This document shows, in pieces, positions 1 to 64,000 of a stretch of 64,000 nt of DNA; the stretch's first letter is position 1; each line of letters begins with the position of its first letter. The notes under the pieces were generated by a model. It saw nothing but the letters and a program-made list of their open reading frames with translations. It was not told where the DNA came from and made no database searches. The DNA comes from a virus (taxonomy: Duplodnaviria; Caudoviricetes): the IMG/VR virus record IMGVR_UViG_3300037851_000141, positions 160,001-224,000 of that record; one strand, given 5' to 3'. The translations under genes and the position numbers were made by a program.

Positions 1-1
1 G

Positions 2-478
2 TTCCAAATAGAAGACGCTAAACAACAAAATACTGAAGTCAAGCATGAGGCAATTACAGCAGTTAAAGAATACTTCCCACCAGAATTTTGTAATCGGTTT
101 GATAGTATAATCGCATTTAACCTATTGACAGAAAAAGATTTACGAAAAATTCTAACCTTACATCTTGATAAATTTCAACAACAAATAATACATACATCAA
201 CACCAATTAAACTCTCATATAAGAAGAAATTTTTAGATTTAGTTATTAAAGAGGGTACAAGTGTTCAACATGGAGCCAGACACTTAAGTAGAGCCATACA
301 GAACTTGGTTATTACCCCTATTTCTAAAATGATTGCCAGTGAACAACTTATTGGTGGGGATAACGTTATATTGACTGTAAATAGAAATAAACCTAAATTT
401 ATAAGAGAAGAACGTACAGATAAACAAATAGAAAATTGGATTAAGAAAAAAGGCAAAAAGAAGCACATCAAATCTTAA
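2..478 (+). CDS. ClpA/ClpB-type AAA+ chaperone, C-terminal part (runs off left edge)
   Basis: Frame open from nt 2; contains FPPEFCNRFDSIIAFNLL and GARHLSRAIQNLV, typical of Clp D2/D2-small domains. Confidence 0.85.
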   Translation, partial: FQIEDAKQQNTEVKHEAITAVKEYFPPEFCNRFDSIIAFNLLTEKDLRKILTLHLDKFQQQIIHTSTPIKLSYKKKFLDLVIKEGTSVQHGARHLSRAIQNLVITPISKMIASEQLIGGDNVILTVNRNKPKFIREERTDKQIENWIKKKGKKKHIKS

Positions 479-503
479 TATAAACATCATAATTTCTTAA
501 TCG

Positions 504-1274
504 TTGTATTGTATAAATCCTGGTATGAAAATCAAAACACTATTCCTATCCGACATACATCTTGGTACCAAATTTTGCCAAGCAAGAAAACTACTACAAT
601 TATTAAAATCATTAGAATCAGAAGATGGAAAACAATATAATGTAGAAAATTTATTCCTCATTGGTGATATTATTGACTTTGAGCATCTAAATAGAAAAAA
701 TGAATGGGCGCATGAACATTGGCAGGTTATTCAGAAATTCCTAAGAATGAGTAGAAAAGGCGTTAATGTAGTTTATATTTCCGGTAATCATGATTTGGCT
801 GTATCTTGGCTCAAAAATCAATCATATGGAAATATCATGTTCAAGGATTCTATGATTTATACAGTAAATAACGGTAGAAAATATCTCTTACTTCATGGAC
901 ATCAGTTTGACACTGCTATACACTCAATGCCTTGGTTATATTGGTTGGGTGATACGTCTTATACCATAGCTCTTTATATAAATTCAATTTTTAGTTCATG
1001 TAGATCGTTGTTTGGATATAAAAGTGAATGGTCTTTATCACATTGGCTTAAATCAAAAGTGAAACAAGTTGTCAAATATGCCTCTGATTATGAAAAATTA
1101 GTTGTAAAATATTGCGAGAAATACGGTTGCGAAGGTATTATATTGGGTCACATCCATATAGCAGCCAATCATAATATTGAAAACATACATTACTTAAATT
1201 GTGGTGCTTGGGTTGAAATGTGTACTGCCGTGGTTGAATATCACGATGGTACTATGGAACTTATCACCTTATAA
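504..1274 (+). CDS. LpxH-like calcineurin-family metallophosphoesterase
   Basis: SDIHLG, GDIID, GNHD, HGH, GHIH motifs. Confidence 0.85.
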   Translation: MYCINPGMKIKTLFLSDIHLGTKFCQARKLLQLLKSLESEDGKQYNVENLFLIGDIIDFEHLNRKNEWAHEHWQVIQKFLRMSRKGVNVVYISGNHDLAVSWLKNQSYGNIMFKDSMIYTVNNGRKYLLLHGHQFDTAIHSMPWLYWLGDTSYTIALYINSIFSSCRSLFGYKSEWSLSHWLKSKVKQVVKYASDYEKLVVKYCEKYGCEGIILGHIHIAANHNIENIHYLNCGAWVEMCTAVVEYHDGTMELITL

Positions 1275-1333
1275 AGTCCTTGATTTCTTATTTTATCTTT
1301 ATATAATATGGTCCAGAATTAAAAGGACAATAT

Positions 1334-2677
1334 ATGTTAACGAGTTTATTTGCTGGCGGTGCTATTATAGGTACATTGGTTGGTTTTTGGTCAACTATTA
1401 AAATGTATCTGATGAAAATATATAGTTTGTTTGTCGTGACTATTCATTTCAAGAACCCATTAGCAATAGAATCCGCACTTTATTATTTGTTTGAGCATAT
1501 GAAGGTATCAAAAATAAAGACACATTCTGTTGTTGGTCTGTGTTTGTATAAGCGATCAATTAACGCATATCGTTCCTTTTTATTCGATATGCCACCAACA
1601 GGCTCTCAAATTTATTGGCGCGGGTGGAAACCAGTATTAGTGAATGTTGATGATAAAGCTTTTTCAATATCTTTCATACGAGGATTTTTTAATTACACTA
1701 AACTATTAAAAGATATAGAAGATTATTATAATAAAGTTTCATATACAAAAGAAAAGATGAACAGATTTCATATACAGCAATGCTTTGGTTCATTAAAACG
1801 TAAAGATTCTGAATCAGAATATCCATCACCTCTTTCGTATAATGGCAATTCCGCCGAGGCCACGGTTCCTGTTGAAACTTCAACGAATAATGGTATGGAG
1901 AAGACAATATTAAATATTATTTTAGGTGGAGCAGGGTCAAATATTTCTCCGCTATTCCATGATAAATCTGATGTTGGTCAACGTATCATAAAGAATCCTA
2001 TAGATATGATGGCATTAAATTCCGATTCAATGGCTATGGTTGAAGATATTAAGCATTGGTATAACAGTGAGTCTTGGTATAAAGATCGGTTTATTCCATG
2101 GAAGAGAGGGTTTTTACTTCATGGCAATCCTGGCAATGGTAAATCAAGTTTGACAAGATTGCTTGGTATGGAATTTAATATGCCCATTTTTGCTTTTGAT
2201 TTATCTACGTTTACTAATGGGCAATTTATTAACGAATGGAAATGTCGAACGTCTAATTGGTCCCCTTGTATTATGTTATTAGAAGATATAGATTCAGTAT
2301 TCAATGGAAGAAAAAATGTTACCGGCTATGAAAATGCTTTGACTTTTGACTGCTTGCTTAATTGTATTGATGGAGTTGGGTCAAATGATGGTGTAATAAC
2401 TATCATAACAACCAATAAAATTGACACTATTGACGAAGCTATAGGAAAACCAAATGGCGATGGATTAACAACTCGCCCTGGTAGAATAGATCGTCTTGTT
2501 GAAATGACTCCACCTAATGAAGAAGGTCGTAGAAAGATTGCTAAAAGAATATTAAGAGATTATCCTGACCAGATTGAATCCGTTGTACATGTAAGTCATA
2601 ACGATAGTGGCGCTCAATTCCAAGAACGTTGTACTCGTCTGGCACTTGAGTTATATTGGAAAGACAAAAAGGATTGA
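1334..2677 (+). CDS. BCS1-like AAA ATPase with N-terminal membrane anchor
   Basis: Walker A GNPGNGKS, Walker B LLEDID, WKRGFLLHG, RPGRID; hydrophobic N-terminus. Confidence 0.85.
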   Translation: MLTSLFAGGAIIGTLVGFWSTIKMYLMKIYSLFVVTIHFKNPLAIESALYYLFEHMKVSKIKTHSVVGLCLYKRSINAYRSFLFDMPPTGSQIYWRGWKPVLVNVDDKAFSISFIRGFFNYTKLLKDIEDYYNKVSYTKEKMNRFHIQQCFGSLKRKDSESEYPSPLSYNGNSAEATVPVETSTNNGMEKTILNIILGGAGSNISPLFHDKSDVGQRIIKNPIDMMALNSDSMAMVEDIKHWYNSESWYKDRFIPWKRGFLLHGNPGNGKSSLTRLLGMEFNMPIFAFDLSTFTNGQFINEWKCRTSNWSPCIMLLEDIDSVFNGRKNVTGYENALTFDCLLNCIDGVGSNDGVITIITTNKIDTIDEAIGKPNGDGLTTRPGRIDRLVEMTPPNEEGRRKIAKRILRDYPDQIESVVHVSHNDSGAQFQERCTRLALELYWKDKKD

Positions 2678-2719
2678 CTTTCAAGTTTCTTCAAGTAAAA
2701 TACAACCAAGGAGACGAAC

Positions 2720-3259
2720 ATGGGCAGATACGGTGATTTAGATCAAACTGTGGCTGGTTCTGTCATGGTTGTAAAAATGCCAGATGGATCTACAGAATTG
2801 GTCGAACAAGTAGAAAACAATGGTAAAAAAGAGTGGATTTTCGTTAAAGATCGCATTCGTAAACAAAAAGAAAATGAAGATTTTGATGCCAGATTCGCTA
2901 AAACTGAAACTAAACCAGACGATGAAAATAAAGTCAAAACTGAACCTATTACTCGTAAGAAAATAGGAAAACTTCATGAATTTGACCCACAACCTAATCC
3001 GGCAGAGCATATAAATTCTGACCTCGGTGACACAACTAAACAATTAACGAAAACACAAAAACACCTATATGCTCACTTGATTGAAGTTCTTGGCGGACAT
3101 CCTGCTTCAATCTTACAAAATGGATTAAGTCAAAAAATATTGGATAGTCTAAAGAAGAATCCAGTGATTGTATCGACTGTTTTAGAAATCATAAAGGCTA
3201 TTGATCATCCAGCATGGAACTCGGTTGGAGATTTGTTGAAAGAGTTTAGAAATGCCTGA
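2720..3259 (+). CDS. hypothetical protein
   Basis: ORF with AGGAG RBS and upstream TTGACT..TAAAAT promoter. Confidence 0.75.
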   Translation: MGRYGDLDQTVAGSVMVVKMPDGSTELVEQVENNGKKEWIFVKDRIRKQKENEDFDARFAKTETKPDDENKVKTEPITRKKIGKLHEFDPQPNPAEHINSDLGDTTKQLTKTQKHLYAHLIEVLGGHPASILQNGLSQKILDSLKKNPVIVSTVLEIIKAIDHPAWNSVGDLLKEFRNA

Positions 3260-3593
3260 CTTTATCTGTCCACTATGCCAAAATACCCTTCAACATTATA
3301 AAATAAATAAGAATCTTGATCATTATGCCGATAGTAATTTTGGCGTAAATATATCATATGAAATGGTTTCTTGTTCAAGTTGTTTGTATAATGTTGAACT
3401 TAATGAAAATTGGACTGGAAAATATTTAATAATCGCTAAAGATGAACTTAAGTTACTTAAAGATAATGGTTGGACTTTGGTTGGCTTATATCCTCTGAAA
3501 ATAAGAAAAGAAATGCTTAATGTTGTTGGTGATTATGAAGTTTTAAGTGAAGTGACTAAAATAAAACAAATTCTGTACAGTAAAAAGACTTGA
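3252..3593 (+). CDS. hypothetical Zn-ribbon protein
   Basis: CPLC and CSSC pairs; overlaps previous stop. Confidence 0.65.
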   Translation: MPDFICPLCQNTLQHYKINKNLDHYADSNFGVNISYEMVSCSSCLYNVELNENWTGKYLIIAKDELKLLKDNGWTLVGLYPLKIRKEMLNVVGDYEVLSEVTKIKQILYSKKT

Positions 3594-3617
3594 CAATCAT
3601 TTTTTATTTTGTATAAT
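3590..3617 (+). promoter_or_regulatory. sigma70-type promoter
   Basis: TTGACA-N16-TATAAT. Confidence 0.75.
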
Positions 3618-3638
3618 CATCAGCAGATATGAAGAACT

Positions 3639-4670
3639 ATGTATATCAGTCTGAATCCTTGTCATTCTCAAGAGTTGATTGATGATGTTCTGGCAGTTAT
3701 TGGTGTAGAAGATTTATATGAATTCTATGCTAAATGGTCAGAATCACATAGGTATTTCCATAACTTAGATCATTTATATAGTATTGTAATGGCTGTACAT
3801 GATAAATATAAAAATGATGAACATACGTATGTAGTTTATATGTTGGCCGCGATGTTCCACGATATTGTATATGAACCAAATAGAACAGATAACGAAGTAA
3901 AGAGTGTAGAAGTATTTAATCATTATGTCAATCCATTAGACTTATCCAAGAAAACAATAGATGAAGTCTGTTCTTTGATCTTGGCAACTGCGGATATGAA
4001 TGATGATAACGATTTCAACCAGATGGATCGAAAAATCTTAACAGAAACCTCCATCAGCAAACTCATTGATTACGAACACAAAATCGCTAAAGAATATCAG
4101 TATTTAGATTATCCAACTTATAAGAAAAATCGTATTGAATTCTTAACAAAATGTCTGACTAAGTATCCTAATTTGGCTCCATTAATCGATTATGTACAGA
4201 ATAGAAAAATCTCTGTGGGGTGTTATTTCGGAACCTTCAATCCATTTCACGTAGGGCATTATAATATCTTAGAAAAAGCCAATAAGTTATTTGATAAAGT
4301 TGTTGTTGTTTTAGGGATGAATCCAGATAAATCATATGATCATACTATGAATACTCGGCTAACAACGCTCAAGAATACACTAAAATATTACGAAGTTGAT
4401 GATATGGGCGCTGGAACGCAAGTACATTATATGAATAACATGATTGCGTCTGGTATGTATTCATTGGTGACTGCGATAAAAGGACTAAGAAATGAACGGG
4501 ATTTGGTTGATGGCTTTGAATCAGAATATTGGTCAAAGAAACTCGGTAATTATAATGTTGTTTATCTATCATGTGATGAACAATATAAAAATGTTTCTTC
4601 AAGAGGAATCAATATGTTAAACCGATATGATGCTCGTAAGGCTGAACAGTTAATTTTTAAACCAAAATGA
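3639..4670 (+). CDS. HD-domain / cytidyltransferase-like (CoaD/NadD-type) fusion
   Basis: HNLDH..FHDIVY HD motif; GTFNPFHVGH HIGH motif; C-terminal SSR. Confidence 0.75.
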   Translation: MYISLNPCHSQELIDDVLAVIGVEDLYEFYAKWSESHRYFHNLDHLYSIVMAVHDKYKNDEHTYVVYMLAAMFHDIVYEPNRTDNEVKSVEVFNHYVNPLDLSKKTIDEVCSLILATADMNDDNDFNQMDRKILTETSISKLIDYEHKIAKEYQYLDYPTYKKNRIEFLTKCLTKYPNLAPLIDYVQNRKISVGCYFGTFNPFHVGHYNILEKANKLFDKVVVVLGMNPDKSYDHTMNTRLTTLKNTLKYYEVDDMGAGTQVHYMNNMIASGMYSLVTAIKGLRNERDLVDGFESEYWSKKLGNYNVVYLSCDEQYKNVSSRGINMLNRYDARKAEQLIFKPK

Positions 4671-4978
4671 ATTTAGTTGTCCACTGTAAGAAATCAGAAT
4701 ATGCGGTTTACATTGGTCGTCCGTCTATTTGGGGCAATCCGTTTGAAATTGGTAAAGACGGAACCAGAAAACAAGTAATAGAAAAATATGAAGAATATTT
4801 ATTAAACAATCCAAATCTTTTAATTAAACTTCCAGAATTGAAAAATAAGATTCTTGGTTGTTGGTGTTCGCCACTTGCTTGCCATGGTGATATTCTGGTA
4901 AAATACGCAAATCAAGATAAATTAGATGAATGGATAAAAGAAAGACTTGAAATAATTAAAATGTTTGATATAATGTAA
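4667..4978 (+). CDS. DUF4326-like protein
   Basis: VYIGRPSIWGNPF and LGCWCSPLACHGDIL. Confidence 0.8.
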   Translation: MNLVVHCKKSEYAVYIGRPSIWGNPFEIGKDGTRKQVIEKYEEYLLNNPNLLIKLPELKNKILGCWCSPLACHGDILVKYANQDKLDEWIKERLEIIKMFDIM

Positions 4979-5014
4979 TCATCTGGCCCGTAAGCCGGTA
5001 AAGGAGTTGTTCCT

Positions 5015-5458
5015 ATGTTGTCTTATAATCCATTACACAATTGTGTTCATTTAGCAATAGATAATGCCTTAAACAATTATGAACAACTTAAAACAAAGCT
5101 TAACTTTATAAATTCTCGTAAAGCTTTTGTACAAGAATTCCTTACTTATCATATTCGGTTTCCTCGTCAATCTGGACACACTTCTTCTATTAAAGAATGT
5201 GTCAATTATTATGAGGAAATTTGCCCATCTGCCATTTTTCTTCCTACTATTCATTTTATTCGTGGTTTTCAGAGAGATGTTCCAAAAGATTGCTTAGTTC
5301 TTTGTGCTAAGTCGATATATGATGATAATTTACATGGTATTCGCATTAACAGTATGTTTGTTGATTGCACCAGCTTGATATCAAATGCTCAAAAAGATAA
5401 GATAATTGAGCATGCTTGTAATCAGCCTGACTTAAAATTTCTTATGTTTTTAGAATAA
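5015..5458 (+). CDS. hypothetical protein (degenerate P-loop-like PRQSGHTS)
   Basis: ORF with AAGGAG RBS. Confidence 0.65.
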   Translation: MLSYNPLHNCVHLAIDNALNNYEQLKTKLNFINSRKAFVQEFLTYHIRFPRQSGHTSSIKECVNYYEEICPSAIFLPTIHFIRGFQRDVPKDCLVLCAKSIYDDNLHGIRINSMFVDCTSLISNAQKDKIIEHACNQPDLKFLMFLE

Positions 5459-5496
5459 TCTTCTTGATTTGTCTTATAGTTTAGGTATAATATCGC

Positions 5497-6333
5497 ATGC
5501 CATCCAACGAAGCTACACTTAAATTGATTGCTGGCATTCGTGCTAAACACGTTGAACCACAATCATCTTCTACAGCTTGTCCAATGAAAGTAGAAAAACG
5601 AATAGAAGAGTTTGAATTAGAAAAGATATTTAATCAAATTCAGAAAGAAAGTCCTGTTGTAATTGATGATCATTGTCATGCTGTTCTAAATGATAGTTGT
5701 TGTCCTAAACCGCCGAATATGAAATCTGGAGACGATCTTTATATGCCAGTATGTAAAGAAAGTGCTGGTGTAATTTATCCTCCACCATATCAACCTGTGG
5801 ATGTGACCGTTGATCATAATCCACGAACAAGAGAATTCTATATAACTGATCTTAAAACTGGTCAAAAAACAACTATTACGGAATCTGAGTTTAGATTATT
5901 GCCAAAATATCGAAATATTGTTAATGTTGATGTTGGTAGTATGTTGTCAAAAGCAGCAAACGAATATGTTTCTGATCATATAGCAAGACTTAAAAAAGCA
6001 GCCCAAGAATATAAAGATTCGGTTGAAGATATTAAACCAATACAACCAAACGAAGACGGAACGTTTAATATAGGGCAATCTGTAAACATTGGTTCACTTA
6101 TTTGTTATCTCACCGGCTTTCACGTAGGTAATTGTGAACATAAAGAAGTATACGGAATAACAGAACTATATCAAAGAATAAATAAAAAGTTGACACCAGA
6201 CTATATTTTAAGAACTGTTTATGGTGATATTTCTAAACTAAAAATAGACATTGAAAACTTTGATAATGATGATATGTGGATAAAAATAAAAGAAAAGTTT
6301 GGTGAAAAAATAAAACTAAGGAATGTAGAATGA
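5497..6333 (+). CDS. hypothetical protein
   Basis: Long ORF after sigma70-like promoter. Confidence 0.7.
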   Translation: MPSNEATLKLIAGIRAKHVEPQSSSTACPMKVEKRIEEFELEKIFNQIQKESPVVIDDHCHAVLNDSCCPKPPNMKSGDDLYMPVCKESAGVIYPPPYQPVDVTVDHNPRTREFYITDLKTGQKTTITESEFRLLPKYRNIVNVDVGSMLSKAANEYVSDHIARLKKAAQEYKDSVEDIKPIQPNEDGTFNIGQSVNIGSLICYLTGFHVGNCEHKEVYGITELYQRINKKLTPDYILRTVYGDISKLKIDIENFDNDDMWIKIKEKFGEKIKLRNVE

Positions 6334-7205
6334 ATCAAAATTATGTTTTATACGATTTTGACAACAATTTACAAAAAGTTCTTGATTCTGGTATGCCACT
6401 TAAAGATCGTACTGGCACCGGATGTAAATTTCTCCCAGGTATATTAAGCACAGTTGATATTTCACAAAGGATTCCTGTTCCAACTCGTAGAGCAACGGTT
6501 TGGAAGTCAATGCTTAAGGAATATTTATGGTTTATATCTGGTTCCCATAATATAAATGACCTTAATAAAATGGGATCTAAAGTTTGGGATTTTTGGAGAG
6601 ACGATAAATGGACAGAACAGAATGGGTTTGATGAAGGTTCTATTGGATATGGTTATGGATTCAATTTATGTCATTTTGGATCTGATATACATAATAAAGA
6701 AACTCCAGGGTTCAACCAACTGGATTATGTAATAAATGAACTTAAAAATAATAGAAACTCAAGGCGCATTCTTTTTATATTCTATAGACCAGATAAATCA
6801 GATTCTAAGTCAGTAAAATTGCCCCCTTGTCACGTTGTTTATCAATTTATTCCTGAACCAGACGCTACCGGGGAACTAAATCGTTTATCTTGTTGTGTGT
6901 TCCAGCGGTCATCAGATGCGTTTGTTGGAAACTTAAGTACAAATCTTCAAGGCGCAACCTTTTTAACTTATATGTTGTGTCAGCAAGTTAATATGATTCC
7001 AAGTAAACTTTATCATTTTTCTGCGCATTTTCACATTTATGATAACCATTTTGACTTTGTTAAGGAATATCTTGCTCGACCAGCCCCAAATTCTCCGATT
7101 CTTAAGTTAAATAAACGAGATTCTATTTACGATTATGTTGCCGATGATTTTGTGCTTGACGATTACAATCCTTTAGATAAAATGCGTTTGCCAATAGCAG
7201 TCTGA
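6330..7205 (+). CDS. thyA: thymidylate synthase (ThyA, bacterial type)
   Basis: DRTGTG, LPPCH catalytic Cys, QRSSD, HIYDNH. Confidence 0.95.
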   Translation: MNQNYVLYDFDNNLQKVLDSGMPLKDRTGTGCKFLPGILSTVDISQRIPVPTRRATVWKSMLKEYLWFISGSHNINDLNKMGSKVWDFWRDDKWTEQNGFDEGSIGYGYGFNLCHFGSDIHNKETPGFNQLDYVINELKNNRNSRRILFIFYRPDKSDSKSVKLPPCHVVYQFIPEPDATGELNRLSCCVFQRSSDAFVGNLSTNLQGATFLTYMLCQQVNMIPSKLYHFSAHFHIYDNHFDFVKEYLARPAPNSPILKLNKRDSIYDYVADDFVLDDYNPLDKMRLPIAV

Positions 7206-7214
7206 AGGGATTGT

Positions 7215-7853
7215 ATGTTCCATCGACATAAGCATGAACACTTTTTCACTTGTACCTTGGATGATATAGGTTGTCCAGAATTTCGTGTAAAAACTGAACA
7301 TGGTCCAAAATCATCTTCGTTTTATTATACAAGAGATGGTTACGGTGATAAAATTAGACCTTATCCAAAACACGTTCAAGTTGTTGTAAAGCGATGTTCG
7401 TGTGGTGATATTACATTACGTTGTTCAGATGGTTCTACAGATTTTTTAATAGACCATGATTATGCTGTTGCCAAAGTGTTACAATTAAAGAAAATAGCAG
7501 ATCAAAAAGAAGAAGAACGATTGTTGAATATTTGTAATCCTGACTATCTTAAAGTTAAAATGTTGGAAGAAGAACTAAAAAACAAAGATAAAATAATAAA
7601 TGAAAAATTGAATAAGATTGATGCTCTGGAAGAAAAAATAAAAGCAATCATCCAAGATAATCAAGCCAAATCAAAGATATTAACAGAAGTTCAAGAGCAT
7701 ATTCAAGCAGTAAAGAAAATCAAGATTAAAGATGAAAAAGTAAAAGAAATACTTAAAGACATTTTTTACGAAATTGATATGCTAAAAGCCACGAAAAATG
7801 AATCTCCAATTATCAAACCATCTTATGAAATGATTGATAAAATACTTGCTTGA
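7215..7853 (+). CDS. hypothetical coiled-coil protein
   Basis: ORF; K/E-rich heptad C-terminus. Confidence 0.7.
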   Translation: MFHRHKHEHFFTCTLDDIGCPEFRVKTEHGPKSSSFYYTRDGYGDKIRPYPKHVQVVVKRCSCGDITLRCSDGSTDFLIDHDYAVAKVLQLKKIADQKEEERLLNICNPDYLKVKMLEEELKNKDKIINEKLNKIDALEEKIKAIIQDNQAKSKILTEVQEHIQAVKKIKIKDEKVKEILKDIFYEIDMLKATKNESPIIKPSYEMIDKILA

Positions 7854-7901
7854 TTTCTGTTTTTTCTACGATATAATAATACAACAACAAAGGAGCCGTA
7901 T

Positions 7902-8126
7902 ATGTCTCAACGTCAAATCAAAAACCTTCGTAAATCATTACCATACAAAGGTCAACCAAAATATGTTCCAGGTCCAGTAATAAACGAAGAAACTAAAATT
8001 CAAGAAACTGTTTCTTTACAAGTTGGTCCAAATACTATTACCTATCCTAAAGTTTCTCCGATATTTAATGAAAAATTTAATCAAGAAGCATTCAAATTCT
8101 ATAAACAAGCAAAGAAAGATCGCTGA
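7902..8126 (+). CDS. hypothetical protein
   Basis: AAGGAG RBS, upstream promoter. Confidence 0.65.
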   Translation: MSQRQIKNLRKSLPYKGQPKYVPGPVINEETKIQETVSLQVGPNTITYPKVSPIFNEKFNQEAFKFYKQAKKDR

Positions 8127-8129
8127 ACA

Positions 8130-8327
8130 ATGCCACTTGAAGAATATTTTTGTTTTGTTTGTGATAAAAATGGGTTATGGTATAAAATTCCCGTCAGAGT
8201 AAAAAATACATTTGATGAGTTTAGTGAAAACAATAACCCACTCATTAAAGAGTTTAGTAAATATCGGTCAATGCACCCGTGTAATTATATGTTTAATGAT
8301 ATATTCGTCCTAAAGGAATCAAAATGA
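8130..8327 (+). CDS. hypothetical protein
   Basis: Fills operon gap; stop overlaps next start. Confidence 0.55.
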   Translation: MPLEEYFCFVCDKNGLWYKIPVRVKNTFDEFSENNNPLIKEFSKYRSMHPCNYMFNDIFVLKESK

Positions 8328-9220
8328 AAAATATCCCCGTACTCCATGTATCAGGAAACTCATTAGCTGAAGCATATGAGAAATCACTTCTGGAACTCTA
8401 TCATAATGGCTGTCGGTTTAAGACCCAATATGATAAACCCGGTGATCCTGAATCTGTTGATGCTACTATGAATATTACGATAAATGATCCTGAAGCAGAT
8501 CCGATGATTCATAAAGCATTCCCTGGTGGATTCTCTGATCTTAGGGAATATGTTTATGAATTGATGGGTGTTAAAGATCATTGGGTAAAATTTCATGATG
8601 ATTTGAATGACACTCGTTGGGAATATACATATAGTGGTCGTATTCGTCATTGGGGTCGATTGAAGTATCGTGGTGTTGATAATTCTGTTAATTGGCTTGG
8701 TGAAAATATTGATCAAACCAAGATTGTTATTGATAAACTAAGCAAGCAGCCATTTACTCGTCAAGCACAGATGATTACTTGGGATCCTCGTTTTGACACT
8801 AATTGTTATGACCCAGCATGTTTACAATCTTTATGGTATCGTATTCTTGAAGATGATGGTGTATATTATCTCAACTGTAATGTTCGCTTCCGCAGCAATG
8901 ACGCTTGGGGTGCGAATTTTATGAATAGTTTTGGTTTTATTCAGTTCAATAAAGAGGTTATAGCTAAAGGTGTTGCTGAAAAAACTGGTAAAGTTGTTAA
9001 GCTTGGTCGTATGAATTGGCAGGCTGATTCATTCCACATTTACGGTAAAGATATTGCTGACTTTGAACGTCGTCTACTTGAAAGAGTTAAAACTACCTCT
9101 TTTGATGAACGTGTATATAACTTCCAAGATGAAGAAATACAAATGATGTACCATGAATGTGAGAACGAATTGCTTGCTAAGTTTAAGTCCGTAGAAGAAA
9201 CATTCAAGGAATCAAAATGA
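8324..9220 (+). CDS. second, divergent thymidylate synthase-fold enzyme
   Basis: YTYSGR, TRQAQ, PACLQ (Cys), RSNDAWGANFMN, SFHIYG. Confidence 0.85.
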   Translation: MKNIPVLHVSGNSLAEAYEKSLLELYHNGCRFKTQYDKPGDPESVDATMNITINDPEADPMIHKAFPGGFSDLREYVYELMGVKDHWVKFHDDLNDTRWEYTYSGRIRHWGRLKYRGVDNSVNWLGENIDQTKIVIDKLSKQPFTRQAQMITWDPRFDTNCYDPACLQSLWYRILEDDGVYYLNCNVRFRSNDAWGANFMNSFGFIQFNKEVIAKGVAEKTGKVVKLGRMNWQADSFHIYGKDIADFERRLLERVKTTSFDERVYNFQDEEIQMMYHECENELLAKFKSVEETFKESK

Positions 9221-9465
9221 AAATCATAGAAACTATAAAAAGTCCAGACGATTGTAGCTATCCTTATTTTACTATAATTGAACGTACATATCAAGATGGT
9301 GCGGTTGATTATATGTATGAAGAATATTCCAGAGATGGTGTTGTTTCTAAAAGCGTAAATCCTTTTGGCAGTTATGATGCTGTTTTATCTTATGTCAAAA
9401 CTCTTATTAAGCCAAAACCAAATATCACAAACGCTAAAATAATATCCTACGTGATGAGTGACTAA
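9217..9465 (+). CDS. hypothetical protein
   Basis: Overlapping start/stop coupling. Confidence 0.6.
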   Translation: MKIIETIKSPDDCSYPYFTIIERTYQDGAVDYMYEEYSRDGVVSKSVNPFGSYDAVLSYVKTLIKPKPNITNAKIISYVMSD

Positions 9466-9688
9466 AATGGACCTAATAAGCAAATATCTTCCAATAGCCC
9501 TGGACATCGTACTTTGGTGTTCAGGGTTATATTTTCTACTATCTATTGGTGGATTTATCTCTGGCATTATAATAACTCTCATGATAATATACAGCATTAT
9601 AAATCTAAAGATAATAACCCACTACTTTAGGCATGTTTGGTTGATTGGTAGACATGTAATTCGAGAAATAAAAAAGTTTAGATTTTGA
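9458..9688 (+). CDS. small membrane protein
   Basis: Two hydrophobic segments. Confidence 0.55.
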   Translation: MTKMDLISKYLPIALDIVLWCSGLYFLLSIGGFISGIIITLMIIYSIINLKIITHYFRHVWLIGRHVIREIKKFRF

Positions 9689-9700
9689 TATAATATTCGG

Positions 9701-10231
9701 ATGATTACTTCACTTATCGTTGCTATGACTCCAAAGGGTATTATAGGTCGAAACGGCAGAATACCTTGGAAGTCATCTGAAGATATGAAATATTTTAAGG
9801 AAACTACAATGGGGTTTCCTGTTATTATGGGTCGAAATACTTGGGATTCGTTAAGGATAAAGCCATTACAAGGTAGATATAACGTTGTAATTACCAGAAA
9901 CACAGCATTGGTTGGTAAAATTGTTGAAGGTGAGAACGGCCCCTGGTTTCATGATTCATTAGAAGATGTGTTGGAAAAGTTCAGAGAAATGGATACGCCA
10001 GAGGTTTTTATTATTGGTGGCGCTCAAATATATGATGAAGCTATATCCAAAGACATTGTTGACCAAATGTACATCAATATAATGAAAAAAGATGTTGAGG
10101 GCGATGCTTGGTTCCCATACATAGAAAAAACATTGTGGCAAATTGAAAAATCCGGCACAGAGTTCAATGATTTTGATGCTTACTTATATGTCAGAAATCC
10201 CGAGCCAGAAGAAATCAGTCCTATAATATAA
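9701..10231 (+). CDS. folA: dihydrofolate reductase
   Basis: IGRNGRIPW..ED, VIMGRNTWDS, FIIGGAQIY, EGDAWFP. Confidence 0.95.
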   Translation: MITSLIVAMTPKGIIGRNGRIPWKSSEDMKYFKETTMGFPVIMGRNTWDSLRIKPLQGRYNVVITRNTALVGKIVEGENGPWFHDSLEDVLEKFREMDTPEVFIIGGAQIYDEAISKDIVDQMYINIMKKDVEGDAWFPYIEKTLWQIEKSGTEFNDFDAYLYVRNPEPEEISPII

Positions 10232-10259
10232 ATAAGGTTGATGACTGATACTACTCTGG

Positions 10260-10598
10260 TTGCTGGTTATGTCTGGTAGCGGCAAAGAAGACCTTTATCA
10301 TTGCCCTATCTGTAATCGTCTCCATCGTAAAGAATTCATGACTATCCATCATTTGTTTCCTGCTCTCGGCGCTAAACCTAAACTTGAGCCAATAATTTAT
10401 ATATGTAGAACCTGTCACGAAGTTATACATTATTGCCATACAAACGCAGAACTAAGACTATATTGGAATACATACGATAAACTCATAAAATCTCCAAAGA
10501 TACAAAATCTACTTGAAATATATAAATATAAACCGGATAACTGTGTGTTCAAGTTGAAAAAACTCAAGAATACACTAAAATCATTACAAGTAGCATAA
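10260..10598 (+). CDS. small HNH endonuclease-like protein
   Basis: CPIC..TIHHLFP..ICRTCHEVIH. Confidence 0.75.
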   Translation: MLVMSGSGKEDLYHCPICNRLHRKEFMTIHHLFPALGAKPKLEPIIYICRTCHEVIHYCHTNAELRLYWNTYDKLIKSPKIQNLLEIYKYKPDNCVFKLKKLKNTLKSLQVA

Positions 10599-10611
10599 AA
10601 AGGAATATAAA

Positions 10612-11196
10612 ATGGCTGATGATAAAAAAGAACCAGAATGGATGAGTTATAAAGATAAAATCCAATCTCTCCTAAAACGTGTAGAAAATGGCGAAGAAAT
10701 ATATAAAAAAGAGGAAGAAAATCCCCTACATCAAAAAATAAAAGCTGAAGGTGTTAAACCAGTCCTCGTCCAAATATTTACTGAAGGTATGATTGGCGAC
10801 TATACTATAACCGAAGAAGAAACTGAAGAATCCTTAAGAATACCCGATACTAACCTTTTTCGAGTAAAACTGTCATCCGGTGTTGAAGATCAGGCCAGCG
10901 ATTATTGGGCAGGTATATTAACAACACTTAAATCAAAATGGAAGGTTTATGATAATATTGATGGACTCGCTACCGTTCAATTTGGTACAACTGGAAGTCC
11001 ACACGAAAACCTTGCCCTGACTCTCGTTCGTGATGAAGATCGACATGATAAACTTGCTATATTGTTCCAATGGACTGATGCTGAAAAAACAACGTCAGAT
11101 GAAATAAAAGATATATTATCAAAAGTCGGTATGATTCCAGAAGATGGCTCAATAAAAGACCTTGATGATAAAGTTGTTATGGCTCCAATAAAATAA
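10612..11196 (+). CDS. hypothetical protein
   Basis: AAGGA RBS, long ORF. Confidence 0.7.
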   Translation: MADDKKEPEWMSYKDKIQSLLKRVENGEEIYKKEEENPLHQKIKAEGVKPVLVQIFTEGMIGDYTITEEETEESLRIPDTNLFRVKLSSGVEDQASDYWAGILTTLKSKWKVYDNIDGLATVQFGTTGSPHENLALTLVRDEDRHDKLAILFQWTDAEKTTSDEIKDILSKVGMIPEDGSIKDLDDKVVMAPIK

Positions 11197-11204
11197 TATA
11201 AATA
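11197..11204 (+). promoter_or_regulatory. T4-type late promoter
   Basis: TATAAATA upstream of putative virion gene. Confidence 0.6.
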
Positions 11205-11209
11205 ATAAT

Positions 11210-11659
11210 ATGTCATTTAAGTCATTTCTAAACGAACAACTTTTATTTGAGGATACGTTTGAGGAAATTAAACGTTTGGGTGAACCAAGTCAAAGAACTT
11301 TTTTAGATATAATGAAACGGTCCATAAGTGCTAAGGCTCGTAACGCATTACAAATATATATCCTCGCTCTTATTATTGGTATTCCTAAAGAAAAACTGTT
11401 AGCAACATCAACACTTAATGACTCTCCAGAAATAAAAAATATGGTAACTGCTGCTTTAACTTCTCCAGCAGGAATGGGTTATATGAAAGATTTCGCTGAA
11501 CAAGTTAGAAAAATAAATGGAATAGATGATAACCAAATTCCTGACTTCACTAATCCTGAAGTTGTAAATCTAATAAAAACATTGTCTGATAAATATGGAC
11601 AATCCCTTGATATAGAAAATATTAAAGATAAGATCAAGGAACCAAAAGCGGCCGTATAA
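11210..11659 (+). CDS. putative internal head protein
   Basis: N-terminus MSFKSFLNE resembles T4 capsid-targeting sequence; late promoter. Confidence 0.65.
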   Translation: MSFKSFLNEQLLFEDTFEEIKRLGEPSQRTFLDIMKRSISAKARNALQIYILALIIGIPKEKLLATSTLNDSPEIKNMVTAALTSPAGMGYMKDFAEQVRKINGIDDNQIPDFTNPEVVNLIKTLSDKYGQSLDIENIKDKIKEPKAAV

Positions 11660-11687
11660 AATAATGTGAAAATAATAGATGAACGAA

Positions 11688-11695
11688 TATAAATA
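11688..11695 (+). promoter_or_regulatory. T4-type late promoter
   Basis: TATAAATA followed by AGGAG RBS. Confidence 0.65.
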
Positions 11696-11723
11696 ATAAC
11701 AGGAATAACATAGGAGTATCCAA

Positions 11724-12668
11724 ATGAGCAAAAAGCAACCACAATATTTTGATGCCAACAAGAGAGAAGAACTTTTTGAGAAGAATCAAACTGTTGAACG
11801 CTCACTTAAAACAAGTTGGAAGACTATGTTAACTGAAAGTGCTAAAAAAGGTATAAAGGCTCCAACAGGCGCAGACCTTATGAAGAAACAAGGTGTAAAA
11901 AAGATGGACGAGGAAGATGTTAAGCCTGTTGATGACATTGATACTCCTCCTGTTACCGATGCTCCAGTTGACGCTCCAGTTGACGCTCCCGCTCCAGTTG
12001 ATGGCGAAGTTCCTCCCGGTGTAGACCCTGCTGGCGAACCTGCTCCCGCTCCAATTTCAACCGACACTCCAGAAATGGATCCTGCCGCTGATGCTGCTGC
12101 TCCAACTGTAGATCCTGAAGCTGTTGAAGAACTTAAGAAATTTGCCGCATCTAAACTCACATCATTGCCTGCTAATGGCGGAACTGCTGAATCCTCTGTT
12201 GATGAAACTAAAGGTGTATTCAAGCAAGAGATTCAAGATGAACAAAGTGGTAAAACTTTCGTTGTATTAGCGTTCTCTAAAGATGTATATCCTGGTTTAC
12301 ATGATATGGCCAATGCTATCGAACCAATTGACCAAGCTGTTCCAGGTGCCGAAGTAGCTCCAACTGATGTTCCTCCTGTTGATGGTGCTGCTCCCGCTCC
12401 AACTGATATGCCTGCTACTGACGCCCCAGCCGGTGATATGCCTCCTGTTGATGGTGCCGCTCCAGTTGATGCTCCAGCCCCAACGCCAACAGAAGAACCA
12501 GCACCAGTTGAAGAACCAAAAGAAGATGCTGAAATAAAAGAATCTGATAAAGAAGAATGTGAAGTAGAAGATTGTGATGAAAAGAAACTTGAAGAAGCCC
12601 GCGACCCAACCGTTGTAGGTAAAAAAGATTGGAAGTTGTTCTTCGAATCTCGCTACTCAAAGAAATGA
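11724..12668 (+). CDS. Pro/Ala/Asp-rich putative head/scaffold protein
   Basis: PVDAP/PVDGAAP repeats, LTE/LEE/IKES motifs, late promoter. Confidence 0.7.
   Translation: MSKKQPQYFDANKREELFEKNQTVERSLKTSWKTMLTESAKKGIKAPTGADLMKKQGVKKMDEEDVKPVDDIDTPPVTDAPVDAPVDAPAPVDGEVPPGVDPAGEPAPAPISTDTPEMDPAADAAAPTVDPEAVEELKKFAASKLTSLPANGGTAESSVDETKGVFKQEIQDEQSGKTFVVLAFSKDVYPGLHDMANAIEPIDQAVPGAEVAPTDVPPVDGAAPAPTDMPATDAPAGDMPPVDGAAPVDAPAPTPTEEPAPVEEPKEDAEIKESDKEECEVEDCDEKKLEEARDPTVVGKKDWKLFFESRYSKK
11957..12006 (+). repeat. short coding tandem repeat (GAYGCTCCAGTT units)
   Basis: gatgctccagttgacgctccagttgacgctcccgctccagttgatggc encoding DAPV repeats. Confidence 0.6.
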
Positions 12669-12692
12669 TTGCTCTTAAATAATAATATAAGT

Positions 12693-12722
12693 AAAGGGTT
12701 GGGCCAAAAGTCCAGCCCTTTA
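12693..12722 (+). terminator. intrinsic terminator
   Basis: AAAGGGTTGGGC-caaaa-GTCCAGCCCTTT then T-run. Confidence 0.75.
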
Positions 12723-12780
12723 TTTTTTATCTAATTTGTCAAGATAAAAAATATAAATACAATAGATTAGGAGTCTTACT

Positions 12781-13251
12781 ATGGATACCCCAGAAATTCA
12801 ACCAACCCCAGAAGCCAAAGTCGAATTAGATGAGGCAACACAAAAACGCATAGCTAAAGCTGAAGAACGTAGAACTGCTTTAGAAGATGAAATGAAACAA
12901 CTTGAAGAAGAAATCGGATATCTACAACAACTTGGCGAGAAAAAAGCTAAACTCGCTCAAGCAAGAGAACAATCCGCTCAACTTCGTGAAGAAATATCTC
13001 AATTAAAAGAAGCTAAAAAGAAACCAGAAGCCAAAGAAACCACAGAAGAAATACCAGAAGAAACTCCTGTAAATGATGAGCCAATGACTCTTAAAGGTCA
13101 TAAACCTGGAGATGCTGAAGAAGTCGAAACTGATAAAATTGAAGAAAAGAAAGCTAAACTCAATGAAGGCTTCCAACAATATCTTAAGAATCGTAAACCA
13201 TTAAACGAATCTCAAATTAAACCAATCGGCTACAGAGTATCAATGGGATGA
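12781..13251 (+). CDS. coiled-coil putative head protein
   Basis: TATAAATA at 12752-12759, AGGAG RBS, LNE motifs. Confidence 0.7.
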   Translation: MDTPEIQPTPEAKVELDEATQKRIAKAEERRTALEDEMKQLEEEIGYLQQLGEKKAKLAQAREQSAQLREEISQLKEAKKKPEAKETTEEIPEETPVNDEPMTLKGHKPGDAEEVETDKIEEKKAKLNEGFQQYLKNRKPLNESQIKPIGYRVSMG

Positions 13252-13257
13252 TTCAAT

Positions 13258-14799
13258 ATGTTTCTTAAAAAAGCTTGGCGACAAATAAAAGAATCTAAAT
13301 CTTCAAACCCAGAACTTGAATCAGCATCAATCTGGGAACAAGGTCATGGTTTTGTTAAATTATCAGATATTAATGAAACTGTAGAAAATTTGTTGAAACA
13401 AGCTAAAGATGCTATCAAACATGAACAAGATCCATCAGCATCTATTCAAGAAATCAGACATGAACAAGATCGTATATCTAAATATGTCAGACACGCTCAA
13501 GAACATGGTAAAGATACATTTCAACATCAAGAACTCCTAAGAACTATATCAGATAAAATAGCAGAAGTAACACAAAAACAATTAAATGAAAAAGAAATAA
13601 TCAAAGGTGGACTTGCTGATCATAAATCACTCCAAGATATAGCTAAAAAACATAACGTCAGCTTAGAAGAAATCACTAAAGAATATGAAATGGGACTAAA
13701 AGTAGAAAAAGAACACACCAACAGTAAAGCAAAAGCAGCAGAAATAGCTAAGGATCATCTCATGGAAAACCCAAAATACTATTCTAAACTAAAAGCAGCA
13801 AAAATAGATGAGGCTGCTCCACCACAACTTGCTTTTGGTGATGATGATGAATTTATAATCGAACCAGATAAAGTACAAGAATATGTTGATGAAGTTTCTG
13901 ACCTCCAACCAAATGAAGCAGTTGAATATTTAAGTCAAATGAAATCTAAAATTGAAAAAAACCTACCAAGACTTGAAACAAAATTAGCTCATTATAAAGG
14001 AAGTTATAATCCGGCAAATCCATCAGAAGGTGGTCAATTCTCAACTCTTATTAATACACTTATGAAAGCGGGCAAAAATCAAAAAGGAGCAACATCAAGT
14101 ATCGGTCAAGTTCACGCACCATTCCAAACTATAGATGATGCCGTTAATGCGTTTTTTATGACTGATGACGAAAGACTTGAAAAATTTATAAACTATCTTC
14201 AAGTTATATCTCAAGCTAAAATTACTGCCACAGATCCAACACTTAAATACGGTTCCAAAGAAAAAGGTGGACAAACTCTCGGATCTACTGCCCGGCGTCG
14301 TCCAATGAAAAGTCAACTTACCGGAGAGTTTGATCGTAAACCAGAAGATACTGAAGCCAAATCAAAAGGAATGAAACTTGGTCCATTCCAAAGATTCGAT
14401 ATCATGCACGGACCACTTTTCGGACCTAATATCCAAGATGAAAATGCTGGTTGGCACGCATTATCTCAAATAAACGATAAACTCAATAAAGGTGAAAATA
14501 TATCTATCGATGAGTTCAATAATGCCGCTAAATATTTCAACGGCTCTATCGGTAAATTATTAAGATTCGTTCTACTTCATGATACATCTGTTATAAATGA
14601 ACCAATAAATAAAATGATAACAAAATACCATGATCAGGTAATTACAGTAAATCAAATAAAAGAAGATATTGCTGCCATTAATAAAGCTATACAAACAGTT
14701 GCCCAAAAACCTGAAGAACAATTTACTGAATCTACCATGCGTAAAGGAAGACTCAATTGGAATCAGTTTAAAAAGGATAACTACTCAAAAAAAGCGTAA
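13258..14799 (+). CDS. putative virion protein with DUF5661-like segment
   Basis: EKEHT..AAEIAKDHLMENPKYYSKL; IKES/LNE motifs. Confidence 0.75.
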   Translation: MFLKKAWRQIKESKSSNPELESASIWEQGHGFVKLSDINETVENLLKQAKDAIKHEQDPSASIQEIRHEQDRISKYVRHAQEHGKDTFQHQELLRTISDKIAEVTQKQLNEKEIIKGGLADHKSLQDIAKKHNVSLEEITKEYEMGLKVEKEHTNSKAKAAEIAKDHLMENPKYYSKLKAAKIDEAAPPQLAFGDDDEFIIEPDKVQEYVDEVSDLQPNEAVEYLSQMKSKIEKNLPRLETKLAHYKGSYNPANPSEGGQFSTLINTLMKAGKNQKGATSSIGQVHAPFQTIDDAVNAFFMTDDERLEKFINYLQVISQAKITATDPTLKYGSKEKGGQTLGSTARRRPMKSQLTGEFDRKPEDTEAKSKGMKLGPFQRFDIMHGPLFGPNIQDENAGWHALSQINDKLNKGENISIDEFNNAAKYFNGSIGKLLRFVLLHDTSVINEPINKMITKYHDQVITVNQIKEDIAAINKAIQTVAQKPEEQFTESTMRKGRLNWNQFKKDNYSKKA

Positions 14800-14832
14800 A
14801 GCCCCTCTCTCCTAAAATAATAAAAGAGGGGC
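14787..14832 (+). other. putative -1 programmed ribosomal frameshift signal
   Basis: A_AAA_AAA heptamer (14787-14793), 7-nt spacer, 8-bp GCCCCTCT/AGAGGGGC hairpin; -1 frame open 14781-15527. Confidence 0.7.
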
Positions 14833-15527
14833 AAGAACTTATTAATGAAGATCACCCAATTATTGATTCGTTCCAAAAAATAATATCTAAATTAAAAAAA
14901 TCAAACGAATCAAAAGATAAAAATGGTATCCACAATGCCGTTGCTGGATTAGCTTTTATTGATGACGCCCTAAGAAAAAAATCACAAGGCATCACAGGCA
15001 TAACTCAAGCATTCCTCACTGATTGGCATACAGCTACAAAAATATTAGATGAATGGCTGATGTTTATGGAACCAGAATATCAAGACGTATATAAAGACCT
15101 CCTTCAGAAAAATGGCGGAAACTTAGATAATATATTCAACACCAAAATGAAAAATATAGAACAAGAAACTGAAGCAAAATTAGATAAACTTATACAAACT
15201 ATCGGCTCACATGTTTCAGAAATACTTTGGGAAATGGTTAGAGTTGAAATTGAAGATGATCCAGATATGCTTAAAACTCTATTTAAAGGTATGATGAAAT
15301 CCTTTACGTTCGAGTTCAAAGATGTTCCAGATAGAATCAATTTACATTATCTAAAATCACAATCAGATCAACAAGCCGATTCTCAAGAACTAATCTATAA
15401 TCTCGGTGTTATGCTCGGACAAAAAATGGATGAAACTGAAATAAAAAATGCCTACGATAATCTGTTTGGACAAAATGATAAAAGTAAACAGTTTATAACA
15501 AAAATGGGCTTAGTAAAAGCAAGATGA
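14793..15527 (+). CDS. frameshift extension of 13258 protein (ORF-track start 15060 is internal)
   Basis: Frame is open from 14781 with no ATG until 15060 and carries IKE/INE motifs. Confidence 0.65.
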   Translation, partial: SVKPLSPKIIKEGQELINEDHPIIDSFQKIISKLKKSNESKDKNGIHNAVAGLAFIDDALRKKSQGITGITQAFLTDWHTATKILDEWLMFMEPEYQDVYKDLLQKNGGNLDNIFNTKMKNIEQETEAKLDKLIQTIGSHVSEILWEMVRVEIEDDPDMLKTLFKGMMKSFTFEFKDVPDRINLHYLKSQSDQQADSQELIYNLGVMLGQKMDETEIKNAYDNLFGQNDKSKQFITKMGLVKAR

Positions 15528-15743
15528 AAAAAGTTCTTGCTTTTGTATAATGGCGTGATATAAATATGGACGTAACGAGAAAGGATACCCCTGTGGCCAA
15601 TCTAAGCATGGATAAGAACCTACTGTCGGATAGCCAGAATTGGAATCAACCCCAACTCTGCCATAATAGCAGTATGTCCTCATATCCACGCGCCTTTATT
15701 AAGGATATGAGTTAGCCCCAGGAGAGTCCAAGAGACACTTTCC

Positions 15744-15780
15744 AAACCCTGGGGTCAAAAACTCCAGGGTTTCTTGCTTT
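15744..15780 (+). terminator. intrinsic terminator with competing antiterminator
   Basis: AAACCCTGGGG/CTCCAGGGTTT 11 bp; CCCCAGG (15716-22) can alternatively pair with CCTGGGG (15748-54). Confidence 0.65.
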
Positions 15781-15797
15781 TACAAGTATATATCTGC

Positions 15798-15811
15798 GGC
15801 AACTGAGAGTT
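15798..15811 (+). promoter_or_regulatory. tRNA-operon leader motif GGCAACTGAGAGTT (copy 1)
   Basis: Exact 14-nt repeat also at 19007-19020, each 3-4 nt before first tRNA of a cluster. Confidence 0.6.
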
Positions 15812-15814
15812 CAT

Positions 15815-15903
15815 GGTAGGTTGGGTGAGAGGATAAACCAACGGTTTTGAAAACCGTCGAGCCTCCGAAAGAGGCTCCATCCGTTCGAATCGGATACCTA
15901 CCT
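15815..15903 (+). tRNA. tRNA-Ser(TGA)
   Basis: GGTAGGT/ACCTACC acceptor, ACGGT-TTTGAAA-ACCGT, long variable arm, TTCGAAT loop. Confidence 0.9.
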
Positions 15904-15908
15904 TATAT

Positions 15909-15998
15909 GGAAAAGTGCCAGAGAGGCTGATTGGCGCATCTTGGAAAGATGATGGTGATCCAAAAGATCACACGGGAGTTCGAATCTCCCCTTTTCCG
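15909..15998 (+). tRNA. tRNA-Ser(GGA)
   Basis: GGAAAAG/CTTTTCC, loop TTGGAAA, long variable arm, G73. Confidence 0.9.
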
Positions 15999-16004
15999 TA
16001 GTAT

Positions 16005-16090
16005 GGGGGTTTGCCAGAGTGGTCAATTGGGTCGCACTGTAAATGCGATGGCTCACGCCTTCAGTGGTTCGAATCCACTAGCTCCCACCA
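16005..16090 (+). tRNA. tRNA-Tyr(GTA)
   Basis: TCGCA-CTGTAAA-TGCGA, long variable arm, encoded CCA. Confidence 0.95.
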
Positions 16091-16094
16091 TATC

Positions 16095-16169
16095 CCCTTT
16101 GTAGCTCACAGGTAGAGCAGAGGATTGAAAATCCTCCAGTAGTCGGTTCGATTCCGACCAAGGGGACCA
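16095..16169 (+). tRNA. tRNA-Phe(GAA)
   Basis: GAGGA-TTGAAAA-TCCTC, encoded CCA. Confidence 0.95.
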
Positions 16170-16295
16170 CAGAAAAGCGGTAAGATTCTCACGAAACGGG
16201 AGAATCCATTGTTGCCCGGCGATGGGAGGGGGCCAGGGCGAAAAATTGGTTGACTTTCTTATTTTGTTCGTTATCATGATGTCAAAGGAAATTAT

Positions 16296-17102
16296 ATGGA
16301 GTCAGATAGCTTCGGTGATCGGATGAAATTGCTTGAACAGGCTGAAGCAGGAAGACAACTCATTCCGCTTCTTCCTATTATGATCCGTCTTGATGGTAAA
16401 GGATTTCATAATTGGACTAAAGGCTTGAATAGACCATATGATATTGGCCTGTCAACCCTTATGAAAGAGACAACACGTTTTCTGGTTGAAGAAACTAATG
16501 CTAAAATCGGATATACTCAATCAGATGAAATAAGTCTGATACTTTACTCCGATACATATGATTCTCAACCTTTTTTCAACGGCAAAATACAAAAACTAAA
16601 TTCTGTTATATGCTCCATGACAACCGCTTTCTTTAATCATAATGTTCAGAAATATCTACCAGAAAAAACAGGCAAGTTAGCTATTTTTGATTGTCGCATC
16701 TGGAATGTCCCTACGAAAACTGAAGCAACTAATACAATTCTTTGGAGAGAACAGGACGCATCTAAAAATTCAATCAGTATGGCAGCAAGACACTTTTTCT
16801 CACATAAACAACTCCAAAATAAAACTGGTTCAGAGATGCAAGAGATGATGTTTACTGAGAAAAATGTCAATTGGAATGATTATCCTGCTTTCTTTAAACG
16901 AGGCACTTTCATCCAACGTAAAAAGAAAATGGTAAAATTCTCTGCTGAAGAAATCAATAACCTTCCAGAAAAACACCAAGCAAGAACAAATCCAGACCTT
17001 GTAATTGAACGTACGGTTGTTGAAGAAATCAATATGCCAAAATTCTCAACAGTTAAAAATAGAAATGAAGTTGTCTTTGATGGTGCTGATCCTGTTGTCT
17101 AA
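16296..17102 (+). CDS. thg1: tRNA(His) guanylyltransferase Thg1-like protein
   Basis: IRLDGKGFH, GYTQSDEISL, FDCR, WREQDASKNSI. Confidence 0.92.
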   Translation: MESDSFGDRMKLLEQAEAGRQLIPLLPIMIRLDGKGFHNWTKGLNRPYDIGLSTLMKETTRFLVEETNAKIGYTQSDEISLILYSDTYDSQPFFNGKIQKLNSVICSMTTAFFNHNVQKYLPEKTGKLAIFDCRIWNVPTKTEATNTILWREQDASKNSISMAARHFFSHKQLQNKTGSEMQEMMFTEKNVNWNDYPAFFKRGTFIQRKKKMVKFSAEEINNLPEKHQARTNPDLVIERTVVEEINMPKFSTVKNRNEVVFDGADPVV

Positions 17103-17106
17103 CTAT

Positions 17107-17180
17107 ACCCTGGCAGATGGTGGGTACATCGGTCAGCCTCCAAAACTGACGCTTAAAAGGTTCGATTCCTTTCCAGGGTG
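17107..17180 (+). tRNA. tRNA-Trp(CCA), atypical 9-nt anticodon loop
   Basis: ACCCTGG/CCAGGGT, GTCAG-CCTCCAAAA-CTGAC, G73. Confidence 0.75.
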
Positions 17181-17190
17181 CTTTTCATAC

Positions 17191-17281
17191 GGAATGGTGA
17201 GTGAGAAGGATTAAACTAGCTGTTTACTAAACAGCCGAGCCTCCCAAAGAGGCTCCGTGGGTTCGAATCCCACCCATTCCA
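17191..17281 (+). tRNA. tRNA-Ser(ACT)
   Basis: GCTGT-TTACTAA-ACAGC; variable arm nearly identical to tRNA-Ser(TGA). Confidence 0.85.
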
Positions 17282-17294
17282 TATAAATAATCTC

Positions 17295-17322
17295 TTGACT
17301 TAGTAAATTATGTTATTATAAT
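17295..17322 (+). promoter_or_regulatory. sigma70-type promoter
   Basis: TTGACT-N16-TATAAT. Confidence 0.7.
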
Positions 17323-17330
17323 GTGGTCCT

Positions 17331-18230
17331 ATGATTAAACTTCATATTAGACCCAGCCAAACAGTAGAAACCCTTCAACAAGCCAACCATTATGTGATGG
17401 CATTGGATGGTTATGTACCTAGCGCACCATATCATTTAGCTGATTGTAAACTAATTAATTTCAATCATCATGAAAATGTGGATCGACTGTCTACAAGAGC
17501 TACATGTTCACAAGTTCTTATTTCTATTCGTCAAGGAATGATGGATCTATTTAGAATTAATGGAGAGATAACCCTTGATGTGTATGTAAACGATTGTGAT
17601 CAAGATGTTTGTCTTTCTTGGTTCCTTCTTAAGAATCATCATCTTGTTGAAAATTCTATGAATCCTCTTATCAATAGATTAGTTCATATTGAAGATATGA
17701 TGGATACTTGCGGTGGTACATATCCATTTCATCGTGATACTCCAGTCTTAAAAGAAATAGCTTGGATCTTTCAACCATATACTTTGTTTAGACTCACAGG
17801 CGGAATTGAACGTAAAAATGTAAATGAATATCAAAATGTAATTGATAATGTATGTCAACGAATCATGTTACATATTACCGGAAACTCACATTCTATTGAT
17901 CTTGATATAAACTATAATGTTGATTACAGATCAGCAACATGGTCATTAGTTGAAGAAAAAGGTCGTGATGATCGTATGGCATATTGGGATGATGGGATTA
18001 AAGCTTTTATAGCATACCGCAAAAGAGTTGATGGAAATTATACGTATACTGTCGGAAAAATGAGTCCATTCATTGATTTTAATATCAGTGGAATTCTATC
18101 AAAGCTTAATCAGTTAGAAGAAGGTTGGGGTGGCTCAAATACTATTGGGGGCAGTCCTAGAACTGTTGGAAGTAAAATTAATCCACAAGAAATAATTGTG
18201 ATAGTTAATAATATACTTTCGCATAAATAA
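17331..18230 (+). CDS. hypothetical protein, possibly DHH-like phosphoesterase
   Basis: NDCDQD, NHHE and C-terminal GWGG/GGS motifs. Confidence 0.6.
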   Translation: MIKLHIRPSQTVETLQQANHYVMALDGYVPSAPYHLADCKLINFNHHENVDRLSTRATCSQVLISIRQGMMDLFRINGEITLDVYVNDCDQDVCLSWFLLKNHHLVENSMNPLINRLVHIEDMMDTCGGTYPFHRDTPVLKEIAWIFQPYTLFRLTGGIERKNVNEYQNVIDNVCQRIMLHITGNSHSIDLDINYNVDYRSATWSLVEEKGRDDRMAYWDDGIKAFIAYRKRVDGNYTYTVGKMSPFIDFNISGILSKLNQLEEGWGGSNTIGGSPRTVGSKINPQEIIVIVNNILSHK

Positions 18231-18245
18231 TAACAAGGAAACCAA

Positions 18246-18695
18246 ATGACTGACCTAAAATCTGCCTATAAAGAAATGTCTAAACCACCAAGAATGATCC
18301 AAGTCGTACTATCAGATGAATCAAGAAATAAACTACTTAATTACCTAAACCCATTAAAATACTCCAATAAATCAGCTAAACCAGATCAATACTGCCACCA
18401 TATCACACTCGCCGTCAACCCCAATCAAAAACAACTCATATTCCTTAACTCACAAATACAAGAAAATCAAGAACTGAATATAACTTGCTTTCAACGGGCT
18501 TGGAGCGATTCTCTACAAATTGAGGCTGTCCTTGTAGAAATACCTTATCTGGAAGTACCCTGGCAAACTCTTCATATCACAACCTCAATGGAACACGATA
18601 AACCCGCCCTAAGCAACCAAATGATTAAATCAACAGATAAACAAACACAACAAATAAACTTGGAACTAAAAGGAACCGTAAAATACTATAAATAA
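18246..18695 (+). CDS. 2H phosphoesterase (tRNA-ligase cyclic phosphodiesterase-like)
   Basis: Two HxT motifs: HHITL and HITT. Confidence 0.7.
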   Translation: MTDLKSAYKEMSKPPRMIQVVLSDESRNKLLNYLNPLKYSNKSAKPDQYCHHITLAVNPNQKQLIFLNSQIQENQELNITCFQRAWSDSLQIEAVLVEIPYLEVPWQTLHITTSMEHDKPALSNQMIKSTDKQTQQINLELKGTVKYYK

Positions 18696-18709
18696 TAACG
18701 AGGTCAATT

Positions 18710-18946
18710 ATGAAACAAACTCTAAAAGAACAACTCGAAAATGCCTGGAATCAAGTTCAACAAACTAATGATCCAAGCCCTAAATACCTCGTCGGTGATA
18801 TCAAAGCAGGATTAAAAGCAGTTATAGAATTAATCCAAGAAGGTATAGATCAAAAACAATTGGCTAAAGTCGAAGGTACTATGAATAAATTGATCGAAAT
18901 AAGTAATAAACTGGATCAACTTGAAAAGAAAATAGGACTTGACTAA
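18710..18946 (+). CDS. hypothetical protein
   Basis: TATAAATA at 18687-18694, GAGG RBS. Confidence 0.65.
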   Translation: MKQTLKEQLENAWNQVQQTNDPSPKYLVGDIKAGLKAVIELIQEGIDQKQLAKVEGTMNKLIEISNKLDQLEKKIGLD

Positions 18947-18966
18947 TTTCAGAACTGTGGTAGAAT
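18939..18966 (+). promoter_or_regulatory. sigma70-type promoter of tRNA cluster
   Basis: TTGACT-N16-TAGAAT followed by AAGAGCGT/ACGCTCTT hairpin. Confidence 0.65.
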
Positions 18967-19006
18967 AAGAGCGTTGAAAACAATATCTTTGACGCTCTTA
19001 TATCTT

Positions 19007-19020
19007 GGCAACTGAGAGTT
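19007..19020 (+). promoter_or_regulatory. tRNA-operon leader motif GGCAACTGAGAGTT (copy 2)
   Basis: Identical to 15798-15811. Confidence 0.6.
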
Positions 19021-19024
19021 TTAT

Positions 19025-19095
19025 CAGGCCGTGGGATAGCGGTAGTCTACTAGTCTTGGGCACTAGGGGTGAGGGTTCAACTCCCTCCGGTCTGA
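19025..19095 (+). tRNA. tRNA-Pro(TGG)
   Basis: CAGGCCG/CGGTCTG, CTAGT-CTTGGGC-ACTAG. Confidence 0.88.
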
Positions 19096-19100
19096 TATTT

Positions 19101-19172
19101 GTTGCGGTGACTGAATGGCTAGGTGGCGGTTTGCAAAACCGTTCTATGTGGGTCCGAATCCCACCCGTAACT
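19101..19172 (+). tRNA. tRNA-Cys(GCA)
   Basis: GTTGCGG/CCGTAAC, loop TTGCAAA, U73. Confidence 0.88.
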
Positions 19173-19175
19173 TAT

Positions 19176-19322
19176 TAATATGTTGATAGTTGACTTAAGC
19201 AATGACAAGAGAAATTGCCGTGGAAACCTCAGACTATAGCTAAGTTAGAGGGAATAACATGCGACTGCGAGCCGGAACTCCAGAGTGGGAGAATGCCCCA
19301 ACCTTTTTTCTTCAACATATTA
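19176..19322 (+). ncRNA. unassigned 147-nt closed-stem RNA, copy A
   Basis: TAATATGTTGA/TCAACATATTA terminal stem; internal hairpins GCAAT/ATTGC, CCTC/GAGG, CTCC/GGAG. Confidence 0.55.
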
Positions 19323-19332
19323 TTTCTTTTCT

Positions 19333-19479
19333 AAATAGAACACTGATAGGTTGACGAATCGAAAGAAATATTAAAACCGTCAATCGTTAACTTTGTCATG
19401 ACATTGTTGGTGTGTAGAACGACTATCTAAGGGGTAGGTAAGGAGTATGACCTTGTAATATTTTTTCGGTGTTCTATTT
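19333..19479 (+). ncRNA. unassigned 147-nt closed-stem RNA, copy B
   Basis: AAATAGAACACTGA/TCGGTGTTCTATTT 14-bp terminal stem; hairpins TTGACG/CGTCAA, TCGTT/AACGA, TAAGG/CCTTG. Confidence 0.6.
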
Positions 19480-19482
19480 TAT

Positions 19483-19569
19483 GCCCGTATGGTGGAATTG
19501 GCAGACACACAAGACTTAGGATCTTGTGCCTTAACTGGCGTGTAGGTTCAAGTCCTACTACGGGTACCA
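19483..19569 (+). tRNA. tRNA-Leu(TAG)
   Basis: CAAGA-CTTAGGA-TCTTG, long variable arm, CCA. Confidence 0.95.
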
Positions 19570-19573
19570 ATAT

Positions 19574-19646
19574 GGGGACTTAGCTCATCTGGTAGAGCGT
19601 TTGCCTTGCACGCAAAAGGTGAGGGGTTCGACTCCCCTAGTCTCCA
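19574..19646 (+). tRNA. tRNA-Ala(TGC)
   Basis: GGGGACT/AGTCTCC with G3-U70, loop CTTGCAC. Confidence 0.95.
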
Positions 19647-19695
19647 TTATATAAATTGTTTGGACTTACCGAAATAGTATGATATAATAATATCT

Positions 19696-20337
19696 ATGAA
19701 AAATAAACTTTGTCTTAAATGTAAAAAAGAATTTCCACAAACCATAAGAATTGATGGGAAAAGACGCAATCTAAACAATAGAAAATATTGCTTAGACTGC
19801 TCTCCATTTGGTTCACATAATACAAGAGAACTACAAGATAATGTGTCCAGTATAAATTTATGTAAACGTTGTGGTCGTCATTTAAGATGTAAAAGGCGAA
19901 GATATTGTCAATGGTGTACACTTAAAAGAAAAAGAGATAGTATTTCGAAAAATGTTTATAATTTATTAGGTAATAGATGCTGGATTTGTAATGAATGTTC
20001 TACAAATGATGATTATACCAATTATCTTTTTTGTTTACATCACGTATATCCAGAATATAAAAAATATAAACTATCTAAAGATAATATGAGTAGACTTTCG
20101 CATTATCAATTAAAAGAAGAAATAAAAAAATGTGTTTGTTTATGTCATAATTGTCATAGTACGTTTCATTATACTGATTTGATAACACAAAATCAAATAA
20201 TTACAGTATATAATAATTTTTGGTTAAATATTGTTGATGATGATATGAATAAACTTTTTAAATTATATGACTATGAAAACATCAAAGATAAAAATCAAAA
20301 AGATTTATCATATCCAGAAATCGAATATTATATATAA
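19696..20337 (+). CDS. free-standing HNH homing endonuclease within tRNA cluster
   Basis: Multiple CxxC pairs; LHHVYP..CVCLCHNCHSTFH. Confidence 0.8.
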   Translation: MKNKLCLKCKKEFPQTIRIDGKRRNLNNRKYCLDCSPFGSHNTRELQDNVSSINLCKRCGRHLRCKRRRYCQWCTLKRKRDSISKNVYNLLGNRCWICNECSTNDDYTNYLFCLHHVYPEYKKYKLSKDNMSRLSHYQLKEEIKKCVCLCHNCHSTFHYTDLITQNQIITVYNNFWLNIVDDDMNKLFKLYDYENIKDKNQKDLSYPEIEYYI

Positions 20338-20343
20338 TTTCAT

Positions 20344-20427
20344 TCAACGGTGCCCCGAATGATAAGGGACTCGGCTGTTAACCGAGCGGGAGAAATCCCA
20401 TTGCTGGTTTGACTCCAGCCCGTTGAG
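20344..20427 (+). tRNA. tRNA-Asn(GTT) with long variable arm
   Basis: TCAACGG/CCGTTGA, G73, CTCGG-CTGTTAA-CCGAG, GGGA-GAAA-TCCC variable hairpin. Confidence 0.8.
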
Positions 20428-20432
20428 TTAAA

Positions 20433-20450
20433 AGTCCTTGCAAAAGGACT
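20433..20450 (+). terminator. hairpin (possible terminator or processing stem)
   Basis: AGTCCTT-GCAA-AAGGACT. Confidence 0.4.
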
Positions 20451-20457
20451 AAAAATC

Positions 20458-20586
20458 AAAGACTGAATGCCTGAAAGTTTACATTAGGATCTCTTGGTAG
20501 GTGGTTCAATTCCACCCAACCCGCCTCGCGTGGTTGTAGCTCACCGGCAGAGCAGGAGAGTTAACTTTCAACTTTTGTCAGTCTTT
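20458..20586 (+). ncRNA. YrlA-like Y RNA (circularly permuted tRNA mimic)
   Basis: Terminal stem AAAGACTGA/TCAGTCTTT; order T arm (GGTGG-TTCAATT-CCACC), looped acceptor (CAACC/GGTTG), D arm (GCTC-ACCGGCA-GAGC); Ro60 gene in window. Confidence 0.8.
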
Positions 20587-20590
20587 TTAT

Positions 20591-20662
20591 GTTGATGAAG
20601 CTAAATGGCGCAGCGAAGGTTTCATAAGCCTTTTCAAGTGGGTTCGATTCCCACCATCAACA
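20591..20662 (+). tRNA. tRNA-Met/Ile2(CAT)
   Basis: GTTGATG/CATCAAC, loop TTCATAA. Confidence 0.85.
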
Positions 20663-20685
20663 TTAAAACCATAGAAAGGTATATT

Positions 20686-20835
20686 ATGAAGATTCTCGCG
20701 TTTATGATATTTGTGTTGATGTTATGTGGATGTAGTAGTCGTCCAGGGATTATTGCTAATATGTCATCTGATGCTGGTATAAATTGGGATGATGGTGACG
20801 TTATTCCGATTTGTATTTGGTCGTGGACGTTTTAA
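20686..20835 (+). CDS. small lipoprotein
   Basis: MKILAFMIFVLMLCGC signal peptide with lipobox; AAAGG RBS (true start 20686). Confidence 0.6.
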   Translation: MKILAFMIFVLMLCGCSSRPGIIANMSSDAGINWDDGDVIPICIWSWTF

Positions 20836-20841
20836 TTTTAT

Positions 20842-20913
20842 GAGGGTTGTAGTCTAGTGGTAAAACGCTTCGTTGTGGCCGAAGATACTCGGGTTCGATT
20901 CCCGGCAGCCCTA
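20842..20913 (+). tRNA. tRNA-His(GTG), G-1 encoded, A73
   Basis: AGGGTTG/CAGCCCT, CTTCG-TTGTGGC-CGAAG. Confidence 0.88.
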
Positions 20914-20922
20914 TTTTTATAA

Positions 20923-20994
20923 CCTCCCATAGTTTAATGGTTAGAACGCAGTCCTGATACGGCTGATATCACTGTTCAAATCAGTGTGGGAGGA
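20923..20994 (+). tRNA. tRNA-Ile(GAT)
   Basis: CCTCCCA/TGGGAGG, loop CTGATAC. Confidence 0.9.
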
Positions 20995-21190
20995 CTTTTA
21001 TAATATTTATAGTAAAAATAAATGTATATATTATCGGTACTGATATTTTACTTAGTTTTATTTCTACATTATAATCAACCAAATATATAAAAATTTTATC
21101 GTTTTATTTATATAATTGACGACAGAAAATATTTATCAAAAACTTAACACTCATGATATAAATACATGTATAACCAGAAATGGAGATAAG

Positions 21191-21349
21191 ATGAAAGATA
21201 CCAAAGATAATGAAGTAAGAATAAGACTAACAAGTGAAGATAAAAACTTGATTGAAACTAATGCCAAGAACTTCGGATTTGTCTCAGTAAGTGAATACCT
21301 TAGATATATAGGTAAAAACTGTAAAGAAATCAAAATAAAAATCCAATGA
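21191..21349 (+). CDS. ribbon-helix-helix (MobC-like) small protein
   Basis: EVRIRLTSEDKNLIETNAKNFGFVSVSEYLRYIG; GGAG RBS. Confidence 0.7.
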   Translation: MKDTKDNEVRIRLTSEDKNLIETNAKNFGFVSVSEYLRYIGKNCKEIKIKIQ

Positions 21350-22956
21350 TAAAATCTTACTCGTTCTACTGCTCTGACCTTAATAAGAAAAAGACAGATT
21401 TACTCTTACAAAAAGCAGTAGAATTGAGAGATTTTAAGAATCAAATATCTAAAGAAGTTTGTTCTAACTTTAGTTATTTCAACGAGATAAGTAAATTTGA
21501 CTGGATAACTTATTTCAGAACTCAACTTCCAAATTGTAATAATCAAGATATAAGTAATGCTATTTCAGATGTTTATGATAGTTATGAAAATAAACGAAAT
21601 AAGTTTATACAAAATATCTCATTCAAAGTCCAAAAAGAAATAAAATATACTTATTACAAAAATAACGGTAAAACTTATAAAAAAGGTGATGTTCGAGATG
21701 CTGAAGTTATCCTTGGAAGTAATAAGTTTACTAAATGCCTTACCTACTTATGTAGATACTGGAATCCTAACTTTATATCCTGGCTTGAAGAAAATAAAGA
21801 CCTTGATGAAAAGAAAGCCCAACTTCGTAATGATGCTCTGTCTTTGTTTAAGAAATATCCTGAACGAATAACGGTTCTTATTATCTCTCATAGAACCTCA
21901 GTAATAAACGAACTTGTTGAACATCCAATAACGTTCAACTCACTTAGTTTCAGAAGTTGTAATGAACTAAGAACTAAAATACTTAATAGAAATAAGAATC
22001 TCCAGGCTATATTTGGTGCTATTATAACTCTTGGAGGACAGAAAACATCATCAGGCAAACTCCATATTCCTGTAAAATATAGTTACTCTCATCATGGAAA
22101 TATAGATGACTATGATAAATCACCAAACGCTAAAGGGGTCAAAACTATATCATATACAGTCTGCTTCTATAAAAATAAAATAAGATTTGTATTAGGTAAA
22201 ACTGTAGATGATGAACTTCCGATAACTGACAAGAACGAATATTATGGAATTGATCTAAACGTTAAACATAATCTCTTCTGTGATAAACATGGGCAAACTA
22301 TAGATTATGATAGACGTATATTTCAAGATTATGTTAACTTCCTCAAAACCTTAGACTCAAAACATCAATATAAAAAACAACATAATCTCAATCTGGAATT
22401 AAGTAAAAAAGACCAAGACAAGTATGACACTTGGACTTCTCGTATAAAAGATATGTTGAAACGTAAATCTAATCAATTAGTCAAACAAGCAATAACTCAA
22501 GGCAAAAATCACATTGTAATGGAAGACCTTGGACAATTCTGTAAGTCATTTTCAAGATCAGAAGACTTTGACGGTTTCAAGTATTCTAGACTCATAAAGA
22601 TGTTAAATCTATCTGACTTGAAAAACATTGTCAAGTCAATTGCGAATAAACACGGAATTCAAGTCTCATTTGTTCATTCTCATTATACTAGCCAAACTTG
22701 CTCAAAATGTGGATTCATCTCAAGAGAAAATCGTAAATCGCAAGAAACTTTCTCTTGTCTTGAATGTGGACATACTAATAATGCTGATTCCAATTCTGCT
22801 GAAAATATAGAAAATAGAATGTCTGTAGATGATCTACAGGTCAAACTTCTATTGTCAGATAATGGTTCATGCTATCCTAAGAAACTAGGGAAGGCAACTA
22901 TTATCTCTATATTACATGATTACTATTCTCAAAAAGAAATAAACAAATTAGAGTGA
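21346..22956 (+). CDS. tnpB: TnpB / Cas12f-like RNA-guided nuclease (536 aa)
   Basis: RuvC GIDLN, VMEDL, NADSNSA; zinc finger CSKC..CLEC; YTSQTC. Confidence 0.9.
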   Translation: MIKSYSFYCSDLNKKKTDLLLQKAVELRDFKNQISKEVCSNFSYFNEISKFDWITYFRTQLPNCNNQDISNAISDVYDSYENKRNKFIQNISFKVQKEIKYTYYKNNGKTYKKGDVRDAEVILGSNKFTKCLTYLCRYWNPNFISWLEENKDLDEKKAQLRNDALSLFKKYPERITVLIISHRTSVINELVEHPITFNSLSFRSCNELRTKILNRNKNLQAIFGAIITLGGQKTSSGKLHIPVKYSYSHHGNIDDYDKSPNAKGVKTISYTVCFYKNKIRFVLGKTVDDELPITDKNEYYGIDLNVKHNLFCDKHGQTIDYDRRIFQDYVNFLKTLDSKHQYKKQHNLNLELSKKDQDKYDTWTSRIKDMLKRKSNQLVKQAITQGKNHIVMEDLGQFCKSFSRSEDFDGFKYSRLIKMLNLSDLKNIVKSIANKHGIQVSFVHSHYTSQTCSKCGFISRENRKSQETFSCLECGHTNNADSNSAENIENRMSVDDLQVKLLLSDNGSCYPKKLGKATIISILHDYYSQKEINKLE

Positions 22957-23006
22957 TATTTTATCATTCTATGCTGTTTTTAGTAATCATCCAGCGTAAT
23001 TTATAG

Positions 23007-23123
23007 TACTCCTTAGTTCAATGGTAGAACATCGGCCTTGATCGCTATAGGAAGCAATGTAGTTCAAGTCTACAAGTGATCACCATGGAGCCGAGAATGC
23101 TGGTTCGAATCCAGCAGGAGTAA
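23007..23123 (+). tRNA. interrupted tRNA, best reconstructed as tRNA-Gln(TTG), with 46-nt mini-tRNA insert at 23040-23085
   Basis: TACTCCT/AGGAGTA, D arm GTTC/GAAC, TCGGC/GCCGA stem; CTT+TGGA after removal of insert. Confidence 0.75.
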
Positions 23124-23129
23124 TTTTAT

Positions 23130-23201
23130 ACCCCTAAAGTGAAGATACCGTCACGTTAGCTTGTCGCGCTAAAGGGGAGAGTGGAAGTCTCTCTAGGGGT
23201 G
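23130..23201 (+). tRNA. tRNA-Asp(GTC), atypical D and T loops
   Basis: ACCCCTA/TAGGGGT, G73, TTAGC-TTGTCGC-GCTAA, T loop TGGAAGT. Confidence 0.7.
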
Positions 23202-23251
23202 CTTGCTTTTTCATTTTTTTATGGTACAATAATAATCTACGGAAAGAGGAT

Positions 23252-23734
23252 ATGCCGAAGTTAAAGATAACCCAAGAATTGTTAAACACGATATTAGCTG
23301 AGAGAATAGCGAAGTTTAACAAAGTGTGTACATCTGAGAAACTGAAGAATATCATAAACACAATACCTATAGTCATTTACGTTGATAATCGTACAGCGAC
23401 ATATTTAGGTTATGCTGATACAGTTAAGCGTAGAAACAAGAAAGAGATGAAGCGATACAAGATAAATTCACGTAAGAGTAAGAGTTATTTTTTTGAGGAT
23501 GACAACGTTTATTTTCTTATTGGAGTATGTACGAAGTTATTTAATTCGTATAATTTTAAGAATAATAAGAGTAGGCGTATGGAATTAACTGATACTGTTG
23601 CTCATGAGTTAGGTCATATATTGGAGTTTTTTGTTCATGGATATGAGGAACGTGTTTGTATTTTTCATACGAAGACATGGAAGAGATTTGCTCGTTTATT
23701 TGGATGTAGGAATGTTCGTGCTGTACAAGAATAA
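23252..23734 (+). CDS. SprT-like zinc metalloprotease domain protein
   Basis: VAHELGHI..HTKTWKR. Confidence 0.7.
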   Translation: MPKLKITQELLNTILAERIAKFNKVCTSEKLKNIINTIPIVIYVDNRTATYLGYADTVKRRNKKEMKRYKINSRKSKSYFFEDDNVYFLIGVCTKLFNSYNFKNNKSRRMELTDTVAHELGHILEFFVHGYEERVCIFHTKTWKRFARLFGCRNVRAVQE

Positions 23735-23737
23735 TAT

Positions 23738-23811
23738 GCCCGCGTAGTTTAACAGAAGAACAAAAGGCTACGGACCTTTAGATAGTTTTAGGTGCAAATC
23801 CTCTCGCGGGT
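23738..23811 (+). tRNA. tRNA-Arg(ACG), weak T stem
   Basis: GCCCGCG/CGCGGGT, AAAGG-CTACGGA-CCTTT. Confidence 0.75.
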
Positions 23812-23821
23812 GCTTTTATTT

Positions 23822-23902
23822 GTCCAAGTGGTGAAATGGCAGACACAGCATCTTGAGGGGGTGCCGCCGCGAGGCATGAAGGTTCGACTCCTTTCTTGGA
23901 CA
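23822..23902 (+). tRNA. tRNA-Leu(GAG)
   Basis: GTCCAAG/CTTGGAC, loop TTGAGGG, variable arm. Confidence 0.88.
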
Positions 23903-23909
23903 TAAGTAT

Positions 23910-23993
23910 GGGGCTGTACGCAAACTGGAAAAGCGGCTTGTTTTCTTAGAATTCAAGTGTTTTTGAAGGTTCGATTCCTTTCCAGCCCCACCA
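23910..23993 (+). tRNA. atypical tRNA-Leu(TAG)-like gene with expanded anticodon arm
   Basis: GGGGCTG/CAGCCCC-A-CCA; CTTG-TTTTCTTAGAATT-CAAG; extra C in T stem. Confidence 0.55.
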
Positions 23994-24020
23994 ATAAAAA
24001 CTCTCAGTTGTCGTTATAAT

Positions 24021-24581
24021 ATGTTGATGGAATATCGTCAAATAATACGTCGGTTATATAAGTGGGTATTTTTTAAGAAGCACCACAAGTTATTTTTTCA
24101 CAATTGTTATCCTATTAATTGGTTTGAGTCTGATTTTATTTCAATAACTGGATCTGATTTTATACATGAGTTTGAGGTAAAGCGTACTGCTGCGGATTTT
24201 AGGAATGATTTTACAAAGGAAGTGAAGCATAGTTGGTTAGGTGGAAAGCGTGATATAGTTAAGTTAGATGAGCGGCATAAGCGTGGTTTGTTGAATGTTG
24301 AGAAGAATGATGATGATACGGTAAAGATTCAATACGAGTATGATTTATCTAAGTTTGAGGGGCCTAATTATTTTTGGTATGTTTGTCCTGTTGGAGTAAT
24401 AAAGATTGAGGATATTCCAAGTTATGCGGGTTTAATTGAGGTAAATGATAAGAATTTAGTGATGAATATAGTTAAAGAGGCACCAAGGCTACATAAGAAT
24501 AAGATTACAATTGAGCGTAAGCAGCAGTTATGGATGGGCATTATGTTTAAGTACTGGAAGGCTTATTATAAAGAAAAGTGA
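24021..24581 (+). CDS. MmcB-like PD-(D/E)XK protein
   Basis: ESDFIS..EFEVKRTAADF; FWYVCP; YAGLI. Confidence 0.7.
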   Translation: MLMEYRQIIRRLYKWVFFKKHHKLFFHNCYPINWFESDFISITGSDFIHEFEVKRTAADFRNDFTKEVKHSWLGGKRDIVKLDERHKRGLLNVEKNDDDTVKIQYEYDLSKFEGPNYFWYVCPVGVIKIEDIPSYAGLIEVNDKNLVMNIVKEAPRLHKNKITIERKQQLWMGIMFKYWKAYYKEK

Positions 24582-24642
24582 AATCTCTTGAATGGTGATT
24601 AGATGTTGGTATAATAGTGTGAGCCATTGAAAGGGAACCCTG

Positions 24643-25002
24643 ATGCCATATATACAGCAATGTGATCGTGAGAAGTTTGAGGTTGACATAAATTCTACTG
24701 ATTATGCTGTTGGATTGCGGACAAAGATGGAGAAGTGTGTAGCTGGAATAAATGATGTTGGAGAGTTGAATTATTTTATTACTTGTATTTGTCAGGAGTA
24801 TATTAAGAAGAATGGTTTGAGGTATAAGTATCTGAATGATGTTATAGGTGTATTGGAGTGTTTGAAGCTTGAGTTATATCGTAAAATTGGTGGACCGTAT
24901 GAGGACATTGCTATTGCTAAAAATGGTGATGTTCATATTCTTGATGATTTGATGAATAAAGCGGCTAAGTCTGTTCAACAAGATTATTCTAAAAAGGATT
25001 GA
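24643..25002 (+). CDS. conserved phage hypothetical protein
   Basis: MPYI..GELNYFIT..IGVLECLKLELYR..PYED. Confidence 0.75.
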   Translation: MPYIQQCDREKFEVDINSTDYAVGLRTKMEKCVAGINDVGELNYFITCICQEYIKKNGLRYKYLNDVIGVLECLKLELYRKIGGPYEDIAIAKNGDVHILDDLMNKAAKSVQQDYSKKD

Positions 25003-25006
25003 ATAA

Positions 25007-25525
25007 ATGGGATACCTAAAGAACAAAGTTGTATATTTATGTGGACCAATAACCAATGTATCTGATGATGGGACGACATGGAGAAACTATTTAACTCCTA
25101 TACTTGAGACTAAGTTTGGTATTATAGTAGACGATCCATGTAAGAAAACTATTGATGGTGTTGGTGAGATTGGGGCAGATAAACTGTACTTTAAGAAATT
25201 GATAAAAGAAAGGCAATTTGAGAGAGTTAAGAAGGAATTTTACAAGATTATACGTAAGGATTTGAAATCAGTAGACAAGTCAGATTTTTTGATTTTTTAT
25301 CATGAGCCTAAGATTGCTACTGTTGGAACATATCATGAGGTTGTAAATGCTGTAAATAGTAAAAAGCCAGTATTATTGATGTGTGAGGAACAGAATCTTG
25401 ATAATCTGAATCCTTGGTTATTGACATTGATAAAGAGTCAGTGGTTATTTACAAATTGGGATGACATGTTATTGTATTTAGAGCAGATAGATAATGAGCG
25501 GTTGGATACGAGTCATTGGTGGTGA
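25007..25525 (+). CDS. nucleoside 2-deoxyribosyltransferase-like protein
   Basis: VYLCGPI, DLKSVDKSD, GTYHE. Confidence 0.75.
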   Translation: MGYLKNKVVYLCGPITNVSDDGTTWRNYLTPILETKFGIIVDDPCKKTIDGVGEIGADKLYFKKLIKERQFERVKKEFYKIIRKDLKSVDKSDFLIFYHEPKIATVGTYHEVVNAVNSKKPVLLMCEEQNLDNLNPWLLTLIKSQWLFTNWDDMLLYLEQIDNERLDTSHWW

Positions 25526-25526
25526 T

Positions 25527-26297
25527 ATGGAGGATTTTCAAGATGACAAGATTATGCGAGAGTTAAAAAATACCTGGAAGAATCAAAAACCACATCTTAA
25601 AAATATAAGTATTGTTTTAGAAAATAGGACTATAGTTGAACGAGAAGGTGATGAGACTCGGCGTACAGTTGCTAATGATTTTTTACAATTGCTTAAAGAA
25701 AATATTAATAAAATAAAACCTGAAATAGTAAAAACAAAAACTGGAGTTGGGTTATTTTTAGATTATTCCAGTTTATTAAAAGAAAAGTTTGAGATTCTTT
25801 TTTATGTATTTGAGGACGGTAATGCTGATTTAGGATATTGGGATAATGATAAAAAGTTAATGTATGTAAATATATTGGATAACGTTGAATTTACTAATAT
25901 TATAAAAAATAAAAAGTATTTAATGTTATTTGATATTTATAGTTCTGTAATCTTTCATGAATTGATACATAGATTTGATCATATGAGATATTTAGGAAGA
26001 CATAAGCCATTGGAGACTGATGCTTATGTTAATACTTATGAAGAGTTTAATGCGTTTTATCAACAGTATGCTCGTTCAGTTGATATATTAGTTAGCAAGA
26101 TGAAAACAATTGATGAGTTTTATAAAAGATTTGGAATAAGTGCTGCTGGATTAATTGCTGATTTTTGGAAGATTGTTCCTAATGATATGAAAAAAGAAAT
26201 AAAGTCGAGTAATAAGTGGAACAATAAATGGAACAAGAGGTTATATCAGCTTTATTATGAAAAATTGAGTAAGTTTCAGAAAAATAGAAACTCCTAA
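25527..26297 (+). CDS. hypothetical protein with HExxH motif
   Basis: IFHELIHRFD..EEFNA. Confidence 0.65.
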   Translation: MEDFQDDKIMRELKNTWKNQKPHLKNISIVLENRTIVEREGDETRRTVANDFLQLLKENINKIKPEIVKTKTGVGLFLDYSSLLKEKFEILFYVFEDGNADLGYWDNDKKLMYVNILDNVEFTNIIKNKKYLMLFDIYSSVIFHELIHRFDHMRYLGRHKPLETDAYVNTYEEFNAFYQQYARSVDILVSKMKTIDEFYKRFGISAAGLIADFWKIVPNDMKKEIKSSNKWNNKWNKRLYQLYYEKLSKFQKNRNS

Positions 26298-26327
26298 CCT
26301 TTTTGTTTATTTAATTGTATCTTATTA

Positions 26328-26549
26328 TTAGTTATAGAAAATAAAGTCATAAAATACTCCACATTTAGGACATCCAATACCTTTCATATGAGACATTATT
26401 TGTTGATAAAATTTTCCATGTATAGGACAAATAATCTCCATTTTATCATTTACTGTTTTTATAATTTGAGTTATATCATATGTATATTTGTTTTTATGTA
26501 TTTTATTTGAGCGAGCCATTATTTCGTCAAACGATAAACGTTTTCCCAT
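26328..26549 (-). pseudogene. truncated DUF723-type zinc-ribbon endonuclease remnant
   Basis: Single HKNKYTY..CPIHG..CPKC repeat, homologous to repeats in 57633-59213. Confidence 0.65.
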
Positions 26550-26697
26550 TTGAAGAAACCTCCACTTTAGCGTTTAATATAATAAATCTTATATATTCGC
26601 TAACTGTGTTAAATTTTAATTGTTTTGTTTTTTCTTTGATTTGATTTAATTCACTTTCTGAAACTTTTATGTTTATTTGTTTATTTTTTATAATCAT
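26527..26697 (-). CDS. ribbon-helix-helix small protein (56 aa, not in ORF track)
   Basis: MIIKNKQINIKVSESELNQIKEKTKQLKFNTVSEYIRFIILNAK; AGGAG RBS; TATAAATA at 26727-34 (minus). Confidence 0.7.
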   Translation of the reverse strand: MIIKNKQINIKVSESELNQIKEKTKQLKFNTVSEYIRFIILNAKVEVSSNGKTFIV

Positions 26698-26747
26698 TGA
26701 TGACTCCTATTATATACTATATGGTATATTTATATCTAAAAAAGAAC

Positions 26748-26776
26748 CTCCAACATAAAAATATTGGAGGTTCTTA
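26748..26776 (-). terminator. intrinsic terminator
   Basis: AAGAACCTCCAA/TTGGAGGTTCTT inverted repeat with A-run on left. Confidence 0.65.
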
Positions 26777-26790
26777 ATCATATCAATCTA

Positions 26791-27018
26791 TCAAACTGAG
26801 AATGCCCAGAAATCGTTCTTGGGGATGTGATGTACTTGTCCGGTTACTTGGTTGACGGCGATGATCTTTTGACCTTGAGTAGCGCCAGTATCAACTTTTG
26901 ATTGAACTTTCAATACGCCGAAACCGACCATATTGCGAAGGTCATAGAAAAGGGTTCCGACAGTAGCAGCCGCGAACGTGAGATTGGGCTTGCCGGTGTA
27001 GATGTAGTTAGTAGCCAT
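26791..27018 (-). CDS. small hypothetical protein, likely highly expressed early gene
   Basis: GGAGG RBS, own promoter and terminator, GC-richer codons. Confidence 0.7.
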   Translation of the reverse strand: MATNYIYTGKPNLTFAAATVGTLFYDLRNMVGFGVLKVQSKVDTGATQGQKIIAVNQVTGQVHHIPKNDFWAFSV

Positions 27019-27147
27019 AGTGGCCTCCTTGTTGTTGTGTACGATATTTCTTTATCTGTACAATAGTATTTAGAAAGAGATTTTATTTTTTCTTGTTATA
27101 ATATACGAATAGGATTATTTTATTAGAAACTTTTATAAATAACTATT

Positions 27148-27807
27148 ATGTATAAAAAAGATATTTACGAACAGGCTATGATGTTAAAACGAAATGGACT
27201 AAAAACTATCCAAGTCCATAGTATTACAGGAGTTCCGATAAGTACATTGAAGGGTTGGTTTAGAAAAAATAGTAGAAAAGACCACCGGGAATATGCTGAT
27301 CCTTTACAGTTGTTGGAATCATTCAAGGACGAAAACAATAGAAACTTTTTATATGATATTTATTCTTATTTGTTGGGATTTTACCTTATTCGTGGGCATT
27401 TATATGAACATGGTGACACTTGGGAGTTAAGTTTTTTCATATCAGACCATTTATTTAAGAATTTCAACAATAAGTTTAAGTTTTTATTTGGTCGTGGTTT
27501 TTTCATCATTAAGAACAAGAAGCAGGCATTCTCTTTATATTCTAAGTATTTGGACAAGTTATTTCCTAAACCAAAAGAGTTAAAAGAATGGCAAACCCGC
27601 ATATTGAATATTACTGAGTTATTTAAGGGAATGGTACATACAGTTGACATAAAAGATGGTTATTTTAGGATTAGGTGTAATGATGATAACGCTTTAAGGG
27701 TATTTCAAGGGTGTTGTATTCAATTGGGTATTGCTTTTCAAAAAAATGGGAATATAATTGAAGTAACTGACCGGGAATCCTGGCTACGCATCAGAAGGAT
27801 TTACTAA
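27148..27807 (+). CDS. HTH plus degenerate LAGLIDADG-like protein
   Basis: N-terminal HTH (GVPISTLKGW); YSYLLGFYLIRG resembles LAGLIDADG helix. Confidence 0.55.
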   Translation: MYKKDIYEQAMMLKRNGLKTIQVHSITGVPISTLKGWFRKNSRKDHREYADPLQLLESFKDENNRNFLYDIYSYLLGFYLIRGHLYEHGDTWELSFFISDHLFKNFNNKFKFLFGRGFFIIKNKKQAFSLYSKYLDKLFPKPKELKEWQTRILNITELFKGMVHTVDIKDGYFRIRCNDDNALRVFQGCCIQLGIAFQKNGNIIEVTDRESWLRIRRIY

Positions 27808-28622
27808 TGGACAAAAAGATTATTAGTTATAGCAATTCTGAGATACAAGCTGCTATTTCAGATTTATTAACTAAAGTATCAGTGATTAAAGATAAGATCA
27901 AGAAAGTTGTTGGTATTGCTAATGGTGGGTTGTATATTAGTATTCCTATTGCTGAAAGTCTAGGCAAGGAACATTCTGAAATAAATATCAAATTCTATAA
28001 TAAATCTGGTGTTGCTCTTGATAAACCGATGATAGATGTTGTTGATACGAGTAAAATACAAACTCCGTTTTTATTGATAGATGATTTGATAGATAGTGGG
28101 AGAACCATAAATTATTTTATTGATAAGACTGGTTATATTCAAGGTAAACATTTTTATATTGGTTGTTTATTTTATGATGAAAAGAATGAGTTTAGAGTTG
28201 TTCCCGATTTTTATGTTTATCCGAAACCTGATGCTTGGGTTGAATTTCCTTGGGAGAAGGTGACAAGTTATACATCATCACAAATTTCATTGGCATTAGT
28301 TGAGCGAACTCCATATTTGACATTAGATAAACTTAAACAATTGAGAGAGATTTGTTTGAAGGCTAGTCGTGGACCATGGACATTTGATGAAGATGAAGAT
28401 TGTCAAAGGATATTTTCTACAAATCTTCATGAAATTGCTAAAGATGAATATATGATTGGGCATCCTTTACAACTTGCTAAATGTCCGAAAAGGAATAGTG
28501 GGTTTGCTGAATATTGGTTCACTGAAAATGACCTGAAGTTTTTGATTTCGGCTTCCAAGTACATGTTGCCGATGGTTGAAACTCTTATAAAAGTTGCTGA
28601 GGAAGAAAATAATGAAAGCTAG
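27807..28622 (+). CDS. type I phosphoribosyltransferase with extra C-terminal domain
   Basis: GIANGG, LLIDDLIDSGRT, WVEFPWE. Confidence 0.85.
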   Translation: MDKKIISYSNSEIQAAISDLLTKVSVIKDKIKKVVGIANGGLYISIPIAESLGKEHSEINIKFYNKSGVALDKPMIDVVDTSKIQTPFLLIDDLIDSGRTINYFIDKTGYIQGKHFYIGCLFYDEKNEFRVVPDFYVYPKPDAWVEFPWEKVTSYTSSQISLALVERTPYLTLDKLKQLREICLKASRGPWTFDEDEDCQRIFSTNLHEIAKDEYMIGHPLQLAKCPKRNSGFAEYWFTENDLKFLISASKYMLPMVETLIKVAEEENNES

Positions 28623-28977
28623 GAGATACCCATTTCGTAGTCGTAGGTTGCGTAAGAAATATCGTCAAAAAGAATTTGCTGAATATGGATTTGAGGTATC
28701 TGGAAGTTATTTTGGTGAGTGTAAGTGTTTGTGGTTTGTTAGAGACGAAGTTTTTATAAATTTAGCTGAAATGATTGAAAAAGCCGGGTTTTATTTTGGT
28801 GGTGGATATAATGATAATACTTGGGGTTTTACGTTTGGTAAGTATCGTGGTTCCATTACTTTAGAAGATAAAAATAAGATACTCGAAGAGATTAAAAAGA
28901 TGGAAGGTGCTGGTCTAAAAATTGAAAAAGTTAGTGATTTGATTGACCTTTGGTACGAAAATCGGGATCCAAAATAG
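28612..28977 (+). CDS. yggL: YggL-like (DUF469) ribosome-associated protein
   Basis: RSRRLRKK..EFAEYGFEV and C-terminal LIDLWY. Confidence 0.75.
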   Translation: MKARRYPFRSRRLRKKYRQKEFAEYGFEVSGSYFGECKCLWFVRDEVFINLAEMIEKAGFYFGGGYNDNTWGFTFGKYRGSITLEDKNKILEEIKKMEGAGLKIEKVSDLIDLWYENRDPK

Positions 28978-28980
28978 TTC

Positions 28981-29008
28981 TTGACTTTGATTTTTTGTCG
29001 GCTATAAT
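28981..29008 (+). promoter_or_regulatory. sigma70-type promoter of Ro60 gene
   Basis: TTGACT-N16-TATAAT. Confidence 0.8.
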
Positions 29009-29063
29009 GTTCGTCGCAAAAGCCAATAAACCCTTGTCCCTCCAAGAAAGGAAGGAATGTATC

Positions 29064-30695
29064 ATGGCTAACAAGAATCTTTTCCAATCATCTGCTGGTA
29101 TGGCTCCAATCACTGACGCTCTTAATGAGGCTGGTGGTGTAGCTTATAACCTCTCTGATAAAGCGGCCCTTGCTCAGATGGTGGTTACTGGTTGCTTTAA
29201 TCAGACTTTTTATGCTGATGCCAAAACTCAGCTTGATACTGTGTTGAAGCTGGCAAACAAGGTTCCAACCAAGTTTGTCGCTCAACTGGCGGTATATGCT
29301 CGCACTAATGCTTATATGAAGGATTCTCCTGCGGTTCTTGCTGCTGTGCTGGCAAGTCGTGATATGGGAATGCTGAAGTCTATTTTTGCCACTGTAATTG
29401 ATAATGGCAAGATGGTTCGCAACTTCTGCCAAATCCTTCGTTCTGGTGTTGTTGGTCGCAAGTCATTTGGAACTGCTGCTAAGAAACTGGTTCAAAACTG
29501 GCTGATTAACCGTAAGCCAGAGCAGTTGTTCCGTGATATTGTCGGCAACGATCCTTCTCTGTCAGATGTTATTAAGATGACTCACCCTCATCCAAAGAAC
29601 AAGACTCAAGAGTTTATGTTTGCCTATATCTGTGGTCGAGTCAACATTGAAGTCAAGGGTAATACTTTGACTGCTACCAAGGTGTATAATGGCAAGACTC
29701 AAACCATCAAGTCTGAGAATATTCCAGATATTGTCAGAGATTTTGAGATTTTCAAGGCGAAGAAACTTGCTGGAAAGAGTGCTGGTGAGACTCCAGATGT
29801 GCCTTTCCAAATGTTGTCTTCATTGAATATGGGTACTGCTGAGTGGACTGAAATGGCTCGCAATGGGTCTTGGACGTTTACTCGCATGAATCTGAACAAT
29901 TTCTTGAAGTATGATGTGTTCAAGGATAAAAAGATGGTTGATATGATTGCTGATCGACTTTCTTCATCAACCGAAGTGAAGAAGTCCAGAGTATTCCCAT
30001 ATCAGCTACTTACTGCGTTCAAGTCAGTATCTTCAGAAATGCCAACCAAGATCACCAACGCACTTCAAGATGCTATGGAGATTGCTGTTGGGAACATTCC
30101 TGATCTTGACGGTAAGAAAATCTATGTTTGTGTTGATACCAGTGGAAGCATGCAGAGTGCTGTAACTGGTGATCGTGGCGGTGGTACTACTGCGACAACT
30201 TGTGTTGATGTAGCTGGACTTGTAGCCTCTGCGATTCTGCGTAAAAATCAAGATACCAGCGTAATTCCATTTGATACTGACGTTCACTTGGTTTCTCTTA
30301 ATTCACGGGATAGTGTCATGACCAACGCACAAAAGTTGGCTCTGCGTGGGGGTGGTACTGATTGTTCTTGTGCGCTTCGGTATCTTAACAACATTGAGGC
30401 TAAAGGGGATGTCGTTATCTTTGTCTCTGATAATGAGAGTTGGGCTGATCGTGGATATGGTCGTGGAACCGGAACGCACAACGAATTCCTGAAATTCCGT
30501 AAGCGTAATCCAAATGCGGTTCTGATCAATATCGACATTCAGCCAAACACTTATACTCAAACCAAGGAATCACCTTATATCTTCAATATTGGCGGATTCT
30601 CTGATCAAGTATTTGAGATTATCGCTGCCATTGCCAAAGATAGACTCAATAAGGATTGGTTCGTGACTGAGATTGAAAAAGTTAAGATTGGCTGA
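29064..30695 (+). CDS. rsr: Ro60/Rsr TROVE-domain RNA-binding protein with vWA domain
   Basis: NEAGGVAY..LAQ..TG..NQTFY TROVE start; VDTSGSM, GGTDCS, SDNESW, GGFSD; AAGGAAGGA RBS before 29064. Confidence 0.93.
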   Translation: MANKNLFQSSAGMAPITDALNEAGGVAYNLSDKAALAQMVVTGCFNQTFYADAKTQLDTVLKLANKVPTKFVAQLAVYARTNAYMKDSPAVLAAVLASRDMGMLKSIFATVIDNGKMVRNFCQILRSGVVGRKSFGTAAKKLVQNWLINRKPEQLFRDIVGNDPSLSDVIKMTHPHPKNKTQEFMFAYICGRVNIEVKGNTLTATKVYNGKTQTIKSENIPDIVRDFEIFKAKKLAGKSAGETPDVPFQMLSSLNMGTAEWTEMARNGSWTFTRMNLNNFLKYDVFKDKKMVDMIADRLSSSTEVKKSRVFPYQLLTAFKSVSSEMPTKITNALQDAMEIAVGNIPDLDGKKIYVCVDTSGSMQSAVTGDRGGGTTATTCVDVAGLVASAILRKNQDTSVIPFDTDVHLVSLNSRDSVMTNAQKLALRGGGTDCSCALRYLNNIEAKGDVVIFVSDNESWADRGYGRGTGTHNEFLKFRKRNPNAVLINIDIQPNTYTQTKESPYIFNIGGFSDQVFEIIAAIAKDRLNKDWFVTEIEKVKIG

Positions 30696-30709
30696 AACAG
30701 TCAGATAAT

Positions 30710-30750
30710 AAAATCCCCTTGACAACTAAAAAGGTCAAGGGGATTTTTTC
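30710..30750 (+). terminator. intrinsic terminator
   Basis: AAAATCCCCTTGAC/GTCAAGGGGATTTT. Confidence 0.85.
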
Positions 30751-30785
30751 TTTTTCTGATATAATACAAACGCAACGGAATAATA

Positions 30786-30980
30786 ATGAGATATATAGTC
30801 GCTAAACCAACAACACAAGAAATAGCGGAATATGGATTTTATAGTTCGTATGATGATGCCGCTCGTCGTTGTGAAGTTCTTAATCATCGTGCTGGCGCTC
30901 CTGAACGTGAACCTTGGGTTGTATGCCAGCTTGTTAAAGTAAATCCAACAGATATAAAGAGGAACCAAGATGACATTTGA
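30786..30980 (+). CDS. hypothetical protein
   Basis: Short ORF coupled to next gene. Confidence 0.55.
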   Translation: MRYIVAKPTTQEIAEYGFYSSYDDAARRCEVLNHRAGAPEREPWVVCQLVKVNPTDIKRNQDDI

Positions 30981-31617
30981 CTTTACAGCTTTAGCAAAAA
31001 TGATTGAGCAAAACCAGTTGATGATTCAATTCTTATATTCTATTGCTCTTGAGCGGAAGGTAACAATTGATGATTATAATTCAGTAAAGCCTCAGAATCT
31101 TAGTAATGATTATGCGTTTGATATATTGGCAAAATGTATATCTGACTTGGAACAGAATTCTCAAATTGAATATTATAAAGTCATGTTAGGTTCCAAGGAT
31201 TTAACTGACTCGTTTTTCAATGATGTTCAAGGCTTTATTAAGAAGTTTGAAGACCTTACTGATGTTGAAATTGATGAAACTACTTCAGATGGTAAGATGT
31301 CAGAGATTGAAATGAAATTGATTGCGGATGGAATATCTTTGTCAAATACTATGTTGAGCCGAAGTTTATCATATATTGCTGATTTGATTCAACGGTTACA
31401 TGCTTCCACATTTAAGAAGATAATAATTACACTTCTTCGTAATGGAGTTGATATCAATAGGATAATACAGACAAAAGCTAATGAAAAAGATAAAGAATAT
31501 ATTAAACAAAAGATAAAAACTGAACTTGAAAAATTACCAGATGGTTTACAAAAAGAAAAAGTAAAAAACTACCTTTGTAAGAGATTTGACATTGATCCAA
31601 CTGAACTTGAGGCTTGA
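30970..31617 (+). CDS. hypothetical protein
   Basis: GAGG RBS, long ORF. Confidence 0.7.
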   Translation: MTFDFTALAKMIEQNQLMIQFLYSIALERKVTIDDYNSVKPQNLSNDYAFDILAKCISDLEQNSQIEYYKVMLGSKDLTDSFFNDVQGFIKKFEDLTDVEIDETTSDGKMSEIEMKLIADGISLSNTMLSRSLSYIADLIQRLHASTFKKIIITLLRNGVDINRIIQTKANEKDKEYIKQKIKTELEKLPDGLQKEKVKNYLCKRFDIDPTELEA

Positions 31618-31664
31618 CATTCTAAAAATTGATGTAGAATGATGGCGTTAGAAAGGGGTGGATT

Positions 31665-32456
31665 ATGCCTCTTCAAGAAGTACGCGCCAAGCATTTTAGC
31701 AACGGATCGGTATATGCTCTTAAAACCGATTCTGGACACCCTATTGAAACAACTGATACTTTTCTTCCGTTCTACACAAAGAATGCGAAAGATCAACATA
31801 CTAACGTTCTAACGGATTATAATTTAGGTGATCGTAGTGAACGTTGGATGGTTGGTGTTTCTGTAAGTTCAAGCTGTCTAGTTCGTTGTAAGTTTTGTGC
31901 TACTGGTAAGTTAAAAGGATTCCGTAATTTGGCTGCGGATGAAATTGTTGACCAAGTTGAATTTGTATTGGCCAAGAATCCAGAATATAAGTTTAGTAAT
32001 GCGAACGAACATAAAATCAACTATACAAGAATGGGTGAACCGTTTCTTAATATTGAAGCTGTTCGTAAAGCGATTGAGATAATTGATCAACGATATCCAA
32101 ATACTCACCATTATGTCAGCACTATCGGAATTGCTGGTGCTGATTATTCGTGGATCAAAGATAACATCACTTTACAACTGAGTTTACATAGCCTTGATGA
32201 CGCTCGTAGAAATGACCTAATTCCATATAAGAACAAAGTTAGTGTTGAAGAGTTAGGCAAGATCAGAACCAAGAGTCATTTGAAGACTACAATCAATCTG
32301 ACTCTCGTTGATGAAGCAGATTTTGATATTGATATTATTAAGAAATATTTTGATCCAGAGTATTTCTTTATCAAGTTATCGCCTATTAACAAAAACGACA
32401 TTTCAATTGCTAATGGGCTTGGTGACGGTATAATCAAAGCAACAAACCTGAAGTAA
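31665..32456 (+). CDS. RlmN/Cfr-like radical SAM enzyme, N-terminal part
   Basis: CLVRCKFC, MGEP, STIG, LSLH; lacks AACGQL C-terminus. Confidence 0.85.
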   Translation: MPLQEVRAKHFSNGSVYALKTDSGHPIETTDTFLPFYTKNAKDQHTNVLTDYNLGDRSERWMVGVSVSSSCLVRCKFCATGKLKGFRNLAADEIVDQVEFVLAKNPEYKFSNANEHKINYTRMGEPFLNIEAVRKAIEIIDQRYPNTHHYVSTIGIAGADYSWIKDNITLQLSLHSLDDARRNDLIPYKNKVSVEELGKIRTKSHLKTTINLTLVDEADFDIDIIKKYFDPEYFFIKLSPINKNDISIANGLGDGIIKATNLK

Positions 32457-32466
32457 GGAGCCTACC

Positions 32467-32604
32467 ATGGACACTCAAACCATCCAAGAACAACTCACTC
32501 AAGCCGGCTATGATAATGCGATTGCCTGTGCTACTGAAGCTGAAATCAATGCTAAAGCGGCTTGCGGGCAATTGGCTATCATTACCGAGGCTGATGCGCA
32601 ATAA
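32467..32604 (+). CDS. 45-aa peptide carrying the RlmN-type AACGQL catalytic-Cys motif (not in ORF track)
   Basis: MDTQTIQEQLTQAGYDNAIACATEAEINAKAACGQLAIITEADAQ; AAGGAG RBS. Confidence 0.75.
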   Translation: MDTQTIQEQLTQAGYDNAIACATEAEINAKAACGQLAIITEADAQ

Positions 32605-32608
32605 AATA

Positions 32609-32616
32609 TATAAATA
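32609..32616 (+). promoter_or_regulatory. T4-type late promoter
   Basis: TATAAATA upstream of CCA enzyme. Confidence 0.6.
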
Positions 32617-32638
32617 GTGGGTATAAGGTAAAACAATT

Positions 32639-33979
32639 ATGCCCACTTTTTCGATAAAACACATTCTGGATGAAGCATTTGGTCGTACTGTTGATGACTT
32701 AAATGCTAAACTTGTTCAATTAGCTAAAACCTGGGGTGGTAAAGTATATATTGTTGGTGGTGCCGTTCGTGATGAATTGATGGGCATTAAACCTAAAGAT
32801 ATTGATTACCTTGTCACTAAAATTGAATCATCTGATCTTGCTAAAAAACTACAAAATATTCTTCCTGGTGCCAAGGTAAATGAAGTAGGTAAATCTTTTG
32901 GTATCATAAAACTTGTTGTTGGTGATGATGAATATGATTTTGCTATTCCAAGAGCCGATGTTGATAGAGATAATGTAAAAACTGATCCAAATATCCCGGT
33001 TGAACAAGATTTATTGAGAAGAGACATAACAATAAATTCTATGGCTAAGGATGTTGAAACTGGAGAAATAATATCTGCTTTTGGTGAAGATGGCGTTGCT
33101 GATGTTAAGAATAAGATAATAAAAGCAACAGGCGACCCAAAACAGAGATTTAAGGAAGATCCGTTAAGGATGTTAAGGTGTATACAATTTTCTGCTCGTT
33201 TTGGATTTGATATTGAACCAAACACATTTAAAGCAATTCAAGAACTTAAAGATGATTTCAATCAATTATCAGTAGAACGATTTAGAGACGAATTCTATAA
33301 AGGTTGGACTAAAGGTAATAAAGACACCACGAAATTCTTACAACTATTAGTGGATACTGGTGTAGGTAATCTCTTATTTGGTTCAGATTTTAAGCCTATT
33401 GCCATTGATATAAAGAATAAAGATCCAGAGTCAGCATTCAATGCGCAATATATAGCAATGTTCCTTAATGGCGGCGACCCAACCAGATTAAGCAACTTTA
33501 ACTATGATCATGATTTGATTTTTGTTGCTCGACTCTTAAAATCTTTTATTGATAATGGTATTGATTGGAATGAATTGAAAAAGTTATATAAACATGGAGA
33601 TTTATTCCCAATTATTGCTGAAGCTTTTTATCTTATTGATCCTAAATTGGGTGATAAACTAAAGAGTATGTTATCAAAACCTCTTATACAACGGTTAAAT
33701 AAATCTCGTTGGAATATATGGGAGTTGCCGATTCAAGGTGGAGAAATACTTGAAATAATGGGTGGTAAAATACAAAATAAATCAATACCAGTTGTTATAC
33801 AGAAACTCATAAAAGCCTATCAAAATGGAGAAATAGCAATAAATCCAGATAATGAAGATGAATCTAAAGAACTTGCTAAAAAATATATATCAACTGTACT
33901 GGTAAACGATAAAGATATAAAAGAATCAGATCGTCTTGGTATATTTGAATCAAGAATCTTCAACATTTTCAACCGATAA
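32639..33979 (+). CDS. cca: class II tRNA nucleotidyltransferase (CCA-adding enzyme)
   Basis: VGGAVRD, DIDY, RRDITINSMA, EDPLRMLR..F..RF, ER. Confidence 0.92.
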   Translation: MPTFSIKHILDEAFGRTVDDLNAKLVQLAKTWGGKVYIVGGAVRDELMGIKPKDIDYLVTKIESSDLAKKLQNILPGAKVNEVGKSFGIIKLVVGDDEYDFAIPRADVDRDNVKTDPNIPVEQDLLRRDITINSMAKDVETGEIISAFGEDGVADVKNKIIKATGDPKQRFKEDPLRMLRCIQFSARFGFDIEPNTFKAIQELKDDFNQLSVERFRDEFYKGWTKGNKDTTKFLQLLVDTGVGNLLFGSDFKPIAIDIKNKDPESAFNAQYIAMFLNGGDPTRLSNFNYDHDLIFVARLLKSFIDNGIDWNELKKLYKHGDLFPIIAEAFYLIDPKLGDKLKSMLSKPLIQRLNKSRWNIWELPIQGGEILEIMGGKIQNKSIPVVIQKLIKAYQNGEIAINPDNEDESKELAKKYISTVLVNDKDIKESDRLGIFESRIFNIFNR

Positions 33980-34012
33980 AAGAATATAAATACAATACGA
34001 GGAACTTATATT

Positions 34013-34747
34013 ATGGCTAAACTATCTCATCTCCTTGAATCATTCTTTAAGTCAGACACAACATCATTTGAGAAACATAAAAAAAGTCAAGAAGACGTTG
34101 AACGTATCCAATCATATGTTCAAGGATTAAAGAACTTCTACCTTGCCCTAAATGGTAAAAAGATAGAAGTTATTAAAGAGTCATTCGCATCTCTACTTCC
34201 TATATTTGAGTCATATAAGTCTGATAAACTGTTTGCTATTGAAAAAGATATTGCTGTTAAACTCAATGATGCTAAAGATGAAACTGTTATTGCTGATATT
34301 ATGAAGATGTTTGGTCAAATAAAAGAGGTATTAGTTGAAAATAAGGCTCCAGAAGCAGTTATCAATGAGATTTCTGTTGACACCACTGGAACACCCGATA
34401 GAATAGAATCACCAAAAGACATACCAGCAGAACCCGCCAAAACTATAACTCCAGAAACTCCGGTTGTAGCTGATGGAACAGCCGAACCTACACCAGAACA
34501 AAAACAATCAGCAATTGAGGATGGTTTTAATGAGGGTCGAAAGTGGTATCGTGAAAACTTTGATAAGCCAGAAGCTAATGCCAAATCTCACGTTAACCAA
34601 CTTGCCGAAACTGTACATGCTGAACGGCCTTATAAGTGGGTTACGAACTATATGTCTGGATTTAATCAAGGTTGTAAGTTCGAAGAAACCATCCAACGTG
34701 ATCTTAATCCAGATAAGTTTCCAAAAGAAGATGCTCAACAAGCCTAA
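34013..34747 (+). CDS. putative internal head protein
   Basis: TATAAATA 33985-92; LLES, IKES, LVE, INE motifs. Confidence 0.65.
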   Translation: MAKLSHLLESFFKSDTTSFEKHKKSQEDVERIQSYVQGLKNFYLALNGKKIEVIKESFASLLPIFESYKSDKLFAIEKDIAVKLNDAKDETVIADIMKMFGQIKEVLVENKAPEAVINEISVDTTGTPDRIESPKDIPAEPAKTITPETPVVADGTAEPTPEQKQSAIEDGFNEGRKWYRENFDKPEANAKSHVNQLAETVHAERPYKWVTNYMSGFNQGCKFEETIQRDLNPDKFPKEDAQQA

Positions 34748-34988
34748 ACCTCTTGAAAATGTTGCCGTCCATCATATAATTTATTTGTATGTTCCATTTA
34801 AGTTATTTAATGTCAAAATTCCATTTATAAAAAAGAAACAAAGATTTTTCTTATGTACAACTTACACTGGATTAAAGCTAATGGATGATAATGCTTATAT
34901 TGTCTCCGACCCACATATATTAAATTTGCCAGAAATCGCAGCATTATGGCAAAAATATAAGAATCATTATTTGTTCTTGAATCAATAA
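34731..34988 (+). CDS. hypothetical protein
   Basis: 3' part of ORF-track 34473-34988; fills gap. Confidence 0.4.
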   Translation: MLNKPKPLENVAVHHIIYLYVPFKLFNVKIPFIKKKQRFFLCTTYTGLKLMDDNAYIVSDPHILNLPEIAALWQKYKNHYLFLNQ

Positions 34989-35037
34989 AAAACCATGTTA
35001 TAATATCAACCTCAACAAAAGGAGTTAATTCTCTCAT

Positions 35038-35565
35038 ATGGTCCCTTTTCAACAACCTGATCAAAAACAGGCTATGATTAATGAACGAATCTCAGCCAGA
35101 GAAGTCTTATTAATCTCTTCAACCGGCGAGAAGCTTGGAATAATAAATACCAAGGAAGCACTACAAAAAGCAAAAAATGATGGTTTAGATTTGGTTCTTG
35201 TAGCCGAAACATCTAAGCCACCAGTTTGTAAAATAATGGATTATAACAAACTTATTTACGAACAAAAGAAACGCGAAAAGAAAAATGAATCACATGGTAA
35301 AGTCGAGATAAAAGAACTCCGTTTCGGCATCTGTATTCAAGACCATGATCTACAAATTAAGGCTAAACAAGCAAAAGAATTCTTGGAAAAGGGTTGGAGA
35401 GTCAAGTTATCAGTTCAATTCTCTGGTCGCGAAAAACAACATCCCGAATTAGGTATTGATGTCCTAAATCGTTTTATCAAGTTTGTTGGCGAAGATAAAT
35501 CAAAATTCGAGAACCAACCAAGACTTGAGGGACGATACATGAATACATACTTGCTCAAAAAATAA
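35038..35565 (+). CDS. infC: translation initiation factor IF-3
   Basis: INERI, GLDLVLVA..PPVCKIMDY, IKELRF, HDLQIK, GRE, P.LEGR. Confidence 0.95.
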   Translation: MVPFQQPDQKQAMINERISAREVLLISSTGEKLGIINTKEALQKAKNDGLDLVLVAETSKPPVCKIMDYNKLIYEQKKREKKNESHGKVEIKELRFGICIQDHDLQIKAKQAKEFLEKGWRVKLSVQFSGREKQHPELGIDVLNRFIKFVGEDKSKFENQPRLEGRYMNTYLLKK

Positions 35566-35593
35566 TATAAATAAGGTAATATAGGAGCAAGTT

Positions 35594-36100
35594 ATGACAT
35601 TCAAAGACACATTAAAGAAAAAATTGGAAGAAACTGTTGGTTATGGTGTTCAATTCCCCGGTCAAATGCCTATACAAATGATAGATTTCCCTTCCCAACA
35701 ACCAGAAGTAAATGGAATTGAACCAAAAATAACCTCTGGTGAAACAACTCCATTTGGACAACCAAGACAAGATAAGGCTATGGAAGTAAATCAACCACAA
35801 GCTGATACCGCTGTCATTGATGAAGTTGGAAATCTCTTGCTCACTATTGGTTTTATCCTTAACAATGCTGGCTTAATTTCAGATCGTTTTAATGCTGGTG
35901 AAATTCTTGATTTTGTTAACCATAATTTCGAACAACCTATGGCTCCAACTGAACAAAATCCTCTAAGTCCTGTAAATGGTGGATGTTGTGGCGGCGCGCA
36001 TAGTTGTGGATCAGAATGTTCTTGCGTTTCTCAAAATCCTGGTTATACTTATCTTCAGGAGAAACGCAAACTATTTGAGTCAAGGCACCGACCCAAATAA
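35594..36100 (+). CDS. putative internal head protein
   Basis: TATAAATA 35566-73; MTFK..LEE leader; LFES C-terminus. Confidence 0.65.
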   Translation: MTFKDTLKKKLEETVGYGVQFPGQMPIQMIDFPSQQPEVNGIEPKITSGETTPFGQPRQDKAMEVNQPQADTAVIDEVGNLLLTIGFILNNAGLISDRFNAGEILDFVNHNFEQPMAPTEQNPLSPVNGGCCGGAHSCGSECSCVSQNPGYTYLQEKRKLFESRHRPK

Positions 36101-36123
36101 GTAATAGATAAGGCCAAAGACTT

Positions 36124-36825
36124 ATGAATAACATTAAACAACAATCTTCTGATATTATTTTAGAAGGCTATTGGAAATATGGTTGGGTTATTCCAGTTAG
36201 TCTTTTTGTTTTTTGTATTATCTTTATGATTTTACGTAGAATTGATACTGATACTGATCAACGTATTTTATCCCAAACAATTATAGCTGCCGCACCTTCG
36301 CAAGACGATAAACAGTTGATGGTGCGGTTTGAAGATATTGATATTAAACCTGAAGATAAACAAGTAATAATGAACGATCCACCAGTTTTTATCAATTATG
36401 GTGGTAAAATATATAAAGAACTTGAAAATGGACTATATGAAGATAAAGATGGTGGATTGTGGCGAAAAATAAAGGTTTCTACCACAGCATATACTTGGAT
36501 TGATGATGGATTTGATTCAAGTATTGGTGCGGGCGATGGGGTCACTTCTATTGGTAAATGCGCAATTAAAACCTATGGAATTGCCGCTGATCCTAAAGCA
36601 ATTCCCTATGGGTCAACTGTTCATGTAGCTGGTTATGGCGTTTACAAGGTTGATGATACTGGTGGAGCTATGCGAAAATCATATAAAAAAGGTGAAATAC
36701 GTCTTGACCTTAGAATTCCTCAAAAAGCTTCAAATGGTCAATGGAGAAGTATATCAACCTGTCGTAATATAGCTAAAAGACATGGATATCAGCAAGACCG
36801 AGAAGTTCTGTTGAAAATTCGTTAA
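36124..36825 (+). CDS. membrane-anchored 3D-domain (MltA-like) protein
   Basis: TM helix; IAADP..IPYGS..DDTGGA..RLDL. Confidence 0.8.
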   Translation: MNNIKQQSSDIILEGYWKYGWVIPVSLFVFCIIFMILRRIDTDTDQRILSQTIIAAAPSQDDKQLMVRFEDIDIKPEDKQVIMNDPPVFINYGGKIYKELENGLYEDKDGGLWRKIKVSTTAYTWIDDGFDSSIGAGDGVTSIGKCAIKTYGIAADPKAIPYGSTVHVAGYGVYKVDDTGGAMRKSYKKGEIRLDLRIPQKASNGQWRSISTCRNIAKRHGYQQDREVLLKIR

Positions 36826-36930
36826 GACAAGATATAATTACTATTAGTTAATTTACATCATGAAGCATATCCGCCTTGGTGACTTTAATTCCCGTTGGCT
36901 AGTCATCCCAACTAAAAGAAAGGAAGGAAC

Positions 36931-37722
36931 ATGGACATGCACTTTCAATCCGTAGTCGTAACTCTCGTTGGAGCCGACAATAAACCCTTTAGGGAATATG
37001 ATCCACACCAAGTAGAAAATGGCAGACGTTGTAATCTGATTATGCCATTTGATACTGAATATAAGGTTTTCGTTAAGAATCTCGCAGACCGTAGAATTAA
37101 ACTTGATATTGAAGTTGATGGAACTAATGTATCAGGTAAAGGTCTTATTATTGGTTCTAAAGAAAATGCCTATATTGAACGATTTGTTGATGCGGCTCGT
37201 AAATTCAAGTTTGTAAAGGCTCAAGGTGCTGGCGCAAACCCAAATGTAGCCGATCCAACAAGTCCTGAAAATGGTATAGTGAAAATCCGAGTAGCCAAAG
37301 AGAAACAAGCTACATTAAATTGGAATTATTATTACAATCAGCCTTCAATATGGACTTCCCCAATAAATCCATATCCACTAAATCCAGAAATTATTTGTTA
37401 TGGGTCACAGTCAAATCCGACAGGAACACCAATATCATGTTCATATAAAGGTGGTGCTGGAGATAATATAAAACGAGGGTTCAGCACCAAATCAATGAGT
37501 TTTAGTAGTTTGGCATCTGCTGAGACACAACCAAAGACTGATGTTGGTGCTACTGTAGAAGGTAATAATAGTGGTCAATCTTTCGGCACAACTTACTGGA
37601 ATGGTGATGACGGAGATTCAATGGTATTTACGTTTTATGTTCGTGGCGTCGAGAATGGAATAACACCAGAAGAACAACGTCAATATGAAGAATACCTGCG
37701 TCTCAAAGAAAAATTTGGTTGA
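36931..37722 (+). CDS. conserved hypothetical protein
   Basis: AAGGAAGGA RBS, long ORF. Confidence 0.75.
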   Translation: MDMHFQSVVVTLVGADNKPFREYDPHQVENGRRCNLIMPFDTEYKVFVKNLADRRIKLDIEVDGTNVSGKGLIIGSKENAYIERFVDAARKFKFVKAQGAGANPNVADPTSPENGIVKIRVAKEKQATLNWNYYYNQPSIWTSPINPYPLNPEIICYGSQSNPTGTPISCSYKGGAGDNIKRGFSTKSMSFSSLASAETQPKTDVGATVEGNNSGQSFGTTYWNGDDGDSMVFTFYVRGVENGITPEEQRQYEEYLRLKEKFG

Positions 37723-37746
37723 CAAATAGAAAAATGTTGGTAAAAT
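37719..37746 (+). promoter_or_regulatory. sigma70-type promoter of tRNA
   Basis: TTGACA-N16-TAAAAT followed by 11-bp leader hairpin AGGGGCGTATC/GGTACGCCTCT. Confidence 0.7.
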
Positions 37747-37790
37747 AGGGGCGTATCAGATATAAATCACTTGGTACGCCTCTTTTACAT

Positions 37791-37907
37791 GCTGGTTTAG
37801 CTCAGGGGTAGAGCAGTTGTTTTGCTGGAATATAGGAAAGCAAGACGGTTCGAGTCCGTCATTCTGGAATAAACAACAGGTCGGGGGTTCAAATCCCTCA
37901 ACCAGCA
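37791..37907 (+). tRNA. interrupted tRNA, best reconstructed as tRNA-Thr(TGT), with 45-nt mini-tRNA insert at 37825-37869
   Basis: GCTGGTT/AACCAGC, GCTC/GAGC D arm, GTTGT/ACAAC stem, AGGTC variable loop; TTTG+TAA after removal. Confidence 0.8.
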
Positions 37908-37921
37908 TTATAAATAATACT

Positions 37922-38260
37922 ATGAACATAAACCATATCTTTGACAACTTTATAGAAACTGGAAAAATGAGTGTTGATGATGCTAAATTGTTTCTTGACC
38001 AAATCTTAGAGTTCACCAAAGGTCAAGAATTTACAAGTGTCATTGATGTTTATTCTTTTTTAGTTGAACATGGTTTGGTTGAAGATAAACTAAAATTCCA
38101 TGAGCCAACTAAAAGAATGTATCTTGATTCGTCTAAAGCACATAAGGTAATAAGATTCTTTAAGTCATTGGATCTTATTGAATATACAGACGAAGATTTT
38201 GAGGACTTCAAGAAAAAAGTACTTGACTCTGAAACATCTCTTGGTAAAATACTACCATGA
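37922..38260 (+). CDS. hypothetical late protein
   Basis: TATAAATA 37909-16; ORF-track start 37817 overlaps tRNA and is rejected. Confidence 0.65.
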   Translation: MNINHIFDNFIETGKMSVDDAKLFLDQILEFTKGQEFTSVIDVYSFLVEHGLVEDKLKFHEPTKRMYLDSSKAHKVIRFFKSLDLIEYTDEDFEDFKKKVLDSETSLGKILP

Positions 38261-38351
38261 GACATAAACATGAGTCAAATCATCTTTTATCTATCTGAGT
38301 GCGGACCCTAAACAGGTCGTTGGCACACGAATTGACAAGTATATATCGTAC

Positions 38352-38426
38352 TGCGGGATGGTGTAACGGTTAGCATAGCGGCCTCATAAGCCGCAGATTT
38401 AGGTTCAAATCCTGATCCCGCCACCA
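38352..38426 (+). tRNA. tRNA-Met(CAT), initiator-like
   Basis: 1:72 T-C mismatch, GCGGC-CTCATAA-GCCGC, CCA. Confidence 0.85.
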
Positions 38427-38428
38427 AT

Positions 38429-38490
38429 AATCCGAATGCTGATAAGATTACATATCATTAAAAACCAATCTTATCAAATTTTGTCGGATT
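38429..38490 (+). ncRNA. short Y-RNA-like RNA 2
   Basis: AATCCGA/TCGGATT, ATGC/AATTTTG internal loop, TGATAAGATT/AATCTTATCA. Confidence 0.7.
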
Positions 38491-38503
38491 TTATTTCTGA
38501 GTT

Positions 38504-38575
38504 AATACCGAATGCTTGTTGAGAGTACATTTCCTTGTAAGAAACCAACCCCTCTCAACCACTTTTGTCGGTATT
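38504..38575 (+). ncRNA. short Y-RNA-like RNA 3
   Basis: AATACCGA/TCGGTATT, GTTGAGAG/CTCTCAAC, loop TACAT-TTC-CTTGTAA-GAA. Confidence 0.7.
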
Positions 38576-38583
38576 TTTCTTTA

Positions 38584-38693
38584 TGAGGGTTCGAATTCAA
38601 GTTGCTGGTGGAATTCCCACGACCTACCTACCAGTAGTAAAGAGCTTGATAGTAGAATAGCTAAGCGCGGCCAGTCGTGACCTCAAAACTGGC
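38584..38693 (+). ncRNA. unassigned structured, possibly pseudoknotted RNA
   Basis: TGAGG/CCTCA, TCAAG/CTTGA, 10-bp TTGCTGGTGG/CTACCAGTAG, GCCAGT/ACTGGC. Confidence 0.4.
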
Positions 38694-38698
38694 GTTAC

Positions 38699-38776
38699 GC
38701 TCTCATCGTCTAGCCCGGTTAGGACATTTGGTTTTCATCCAAAAAACGTGGAGTTCAAATCTCCCTGAGAGTACCA
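38699..38776 (+). tRNA. tRNA-Glu(TTC)
   Basis: GCTCTCA/TGAGAGT, TTTGG-TTTTCAT-CCAAA, CCA. Confidence 0.88.
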
Positions 38777-38778
38777 AT

Positions 38779-38841
38779 GAAGCGAATGCAGATAAGATTA
38801 CATTCTGGAAAAAATAAAATCTTATCAAATTTTGTCGCTTC
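38779..38841 (+). ncRNA. short Y-RNA-like RNA 4
   Basis: GAAGCGA/TCGCTTC, GATAAGATT/AATCTTATC, AATTTTGTC. Confidence 0.7.
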
Positions 38842-38847
38842 TTATAT

Positions 38848-38953
38848 GCTGCGTTGACAGATCGGTTATGTGCTAGCCTTCCCGAGAAAAGGAGCCTAAA
38901 GCTTTAATTCTCGACCAAAGCTAGAAAGGCGGGTTCGATTCCCGCACGCGGCT
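38848..38953 (+). tRNA. interrupted tRNA, best reconstructed as tRNA-Gly(TCC), with 35-nt minihelix-ACCA insert at 38883-38917
   Basis: GCTGCGT/ACGCGGC, U73, CTAGC/GCTAG stem; CTTCC+AA after removal. Confidence 0.75.
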
Positions 38954-39026
38954 TAGATAGTTTAGTGTGGTGTTTTTTGAGAAATAAGAACGATTGGCTG
39001 GTCGGAAGCTACCAAGAGTTAGTGAT

Positions 39027-40343
39027 TTAGTTATCAACTGTTATCACTTTGGTTGTTGGGTCAAGATGGACTCTAAGCTCATCTCCGTCCAGAGTATAGA
39101 AACCAGTTTCCTTCCAGTAGAAACCCTTCCTATTTAACTCTAACTTACGTAATTTGGGAGGTATGTCGGGTAAGGTCTGTTCGTGGTTGCACGACGCATT
39201 ATAGTCTGCGTCGTCAGAAAAGCCACAACCTCGACAGATGTAAATCTTACCCTTCCTATTACTCTTACGTACCAATCCGCAACAACTACACCGTTGACTT
39301 CTGTAAGTACAAGACTGTAAAGTGAAGTGGACCCCAGCCTCTTCACAGCGGCTACTTACTTTGTCTCTGATGAGTGTGTTTGTCCAGTGGGACATCTTAC
39401 GACTCGTTCTACGACCATAGTTTATGTTATTTATCTCTTCCAACTTTAGATGCTTGATGTTCATTAAGTTTAGTTGGTTGACTGACCAATTAATGAAGTT
39501 CTCACGGTGAGATTGGGCTTTAAGGAAGGCTCGACTTCCTTTACGTTTGGCACTCAATTTATCTATAATAGAATCTAATGAGTGTCCATGAGAGTCTGTC
39601 TTTGGTGTTGTTTGTCTGTCCGACAACGATATTATTGTCAATTTACCTTGGTCAGCACCAACATCAACACCTTTGGTCTTAGGTGGAACATCTTTTTCCC
39701 ACCGTAGATTTACGAAGTTGGTTCCGATGAGGAACGAGTTGAGCATCTTCCAATCAGCATATTTTGAGTTATGTTTGTGGAATCTTATAGGTAGTTTGAT
39801 ATGACCATATTCATCACCGATACATTTGAGTCTGAGGACTCCGTTGAAATATGATGTATTTTGGGTTGGTTCCCAATCTATACATTTGCTTGATAATTCT
39901 GGGTTGATATTACTAAGATCAGGCTTTAGAGCCTGGAATTTCTGTAGATTTTGATATAGTCTCTCATTATAAACTCCTTCATCACAGAGTTTATTGAATA
40001 CCCATAATCTTCGTCTACGGACTTCCGTAGTTGCTGATATACATCCAGCAACCTGAGTTACCAGAGAGGATAATGCTCGGGCTGATAGTGGAGTTTGAAT
40101 ACCAAACAATTTGTAATCTATGAAACTTGGAGTTTCAAGGTTATCATCTTTGATAGAGAACTGATGCTCTGTAGATACTCCAGTTTCTTTATTTGTAGTA
40201 GTCCACTTGTATCCATGTTCCCAAATAAGGTCAACTATGAGTTGCCCAACTCTACGATACTCGGCAATAAACTTGTTCAACTTGTCAAGTTTATTCTTAT
40301 TTGTATCTTTAAGAGAATGAGAAGTTGACCGTATAGTAGTCAT
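39027..40343 (-). CDS. tnpB: TnpB RNA-guided nuclease (438 aa)
   Basis: RuvC GADQG, LEEIN, DADYNAS; YRSQRCSCC..CRGC. Confidence 0.88.
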   Translation of the reverse strand: MTTIRSTSHSLKDTNKNKLDKLNKFIAEYRRVGQLIVDLIWEHGYKWTTTNKETGVSTEHQFSIKDDNLETPSFIDYKLFGIQTPLSARALSSLVTQVAGCISATTEVRRRRLWVFNKLCDEGVYNERLYQNLQKFQALKPDLSNINPELSSKCIDWEPTQNTSYFNGVLRLKCIGDEYGHIKLPIRFHKHNSKYADWKMLNSFLIGTNFVNLRWEKDVPPKTKGVDVGADQGKLTIISLSDRQTTPKTDSHGHSLDSIIDKLSAKRKGSRAFLKAQSHRENFINWSVNQLNLMNIKHLKLEEINNINYGRRTSRKMSHWTNTLIRDKVSSRCEEAGVHFTLQSCTYRSQRCSCCGLVRKSNRKGKIYICRGCGFSDDADYNASCNHEQTLPDIPPKLRKLELNRKGFYWKETGFYTLDGDELRVHLDPTTKVITVDN

Positions 40344-40519
40344 AGTTTGATAATTATGTCCTTGACATTAAGAGTAACATAGCGTATAAATTCAGAGGTA
40401 GAATGGAATCCAAATTTAACAGCATTTTGTTCGATAAGTTCTTTTTCATGTTTAGAGACACGGAATCCGTAGTTTATCTCTTTATCTTTAGGTTTTTTAG
40501 TTTGGGGTTTATTTGTCAT
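40340..40519 (-). CDS. ribbon-helix-helix small protein
   Basis: FRVSKHEKELIEQNAVKFGFHSTSEFIRY, homologous to 21191-21349. Confidence 0.7.
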   Translation of the reverse strand: MTNKPQTKKPKDKEINYGFRVSKHEKELIEQNAVKFGFHSTSEFIRYVTLNVKDIIIKL

Positions 40520-40678
40520 TAGTAATCCTTTCTTACTTGTATTTATATATCTATTATACAATGTTTGCTAACTTTTTTCTCTTGATTTTATATTTGAGTT
40601 AGGTATAATTTTATTTAGATGATAACAAACTTATACATTTCACATGAAATGACTTTAGACTATACTAAACTGTCGTAT

Positions 40679-40754
40679 GGGCGCTTCAGTATAATGGCTA
40701 GTACATCTGTTTTACACGCAGAAGATGGGGGTTCGATTCCCTCAGCGCCCACCA
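40679..40754 (+). tRNA. tRNA-Val(TAC)
   Basis: GGGCGCT/AGCGCCC, loop TTTACAC, CCA. Confidence 0.9.
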
Positions 40755-40757
40755 AAT

Positions 40758-40797
40758 AAAATCCACTAAATCTTAACTGGTTTGGTGGATTTTTTGT
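40758..40797 (+). terminator. intrinsic terminator
   Basis: AAAATCCACTAAA/TTTGGTGGATTTT. Confidence 0.7.
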
Positions 40798-40827
40798 TTG
40801 TATTCTTATATATTTTGATTATAATGA

Positions 40828-41319
40828 TTGACCACAAAAAGGAATCAAATGGAAGAATCAGATTACGAAAATGACAAATATAATGACTTGCTGGAGAATT
40901 ACGTAATACCAAGATTAAATGTAATTATAAGTACCCTGATACAAGAGAATCCTGGTAAAAATCATCAAGAACTTATGACAGAAGCACTAAAGCTGGTGTT
41001 TACTGATGATATAAAGGAAAAGTTTTTAGAATTGGGAATTGATACTGATACTTGTAAACTTGATGTATCATTCTTTTTTATTAGTGATGATTCGGTTCGT
41101 GGTAATATTATTGAATCATTATCTGAAGCTACGGATGATACAGAGCGGCTTTCAGTTATAGATAAATATATGGCTGAAACCGATCATTATAAACTTATGG
41201 ATGCTACTGTTGATAATGTATCTATTGATGCTGTAGAACTTAAGCCAAGACTATCAATAGATGACGTTGAACCTATTTCGGAGGAAGACTTTAGAAAGGC
41301 ATTTGAAAATGGAAATTGA
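40828..41319 (+). CDS. acidic hypothetical protein
   Basis: Long ORF, coupled to macrodomain gene. Confidence 0.65.
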   Translation: MTTKRNQMEESDYENDKYNDLLENYVIPRLNVIISTLIQENPGKNHQELMTEALKLVFTDDIKEKFLELGIDTDTCKLDVSFFFISDDSVRGNIIESLSEATDDTERLSVIDKYMAETDHYKLMDATVDNVSIDAVELKPRLSIDDVEPISEEDFRKAFENGN

Positions 41320-41848
41320 ATATATACATGGTGATTTGTTTGATAACTTAGAAGATATAAACTATCCTGTTGTAATCCCGCATTGCTGTAACGACGTTTG
41401 TGCTTGGGGTGCGGGATTTGTTACTGCTATATCTAATAAATGGGCTGAACCAGAGATTGAATATAAGAAATGGCATTATAATAAGACTGTAAATAGGTTT
41501 AATAAGAATCGTCCATTTTGTCTTGGTGAGGTTGATTATGTACAAGTTAGGAAGAGTCCATTTATTTTTGTTGCTAATATGATAGGTCAGCGCGGCGTGG
41601 TTAGCTCGAATAATCATAAACCAATCAGATATCTATCATTAGCTAATTGTATGAATGATGTTGCTCACACCGTAAATGGATTAAACAACTATTTTCGAAA
41701 CAAATATCCAGATAATCATAAACCAATTCAGATATATGCTCCTAAATTTGGTGCTGGTTTGGCCCAAGGTAATTGGAGTTTTATTGAAGAGTTGATAACT
41801 GAGATTTGGGTTGATCGTGGTATTCAAGTTAAAGTTTTCGTAATATAG
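41309..41848 (+). CDS. macrodomain (Poa1p/phage-type ADP-ribose processing) protein
   Basis: GDLF, HCCNDVCAWGAGF, APKFGAGLAQGNW. Confidence 0.85.
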   Translation: MEIEYIHGDLFDNLEDINYPVVIPHCCNDVCAWGAGFVTAISNKWAEPEIEYKKWHYNKTVNRFNKNRPFCLGEVDYVQVRKSPFIFVANMIGQRGVVSSNNHKPIRYLSLANCMNDVAHTVNGLNNYFRNKYPDNHKPIQIYAPKFGAGLAQGNWSFIEELITEIWVDRGIQVKVFVI

Positions 41849-41857
41849 AAAGACATT

Positions 41858-43357
41858 ATGACCTCTCAACAAATTGACCAAAAGACCAAGATTCTAAATG
41901 AAGTTTTTGGATATGAAACATTTAGAAAAGGTCAGGAAGAGATTATTGATGCTGTAATGGATGATAATAATAAAGGTGTATTGGTTGTTATGCCTACTGG
42001 CGGTGGTAAAAGTATAACATTCCAAATACCGGCGTTGATGATGAAGAATATGACTTTGGTTATTAGCCCATTGATTTCTCTAATGAAAGACCAAGTTGAC
42101 ACATTAGAGAAAAAAGGCGTCAACGTAGCCTATTATAATTCCAGCATGACGGAGAAACAAAAGAAAGAAACCATCAATAGCATACAGCTTGGAATTGTCA
42201 ATCTGTTATATGTTGCTCCAGAGAGATTTGATGATGAAAACTTTATGCTATTGGTTGAAAGTGTTGGTGTTGATTTAATAGCAATCGATGAGGCACATTG
42301 TATCTCATTCTACGGACACGATTTCCGACCATCATATCTTAGGATTCGTGAAGTTATTGAAAGATTGCGGCCTCGCCAAGTTATTGCTGTTACTGCGACT
42401 GCTCCACCCAAAGTACAAACAGATATATGCGAAAAGTTGGGTATTCCGAAGGCTAAAAAGTTTATTCGTGGTATATATCGTGATAACCTTATTATAAAGA
42501 TAAACATTTTAGATAGTGGCGGTAATTATAGGGTAAACAAGATTATAAGCAAGTTAAAGTCTTATCATGAAAATGGGATAAAGACTGGAATTGTTTATGT
42601 TGCTACACGAAAAGCAGCAGAAGGTATGCACGCCCTTTTAAAATCCAGAGGTATCGAATCTGTCGTATATCATGCTGGTTTGGAGGATAAAGAACGAACC
42701 AAAGTACAAGAAGAATGGTTCAAGAAAGGTGGTACTGTTATAGCTACTATCGCTTTCGGTATGGGAGTTGATAAAGCTGATGTAAGATTTGTTATACACG
42801 CAAATATGTCTGGAAGTATTGAAGCGTGGTCGCAGGAGTGCGGTCGTTGTGGTCGGGACGGTGAACCAGCAGTTTGTACATCATTTATTAGTCGTGGCGA
42901 AGATTATAGAACGCATATGTATTTTATTGATCTTAGTAATCCTCCGAGTGAACGAGTAAGAAAGTTTTGGTATGCTTTAAATGAGTTTGCCAGAAATAAG
43001 AAACCAAATGAAGATGAAGTTATATTGGATATGACTCAGAAAGATATGGAAGAGGCATTTGATTTTGAGAATGGAATGGTTAGTGGATGTATTGGGGTAT
43101 TAAAGAGATATCAGTTGGTTAAGACTCTTGGGCGTGGTAAATACATGGTCAAGACGTATGAAGATCCAGACCGCGCCCGTATTAACTATGCTGATATTGA
43201 TAAAAAGCGTCAAGATAAGATTGATAAGTTAAATGAGACATTGGAGTTTATGTATAATGACTCTGAGTGTAGGTTTAAGCAGATTGGTAAATATTTTGGT
43301 ATAGATGATGATATTCGTTGTAAAAAATGTGACGTATGCTTAGGGGAGGTTGAATGA
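41858..43357 (+). CDS. recQ: RecQ-family DNA helicase
   Basis: MPTGGGKS, DEAHCIS..GHDFRPSY, TATA, AFGMGVDK, QECGRCGRDG, C-terminal Zn Cys. Confidence 0.95.
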   Translation: MTSQQIDQKTKILNEVFGYETFRKGQEEIIDAVMDDNNKGVLVVMPTGGGKSITFQIPALMMKNMTLVISPLISLMKDQVDTLEKKGVNVAYYNSSMTEKQKKETINSIQLGIVNLLYVAPERFDDENFMLLVESVGVDLIAIDEAHCISFYGHDFRPSYLRIREVIERLRPRQVIAVTATAPPKVQTDICEKLGIPKAKKFIRGIYRDNLIIKINILDSGGNYRVNKIISKLKSYHENGIKTGIVYVATRKAAEGMHALLKSRGIESVVYHAGLEDKERTKVQEEWFKKGGTVIATIAFGMGVDKADVRFVIHANMSGSIEAWSQECGRCGRDGEPAVCTSFISRGEDYRTHMYFIDLSNPPSERVRKFWYALNEFARNKKPNEDEVILDMTQKDMEEAFDFENGMVSGCIGVLKRYQLVKTLGRGKYMVKTYEDPDRARINYADIDKKRQDKIDKLNETLEFMYNDSECRFKQIGKYFGIDDDIRCKKCDVCLGEVE

Positions 43358-43542
43358 ACAAGGTTATTATAATATTATTTTTTGGATTTCTTGGTTGGTT
43401 CTTTTATCAGGCATCGTTATTACAAGCATCTTTAGGGTTGAATGTTATATTTATTCTATATGCTGTTTACATTTTTACGTCGGTTATATATGAGAACTAT
43501 ATAAATAAGGATGAGGAATCAGATAATGGATCTAAAGAATAA
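43354..43542 (+). CDS. small membrane protein
   Basis: Two hydrophobic segments. Confidence 0.55.
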   Translation: MNKVIIILFFGFLGWFFYQASLLQASLGLNVIFILYAVYIFTSVIYENYINKDEESDNGSKE

Positions 43543-44278
43543 GATTAAGGAATTGTTTATTGAATCGATGACTGGTGCCGATCCTTTTAGTAATTCTGGT
43601 GGTGGCGGGAAGAATGGTACTGTTGTAAACATGGGTGATAAAGATTCTGCTAATAGAAGAGATGATACGAGAAGAAAAAGAGTTGAACGAGAAAGAGCAA
43701 AAAGATTAAAAGGCAAGAAATCCGGTAAAACTGTTAAGAATGAAGAACCAATAGATCCAAGATCACTTCTATTAGGTGAATTCCGCTTTACATTAAAAGA
43801 ATCATTTATAAACAAGCTTATTGAATATGTTGTAACCAGAAAAACGTCAATTTTGCGTGATGCTCTTGATTTGATGGAAGAATATCCTCAATTAAAGAAA
43901 CACATTATAGAAGAGAGTAAAAAGGCCCTTCCTGAGCGTGGATTTTCTGTTTATGTATGTCGAGAGAGTACATTAAACGAAGAAATAGGGAGTGCCGGGG
44001 AGAGAACTGGAAATGGCCCTCATCGTTGGTATTTATCTGAAATGTCTGCTGTATCGCATAAGGGTGGTTTAGAATCTTATTATGTTATGGAAGCTAAGGT
44101 TAATCCATCACATACATTGTTATATGTTCCAGCATTTACTAAAGATATGGAAAAATTGATATTAAGTGGTAAAATAGATGAGCCGAATGATAATGTCCTT
44201 AGATTGGCGAGAAAAATGGGCGAAATAGTACTCGTTCCAGAAGTCAACCAAGGACAAATCATAAGACTTTGCCAATAA
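43526..44278 (+). CDS. putative virion protein
   Basis: TATAAATA 43500-07; FIES, LKES, LNEE motifs. Confidence 0.65.
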   Translation: MDLKNKIKELFIESMTGADPFSNSGGGGKNGTVVNMGDKDSANRRDDTRRKRVERERAKRLKGKKSGKTVKNEEPIDPRSLLLGEFRFTLKESFINKLIEYVVTRKTSILRDALDLMEEYPQLKKHIIEESKKALPERGFSVYVCRESTLNEEIGSAGERTGNGPHRWYLSEMSAVSHKGGLESYYVMEAKVNPSHTLLYVPAFTKDMEKLILSGKIDEPNDNVLRLARKMGEIVLVPEVNQGQIIRLCQ

Positions 44279-44289
44279 AGGACTTAGAT

Positions 44290-44718
44290 ATGTCAGAAGA
44301 AGTTAAGAAACAATCAAATCCAACTCCACCAGATGACTTAAAGTTGCGCGGATTAGATGCTTTAATGTCTGCGTCTCAAGGTTGGAAACAAATAGTATCT
44401 GGTAAGAAAGAAACTCGTCAAGAACGTATTATAAAAGAGAATCAAGAACTTTCTGCTGCTATTAAATCTGGTAAGAATCCAAATGAAGTACATGGTTATC
44501 GTCCTGGAGATGAAGAAACATATTCTGAAGTACCATCATCTCGTCAATTGAAAGAAAGCTATAAACAATCAGCAGCCAATAGAAAAGTATTTAACGGAAC
44601 TGCTGATCAGGTTGCTCTAAAAATGGTTGTGTTGTTTGAAAAAGAATCAAGAGTAAAGATTCTTAAAGTCGAGCAATCAGGATATAATACATTCAAGATA
44701 ACATATGAAGTTGGTTGA
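44290..44718 (+). CDS. putative virion protein
   Basis: IKE/LKES/LFE motifs. Confidence 0.6.
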   Translation: MSEEVKKQSNPTPPDDLKLRGLDALMSASQGWKQIVSGKKETRQERIIKENQELSAAIKSGKNPNEVHGYRPGDEETYSEVPSSRQLKESYKQSAANRKVFNGTADQVALKMVVLFEKESRVKILKVEQSGYNTFKITYEVG

Positions 44719-44722
44719 TTGA

Positions 44723-47710
44723 CTATAAATGTTCTGGTCGTTTATCTACAACATTATCAACTTGTTTCATATTTGATTTGACATCCCTTGCAGCTTGTTT
44801 TATCCCTGTTGATGGGAAGCTACCGTTTCTGCCAGTAGATTGCCAAGCAGCATCTAATCCAGCCGAAGCTAATTTAGATAATGTGTCAAATATTCCAGAA
44901 CCAGTATATCCGGCAACTTTTTTCAATCTGTTTAAGGCATTTTTAGCCGCAACTTTAAGATTAACAGAGCCACCAACGATTGTAGCTGGCGTTTTTCTCT
45001 TAACCATAGATTTTGTAGCAGGGTCAAATTTATAGTAATGTTTCATATTTGCTATATGTTTTTTTCTAATCATTTCAGAGTTAAAGTCATTACCAACTGG
45101 CCAAGATTCAATTATATCTGGGTTGAATCTGGCCGCCGCTAATGTTTCTATTGAATTTTGTAGATTCTTTTTCTGTTTATATGTAAGTATATCCCAATCG
45201 GCATTCTGATATTTTTCAATGTTTTCTCTGACATTTCTGAAATATTTTTTAACTGCTTCATCTTGGATTTTATCTTCACGTTGGTCTTGTTTTTTGTCTT
45301 CTGTTCCACTATATCCCCAACCACGATCATCTCTCCATTCAATATCGGCTGAGTTTAACTTATCTTCAATTGTTGCTGATGATTTCTTTGGTCTTAATTT
45401 TTCATTTTGAGATGGATTGCCAGCGAATGAAAGATATTCAAGTCCATTTTTAGAATTTAGAGCGGCAATAAGGCTACGACCAATGAATGTTTTTAAGTCA
45501 TCGCCAGTTATTGATTTAACTGCTTTAGGTACTTGTCCTTCTTTATCTGACCAGTATGGATTTTTCCCAATTTTATATAATTTATAACCAGCTTTGGATA
45601 ATTTATCTTCAACTGACGTATCATCCATAATCATATTTGATGTTGAAGGGTATGAATTTGATGCTAATGGATCTTCTTTTAAGTCAAGTTCTTGTTTTTG
45701 AGTCTTATCTACGCCAGCTACAACTTTATCTTGTTCTTCCATTTTTTGTTTATCGTTTAATAGTTGATGGGCTTTAAGTACCATTCTTCCATTTAATATA
45801 CCAACATCGGACAAGTCAAGTTTCTTATTTTCTGTAAGTTTTCTTGCCTCGTTAAGTTGTTCTTTTGGTTGAGCTACATATTCCCATTTTCCCAAATCAT
45901 CATCGTATGAAAATCCTGTTGTTTCCATAGCAGTTGATATCTGTTCAGGTCCAACAATAGGATCACCAACATCATCAGTCTTTATATAATCAAGATTTCC
46001 AAGAGCAGCAAGATAAGAACGACCAGTTAATGACATTTTGTTTTCATTTTTTGTATATAGTTGTTCGGGTATGGTCATGCTTTGATTGAGCCATACATTT
46101 TTATCTGAATACCAGTCATAAAGAAGGTTATTCATTTGTTCTAATACGTTTTCGGACGACATTACTGGAATCCATAGTGATTTTTCTTCGTCCAAGTTAA
46201 ACTTATTAGCCTCTTTTATATTATGAGCTAAAGCAAGAATGAATCTGGCTTGATAATCTTTTATTTTTTCAGTATCTTGTGGGTTTGATAGTGGGACGGT
46301 GATATATCCTAATCCATCTCCTGTTGCTGTGGTATTTCCAGTAGTTCTTATTGGTGTTGATTCTGGATCATTAGAAATAGCAGGTTTTGGTAATGAAGAG
46401 TCGCCATCAATTGATCTTTGGGTTTCAATTGGTGGTAATTCTGGTTTTTTTTCGGCATCTTGATTATCAGTTCCACCACCGCCACCACCAGCATTATCAT
46501 CTTTCTTTTTAGATACTTTAATCCATTTCTTAGATTCATCATCATATGTATATCCAAACTTATACATCATTTTTTCAATACCATAACGGTCAATTATATA
46601 CGCTTTACCACCGGGTTCTTTTTCAAGTGCTTTTTTTTGTTGGTGTTTGGATGCTAATACTTCTCTTGCTATTTGTATTTTAGAATAACGCTTCCATTTT
46701 TCAAGAAGGTTTGTATATTTTTCTGGAAGATCAAGATCGGCCATGTTATTATCAGTTTCATTGAAGAAATTTATAGCATGTGATGATATTGATATTCTTT
46801 CTTCTTTTGTCATTTCATCTGGATTATACCCCAATTTAGTTAAAGCTCTATTACATGCTTCATAACAATCAGAATATGTAAGGAATCTTGTTCGTCCGAT
46901 TGATTCTTTTAGTTCTTGAGTTTCATTTTCATTTTTTTCTTTTTTAGCTATTTTTATAATAATGTCTTCAAGTTCTTCTTCTGACATTGAATTTAGATCA
47001 TCGATATCATACCCATTATCTTCAAGAGTCCGAGCAAGATCACCCATAGGTCCACCCCATAGGTCTTCTTTAGCTTGTTGATATTTATTACGTTCTATGT
47101 CTTTCTGACGATATTCCCCATCTTGAGTCATCTGAACAGTCCAAGGTTTATAATTACTTACTTTTGGAGCAACCATAACAATAGCAGGATCACCATTTTT
47201 ACTTCCTATTTGAGCAACGCCATCACCCGTAGAAAGGTTATTTGGTACAGCGCCATAAACTCTTGTACCTTGGCGACTCTTACCACCAAGCATGCCATCG
47301 CCTAATCCACCATATCCTGGAGTTGATCCGCCACCAGTTGAGCCTCTACCAGCAACACTATATGCTAATCTTGAACCAGAGTTTGGACCATACCCAGCAG
47401 TAGAAAGCATAAACATATCAACATATTCTGATAACAATTCCATATTATCATTTTGGTGTTTATCGAATATAGAGTTGATTGCTGTATTTTTTTCTTCTTC
47501 AGTTAATTCGCCATAAACCGGGTGATTATATACGAAATGCTTTATTTTCTTCCAAGTATCATTTTCTTCCAAGTGAGAATTTGGAGTATTTGCGTAGACT
47601 GCTTTCATTTGTTCTTTAGCATCAGTTTCGGTGGCATGTGTACCTAAAACCTTACCAGAAACGGTTTCAACAGCCCATTTACCGTCTTTTTTTACGATTT
47701 TGTATGGCAT
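44723..47710 (-). CDS. large (995 aa) putative internal virion protein
   Basis: TATAAATA (minus) 47736-43, GGAG RBS; LEE/LKES/LNE/LTE motifs; repeated G-Y/F-x-Y-DD..KW units. Confidence 0.8.
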   Translation of the reverse strand: MPYKIVKKDGKWAVETVSGKVLGTHATETDAKEQMKAVYANTPNSHLEENDTWKKIKHFVYNHPVYGELTEEEKNTAINSIFDKHQNDNMELLSEYVDMFMLSTAGYGPNSGSRLAYSVAGRGSTGGGSTPGYGGLGDGMLGGKSRQGTRVYGAVPNNLSTGDGVAQIGSKNGDPAIVMVAPKVSNYKPWTVQMTQDGEYRQKDIERNKYQQAKEDLWGGPMGDLARTLEDNGYDIDDLNSMSEEELEDIIIKIAKKEKNENETQELKESIGRTRFLTYSDCYEACNRALTKLGYNPDEMTKEERISISSHAINFFNETDNNMADLDLPEKYTNLLEKWKRYSKIQIAREVLASKHQQKKALEKEPGGKAYIIDRYGIEKMMYKFGYTYDDESKKWIKVSKKKDDNAGGGGGGTDNQDAEKKPELPPIETQRSIDGDSSLPKPAISNDPESTPIRTTGNTTATGDGLGYITVPLSNPQDTEKIKDYQARFILALAHNIKEANKFNLDEEKSLWIPVMSSENVLEQMNNLLYDWYSDKNVWLNQSMTIPEQLYTKNENKMSLTGRSYLAALGNLDYIKTDDVGDPIVGPEQISTAMETTGFSYDDDLGKWEYVAQPKEQLNEARKLTENKKLDLSDVGILNGRMVLKAHQLLNDKQKMEEQDKVVAGVDKTQKQELDLKEDPLASNSYPSTSNMIMDDTSVEDKLSKAGYKLYKIGKNPYWSDKEGQVPKAVKSITGDDLKTFIGRSLIAALNSKNGLEYLSFAGNPSQNEKLRPKKSSATIEDKLNSADIEWRDDRGWGYSGTEDKKQDQREDKIQDEAVKKYFRNVRENIEKYQNADWDILTYKQKKNLQNSIETLAAARFNPDIIESWPVGNDFNSEMIRKKHIANMKHYYKFDPATKSMVKRKTPATIVGGSVNLKVAAKNALNRLKKVAGYTGSGIFDTLSKLASAGLDAAWQSTGRNGSFPSTGIKQAARDVKSNMKQVDNVVDKRPEHL

Positions 47711-47755
47711 CGAATATACTCCCTAAATCAAACAGTATTTATATATATTTTAGGG

Positions 47756-48040
47756 TTAACGAACAAGACGATCTAATAAATGTCCTAAATAGTTATCTTC
47801 TTCGGCTTTGTTTAGTAGGTCAATTACTGCTTTAATCCTATCTCGTTCAATTTCATCCATTTGATAAAATTTCATATTATCACCGAATTCCATTTGATAA
47901 TCTTCAAGTTCATCAGTATCATGACAGAATATAATTTCTCCGTCATTCTCAATCGCATACTTACAATTTATTGATTCTTCTAATGCTTCAACATCATGTA
48001 TTAGTAATAAATCAAGAGGTAAGCGTAGGTATGATTCCAT
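47756..48040 (-). CDS. hypothetical protein
   Basis: Likely start MESYLR after AAGGG RBS. Confidence 0.55.
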   Translation of the reverse strand: MESYLRLPLDLLLIHDVEALEESINCKYAIENDGEIIFCHDTDELEDYQMEFGDNMKFYQMDEIERDRIKAVIDLLNKAEEDNYLGHLLDRLVR

Positions 48041-48056
48041 CTTATTCCCTTGCTTG

Positions 48057-48782
48057 TTATTTATCACTTCCTTCAAGGAGGATTGCTTGTTTTTCTTTTT
48101 CTTGCTTTTGTTTTTGGGTGTTAATGTAATCATCTGTTATATCTTTCGTTAGGGTTATATCTATTTCGTAGACACCAGTTGGCCATTTAAGTTCCGTTAG
48201 ATTGAAGCTTACTTTTTGATTATCTACTATTAATTGTCCAGACATTTTTTCTGATAGTTGTCGGCGTCTAATTTCGTTGATTAAGAGTTTTAATGGAACT
48301 TCTTTAATCATATCTGTCATTGTCATAATAGGTTGTTCTTTTTTATCGGCATATTTTACTTGTTCAATTTTTCTATTTAAGATTTCATCTGGTACTTTTG
48401 GAGAATCTGTTGGTTTATTTTCTTTAGCTTTTTCAAGTCTTTCTTTTATTTTTGCTTTTCGTTCTAACATTGATTGATTTTCTTCTTCTTTTTTAAGGAT
48501 TGCTTCATTAGATGATATTTTTGGTTCTTCAATTTTCACAGTTGGTGCTGCCGCCTGAACCGACTCGTATATATCCTTAAATCTCTTAGTAAATTCATCA
48601 ATTGATATTTGTTTTTCATATACAACTGGTTTTTCAAGAAGAAACACTATATCGTTTTTATCGGTATCGGATATTGGTTCTACATAATCTACATAAATAT
48701 GGTCAGATTTATCATCAGGTTTTTTATCTCTATATACATCAATTATCTTAAATTGTTTGGCTATATATGGTTTGATGTTCAT
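48057..48782 (-). CDS. hypothetical protein
   Basis: Long ORF. Confidence 0.7.
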   Translation of the reverse strand: MNIKPYIAKQFKIIDVYRDKKPDDKSDHIYVDYVEPISDTDKNDIVFLLEKPVVYEKQISIDEFTKRFKDIYESVQAAAPTVKIEEPKISSNEAILKKEEENQSMLERKAKIKERLEKAKENKPTDSPKVPDEILNRKIEQVKYADKKEQPIMTMTDMIKEVPLKLLINEIRRRQLSEKMSGQLIVDNQKVSFNLTELKWPTGVYEIDITLTKDITDDYINTQKQKQEKEKQAILLEGSDK

Positions 48783-48997
48783 TCGTCAATCCCCCAACGT
48801 ATATAATGGTTGTTTTTATATAATACTAATGTTATACCAACAAAGTCAAGCCATTCTGTATTATTTTGTAATAGCTTGAGTAAGGCTTTTTCTTTTATCT
48901 GAATGAATGTATGTCCAGATAAGGTTCTTTTATTTATTTGAGTCGTGAGTTTAAGAATCTGCTCATGACCAAAAAATTCTTCTCTGCCAAGTTTCAT
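48779..48997 (-). CDS. hypothetical protein
   Basis: Operon-coupled ORF. Confidence 0.55.
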   Translation of the reverse strand: MKLGREEFFGHEQILKLTTQINKRTLSGHTFIQIKEKALLKLLQNNTEWLDFVGITLVLYKNNHYIRWGIDE

Positions 48998-49004
48998 TCC
49001 TATA

Positions 49005-49964
49005 TTATAACTGAAGTTCTAAAATTTTATCTACATAAGTTTGACATATCTTCTCAAGGTTTTCCATGTCTGTATAACCCAATCCACCAGCATGAGAGTG
49101 ACCACCACCACGAACATTAGAATTCATTACAAACTCTTCATTTATTTTACCGATATGGAAGTCTGGGGTTGTTATTTTCTTATTTGCTCTGATACTCACT
49201 CTTTTTAGTCGAGCATTAGCAAGAATCGCAACTTGATAACCCTTATTAACAAGCAAATAATCAGCGAGTTCATTTATTTCATCGGATTCGTCCTTCAATA
49301 TTACGAATGCCACCTTATTCTTATTTATGGGATCATCAGCTAAAAGGTCAGTTTCCTGTAAATTCTTTATATCGGATTTTATTTTACTCCATTTATCTTT
49401 TAGGAACGTTTTTTCATATTCAGTAAACCCATTGAAACCATTTTTATAACGTTCAATGAATTTCTCACCCCAATAATGATAAAATAGGAAGTTAAGATTT
49501 TTAGCCACTTTATTAGGCAGTTTATTTCTCCAGTTGTCGTAATCGTCAGCTATACGTGCCAAAGTTTCGACTTCTTTATTTTCATATCCATTCTTTTTCA
49601 TAAGTTCCTGGTAACATAATGTAGCACCGCATAATTTACCGGAAGTATCAACAATACAGTTTTTATATTGAGATAAGTGAGTTGCGGTGTCATGATGGTC
49701 AAAAAGCATTAGATTATCGGGAAAATCTTTAGCAACGTGTTCTTGAACTGAAATATCTGCTATTATTATTTCTTGGAATATGTTATTATTTAAGATTTGT
49801 TCAGTATATAGATCGACGTTGGTGTAAGTTTTAAATCCCACAGCATATTGGATATTTTTGCCGTATTTGTTAAGAAGATAATTGATTATTACGATTGCTG
49901 AACACCCACCGTCAAGGTCTTGGTGTGTGATGATCTTAAATGGTTTATATTTTGATGATGCCAT
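49005..49964 (-). CDS. DHH/DHHA1-family phosphoesterase (NrnB-like)
   Basis: THQDLDG, ADIS, FDHH, GGGHSHAGG. Confidence 0.88.
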   Translation of the reverse strand: MASSKYKPFKIITHQDLDGGCSAIVIINYLLNKYGKNIQYAVGFKTYTNVDLYTEQILNNNIFQEIIIADISVQEHVAKDFPDNLMLFDHHDTATHLSQYKNCIVDTSGKLCGATLCYQELMKKNGYENKEVETLARIADDYDNWRNKLPNKVAKNLNFLFYHYWGEKFIERYKNGFNGFTEYEKTFLKDKWSKIKSDIKNLQETDLLADDPINKNKVAFVILKDESDEINELADYLLVNKGYQVAILANARLKRVSIRANKKITTPDFHIGKINEEFVMNSNVRGGGHSHAGGLGYTDMENLEKICQTYVDKILELQL

Positions 49965-50000
49965 TGAAAAATTCCTTGACCTATTATATCAAGGAAGATT

Positions 50001-50306
50001 TCAATTACAAGTATTTTTAGCTTCCACGCACTTATTACATGGAAGTAAGGTAGCGCCACAGCCAGTACGATCTGTAGCTATTGCCATTGGTCTTCCATTC
50101 ATTAGCCCACGATATCCACCACATGGACCTTGAATAATTGGGGTGACTCCGTGTGGGGTGTCTCCAGTATATTGTGGACAAGCATGTAAATCGCCTATTC
50201 TTGCTACCGGAACACCGCAAACTGTCGCAATAGGATCGCCAGTTATAACGACTCCACCATGATCAGACATACAGCCTACAGTTATTATTGTATTTCCACC
50301 AGCCAT
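50001..50306 (-). CDS. PAAR-domain tail spike tip protein
   Basis: DHGG, PVARIGDLHACP, HG, PMAIATDRTGCGA. Confidence 0.88.
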   Translation of the reverse strand: MAGGNTIITVGCMSDHGGVVITGDPIATVCGVPVARIGDLHACPQYTGDTPHGVTPIIQGPCGGYRGLMNGRPMAIATDRTGCGATLLPCNKCVEAKNTCN

Positions 50307-50917
50307 TATTTATTTTCCTTTAATATATCTTCAATGCTTGGTCCAGTATCGTCTTTTTTATCTTCTTCAACCACAATAGGAAGATTATCCCAACCACCTT
50401 CATATACGTGTTTTTCAAGTCCAGACACAGCTTGATTTATTTCTTCTATTGCGTCTTTAAGTATTCCTTGTCGTCTTTCAACTGTTGATTTTACATATTC
50501 TTTTAGTTCTGTTATTTCTTTAGCTAAATTGGCAACCGGATTATCGCCCAATAAATTTTCTATTTCTGTTATTTTTTTAGCCACACGTTCAAGTTCTTCT
50601 TGTTCAACGGCTGGAGTTGATTCTAATATTTCTATAACTTTAGATTCAATAGTTTCTGGCAATCTTTGTATTTTGTCATTAAGTATAAGTATTGCTTTTT
50701 CAAGTTTACGAAAATCATTCTTCTCAGCAATTTCAACTTTTTTTGGTTCTTCTTTTTTAGGTTGAAATGTTGGATTATCGTTTACAGGTTCGAAAAAGTC
50801 ATATACTGTTCCTAAGTCACGCTCTGAGTAAAATACCTGTCCTGGAGGAACATTAATTCTTTTACCATTTACAGTTATTTGTTTATAGAACTTTGATTTG
50901 TTTTTATAATTTGGCAT
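50306..50917 (-). CDS. hypothetical coiled-coil protein
   Basis: Long ORF. Confidence 0.7.
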   Translation of the reverse strand: MPNYKNKSKFYKQITVNGKRINVPPGQVFYSERDLGTVYDFFEPVNDNPTFQPKKEEPKKVEIAEKNDFRKLEKAILILNDKIQRLPETIESKVIEILESTPAVEQEELERVAKKITEIENLLGDNPVANLAKEITELKEYVKSTVERRQGILKDAIEEINQAVSGLEKHVYEGGWDNLPIVVEEDKKDDTGPSIEDILKENK

Positions 50918-50924
50918 AGAATCC

Positions 50925-51686
50925 TTAGAACGAATAACTATATGTACTATTATTTATAAATTCTGTTGTTCTTCTCATTGATTCTGGTACACCCATATCA
51001 CTCCAATAACCAGTAAGTTGAGTAGATATCATATTCCCGATCTTGGCATAATGGTCGTTTATATGTGATATCTCAAGTTCTCCACGATCACTAACTTTAC
51101 ATTCTTCAGCTAACTTATAAACATCTGGTGTGTAAAAATATAAACCCGTGACAGCCAAATCACTCTCTGAGTTCTTTGGCTTTTCTACGATTTTTATAAC
51201 TTTGCCATCTTGGTCTACTGTAGCACAACCAAAACGAGTAATTTCTGAACCAACTGATTTTAAGAATACCTGTGCCTGTTTATCTCCATTCTTAAAATTG
51301 TTTACCTCTTTAGCGAATGATTCCTCGTAAAAATTATCACCCAATATAACTGCGAATTTTTGCTCTCCAGTATAGTTTTTACATAACTTAAGTGCGCTTG
51401 CGATTCCTATTGGTTTCTTTGGGTCGTGCATGGTCTGAATCTTATATGTAAAGTCTGCTCCAAAATTAGAACCATCACCAAGAGTTTCAACAATCAAACC
51501 AGCAGCTTCATCGGATGTTATTATGAGTATATCTTTTATTCCAGATTTTACCAGTGTATGAATGGGATAATAAATCATCGGAGTTGCACCCTGATGAGAA
51601 TACACAGATAAAAGATGTTTGTTGATAACGTTAGTTGCGGGTTTACAGCGAGTACCAAATCCACCAGCAAGTATAATTCCGCGCAT
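50925..51686 (-). CDS. rmlA: glucose-1-phosphate thymidylyltransferase-like sugar nucleotidyltransferase
   Basis: GIILAGGFGTR, KHLL, LGDN, EKP, RGELEI, WSDMG. Confidence 0.88.
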   Translation of the reverse strand: MRGIILAGGFGTRCKPATNVINKHLLSVYSHQGATPMIYYPIHTLVKSGIKDILIITSDEAAGLIVETLGDGSNFGADFTYKIQTMHDPKKPIGIASALKLCKNYTGEQKFAVILGDNFYEESFAKEVNNFKNGDKQAQVFLKSVGSEITRFGCATVDQDGKVIKIVEKPKNSESDLAVTGLYFYTPDVYKLAEECKVSDRGELEISHINDHYAKIGNMISTQLTGYWSDMGVPESMRRTTEFINNSTYSYSF

Positions 51687-51729
51687 AATAAATTCCTTTT
51701 GGTTGGAATCTATTATAACATCATTTATA

Positions 51730-51990
51730 TTATTTTTGTTTAATCTTGAATCTATTGCGGAACATTATAGCCAATCCACAATCGACCCAAGATTTAGCTG
51801 TTTCATTAAATCCAACATCATAACCGGCTTTTTGCGAGAGATAATACTTGTGGACATTCATCCATTCAATTTGTATTTTATTATATTCAGATAACGTTAA
51901 TTCAACTCGTTCAACAGTTTCATTCTTACAGATACATTTTTTACATTCACAATCTTGGTTAGTCTTAGTATCATCTTCAACCATGAACAT
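51730..51990 (-). CDS. DUF4032-like protein
   Basis: HKYYLSQKAGYDVG..A..W. Confidence 0.6.
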   Translation of the reverse strand: MFMVEDDTKTNQDCECKKCICKNETVERVELTLSEYNKIQIEWMNVHKYYLSQKAGYDVGFNETAKSWVDCGLAIMFRNRFKIKQK

Positions 51991-52032
51991 ATTTATATTT
52001 TAGAACGAAGAAATAAGAAATCAAGAAAAAAC

Positions 52033-52063
52033 TAAAGGCGACCAAATTAATGATCGCCTTTAG
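52033..52063 (-). terminator. terminator hairpin
   Basis: TAAAGGCGA/TCGCCTTTA. Confidence 0.6.
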
Positions 52064-52099
52064 CTGTGCTGTGTTTTCTCGACCTAAGTTTTTTATTTA

Positions 52100-52375
52100 T
52101 CAGCGTTTACGTGCGTCGGACTTATCACCCTTACCGACATTCTTATAGCCTTGTCCAGTTCCGGTTTCTTGGAATGGATGATTACGGTCGGCAGTTTGAA
52201 TGCCTTTACCAGCAGTACGGGCATCAGTCTTATCGCCTGAACCAACGTTTGAGTAGCCTTCATTGGTGCGAGGATGAGTACGGCAGCAATCCTTCTTCTT
52301 ATAGAAAGTTTCTTTGCGTTCTTCACCTAGACTTCCGAATGGTTTAGTGAAAGATGGGGTTTCTTTGGCTTTCAT
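52100..52375 (-). CDS. small basic protein with internal repeat
   Basis: GGAG RBS before 52375; GYSNVGSGDKTDAR / GYKNVGKGDKSDAR. Confidence 0.6.
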   Translation of the reverse strand: MKAKETPSFTKPFGSLGEERKETFYKKKDCCRTHPRTNEGYSNVGSGDKTDARTAGKGIQTADRNHPFQETGTGQGYKNVGKGDKSDARKR

Positions 52376-52376
52376 A

Positions 52377-53084
52377 TTATATCTCCTGATTGAGAGTAAT
52401 TTCATCATTATTTATATCAGCTTCATCACTTATTTTACAATCTTTTTTTATTCGCAATACTCGTAAATGTGTTTCAGGATTTTTACCATGAGTCTGAATC
52501 CAACCCTGTAACCAACGAATATATAGCTTTTTCTGTTCTGCTTCAAACTCTTTATGATTCTCAGTTTTACAAGACCAATTATACATTAATTCATCTTGAT
52601 CTAATTTAATAGGGAATTGTCCAAAAGCATGTGTATATTTTTGTTTATCTTCAATCAAACACATTGCTGAAATAAATGCCCATGCTGCTCTATCCATATC
52701 AGTATATCTATCAACTTTTACAATAGCTTCTCTAAATTGCGCCCAAGAATCCAAATAGTTTATATAATATTTTTCACCACTTAGCCCAACTCCACGAACA
52801 ACATGAGTGCCACCACCAGGAATTAGATATCTACCGTCTTCCTTCCAAATTATAGGTTCACCAGCTTCGTTTATTGGTACTATTGGATAATCAAAGTTAG
52901 GAATATAAACCCCAATATGTATTTCAATAATGGGATCTTCTGGATTATTTTCGTATTTAGGTTTTCCATGAAGTAAACATTCTATTTGCTCCAGACACAC
53001 TTTTTTACGTGAATCTGAATCAAAAGTAAATGTTCCATCTTCTATTCGATCAAGAGCATAACGAGCTAATGTCCGTGGTTTCAT
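52377..53084 (-). CDS. hypothetical protein
   Basis: Long ORF. Confidence 0.7.
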   Translation of the reverse strand: MKPRTLARYALDRIEDGTFTFDSDSRKKVCLEQIECLLHGKPKYENNPEDPIIEIHIGVYIPNFDYPIVPINEAGEPIIWKEDGRYLIPGGGTHVVRGVGLSGEKYYINYLDSWAQFREAIVKVDRYTDMDRAAWAFISAMCLIEDKQKYTHAFGQFPIKLDQDELMYNWSCKTENHKEFEAEQKKLYIRWLQGWIQTHGKNPETHLRVLRIKKDCKISDEADINNDEITLNQEI

Positions 53085-53115
53085 AAACTATATTATACCA
53101 CGAACAAAAAAAATA

Positions 53116-53325
53116 TTACGCTCGATTCTCAAGTTCTCGAATATAAGTGATGTACCAAGTCATTGACCAACGAGGTTCTTCACAGCTATAGTCTGCGGTT
53201 TCTCTCGCTCCAGCAATTAACTGACGAGCAAGTTTCTTATCCGTCTTATATTTATCTTTGATTTTCTTAATGAGTTTTTCAGTTTCCAAACCCATTTTTT
53301 CAAGTACGTGAGCCATGATAGTCAT
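53116..53325 (-). CDS. hypothetical protein
   Basis: GGAAGGA RBS. Confidence 0.6.
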   Translation of the reverse strand: MTIMAHVLEKMGLETEKLIKKIKDKYKTDKKLARQLIAGARETADYSCEEPRWSMTWYITYIRELENRA

Positions 53326-53529
53326 CCTTCCAAAGTTGAATATAACCTTTTTGGTGAGACTACATTATATATACCATTTTTTATTTAGCAAGAACTTTTT
53401 TATTTGGCACGAAATTTTCTGATGAATCTTACATAGTTTAGAACATATTACTGAAAAGTTTATATAAAAATGATAATTTCAGTAAATCTAAACAAATTTG
53501 ACATCTATTTAAGAAAGGAGTATGTCAAA

Positions 53530-53898
53530 ATGCTATACTTAACCCCTTATCGTTCTCTTTTTGACCGTCTTTTGGATGAATTCTGGACCGAAGACGTTTA
53601 TTCTAAGCGAGTTAATGGAGAATTATTGGTGTACGTCAACGATCAGCTTGTTAAACGCACCTTAAAAGATGGTACAGTTGAATGGTACAAATCTGGTCGT
53701 TTACATAATGAGTCTGGTCCTGCTGTTCAATCAAAAGCTGGCGATGAATACTGGCTTAATGGTCGGCAAGTTTCTAAAGATGAAGTTGAAAAATATAAAC
53801 AGAAACTTGAGGACGAAAAGAAGATTGATTATAAACTTAGTCTGACAAAAGCAGAACGAGAAAAGATTGAATCTGCTTTAGGTCGTAAATTAGAATAG
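53530..53898 (+). CDS. hypothetical protein with WY..G.LH...GPA repeat unit
   Basis: AAGGAG RBS; EWYKSGRLHNESGPAV. Confidence 0.65.
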   Translation: MLYLTPYRSLFDRLLDEFWTEDVYSKRVNGELLVYVNDQLVKRTLKDGTVEWYKSGRLHNESGPAVQSKAGDEYWLNGRQVSKDEVEKYKQKLEDEKKIDYKLSLTKAEREKIESALGRKLE

Positions 53899-53906
53899 TC
53901 AAAAGA

Positions 53907-53940
53907 AATGGGGTGAGAACTAAAAGCCTCACCCCATTTT
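53907..53940. terminator. bidirectional terminator
   Basis: AAATGGGGTGAG/CTCACCCCATTT between convergent genes. Confidence 0.75.
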
Positions 53941-54196
53941 ACTTAGGTTTAGTTTCTGATATCTGACCTAAAATAAGTGCCGCATTTATTTGTCTCATAT
54001 CCACTTCATATCCAAATTTGGCACATAATGCTTTTCTTAGGTCTTCCATTTGATTTTGTTTGCTAAATCCCATATATACCGTTGTATCCAATTGGTAAAA
54101 TTCGTTGTCATCAAGATAAACTGGACGATAATTTCCATCTGGTCTTTGTTGTTCTGGTCCTATACGGAATTTTAGCATATTTGATATCCTTTTCAA
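53939..54196 (-). CDS. hypothetical protein
   Basis: ORF with AAGGA RBS. Confidence 0.55.
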   Translation of the reverse strand: MKRISNMLKFRIGPEQQRPDGNYRPVYLDDNEFYQLDTTVYMGFSKQNQMEDLRKALCAKFGYEVDMRQINAALILGQISETKPK

Positions 54197-54216
54197 TATT
54201 ATATCAGATTATTATA

Positions 54217-55878
54217 TTATTTACTTGCGATTGGTAAATATCTAAACGCAACTTCCAGAGCCAATGTATAGTAGCAATGATTTAGGATTCTTGAAGTATC
54301 TCCACCATGAAATGATTGTTTCTCAAAAGGCCAAGAACCATCTAAACAGTCTGCGGTCTTGAATTGAGTATCGATGACCCACTTGACATAACCAGTTTCT
54401 TCATCAGCCCACTTCTTCCAATGTTCTCCGTTATACATGAATGCCGATAATGATGCGTAATATAGGGCATAACTGTTGGTCTTATATTTACCACCAACAA
54501 GCCAACGTTCAGTCATATCATTCATCATAGTGTCAAGTAATATGTCTCCCTGTTTATAGCTAAGAAATACCGCACATAATGAACCTACGAAACTAAGGTG
54601 GTCTTTAGAGACTTTACCATCAACTGACCAAGTATAAGGGAATACAGATTTACCATATGGATCAAGTTTCTCATAACCAGGATTAGCAGCCTTCCAAGCC
54701 TTCTCAACCCAAACTTTTGTACCATCAAGAGCGCCTTTAGTGTCAATTCCTGCGGCTTTTGCTGACTTCAAACAAAGACAATTCCAGCCTGAGACACTTG
54801 AATCCATGCGATTAGGGTTAGCATTTACATAATCCCAAGCAAGACCAGCATAAGCTTGATCCGCAGCATTTGGGTCTTTTACTTGTCTACTGATAATGAT
54901 ATTGACTGCTTTTTCTAATGGCTCTTTTAGTTCTGGGTCATTTGTCATTCCATATGCTTCTGCGAGTGCCATTGTACAAATTGGATGTTCGTAATTTCTA
55001 TTTCCAATAAGTCCATCTGGCTTTTGTACAGCTAATAACCAACTGATACCAGTTTTTATGGAATTGCGATATCTACTCATTTGTTTATGTGTATATCCAG
55101 CCCCAAGGAAACACAATAATGAATATCCTGTCATAGCTTCATCGGCACCATTTACATTTTTTCCAGGTTCGCATTGATTGCCATCTTTACAGTTTGTGAA
55201 ATAGTTGTCAGAATCCCAACTTCCATTTTCAGATTGATGTTTTTGTAACCAACGTAGCGCAGCATCTATAGCACTTGTAGCTCCAGACGCATTCTTTGGG
55301 CCATATTTACTTCTCATTTTTGTCTTATCACCACCGGGTTTGCGCCATCCCCAAGCACCAGATCCGCCTCCACCCACACCCATAACCATAGCAAACCCTT
55401 GCCCACCAGCCTCGCTAAATGCTTTGGCTTCTTCTCTTCCATTTACTGAATTATCATCGGTTACATCTTCTCTTTCCATAGTATCATCGATTGCCATGTC
55501 TGGAACAATAACAGTCATTTCATCTTTTATATTCTTGTCATGTTCAACATTAGATATTTTTGGACGCTCAACCAATGCTCTTTCTTCAGTTTTATCAGGA
55601 GGAGGCGGTGGAATATCAATTTGTACTACTTGAATGGGCGGTTTGTCTTCAATCATTTGTTTGGCAAAATATACCATTGAAACAAGTAAAATCATTATGG
55701 CGTGTAAAGACAAAGAAATGCCCCAACCCGCGATGCCTCTTGCTTTTGATTCAGTATCATTTTCATCAAGATACTCGTTTATTTCATCAAATTCTTCTTT
55801 GACTTCATCTTTATTTTCGGTGTTTATAAGTGCCATAACCCTCTCCTTTAAGTCTGGTTGTGAATACGGTGCCTTCAT
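54217..55878 (-). CDS. membrane-anchored prenyltransferase/squalene-oxidase-repeat protein
   Basis: TM WGISLSLHAIMILL, Pro-rich linker, ALRWLQKHQSENGSW, WLLAVQKPDG QW-like repeats. Confidence 0.8.
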   Translation of the reverse strand: MKAPYSQPDLKERVMALINTENKDEVKEEFDEINEYLDENDTESKARGIAGWGISLSLHAIMILLVSMVYFAKQMIEDKPPIQVVQIDIPPPPPDKTEERALVERPKISNVEHDKNIKDEMTVIVPDMAIDDTMEREDVTDDNSVNGREEAKAFSEAGGQGFAMVMGVGGGGSGAWGWRKPGGDKTKMRSKYGPKNASGATSAIDAALRWLQKHQSENGSWDSDNYFTNCKDGNQCEPGKNVNGADEAMTGYSLLCFLGAGYTHKQMSRYRNSIKTGISWLLAVQKPDGLIGNRNYEHPICTMALAEAYGMTNDPELKEPLEKAVNIIISRQVKDPNAADQAYAGLAWDYVNANPNRMDSSVSGWNCLCLKSAKAAGIDTKGALDGTKVWVEKAWKAANPGYEKLDPYGKSVFPYTWSVDGKVSKDHLSFVGSLCAVFLSYKQGDILLDTMMNDMTERWLVGGKYKTNSYALYYASLSAFMYNGEHWKKWADEETGYVKWVIDTQFKTADCLDGSWPFEKQSFHGGDTSRILNHCYYTLALEVAFRYLPIASK

Positions 55879-56090
55879 AAAAGGATAAACGACATAAATA
55901 AGAATAGGTTCATCTTATTTTTAGGAGACGACTATGGATTGGCGAAAACTGATATCCGAAGAAAATAAAAAAGGAATAAAAGAAATAAAAATTGAAAATG
56001 GAAAAATTACTTTATATGTAGATCCAGCTTTTCTTCAACCAGTTAGAAGTAGTTTAAGAATGTTATATGAACAAATTAATATTAAACCAT

Positions 56091-56573
56091 TCATTCGTAT
56101 AGATATTTGTTAAGCGAGAATCTATCCTTAATCATATTACAAACAACATCATCGTCAATCTGTGTTATTTCTGGGATTAGTTTGGCGTATTCATCCCATA
56201 TATCTTTATGTTGTAGATTATCATAAGCTTTATTATATACAACACGGGTAATTCCAGCATTTATAATCAAACCAAGACACGAATGACACGGTTGATGGGT
56301 AATATAAATCGTACATCCACTGGTATCAAAAGGACAGTTAATTATTGAGTTAGGCTCTGCATGGATGACCCTTAAGTACTTGGCAGGCCGCTCCCATTTT
56401 TCTTTAGTTTCTTCTGTACCTTTAGGAAATCCGTTATATCCAGTACTTATTTGTCTACCATTTGGATGAACTATAACACACCCGACTTTAGTTGTTGGAT
56501 CTTTACTTAAATCATATGCCGTCATCCAAGCAAGACGAAGGTAATGTGTATCAATTGTTTTTTGATTAGGCAT
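56091..56573 (-). CDS. dCMP deaminase
   Basis: SKDP.TKVG, GYNG, HAE, PCHSC. Confidence 0.92.
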   Translation of the reverse strand: MPNQKTIDTHYLRLAWMTAYDLSKDPTTKVGCVIVHPNGRQISTGYNGFPKGTEETKEKWERPAKYLRVIHAEPNSIINCPFDTSGCTIYITHQPCHSCLGLIINAGITRVVYNKAYDNLQHKDIWDEYAKLIPEITQIDDDVVCNMIKDRFSLNKYLYE

Positions 56574-56877
56574 TTTCAGTTCCAGTTTGATTGTCAGAAT
56601 TATTATCTTCTTTACTTTTAACTATTGCTTCGTATTTTTTCTTGATATCAGCTTTAAGATCATCAGTCATCTCAACATTATCAATGAGCCAGTCTATTCC
56701 CGATTCTATAAAATGATCTAACGTGAATGCTGTTAAGTAATGAATTCTATCTTTTGTATTATAGTCAACGATAAATCCAAACCAATCAAATCTGGCTTTT
56801 TGGAATGGAACTATGAGATAATGTCCATATTTGAATGCTTTTTTCTGATTAGTTGGTTCTGCGTTGAATAATGTCAT
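56566..56877 (-). CDS. hypothetical protein
   Basis: Operon-coupled ORF. Confidence 0.6.
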   Translation of the reverse strand: MTLFNAEPTNQKKAFKYGHYLIVPFQKARFDWFGFIVDYNTKDRIHYLTAFTLDHFIESGIDWLIDNVEMTDDLKADIKKKYEAIVKSKEDNNSDNQTGTENA

Positions 56878-57368
56878 GTTCTTAGTTTGTTAATCCTATT
56901 TTGTACTTTGCGACGATCAAAGTTAGATAGACGATCAATAAATAGCATACCATCTAAATGATCGATTTCATGTTGACAAATAATAGCAAATAATCCATCA
57001 ACATCAATTTCTTTTTGTTCGCCAGTTATCGTTTGGTACTTTAATGTAAACTTGCTAAATCTTTTATTAAGACAAGAAACATCAGGAATTGATAAACAAC
57101 TCTCAGGATACATAATAATATCTTTTGGGTTTTCTATAACTGGATTGAAAAATACTTGGTCATATTTCTGTAATTCTGGTTTTGTTGATGGTGCTAATAC
57201 AAAGAATCTTTTCTGAATGTCTATCTGTGGGGCAGCTAAAGCAAACCCACATAGTTCTTGACAATATTTCTTCATTTCTTCGCATAATGGAATAAGATCA
57301 GGTGTGAAATCAATTACTGGTTCACTCTTTAGATATAATTTTAGGTTGGGATATTTTAGTAGATTCAT
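56874..57368 (-). CDS. def: peptide deformylase
   Basis: LAAPQI, ESCLS, QHEIDHLDG. Confidence 0.92.
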   Translation of the reverse strand: MNLLKYPNLKLYLKSEPVIDFTPDLIPLCEEMKKYCQELCGFALAAPQIDIQKRFFVLAPSTKPELQKYDQVFFNPVIENPKDIIMYPESCLSIPDVSCLNKRFSKFTLKYQTITGEQKEIDVDGLFAIICQHEIDHLDGMLFIDRLSNFDRRKVQNRINKLRT

Positions 57369-57450
57369 TTACATTATTATACCAGCCTATGATAAAATTT
57401 CAACAAGAATGTTATAATGAACGTATAAATAACTTACATAAGGAGTTATC

Positions 57451-57636
57451 ATGATTGAACTAAATAATAAAAAGTACTATACAACTAAAGAAGTATCTCA
57501 GAAATTGGGGCTACATTTTAGGACTATTCAAGGTTGGGTAAGTGCTGGTAAATTGATTCCACTAAAATTCGGACCTAAAAAATTCTATTACGATGAAGAA
57601 TCAATTGAAAAATGTTTAAGAGGAGAAAATAAGTGA
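57451..57636 (+). CDS. excisionase/MerR-like HTH protein
   Basis: YTTKEVSQKLGLHFRTIQGW; TATAAATA 57424-31, AGGAG RBS. Confidence 0.75.
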   Translation: MIELNNKKYYTTKEVSQKLGLHFRTIQGWVSAGKLIPLKFGPKKFYYDEESIEKCLRGENK

Positions 57637-59213
57637 AGATTATTGACAATGTTGAATATTATATACAAAATGACATTCCTAAATATTTTGATATATGCTT
57701 AGATGCTATTAGGAGTAGAATTCGAGATAAAAAATTATTGCCAAGTATCATCGTTGGTCGTAAAAATATGTATTCTAAAAATGATATAGAAACTTGCTTA
57801 AAAAATTATCCACTTATTTCTCTATGGACAACCGAGAAAGTAAAAGATATAGTTAGTAAAAAACATCCAAATATAAAGTTTCAAGAAAATTATGAATATA
57901 CGAAATTAGAAGATAAAATTTCTGTTACATGTTCTAAACATGGTTCTGTTCTAACAACAGTTTATAGATTATCCACTAAAGAATTTGGGTGTCCTGAATG
58001 TGGAAAAGAGGTTGGAAATAAACGAATGATGGAAACAATATCAATTTTAGTTGATGAGTTTATTGAATTAGCCAGAGAAAAACATGGCGATAAATTCCAA
58101 TATAATAAAGAAACATATTCCGGTTTATCTTATCCTATGGAAATAATTTGTCCTATTCATGGCTTGTTGAAAATAAAACCATCATCACATCTAAAAAAGT
58201 ATGGATGTAAATCGTGTTCCGGTGAAAATAATGTTAAAATAATGAATAAAGATAAAAGGTTAACACAAGAAACGTTTATCAATAGATGTAAACTTGCTCA
58301 TAATTGTTTTTATACCTATGAAAAAACTGTTTTTACAACTACGATCAATAAAGTGGTTATAACATGTCCAATACACGGGGATTTTATCCAAATATCATCA
58401 CATCATTTAAATGGGGTTGGTTGTCCACAATGCGCTTATAAGAATGTTAGCGATCAAAGAAGAAAAAGCCAAGAAGATTTTATTAAAGAATGTTTATTAA
58501 CTCATGGTAATAAATACGATTATAGTAAAGTCGTATATAAAGGTATTGATGAAAATGTTATAATAATATGTCCTCTTCACGGAGAATATCAACAAACTCC
58601 ATATAATCATCTTAAAAGCCATGGATGTCCAACCTGTGGATTCATAGTAGCAAAAAATGCTCAACGATCAAATGTTGAAGAATTTATAAAAAATGCCAGA
58701 TTAGTTCATGGTAAGAAATACGATTATAGTAAAGTTGTATATATAAATTGTGATACTAAAGTAGAAATAATTTGTAATAAACATAAAAAATCTTTTTTCC
58801 AATCACCATATTCACATCTTAAAGGAAATGGATGTCCAAGATGTTATAATAGAATATCAGCAATAGAAGAGATGTGGTTAGATCATTTACAAATACCAAA
58901 CGATAAAGAACATCGACAGGTAAGAATTCCATTATGTACTGGTAAATATATAATTGCTGATGGTTATATTCCAGAGACAAATACTGTATATCAATTTAAC
59001 GGCGATTATTTCCATGGTAATCCAAAATATTACAAACCAGAGAGATTTAATGTTGTTTGTAATAAAACCTACGGAGAATTATATAAAATTACATTAGAAA
59101 AAGAAGATATTATAAGAAAATCTGGATATAATTTAATTGTAATGTGGGAGCGGGATTATAGATTACAACTAAAATCAATTAATGGCAACAATCCTCGTAT
59201 TCATAAACGCTGA
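57633..59213 (+). CDS. DUF723-repeat homing-endonuclease-like protein
   Basis: Five HG.KY.Y..CP.HG..H..G.GCP.C repeats, C-terminal ADGY..QFNGDYFHG nuclease domain; inserted against the flanking orientation. Confidence 0.8.
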   Translation: MKIIDNVEYYIQNDIPKYFDICLDAIRSRIRDKKLLPSIIVGRKNMYSKNDIETCLKNYPLISLWTTEKVKDIVSKKHPNIKFQENYEYTKLEDKISVTCSKHGSVLTTVYRLSTKEFGCPECGKEVGNKRMMETISILVDEFIELAREKHGDKFQYNKETYSGLSYPMEIICPIHGLLKIKPSSHLKKYGCKSCSGENNVKIMNKDKRLTQETFINRCKLAHNCFYTYEKTVFTTTINKVVITCPIHGDFIQISSHHLNGVGCPQCAYKNVSDQRRKSQEDFIKECLLTHGNKYDYSKVVYKGIDENVIIICPLHGEYQQTPYNHLKSHGCPTCGFIVAKNAQRSNVEEFIKNARLVHGKKYDYSKVVYINCDTKVEIICNKHKKSFFQSPYSHLKGNGCPRCYNRISAIEEMWLDHLQIPNDKEHRQVRIPLCTGKYIIADGYIPETNTVYQFNGDYFHGNPKYYKPERFNVVCNKTYGELYKITLEKEDIIRKSGYNLIVMWERDYRLQLKSINGNNPRIHKR

Positions 59214-60134
59214 TAAATCAGTCCCGCCGGCATATGATATACCAGATTGAATACTTTGTTTGAGTTCAATCAAGAAGTCTTCCATATCACCATTGTAATC
59301 CATGATGACTTTTTTGCCTTCTACGTGTATCCTTTTTCCTTTTTTAGCTTGTTCCGACGCATTACCAAAATATACACACTTTTTATGACCATCTATTTCA
59401 ATTATTTCAGAACCACTTTGATTGTATCCGCAAAATAATGATCCAACCATTACCATTGTGGCTCCACATGCTAATGCTTTATTTATGTCACCAATCTCTC
59501 TAATTCCACCATCAGCTATAACAGGTTTTTTGGCTGTACTAACACACTCCAATAAACATGAAACTGTTGGTCGAGTAAAACCAGTCATAACCTTTGTCGT
59601 GCAAGCTTTCCCAGGGCCAATATGAACCCTACAGCAATCCGCGCCCCATTCCTCAATTTCTTGAACGGAATTTTTACACGCCATATTTCCAACAATCAAA
59701 AACGAATTTGGAAGATTAGTTTTTATAAAATCAATCATTATTTTTGTTTTTTCGGACCAAGCATGAGCGACATCAATTGTAATATAATCTGGATCTAATT
59801 TTTCTTCTTTTATTCTTTTTATTTGATCTTTTGATTCTTGATTTACGCCAACACTAATTGAGGTAAACAATTCAAGAGATTTCATTTTACGAAGAAACGA
59901 TACTTGATCATGATCGAATCGGTGCATTACGTAAAAGATATTTTTCTTAGCCAAAAACTCACAGGTATATTCATTTATAACTGCTGGCATGTTGGCTGGC
60001 ATTACCGGAACATCAAATTTTCTTCCACCGAAAACTACACTTGTATCACATTCACTTCTACTATTTACTACGCATTTATTAGGTACAAGATAAACGTCAC
60101 TATAGTTATATTCTCTGGTAATTTGACGGGTCAT
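59175..60134 (-). CDS. guaC: GMP reductase
   Basis: PANM, MHRF, IDVAH, GPGKACTT, IADGGIR, VEGK. Confidence 0.92.
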   Translation of the reverse strand: MTRQITREYNYSDVYLVPNKCVVNSRSECDTSVVFGGRKFDVPVMPANMPAVINEYTCEFLAKKNIFYVMHRFDHDQVSFLRKMKSLELFTSISVGVNQESKDQIKRIKEEKLDPDYITIDVAHAWSEKTKIMIDFIKTNLPNSFLIVGNMACKNSVQEIEEWGADCCRVHIGPGKACTTKVMTGFTRPTVSCLLECVSTAKKPVIADGGIREIGDINKALACGATMVMVGSLFCGYNQSGSEIIEIDGHKKCVYFGNASEQAKKGKRIHVEGKKVIMDYNGDMEDFLIELKQSIQSGISYAGGTDLSAFMNTRIVAIN

Positions 60135-60529
60135 GATTTCTCCTTGCTTCGGTAGATTATTTTTTCTTGTTGTGGGTCATATACCATCTCAAATGAACCT
60201 TCTTCACAGAGATGATTAAGGACTTTGGTTACAATTTCATTGGTCAACTTAATAACAAATTCTTCATAACCAGAATAAGATATTATGAATTCTCCATCAT
60301 CATTTTTGGGGAAGAAGCAGTTTATAAATTGGTTAAACTCAGTTAAATCATATATATTGAATACTTGTTCATCTTCGTATGTATCGACAATATTTGGTTT
60401 AATGTCAATATCAACACCCATTTCATTTACTTTTTCATATAGAATCTTAATTGACCAGCGTATGGATTTAGCAGCAAACTCTGGTATGTTCTGCTTTGGT
60501 AATAAAAAGTATTCTTGTTCGTCGTTCAT
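60131..60529 (-). CDS. hypothetical protein
   Basis: Operon-coupled ORF. Confidence 0.65.
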   Translation of the reverse strand: MNDEQEYFLLPKQNIPEFAAKSIRWSIKILYEKVNEMGVDIDIKPNIVDTYEDEQVFNIYDLTEFNQFINCFFPKNDDGEFIISYSGYEEFVIKLTNEIVTKVLNHLCEEGSFEMVYDPQQEKIIYRSKEKS

Positions 60530-60562
60530 GCGAGAACAATTATACCAACTTTTAGTCAGACT

Positions 60563-61147
60563 TCAATCTAAAATTCCGAATCCCAATTTATCTTTGGTTA
60601 ACTCAGATTTTTTCTCAAATATATGTTTATGTGATTGATCTGAAACAACATGTATATTTAGTTTAACTTTTATTCTATGGATACGTTGGTTGAATTTAGG
60701 TATAGATGAACCTTGGTATCCTTCATAAAGAGTTATATGTGGTTTATATGTTGGATAATCACTTGGAGAATAATTTCCGACATTTGTTAACCAAGAATTG
60801 ACCTTATTGAACCAGTTATGTATCTCATCAGAGTCGAGGGCGAAGACAAGGCATTTATCATCACCAAGGATCTTAAAATTTGATGTAAATGCTGTAATTT
60901 CAGGTAGTTGTATTGTATTTAGCCATTCGAGGAATAAGTCTGGCGTTTGTCCAAGTTGTAATCTGACATAGCGTATAGTTGCGTGGAAGTCATCTTTAGG
61001 TTGTGGTTTAGCTTCCTTAAATTGTTCTGGATACATTTCTTTTAAGGTTTCTTGTACTTCTTCCAAACAAGCCGAGAATTCTGGATAAACCATATAGCAG
61101 AAATTTCGTTTAGTTTCTTCATTAATAAGATATTGTTTGAAGGTCAT
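60563..61147 (-). CDS. 2H phosphoesterase (T4 57B/Acb1-like fold)
   Basis: FHATI and PHITL motifs; MTFKQYLINE leader. Confidence 0.78.
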   Translation of the reverse strand: MTFKQYLINEETKRNFCYMVYPEFSACLEEVQETLKEMYPEQFKEAKPQPKDDFHATIRYVRLQLGQTPDLFLEWLNTIQLPEITAFTSNFKILGDDKCLVFALDSDEIHNWFNKVNSWLTNVGNYSPSDYPTYKPHITLYEGYQGSSIPKFNQRIHRIKVKLNIHVVSDQSHKHIFEKKSELTKDKLGFGILD

Positions 61148-62106
61148 ATAGAATCATCCGAGAAAATATTGTACAGTTTTTTATTTAGTTTTTCGTAGAT
61201 AAACTCTTCTTCCAGTTCATAGTTTATATCTAATGCTTTAAGTGCTATTTCAACTTCAGAGAGACATTCATTTCTTCCACCGCCACATAGTTTAACGTGC
61301 CCTGATACCATATTTTTTAACTTAAACATTAAATCAGGTAAATTGATATTGTCATCAGCAAATTCTAAAAGTTCTCTTAAATGAGGTTTATCGTATTCTT
61401 TTACAAAATTATCCCACATTTTTGATTCTGTTATATCTCGACTATCATATATTTTATTTTTATACATGAATTTCACCAATAGAACAATATCATCTACATC
61501 AATCCCAGAATCCATACAATATCTAAAGAAAGCATAACCTTTATCGAAGAATGTTATATTATCTAAGTAATCTGCGTTTAATCCTTTTTCAATATACCAA
61601 TTCATTAATTCGGTTTCTTCAATCATATCCAAAGTTTCTTTACCATTATATAAGACAACTATATTAGTATTTGATTCAAGTTCTTCGTTTATTTTATTCA
61701 TAAGGTCATATACGTCAAATGATATGTATTTTTTATATTCTGGTTGGATATCTACTAAAATGTGGGTATAAGATTGTTTTTCATTTATTTCGGTATTAAA
61801 TATTTCTACTATTTTATTGGTGAGGATTCGTTTTCTTTCTACATTTTGAGTTGCTTCGTCAAAAAGTATATCCCAGATTGGTTTACCTTTGACATCGGTA
61901 TTCATTAGATATTCGCCGGGGTTTGATGCTGGCCTAATATCTTTTGTTTCATCCATATATGCTTTGATGACCGTATAATCTTCCCCGTTATAAATGGCAG
62001 ACGTTTCGGCATGTTCAAGTGCGAAACGTTCAGATGGGGTTACATAGTCATCTTTACGGAATATTGGTTCAGTATTTTTCGGTAAAGCCCTGTAAATAGT
62101 TTTCAT
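61144..62106 (-). CDS. hypothetical protein, C-terminal isochorismatase-like fold
   Basis: LVDIQPEY and LCGGGRNECL. Confidence 0.6.
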   Translation of the reverse strand: MKTIYRALPKNTEPIFRKDDYVTPSERFALEHAETSAIYNGEDYTVIKAYMDETKDIRPASNPGEYLMNTDVKGKPIWDILFDEATQNVERKRILTNKIVEIFNTEINEKQSYTHILVDIQPEYKKYISFDVYDLMNKINEELESNTNIVVLYNGKETLDMIEETELMNWYIEKGLNADYLDNITFFDKGYAFFRYCMDSGIDVDDIVLLVKFMYKNKIYDSRDITESKMWDNFVKEYDKPHLRELLEFADDNINLPDLMFKLKNMVSGHVKLCGGGRNECLSEVEIALKALDINYELEEEFIYEKLNKKLYNIFSDDSI

Positions 62107-62744
62107 TTTTTATCTGGAAACTCTGGTTCATTTTTCTTTTCTGGCTTGACGAATTTATGTTCTTTGCGGAGTTGTTCTACGGTTTTTTCGGCACCAGTTT
62201 TCTTACTTGCGTCTGGTGTGTCTTTTGCTGCTCTCTTGAATTCTTTACCACTGACTTCAGATATTTTATCCATTACGTCTCTGAGATTTGTAAGAGCGGC
62301 TTTATCTTCATCCGCCAGTTTTTCTTTATTTGGAGAGTTTGTACCTACTGCGCCAAGGAACCAAAATGGAACATCATCTTGTATTTTTTCCCATTCAGCT
62401 TTTACTTTTTTCATATCTGGAGATTTAGAATCAAGTTCAGCTTGGATCACATCAATGGCATCAGTAAATGTTGATTTTAGTCCGTGTTTATGAGCTAGAC
62501 GCTTTAAAGCAACCCAATCAATAGCATTTTCTAAGATTGATTCGTCTTCGGTGTCAAGAGCGCCCAGGAGAGCCTTTATATGTTGACGATATTTCTCCAT
62601 AGGATGTCCACCTGGAGTTTCTGACCCTTTACCATTTTTGTCAGTTTCCCAATCGTGCATGCGAGCGGGGGTTGGTTGCTTATTTTCTGGAAGATTCTTT
62701 GTAAATCCGAACTTCTCATTTAAGATTTCTTCGATTTTTGACAT
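62103..62744 (-). CDS. putative internal head protein
   Basis: TATAAATA (minus) 62767-74, AGGAG RBS, ILNE leader. Confidence 0.65.
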   Translation of the reverse strand: MSKIEEILNEKFGFTKNLPENKQPTPARMHDWETDKNGKGSETPGGHPMEKYRQHIKALLGALDTEDESILENAIDWVALKRLAHKHGLKSTFTDAIDVIQAELDSKSPDMKKVKAEWEKIQDDVPFWFLGAVGTNSPNKEKLADEDKAALTNLRDVMDKISEVSGKEFKRAAKDTPDASKKTGAEKTVEQLRKEHKFVKPEKKNEPEFPDKK

Positions 62745-62790
62745 ATGATAACTCCTGGGCTAATTGTATTTATATATTTAGGATAACAAA

Positions 62791-62823
62791 ATGACCCAAG
62801 AGATTTTATCCTCCTGGGTCATT
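62791..62823 (-). terminator. terminator hairpin
   Basis: AATGACCCA/TGGGTCATT. Confidence 0.6.
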
Positions 62824-62845
62824 AAGTGGATATAAACTTAAGTTA

Positions 62846-63517
62846 TTATGCTTGGTAGATTACGATCTTATCAGTAAACACAGCATAACGAACATTTTTA
62901 GTGAGATTAGCTTGGGTCAGGGTCATCTTACGGACTCGGCAACCCTTTGAAGCCTTCATTTGGATAACATCTGGTTGGGTGCTGACGGTGATGCTATTTG
63001 GATGAATCTTGACGAAAACAGTCTTATCAAGCAAGTTAGATGAGATAAGGACTGCCAGAGGAATTTCAATTGCGCCATCTGACCGGATTTTCGCTGGAAC
63101 ATCAAGTTGTGCGCCAGGGATGCCAGTAGAATACGGTTGAGTATCCACATTTGATTGCTGGTGCGGCTGTGGTGCTTGTTGAGGCTTGGTAGCAACCTTA
63201 TTTCGTTGAGTATAGTTATCTGGATTGAAGCCGATTGGGTGATAGAGACGAGCATGAGCCGGTCCGCTATTAGTCACCACTTCTATATCAGTGTGAGTCC
63301 AGTCACCAAGAAGATTATTGACTGAAGCATTGAAAATAGGCTTGGCTACCTCATGAACGTCCCGATGGCGAACAAAGGGACCACCATCATTCTTCACCTT
63401 TTCAGATATATCAAGAATAGTAAAAGGTTCATCAGACTGTATTGAATCGACAAATGCTTCCATTACTCGTTCAATGAGTTCTGATACAGTATGGGTTTGG
63501 GTTGCTTGGTTGGTCAT
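62846..63517 (-). CDS. hypothetical protein
   Basis: Long ORF with host-like codon usage. Confidence 0.7.
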   Translation of the reverse strand: MTNQATQTHTVSELIERVMEAFVDSIQSDEPFTILDISEKVKNDGGPFVRHRDVHEVAKPIFNASVNNLLGDWTHTDIEVVTNSGPAHARLYHPIGFNPDNYTQRNKVATKPQQAPQPHQQSNVDTQPYSTGIPGAQLDVPAKIRSDGAIEIPLAVLISSNLLDKTVFVKIHPNSITVSTQPDVIQMKASKGCRVRKMTLTQANLTKNVRYAVFTDKIVIYQA

Positions 63518-63590
63518 ATGACACCTGTGCTTTCTATGTGCTGGTGTTGTTGGGTTTATTGTACCCAGGGTTTGATGATTGTCAAGAACA

Positions 63591-64000
63591 TTATCTTTCG
63601 AGTTCTACTAAGTATTTGATAGAAACTTGTTCAACAGTTGGGAAGATAAATTCGTTGTTGTATAAGCCCTTACCTTCCTTGGCGAAAACCGAATCAAATC
63701 CTTTTTCGCGGCATTTATCTGCTTCATATCCACTACCCCAATATACTTCTTGTTGTTTGCCTGCTTTTACATTACATACAAGCAAGAAACAGTTATCAGT
63801 ATGAATCATGTTTGGGAACGGATACAAAGAGTAGTTGAGAGATTTTGTTGAGTTTGATGCCGCGTAAATACCAAACCCAAACGCCAAACCAGACCGGGGA
63901 GCTTCTTTAGGTGCGATTAATAGTCCACGCTTAAAAATGCCCAAAAAATTACTGTTTCTACTGCCATGAAATAGTTCAAGTTCATTTTTGATTGAACATG
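63591..64000 (-). CDS. PARP-like ADP-ribosyltransferase catalytic domain (runs off right edge)
   Basis: Frame continues upstream of ORF-track start: LFHGSRNSNFLGIFKRGLLIAPKEAP..FGFGIYAA..KSLNY..YNNEFIF (H-Y-E triad). Confidence 0.85.
   Translation of the reverse strand, partial: CSIKNELELFHGSRNSNFLGIFKRGLLIAPKEAPRSGLAFGFGIYAASNSTKSLNYSLYPFPNMIHTDNCFLLVCNVKAGKQQEVYWGSGYEADKCREKGFDSVFAKEGKGLYNNEFIFPTVEQVSIKYLVELER

Follow-up and report, generated by a model that had tools for sequence, protein, structure and literature searches.

A conserved 35-nucleotide, minihelix-like candidate intron in the tRNA-Gly(UCC) gene of a large freshwater phage

Self-splicing introns of group I, and rarely of group II, are thought to be the only means by which bacteria and their phages splice tRNAs. 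A different way of joining RNA within the anticodon loop is found in the tRNA repair of phage T4, in which the anticodon nuclease PrrC is countered by Pnkp and Rnl1, the latter of which mends anticodon loops. Most bacterial RNase Z enzymes, which process tRNA 3′ ends, are inhibited by CCA. A class of short, tRNA-shaped introns has already been noticed in large phages: Devoto et al. 2019 (PMC6784885) described introns in the tRNAs of Lak megaphages, termed these introns enigmatic, remarked of a tRNA-Thr intron that it "itself may encode a tRNA," and stated that they knew of no earlier report of introns in phage tRNAs. In our literature search, no paper was found that proposes or tests a mechanism for such introns. 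Two properties of tRNA end-processing enzymes bear on the locus described here: a plain stem of 13 to 16 bp is cut by bacterial RNase P where the single strand meets the helix, a cut for which a 3′ RCCA is essential (PMC4693268), and the Thermotoga-type RNase Z cuts after CCA (PMC3161902).

The DNA analyzed, hereafter the window, is a stretch of 64,000 nucleotides (bases 160001 to 224000) of a 331,849-bp IMG/VR virus record, which is 92% complete as estimated with CheckV, has a G+C content of ~34% and represents a freshwater phage of 332 kb. Window positions 38848 to 38953 (106 nt, + strand) form the complete cloverleaf of a bacterial-type tRNA-Gly(UCC) gene. Rfam model RF00005 matched this segment with 42.4 bits (cut-off, 29; E 4.5e-8) over model positions 1 to 71, and the surplus letters in the alignment fall inside the anticodon loop. 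The 5′ exon (38848 to 38882), assigned from sequence, RF00005 and covarying helices, contains the acceptor 5′ strand GCTGCGT (38848 to 38854), a D arm with A14, G18 and G19 (38857 to 38871), the anticodon stem 5′ strand CTAGC (38873 to 38877) and the loop letters CTTCC (38878 to 38882), with the anticodon TCC at 38880 to 38882. The 3′ exon (38918 to 38953), assigned from sequence, RF00005 and covariation, starts with A37 and A38 and continues with the anticodon stem 3′ strand GCTAG (38920 to 38924), the variable loop AAAG, the T arm GCGGG-TTCGATT-CCCGC (38929 to 38945), the acceptor 3′ strand ACGCGGC (38946 to 38952) and the discriminator U73 (38953). The acceptor stem has 7 bp, including one U·G at pair 3-70. 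The initial annotation had named G1-C72, C2-G71 and U73 as glycine identity elements, and these are indeed present in the sequence; the full identity set, which also includes C35 and C36, is likewise found in two further genes, described below. The gene encodes no CCA at its own 3′ end, so that the CCA-adding enzyme of the phage is needed to complete the tRNA.

This gene is the sole tRNA-Gly of the 332-kb record (ARAGORN with introns allowed), which has a near-complete tRNA set. GGA makes up 31% of the glycine codons of the phage (19 per 1000 codons), and tRNA-Gly, like its insert-bearing sisters, is a U34 tRNA whose A-ending codon is in heavy use in the phage. Neither default ARAGORN nor cmscan in gathering mode called the gene, and the failure of default tools on such genes is a practical reason why they stay unannotated. 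Within the gene, the anticodon loop is 42 nt long instead of the canonical 7. A loop of 42 nt cannot decode, and the insert must therefore go if the tRNA is used.

The insert, a candidate intron of 35 nt at 38883 to 38917 (+ strand), lies exactly between C36 and A37 and was delimited on the basis of its fold, two copies of the same design and intron-less homologues. An interrupted hairpin plus ACCA at this very site had been proposed in the initial annotation, and the sequence, the fold and two independent copies bear it out. The hairpin comprises an outer stem of 6 bp (38883 to 38888/38908 to 38913), which is paired in all three sequences, an A·A/A·A internal loop, an inner stem of 5 bp with two G·U pairs (38891 to 38895/38901 to 38905), for which sequence and covariation speak, and the pentaloop CUAAA (38896 to 38900). 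The ACCA tail (38914 to 38917), which consists of a discriminator-like A and CCA, follows directly, its last base abutting A37. The insert starts flush with the helix, C38883 being paired with G38913, and its removal leaves the 7-nt loop CTTCCAA with the anticodon UCC; among the placements that leave a 7-nt loop, only 38883 to 38917 is both helix-flush and CCA-ended. The junctions fall in single strands of 5 and 6 nt beside the hairpin.

The dimensions of the insert, 13 + 5 + 13 nt plus 4 (equivalently, 12 layers with a 7-nt tip), are those of a canonical acceptor-stem/T-arm minihelix (31 + 4 nt). Its 13 helix layers (11 standard pairs and two A·A), followed by ACCA, fit the layout of RNase P substrates of the hairpin or external-guide-sequence (EGS) type. 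The T-loop consensus UUCRANY and a GG-containing linker are both absent, and the tip reads C-CUAAA-G. Folded alone, the insert reached −11.5 kcal/mol (z −3.8), a value equaled by 1 of 200 shuffles, and the whole precursor was predicted to fold into the cloverleaf plus the hairpin (MFE −38.1 kcal/mol, z −2.5). No second copy of the 35-mer was found in the 64-kb window.

The boundaries of the insert are fixed by intron-less homologues, since the anticodon loop reads CTTCCAA in the uninterrupted tRNA-Gly(UCC) genes of Synechococcus phage S-RIM8, Xanthomonas jumbo phage Xoo-sp13 and record G003. The 5′ half of the interrupted gene in contig L004, one of the two further genes, matched the annotated tRNA-Gly of S-RIM8 at 89% and the tRNA-Gly of Xoo-sp13 at 96%. 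The Xoo-sp13 gene is itself unannotated (L174; MN047793.1, about 40169 to 40243). When introns were allowed, ARAGORN did call the gene in the window, as SeC(tca) with the insert misplaced; this call was rejected because the segment that it would remove has no CCA end and is not helix-flush, and because the resulting loop is unlike that of the intron-less homologues.

Presence and absence of the insert could be compared at one and the same slot. The flanks of the L004 gene are 93 to 98% identical to those in G003 (fetched as L178), and the slot that holds the interrupted gene in L004 holds an intron-less tRNA-Gly(UCC) in G003, whose D arm resembles that of the window gene and which is 78% identical to the window exons. 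By exon similarity, interrupted and uninterrupted tRNA-Gly genes are interleaved. Within the low resolution of 71 nt, a single old insertion appears to account for this interleaving less well than gain, loss or the exchange of cassettes. For the 90 to 95% relative in run X2, no 35-nt joint was seen among the matches listed.

Pattern scans of IMG/VR and JGI metagenomes recovered two more tRNA-Gly(UCC) genes, L004:25-130:- (=L140) and L141:458-563:-, in which this site likewise holds an insert of 35 nt. Most matches of these scans were chance or coding, the true Gly-type matches being only L004 (=L140) and L141; L126, L127 and L128 were set aside on inspection because they are not tRNA-Gly. Pattern scanning of 185,579 species genomes found no Gly-type insert, no insert-bearing tRNA-Gly of this type was found in GenBank phages, and the CCTAAAG tip was not found in other tRNAs by pattern scan. 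L004 and L141 are metagenomic phage contigs that share no protein similarity with the 332-kb genome, a marginal match of 57 aa in L004 excepted. Over 106 columns, the three precursors can be aligned gap-free, with identities of 68 to 83% for the exons and 51 to 74% for the inserts. The insert is more than a product of chance, as two independent copies in other phages preserve its 35-nt architecture with compensatory changes.

Pairing on the named structure amounted to 91% of cells versus 73% in shuffles, with none of 500 shuffles reaching the observed value, and fell to 37 to 45% when the pair partners were shifted by 1 to 3 columns. All 6 pairs of the outer stem are kept in the three sequences, 3 of them with both sides changed, and the three loop-proximal pairs of the inner stem are 100% kept, with both sides changed in 2, so that, in total, 5 of the 9 always-paired pairs of the insert carry a change in each strand. 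Pairing is irregular in the four layers at the middle of the helix. In all three members, the CUAAA loop, the C-G pair that closes it and the ACCA tail are identical, and RNAalifold predicted the same hairpin when no structure was supplied. As judged from these three sequences only, the pattern looks like the product of selection on RNA structure, unlike a decaying insertion, and purifying selection acts on the tRNA-Gly gene as a tRNA. The tip C-CUAAA-G stays invariant while the stems covary, which indicates that something reads the tip or needs its shape. Overall, we are all but sure that this is a structured insert under selection in a genuine tRNA-Gly.

Inserts of a related design are found in other tRNA genes of the same genome. 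A tRNA-Gln(UUG) at 23007 to 23123 (+) carries a 46-nt insert with acceptor, linker, T-arm and ACCA segments (23040 to 23085), as identified from the sequence and from its counterpart in the X2 relative, where the Gln slot holds an intron-less tRNA-Gln, giving the joint CTT|TGGA. A further tRNA, most likely Thr UGU, at 37791 to 37907 (+) has a 45-nt T-arm insert without CCA at about 37825 to 37869, which the X2 relative keeps, and a tRNA-Arg(UCU) outside the window has an insert of 48 nt. Each of these three inserts contains a 7-bp acceptor-like stem, a linker of 10 to 13 nt with A(U/A)AGGAA and a T arm with a UUCRANU loop; those of Gln and Arg end in NCCA, a tail that the Thr insert lacks. As a structural model, the GG of the linker could imitate G18 G19 and, together with the T loop, make up an elbow. 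In the window, a weak tRNA match of 81 nt (23910 to 23990; 34.7 bits) was also seen that is absent from the ARAGORN calls.

The Gly insert resembles these 45- to 48-nt sisters in that it begins with the first base of a helix, ends with CCA and leaves a 7-nt loop when taken out, and all four reside in U34 tRNAs for A-ending codons. It differs from them in being 10 to 13 nt shorter, in lacking the A(U/A)AGGAA linker and in carrying CCUAAAG in place of UUCRANU; it is the sister design minus the linker and with the T-loop sequence replaced. Homology at the sequence level to the T-arm inserts was considered for the Gly insert and rejected, as the only resemblance is a chance-level AAGGA that is absent from the L004 and L141 members. 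The initial description of the Gly insert as a minimal version of the same element holds for the shared layout (helix start, NCCA end and restored 7-nt loop), and its word "reduced" is less apt, the insert being better described as a strict 31 + 4-nt minihelix.

Still smaller inserts, of 22 nt and consisting of a 6- to 7-bp hairpin plus GCCA, were observed in L178 (G003:C1) at 81666 to 81761 (-) and 90385 to 90479 (-) and in L004 at 428 to 522 (-). These microhelix-sized inserts are hosted by a probable tRNA-Pro(UGG) and a probable tRNA-Arg(UCU); the Arg copies of L004 and G003 differ at one position, U·G to U-A, which keeps the pair. They co-occur with a T-arm insert in both L004 and G003 and with the 35-nt Gly insert in L004. 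Their existence makes helix plus NCCA the common denominator across sizes. The CCA-bearing inserts examined all span the first base of a helix to CCA, the L004 Asn insert being a partial exception in that its first acceptor-like pair is A·C. The proposal that stem and NCCA are essential and the T loop dispensable is partly supported by the lack of a T-loop consensus and by the 22-nt helix-plus-GCCA inserts, the linker being likewise dispensable, and has to be qualified by the invariance of the tip C-CUAAA-G, which makes the apical loop more than filler.

The site of insertion within the anticodon varies among 34|35, 35|36 and 36|37, even between homologous inserts: the 46-nt Gln insert sits at 34|35 in the window (23040 to 23085, CTT|TGGA) and at 35|36 in the tRNA-Gln of G003 (L178 [G003:C1] 82721 to 82837, -; CTTT|GGA), and both joints restore CTTTGGA. 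This variable position suggests that the recognizer reads the insert and not the exon context. Among randomly fetched IMG/VR contigs, T-arm-type inserts were noted in L113 at 325 to 444 (-; His GUG, 46 nt without CCA) and in L023 at 3994 to 4128 (+; tRNA-Thr, 53 nt), and ~5 of 112 tRNAs in 1.2 Mb of sampled viral DNA were interrupted.

Apart from ~25 tRNA genes, the record contains genes for Ro60, Y-like RNAs, a CCA-adding enzyme, IF3, an Rnl1-type (403 aa) and an Rnl2-type (335 aa) RNA ligase (L170:432-1643:- and L171:273-1280:-) and a P-loop kinase, the CCA-adding enzyme/poly(A) polymerase family gene being located at 32639 to 33979 (+; Pfam PF01743, E 5e-23, and PF12627). Within or near the tRNA array, we also observed a YrlA-like RNA (20460 to 20587; 47.6 bits, under the cut-off of 69), the Ro60/TROVE protein (28950 to 30695) and IF3 (35038 to 35565). 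Upstream of tRNA-Gly lies a 263-aa ORF with homologues at ≤46% identity. The gene tables of three contigs from distant relatives revealed a conserved order of Ro60, Rnl2, CCA-adding enzyme, IF3, the 263-aa ORF, a gap and a helicase, and a protein search of IMG/VR with the RecQ-like helicase as the query found no relatives.

The insert is probably removed at the RNA level. At a little under an even chance, we favor the reading that the gene yields a functional tRNA-Gly(UCC) with an intron that imitates an acceptor/T-arm minihelix and is spliced by proteins or RNPs, namely, RNase P, a 3′ nuclease and an Rnl ligase. According to this scheme, host RNase P would take the insert for the top half of a tRNA and, guided by the 13-layer helix and the RCCA under the same rule as for EGS duplexes, would cut at 38882|38883, where C36 adjoins the C with which the insert begins. 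An endonuclease of 3′-end processing that cuts after CCA (RNase Z/BN-like or another phage or host enzyme) would then free the 35-nt minihelix. Both cuts would leave 3′-OH and 5′-phosphate ends, which could be held together by the anticodon stem and sealed by the phage Rnl1 or Rnl2, whereupon the phage CCA-adding enzyme would complete the 3′ end of the tRNA. RNase P and RNase Z products do carry a 3′-OH and a 5′-phosphate, and such ends are joined by ligases of the Rnl1 and Rnl2 types. With recognition inside the intron itself, the sites 34|35, 35|36 and 36|37 and the sizes of 22, 35 and 45 to 48 nt would all be explained.

The cut predicted for RNase P coincides exactly with the 5′ boundary of the insert. 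The cut after CCA is the weakest link of the route; no RNase Z-like metallo-beta-lactamase is encoded by the phage, and the CCA of the insert is internal, with 36 nt of exon downstream, which also counts against the route. A further point against it is that the invariant CUAAA tip is not required by the RNase P/EGS rule, and this tip hints at another reader. The irregular layers in the middle of the helix weigh against the route as well.

Such a reader is at the center of the main rival to the RNase P route, which holds that a dedicated endonuclease of phage or host origin reads the hairpin, especially C-CUAAA-G, measures down the helix and cuts both junctions, leaving a ligase to seal the exons and RNase P uninvolved. 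We consider it unlikely, despite the invariance of the tip and its closing pair in three members with diverged stems, the length fixed at 13 + 5 + 13 + 4 nt in 3 of 3, the missing phage enzyme of RNase Z type for the cut after CCA and the wealth of uncharacterized and homing-type nuclease genes in insert-bearing tRNA arrays. A tip-reading nuclease leaves the constant RCCA tail unexplained, these phages also have sister inserts that follow an identical boundary rule with other tips (T-loops, CTAATA and AACA), and no candidate gene was found.

It is quite unlikely that the insert is never removed, the gene then specifying a 106-nt non-decoding tRNA-like RNA (a decoy for anticodon nucleases or tRNA-targeting defenses, or a partner of Ro60 in the manner of Y RNA) or being inactivated. 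The non-decoding, tRNA-shaped species 1 and 2 RNAs of T4 are a precedent for the former, and Ro60 and Y-like RNAs are located in the same array. Retention is nevertheless hard to reconcile with the canonical U33-UCC-A37 loop that removal produces, as in the intron-less homologues, with purifying selection on the glycine identity elements and the four tRNA helices, and with the standing of this gene as the sole tRNA-Gly, for a heavily used codon, in a near-complete tRNA set; a pseudogene, moreover, would not keep compensatory changes.

We regard as very unlikely the view that the hairpin is mainly a selfish DNA element that targets the anticodon loop of tRNA-Gly(UCC), such as the footprint of a homing event, a miniature palindromic insertion or an end related to IS200/IS605-TnpB, its shape as RNA being secondary. 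Two TnpB-like ORFs (Cas12f1-like TNB, OrfB_IS605) were observed in the window at 21346 to 22956 (+) and 39027 to 40343 (-), each ending 50 to 75 nt from an insert-bearing tRNA (Gln and Gly, respectively), with omega-RNA guides that would overlap or adjoin the tRNA genes. The proximity of the second (74 nt from tRNA-Gly) speaks for a selfish origin, as do the interleaving of interrupted and intron-less tRNA-Gly genes and the different Gly genes in one slot of L004 and its 93 to 98% identical relative G003, interrupted in the former and uninterrupted in the latter. Against it, the X2 relative has almost no depth over 38926 to 40227 while the neighboring regions are covered, from which the Gly-side TnpB looks recently arrived, there is no TnpB near the L141 copy, and the covariation is of an RNA type, including G·U pairs, with a strand-specific ACCA. 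The specific proposal that the hairpin is a TnpB end was rejected on the near-empty TnpB region in X2, the absence of TnpB by L141 and the single copy of the 35-mer in the window. Upstream of tRNA-Gln, the 12-nt CATCCAGCGTAA (22988 to 22999) equals the 3′ end of the intron-less tRNA-Gln of X2; by sequence, it looks like what is left of an older tRNA-Gln that gave way when the TnpB element, the intron-bearing tRNA-Gln or both arrived. An element of this kind may be both mobile and spliced.

That the insert is a self-cleaving or self-splicing ribozyme is highly improbable even with a classical group I intron in the tRNA-Lys(UUU) of the same genome, since 35 nt is far shorter than any self-splicing intron, the fold is a plain hairpin and a search with lax filters gave no match to an Rfam ribozyme or intron family at E ≤ 1. 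Specifically, a group I intron was rejected, as 35 nt hold no P3-P8 core (usually >200 nt) and gave no Rfam match. The tRNA-Lys gene (G000:C1:316550-316852, -), which lies outside the window, has a 227-nt insert after position 37 that matched RF00028 with 49.1 bits (E 2e-12), slightly below the cut-off of 50, and this match indicates that the Rfam intron search works; the phage therefore has a classical self-splicing tRNA intron alongside the minihelix type. A bulge-helix-bulge (BHB) intron was rejected for want of BHB geometry and of EndA (PF01974) in the phage, the controls having been detected, and a terminator inside the gene because no T run follows the hairpin and a terminator scan found none.

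What is new here is a conserved 35-nt member of the class that has neither T-loop nor linker and is specific to tRNA-Gly(UCC), together with a size series of 22, 35 and 45 to 48 nt within single phages. The Gly insert amounts to a natural deletion experiment, in which the T-loop consensus and the elbow linker are gone and the minihelix length, flush helix and RCCA are kept in three phages by clear purifying selection, and it narrows the candidate recognition signal to the known needs of bacterial RNase P. With the 106-nt substrate, the proposed pathway of RNase P, 3′ nuclease and Rnl ligase can be tested directly. Tentatively, large phages of bacteria may splice tRNAs in a third way, distinct from ribozyme and BHB splicing, with an intron that is a cut-out signal assembled from tRNA end-processing determinants; in that case, the Gly and 22-nt inserts would demonstrate that nothing beyond a bare helix and RCCA is required, and the excised minihelix, 5′-phosphorylated and CCA-ended, may be a useful product, for example, a decoy for enzymes or defenses that act on tRNA acceptor ends. 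As standard tRNA finders miss or misassign such genes, phage tRNA repertoires are undercounted, in this case by the sole tRNA-Gly.

Compared with the Lak introns, the Gly insert is likewise short and lies in the anticodon region of its tRNA gene, with alleles that have and do not have it, and it comes from another phage lineage and another tRNA (Gly UCC). As far as the descriptions go, the two are set apart by structure, the Lak example being tRNA-like and the Gly insert a bare 12- to 13-layer hairpin plus ACCA with no T-loop consensus or linker. With the minihelix and EGS substrates of RNase P (PMC4693268), it shares a plain helix of ~13 layers, a single-stranded RCCA and a cut site equal to its 5′ boundary; those substrates, however, are engineered and used in vitro with a free 3′ end, whereas the CCA of the Gly insert is internal and followed by the 3′ exon. 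The T4 repair system offers a parallel in the joining of an anticodon loop by an Rnl1-family ligase, and the phage here has Rnl1, Rnl2 and a kinase. T4, however, mends damage and removes nothing, whereas here excision must come first, and the part given to the ligase is suggested by gene presence alone. Like group I and BHB tRNA introns, the Gly insert is an intervening sequence of the anticodon loop whose removal restores the tRNA; unlike them, it has no ribozyme core, no BHB geometry and no phage EndA, and its recognition is apparently borne by the intron itself and not by a helix between exon and intron.
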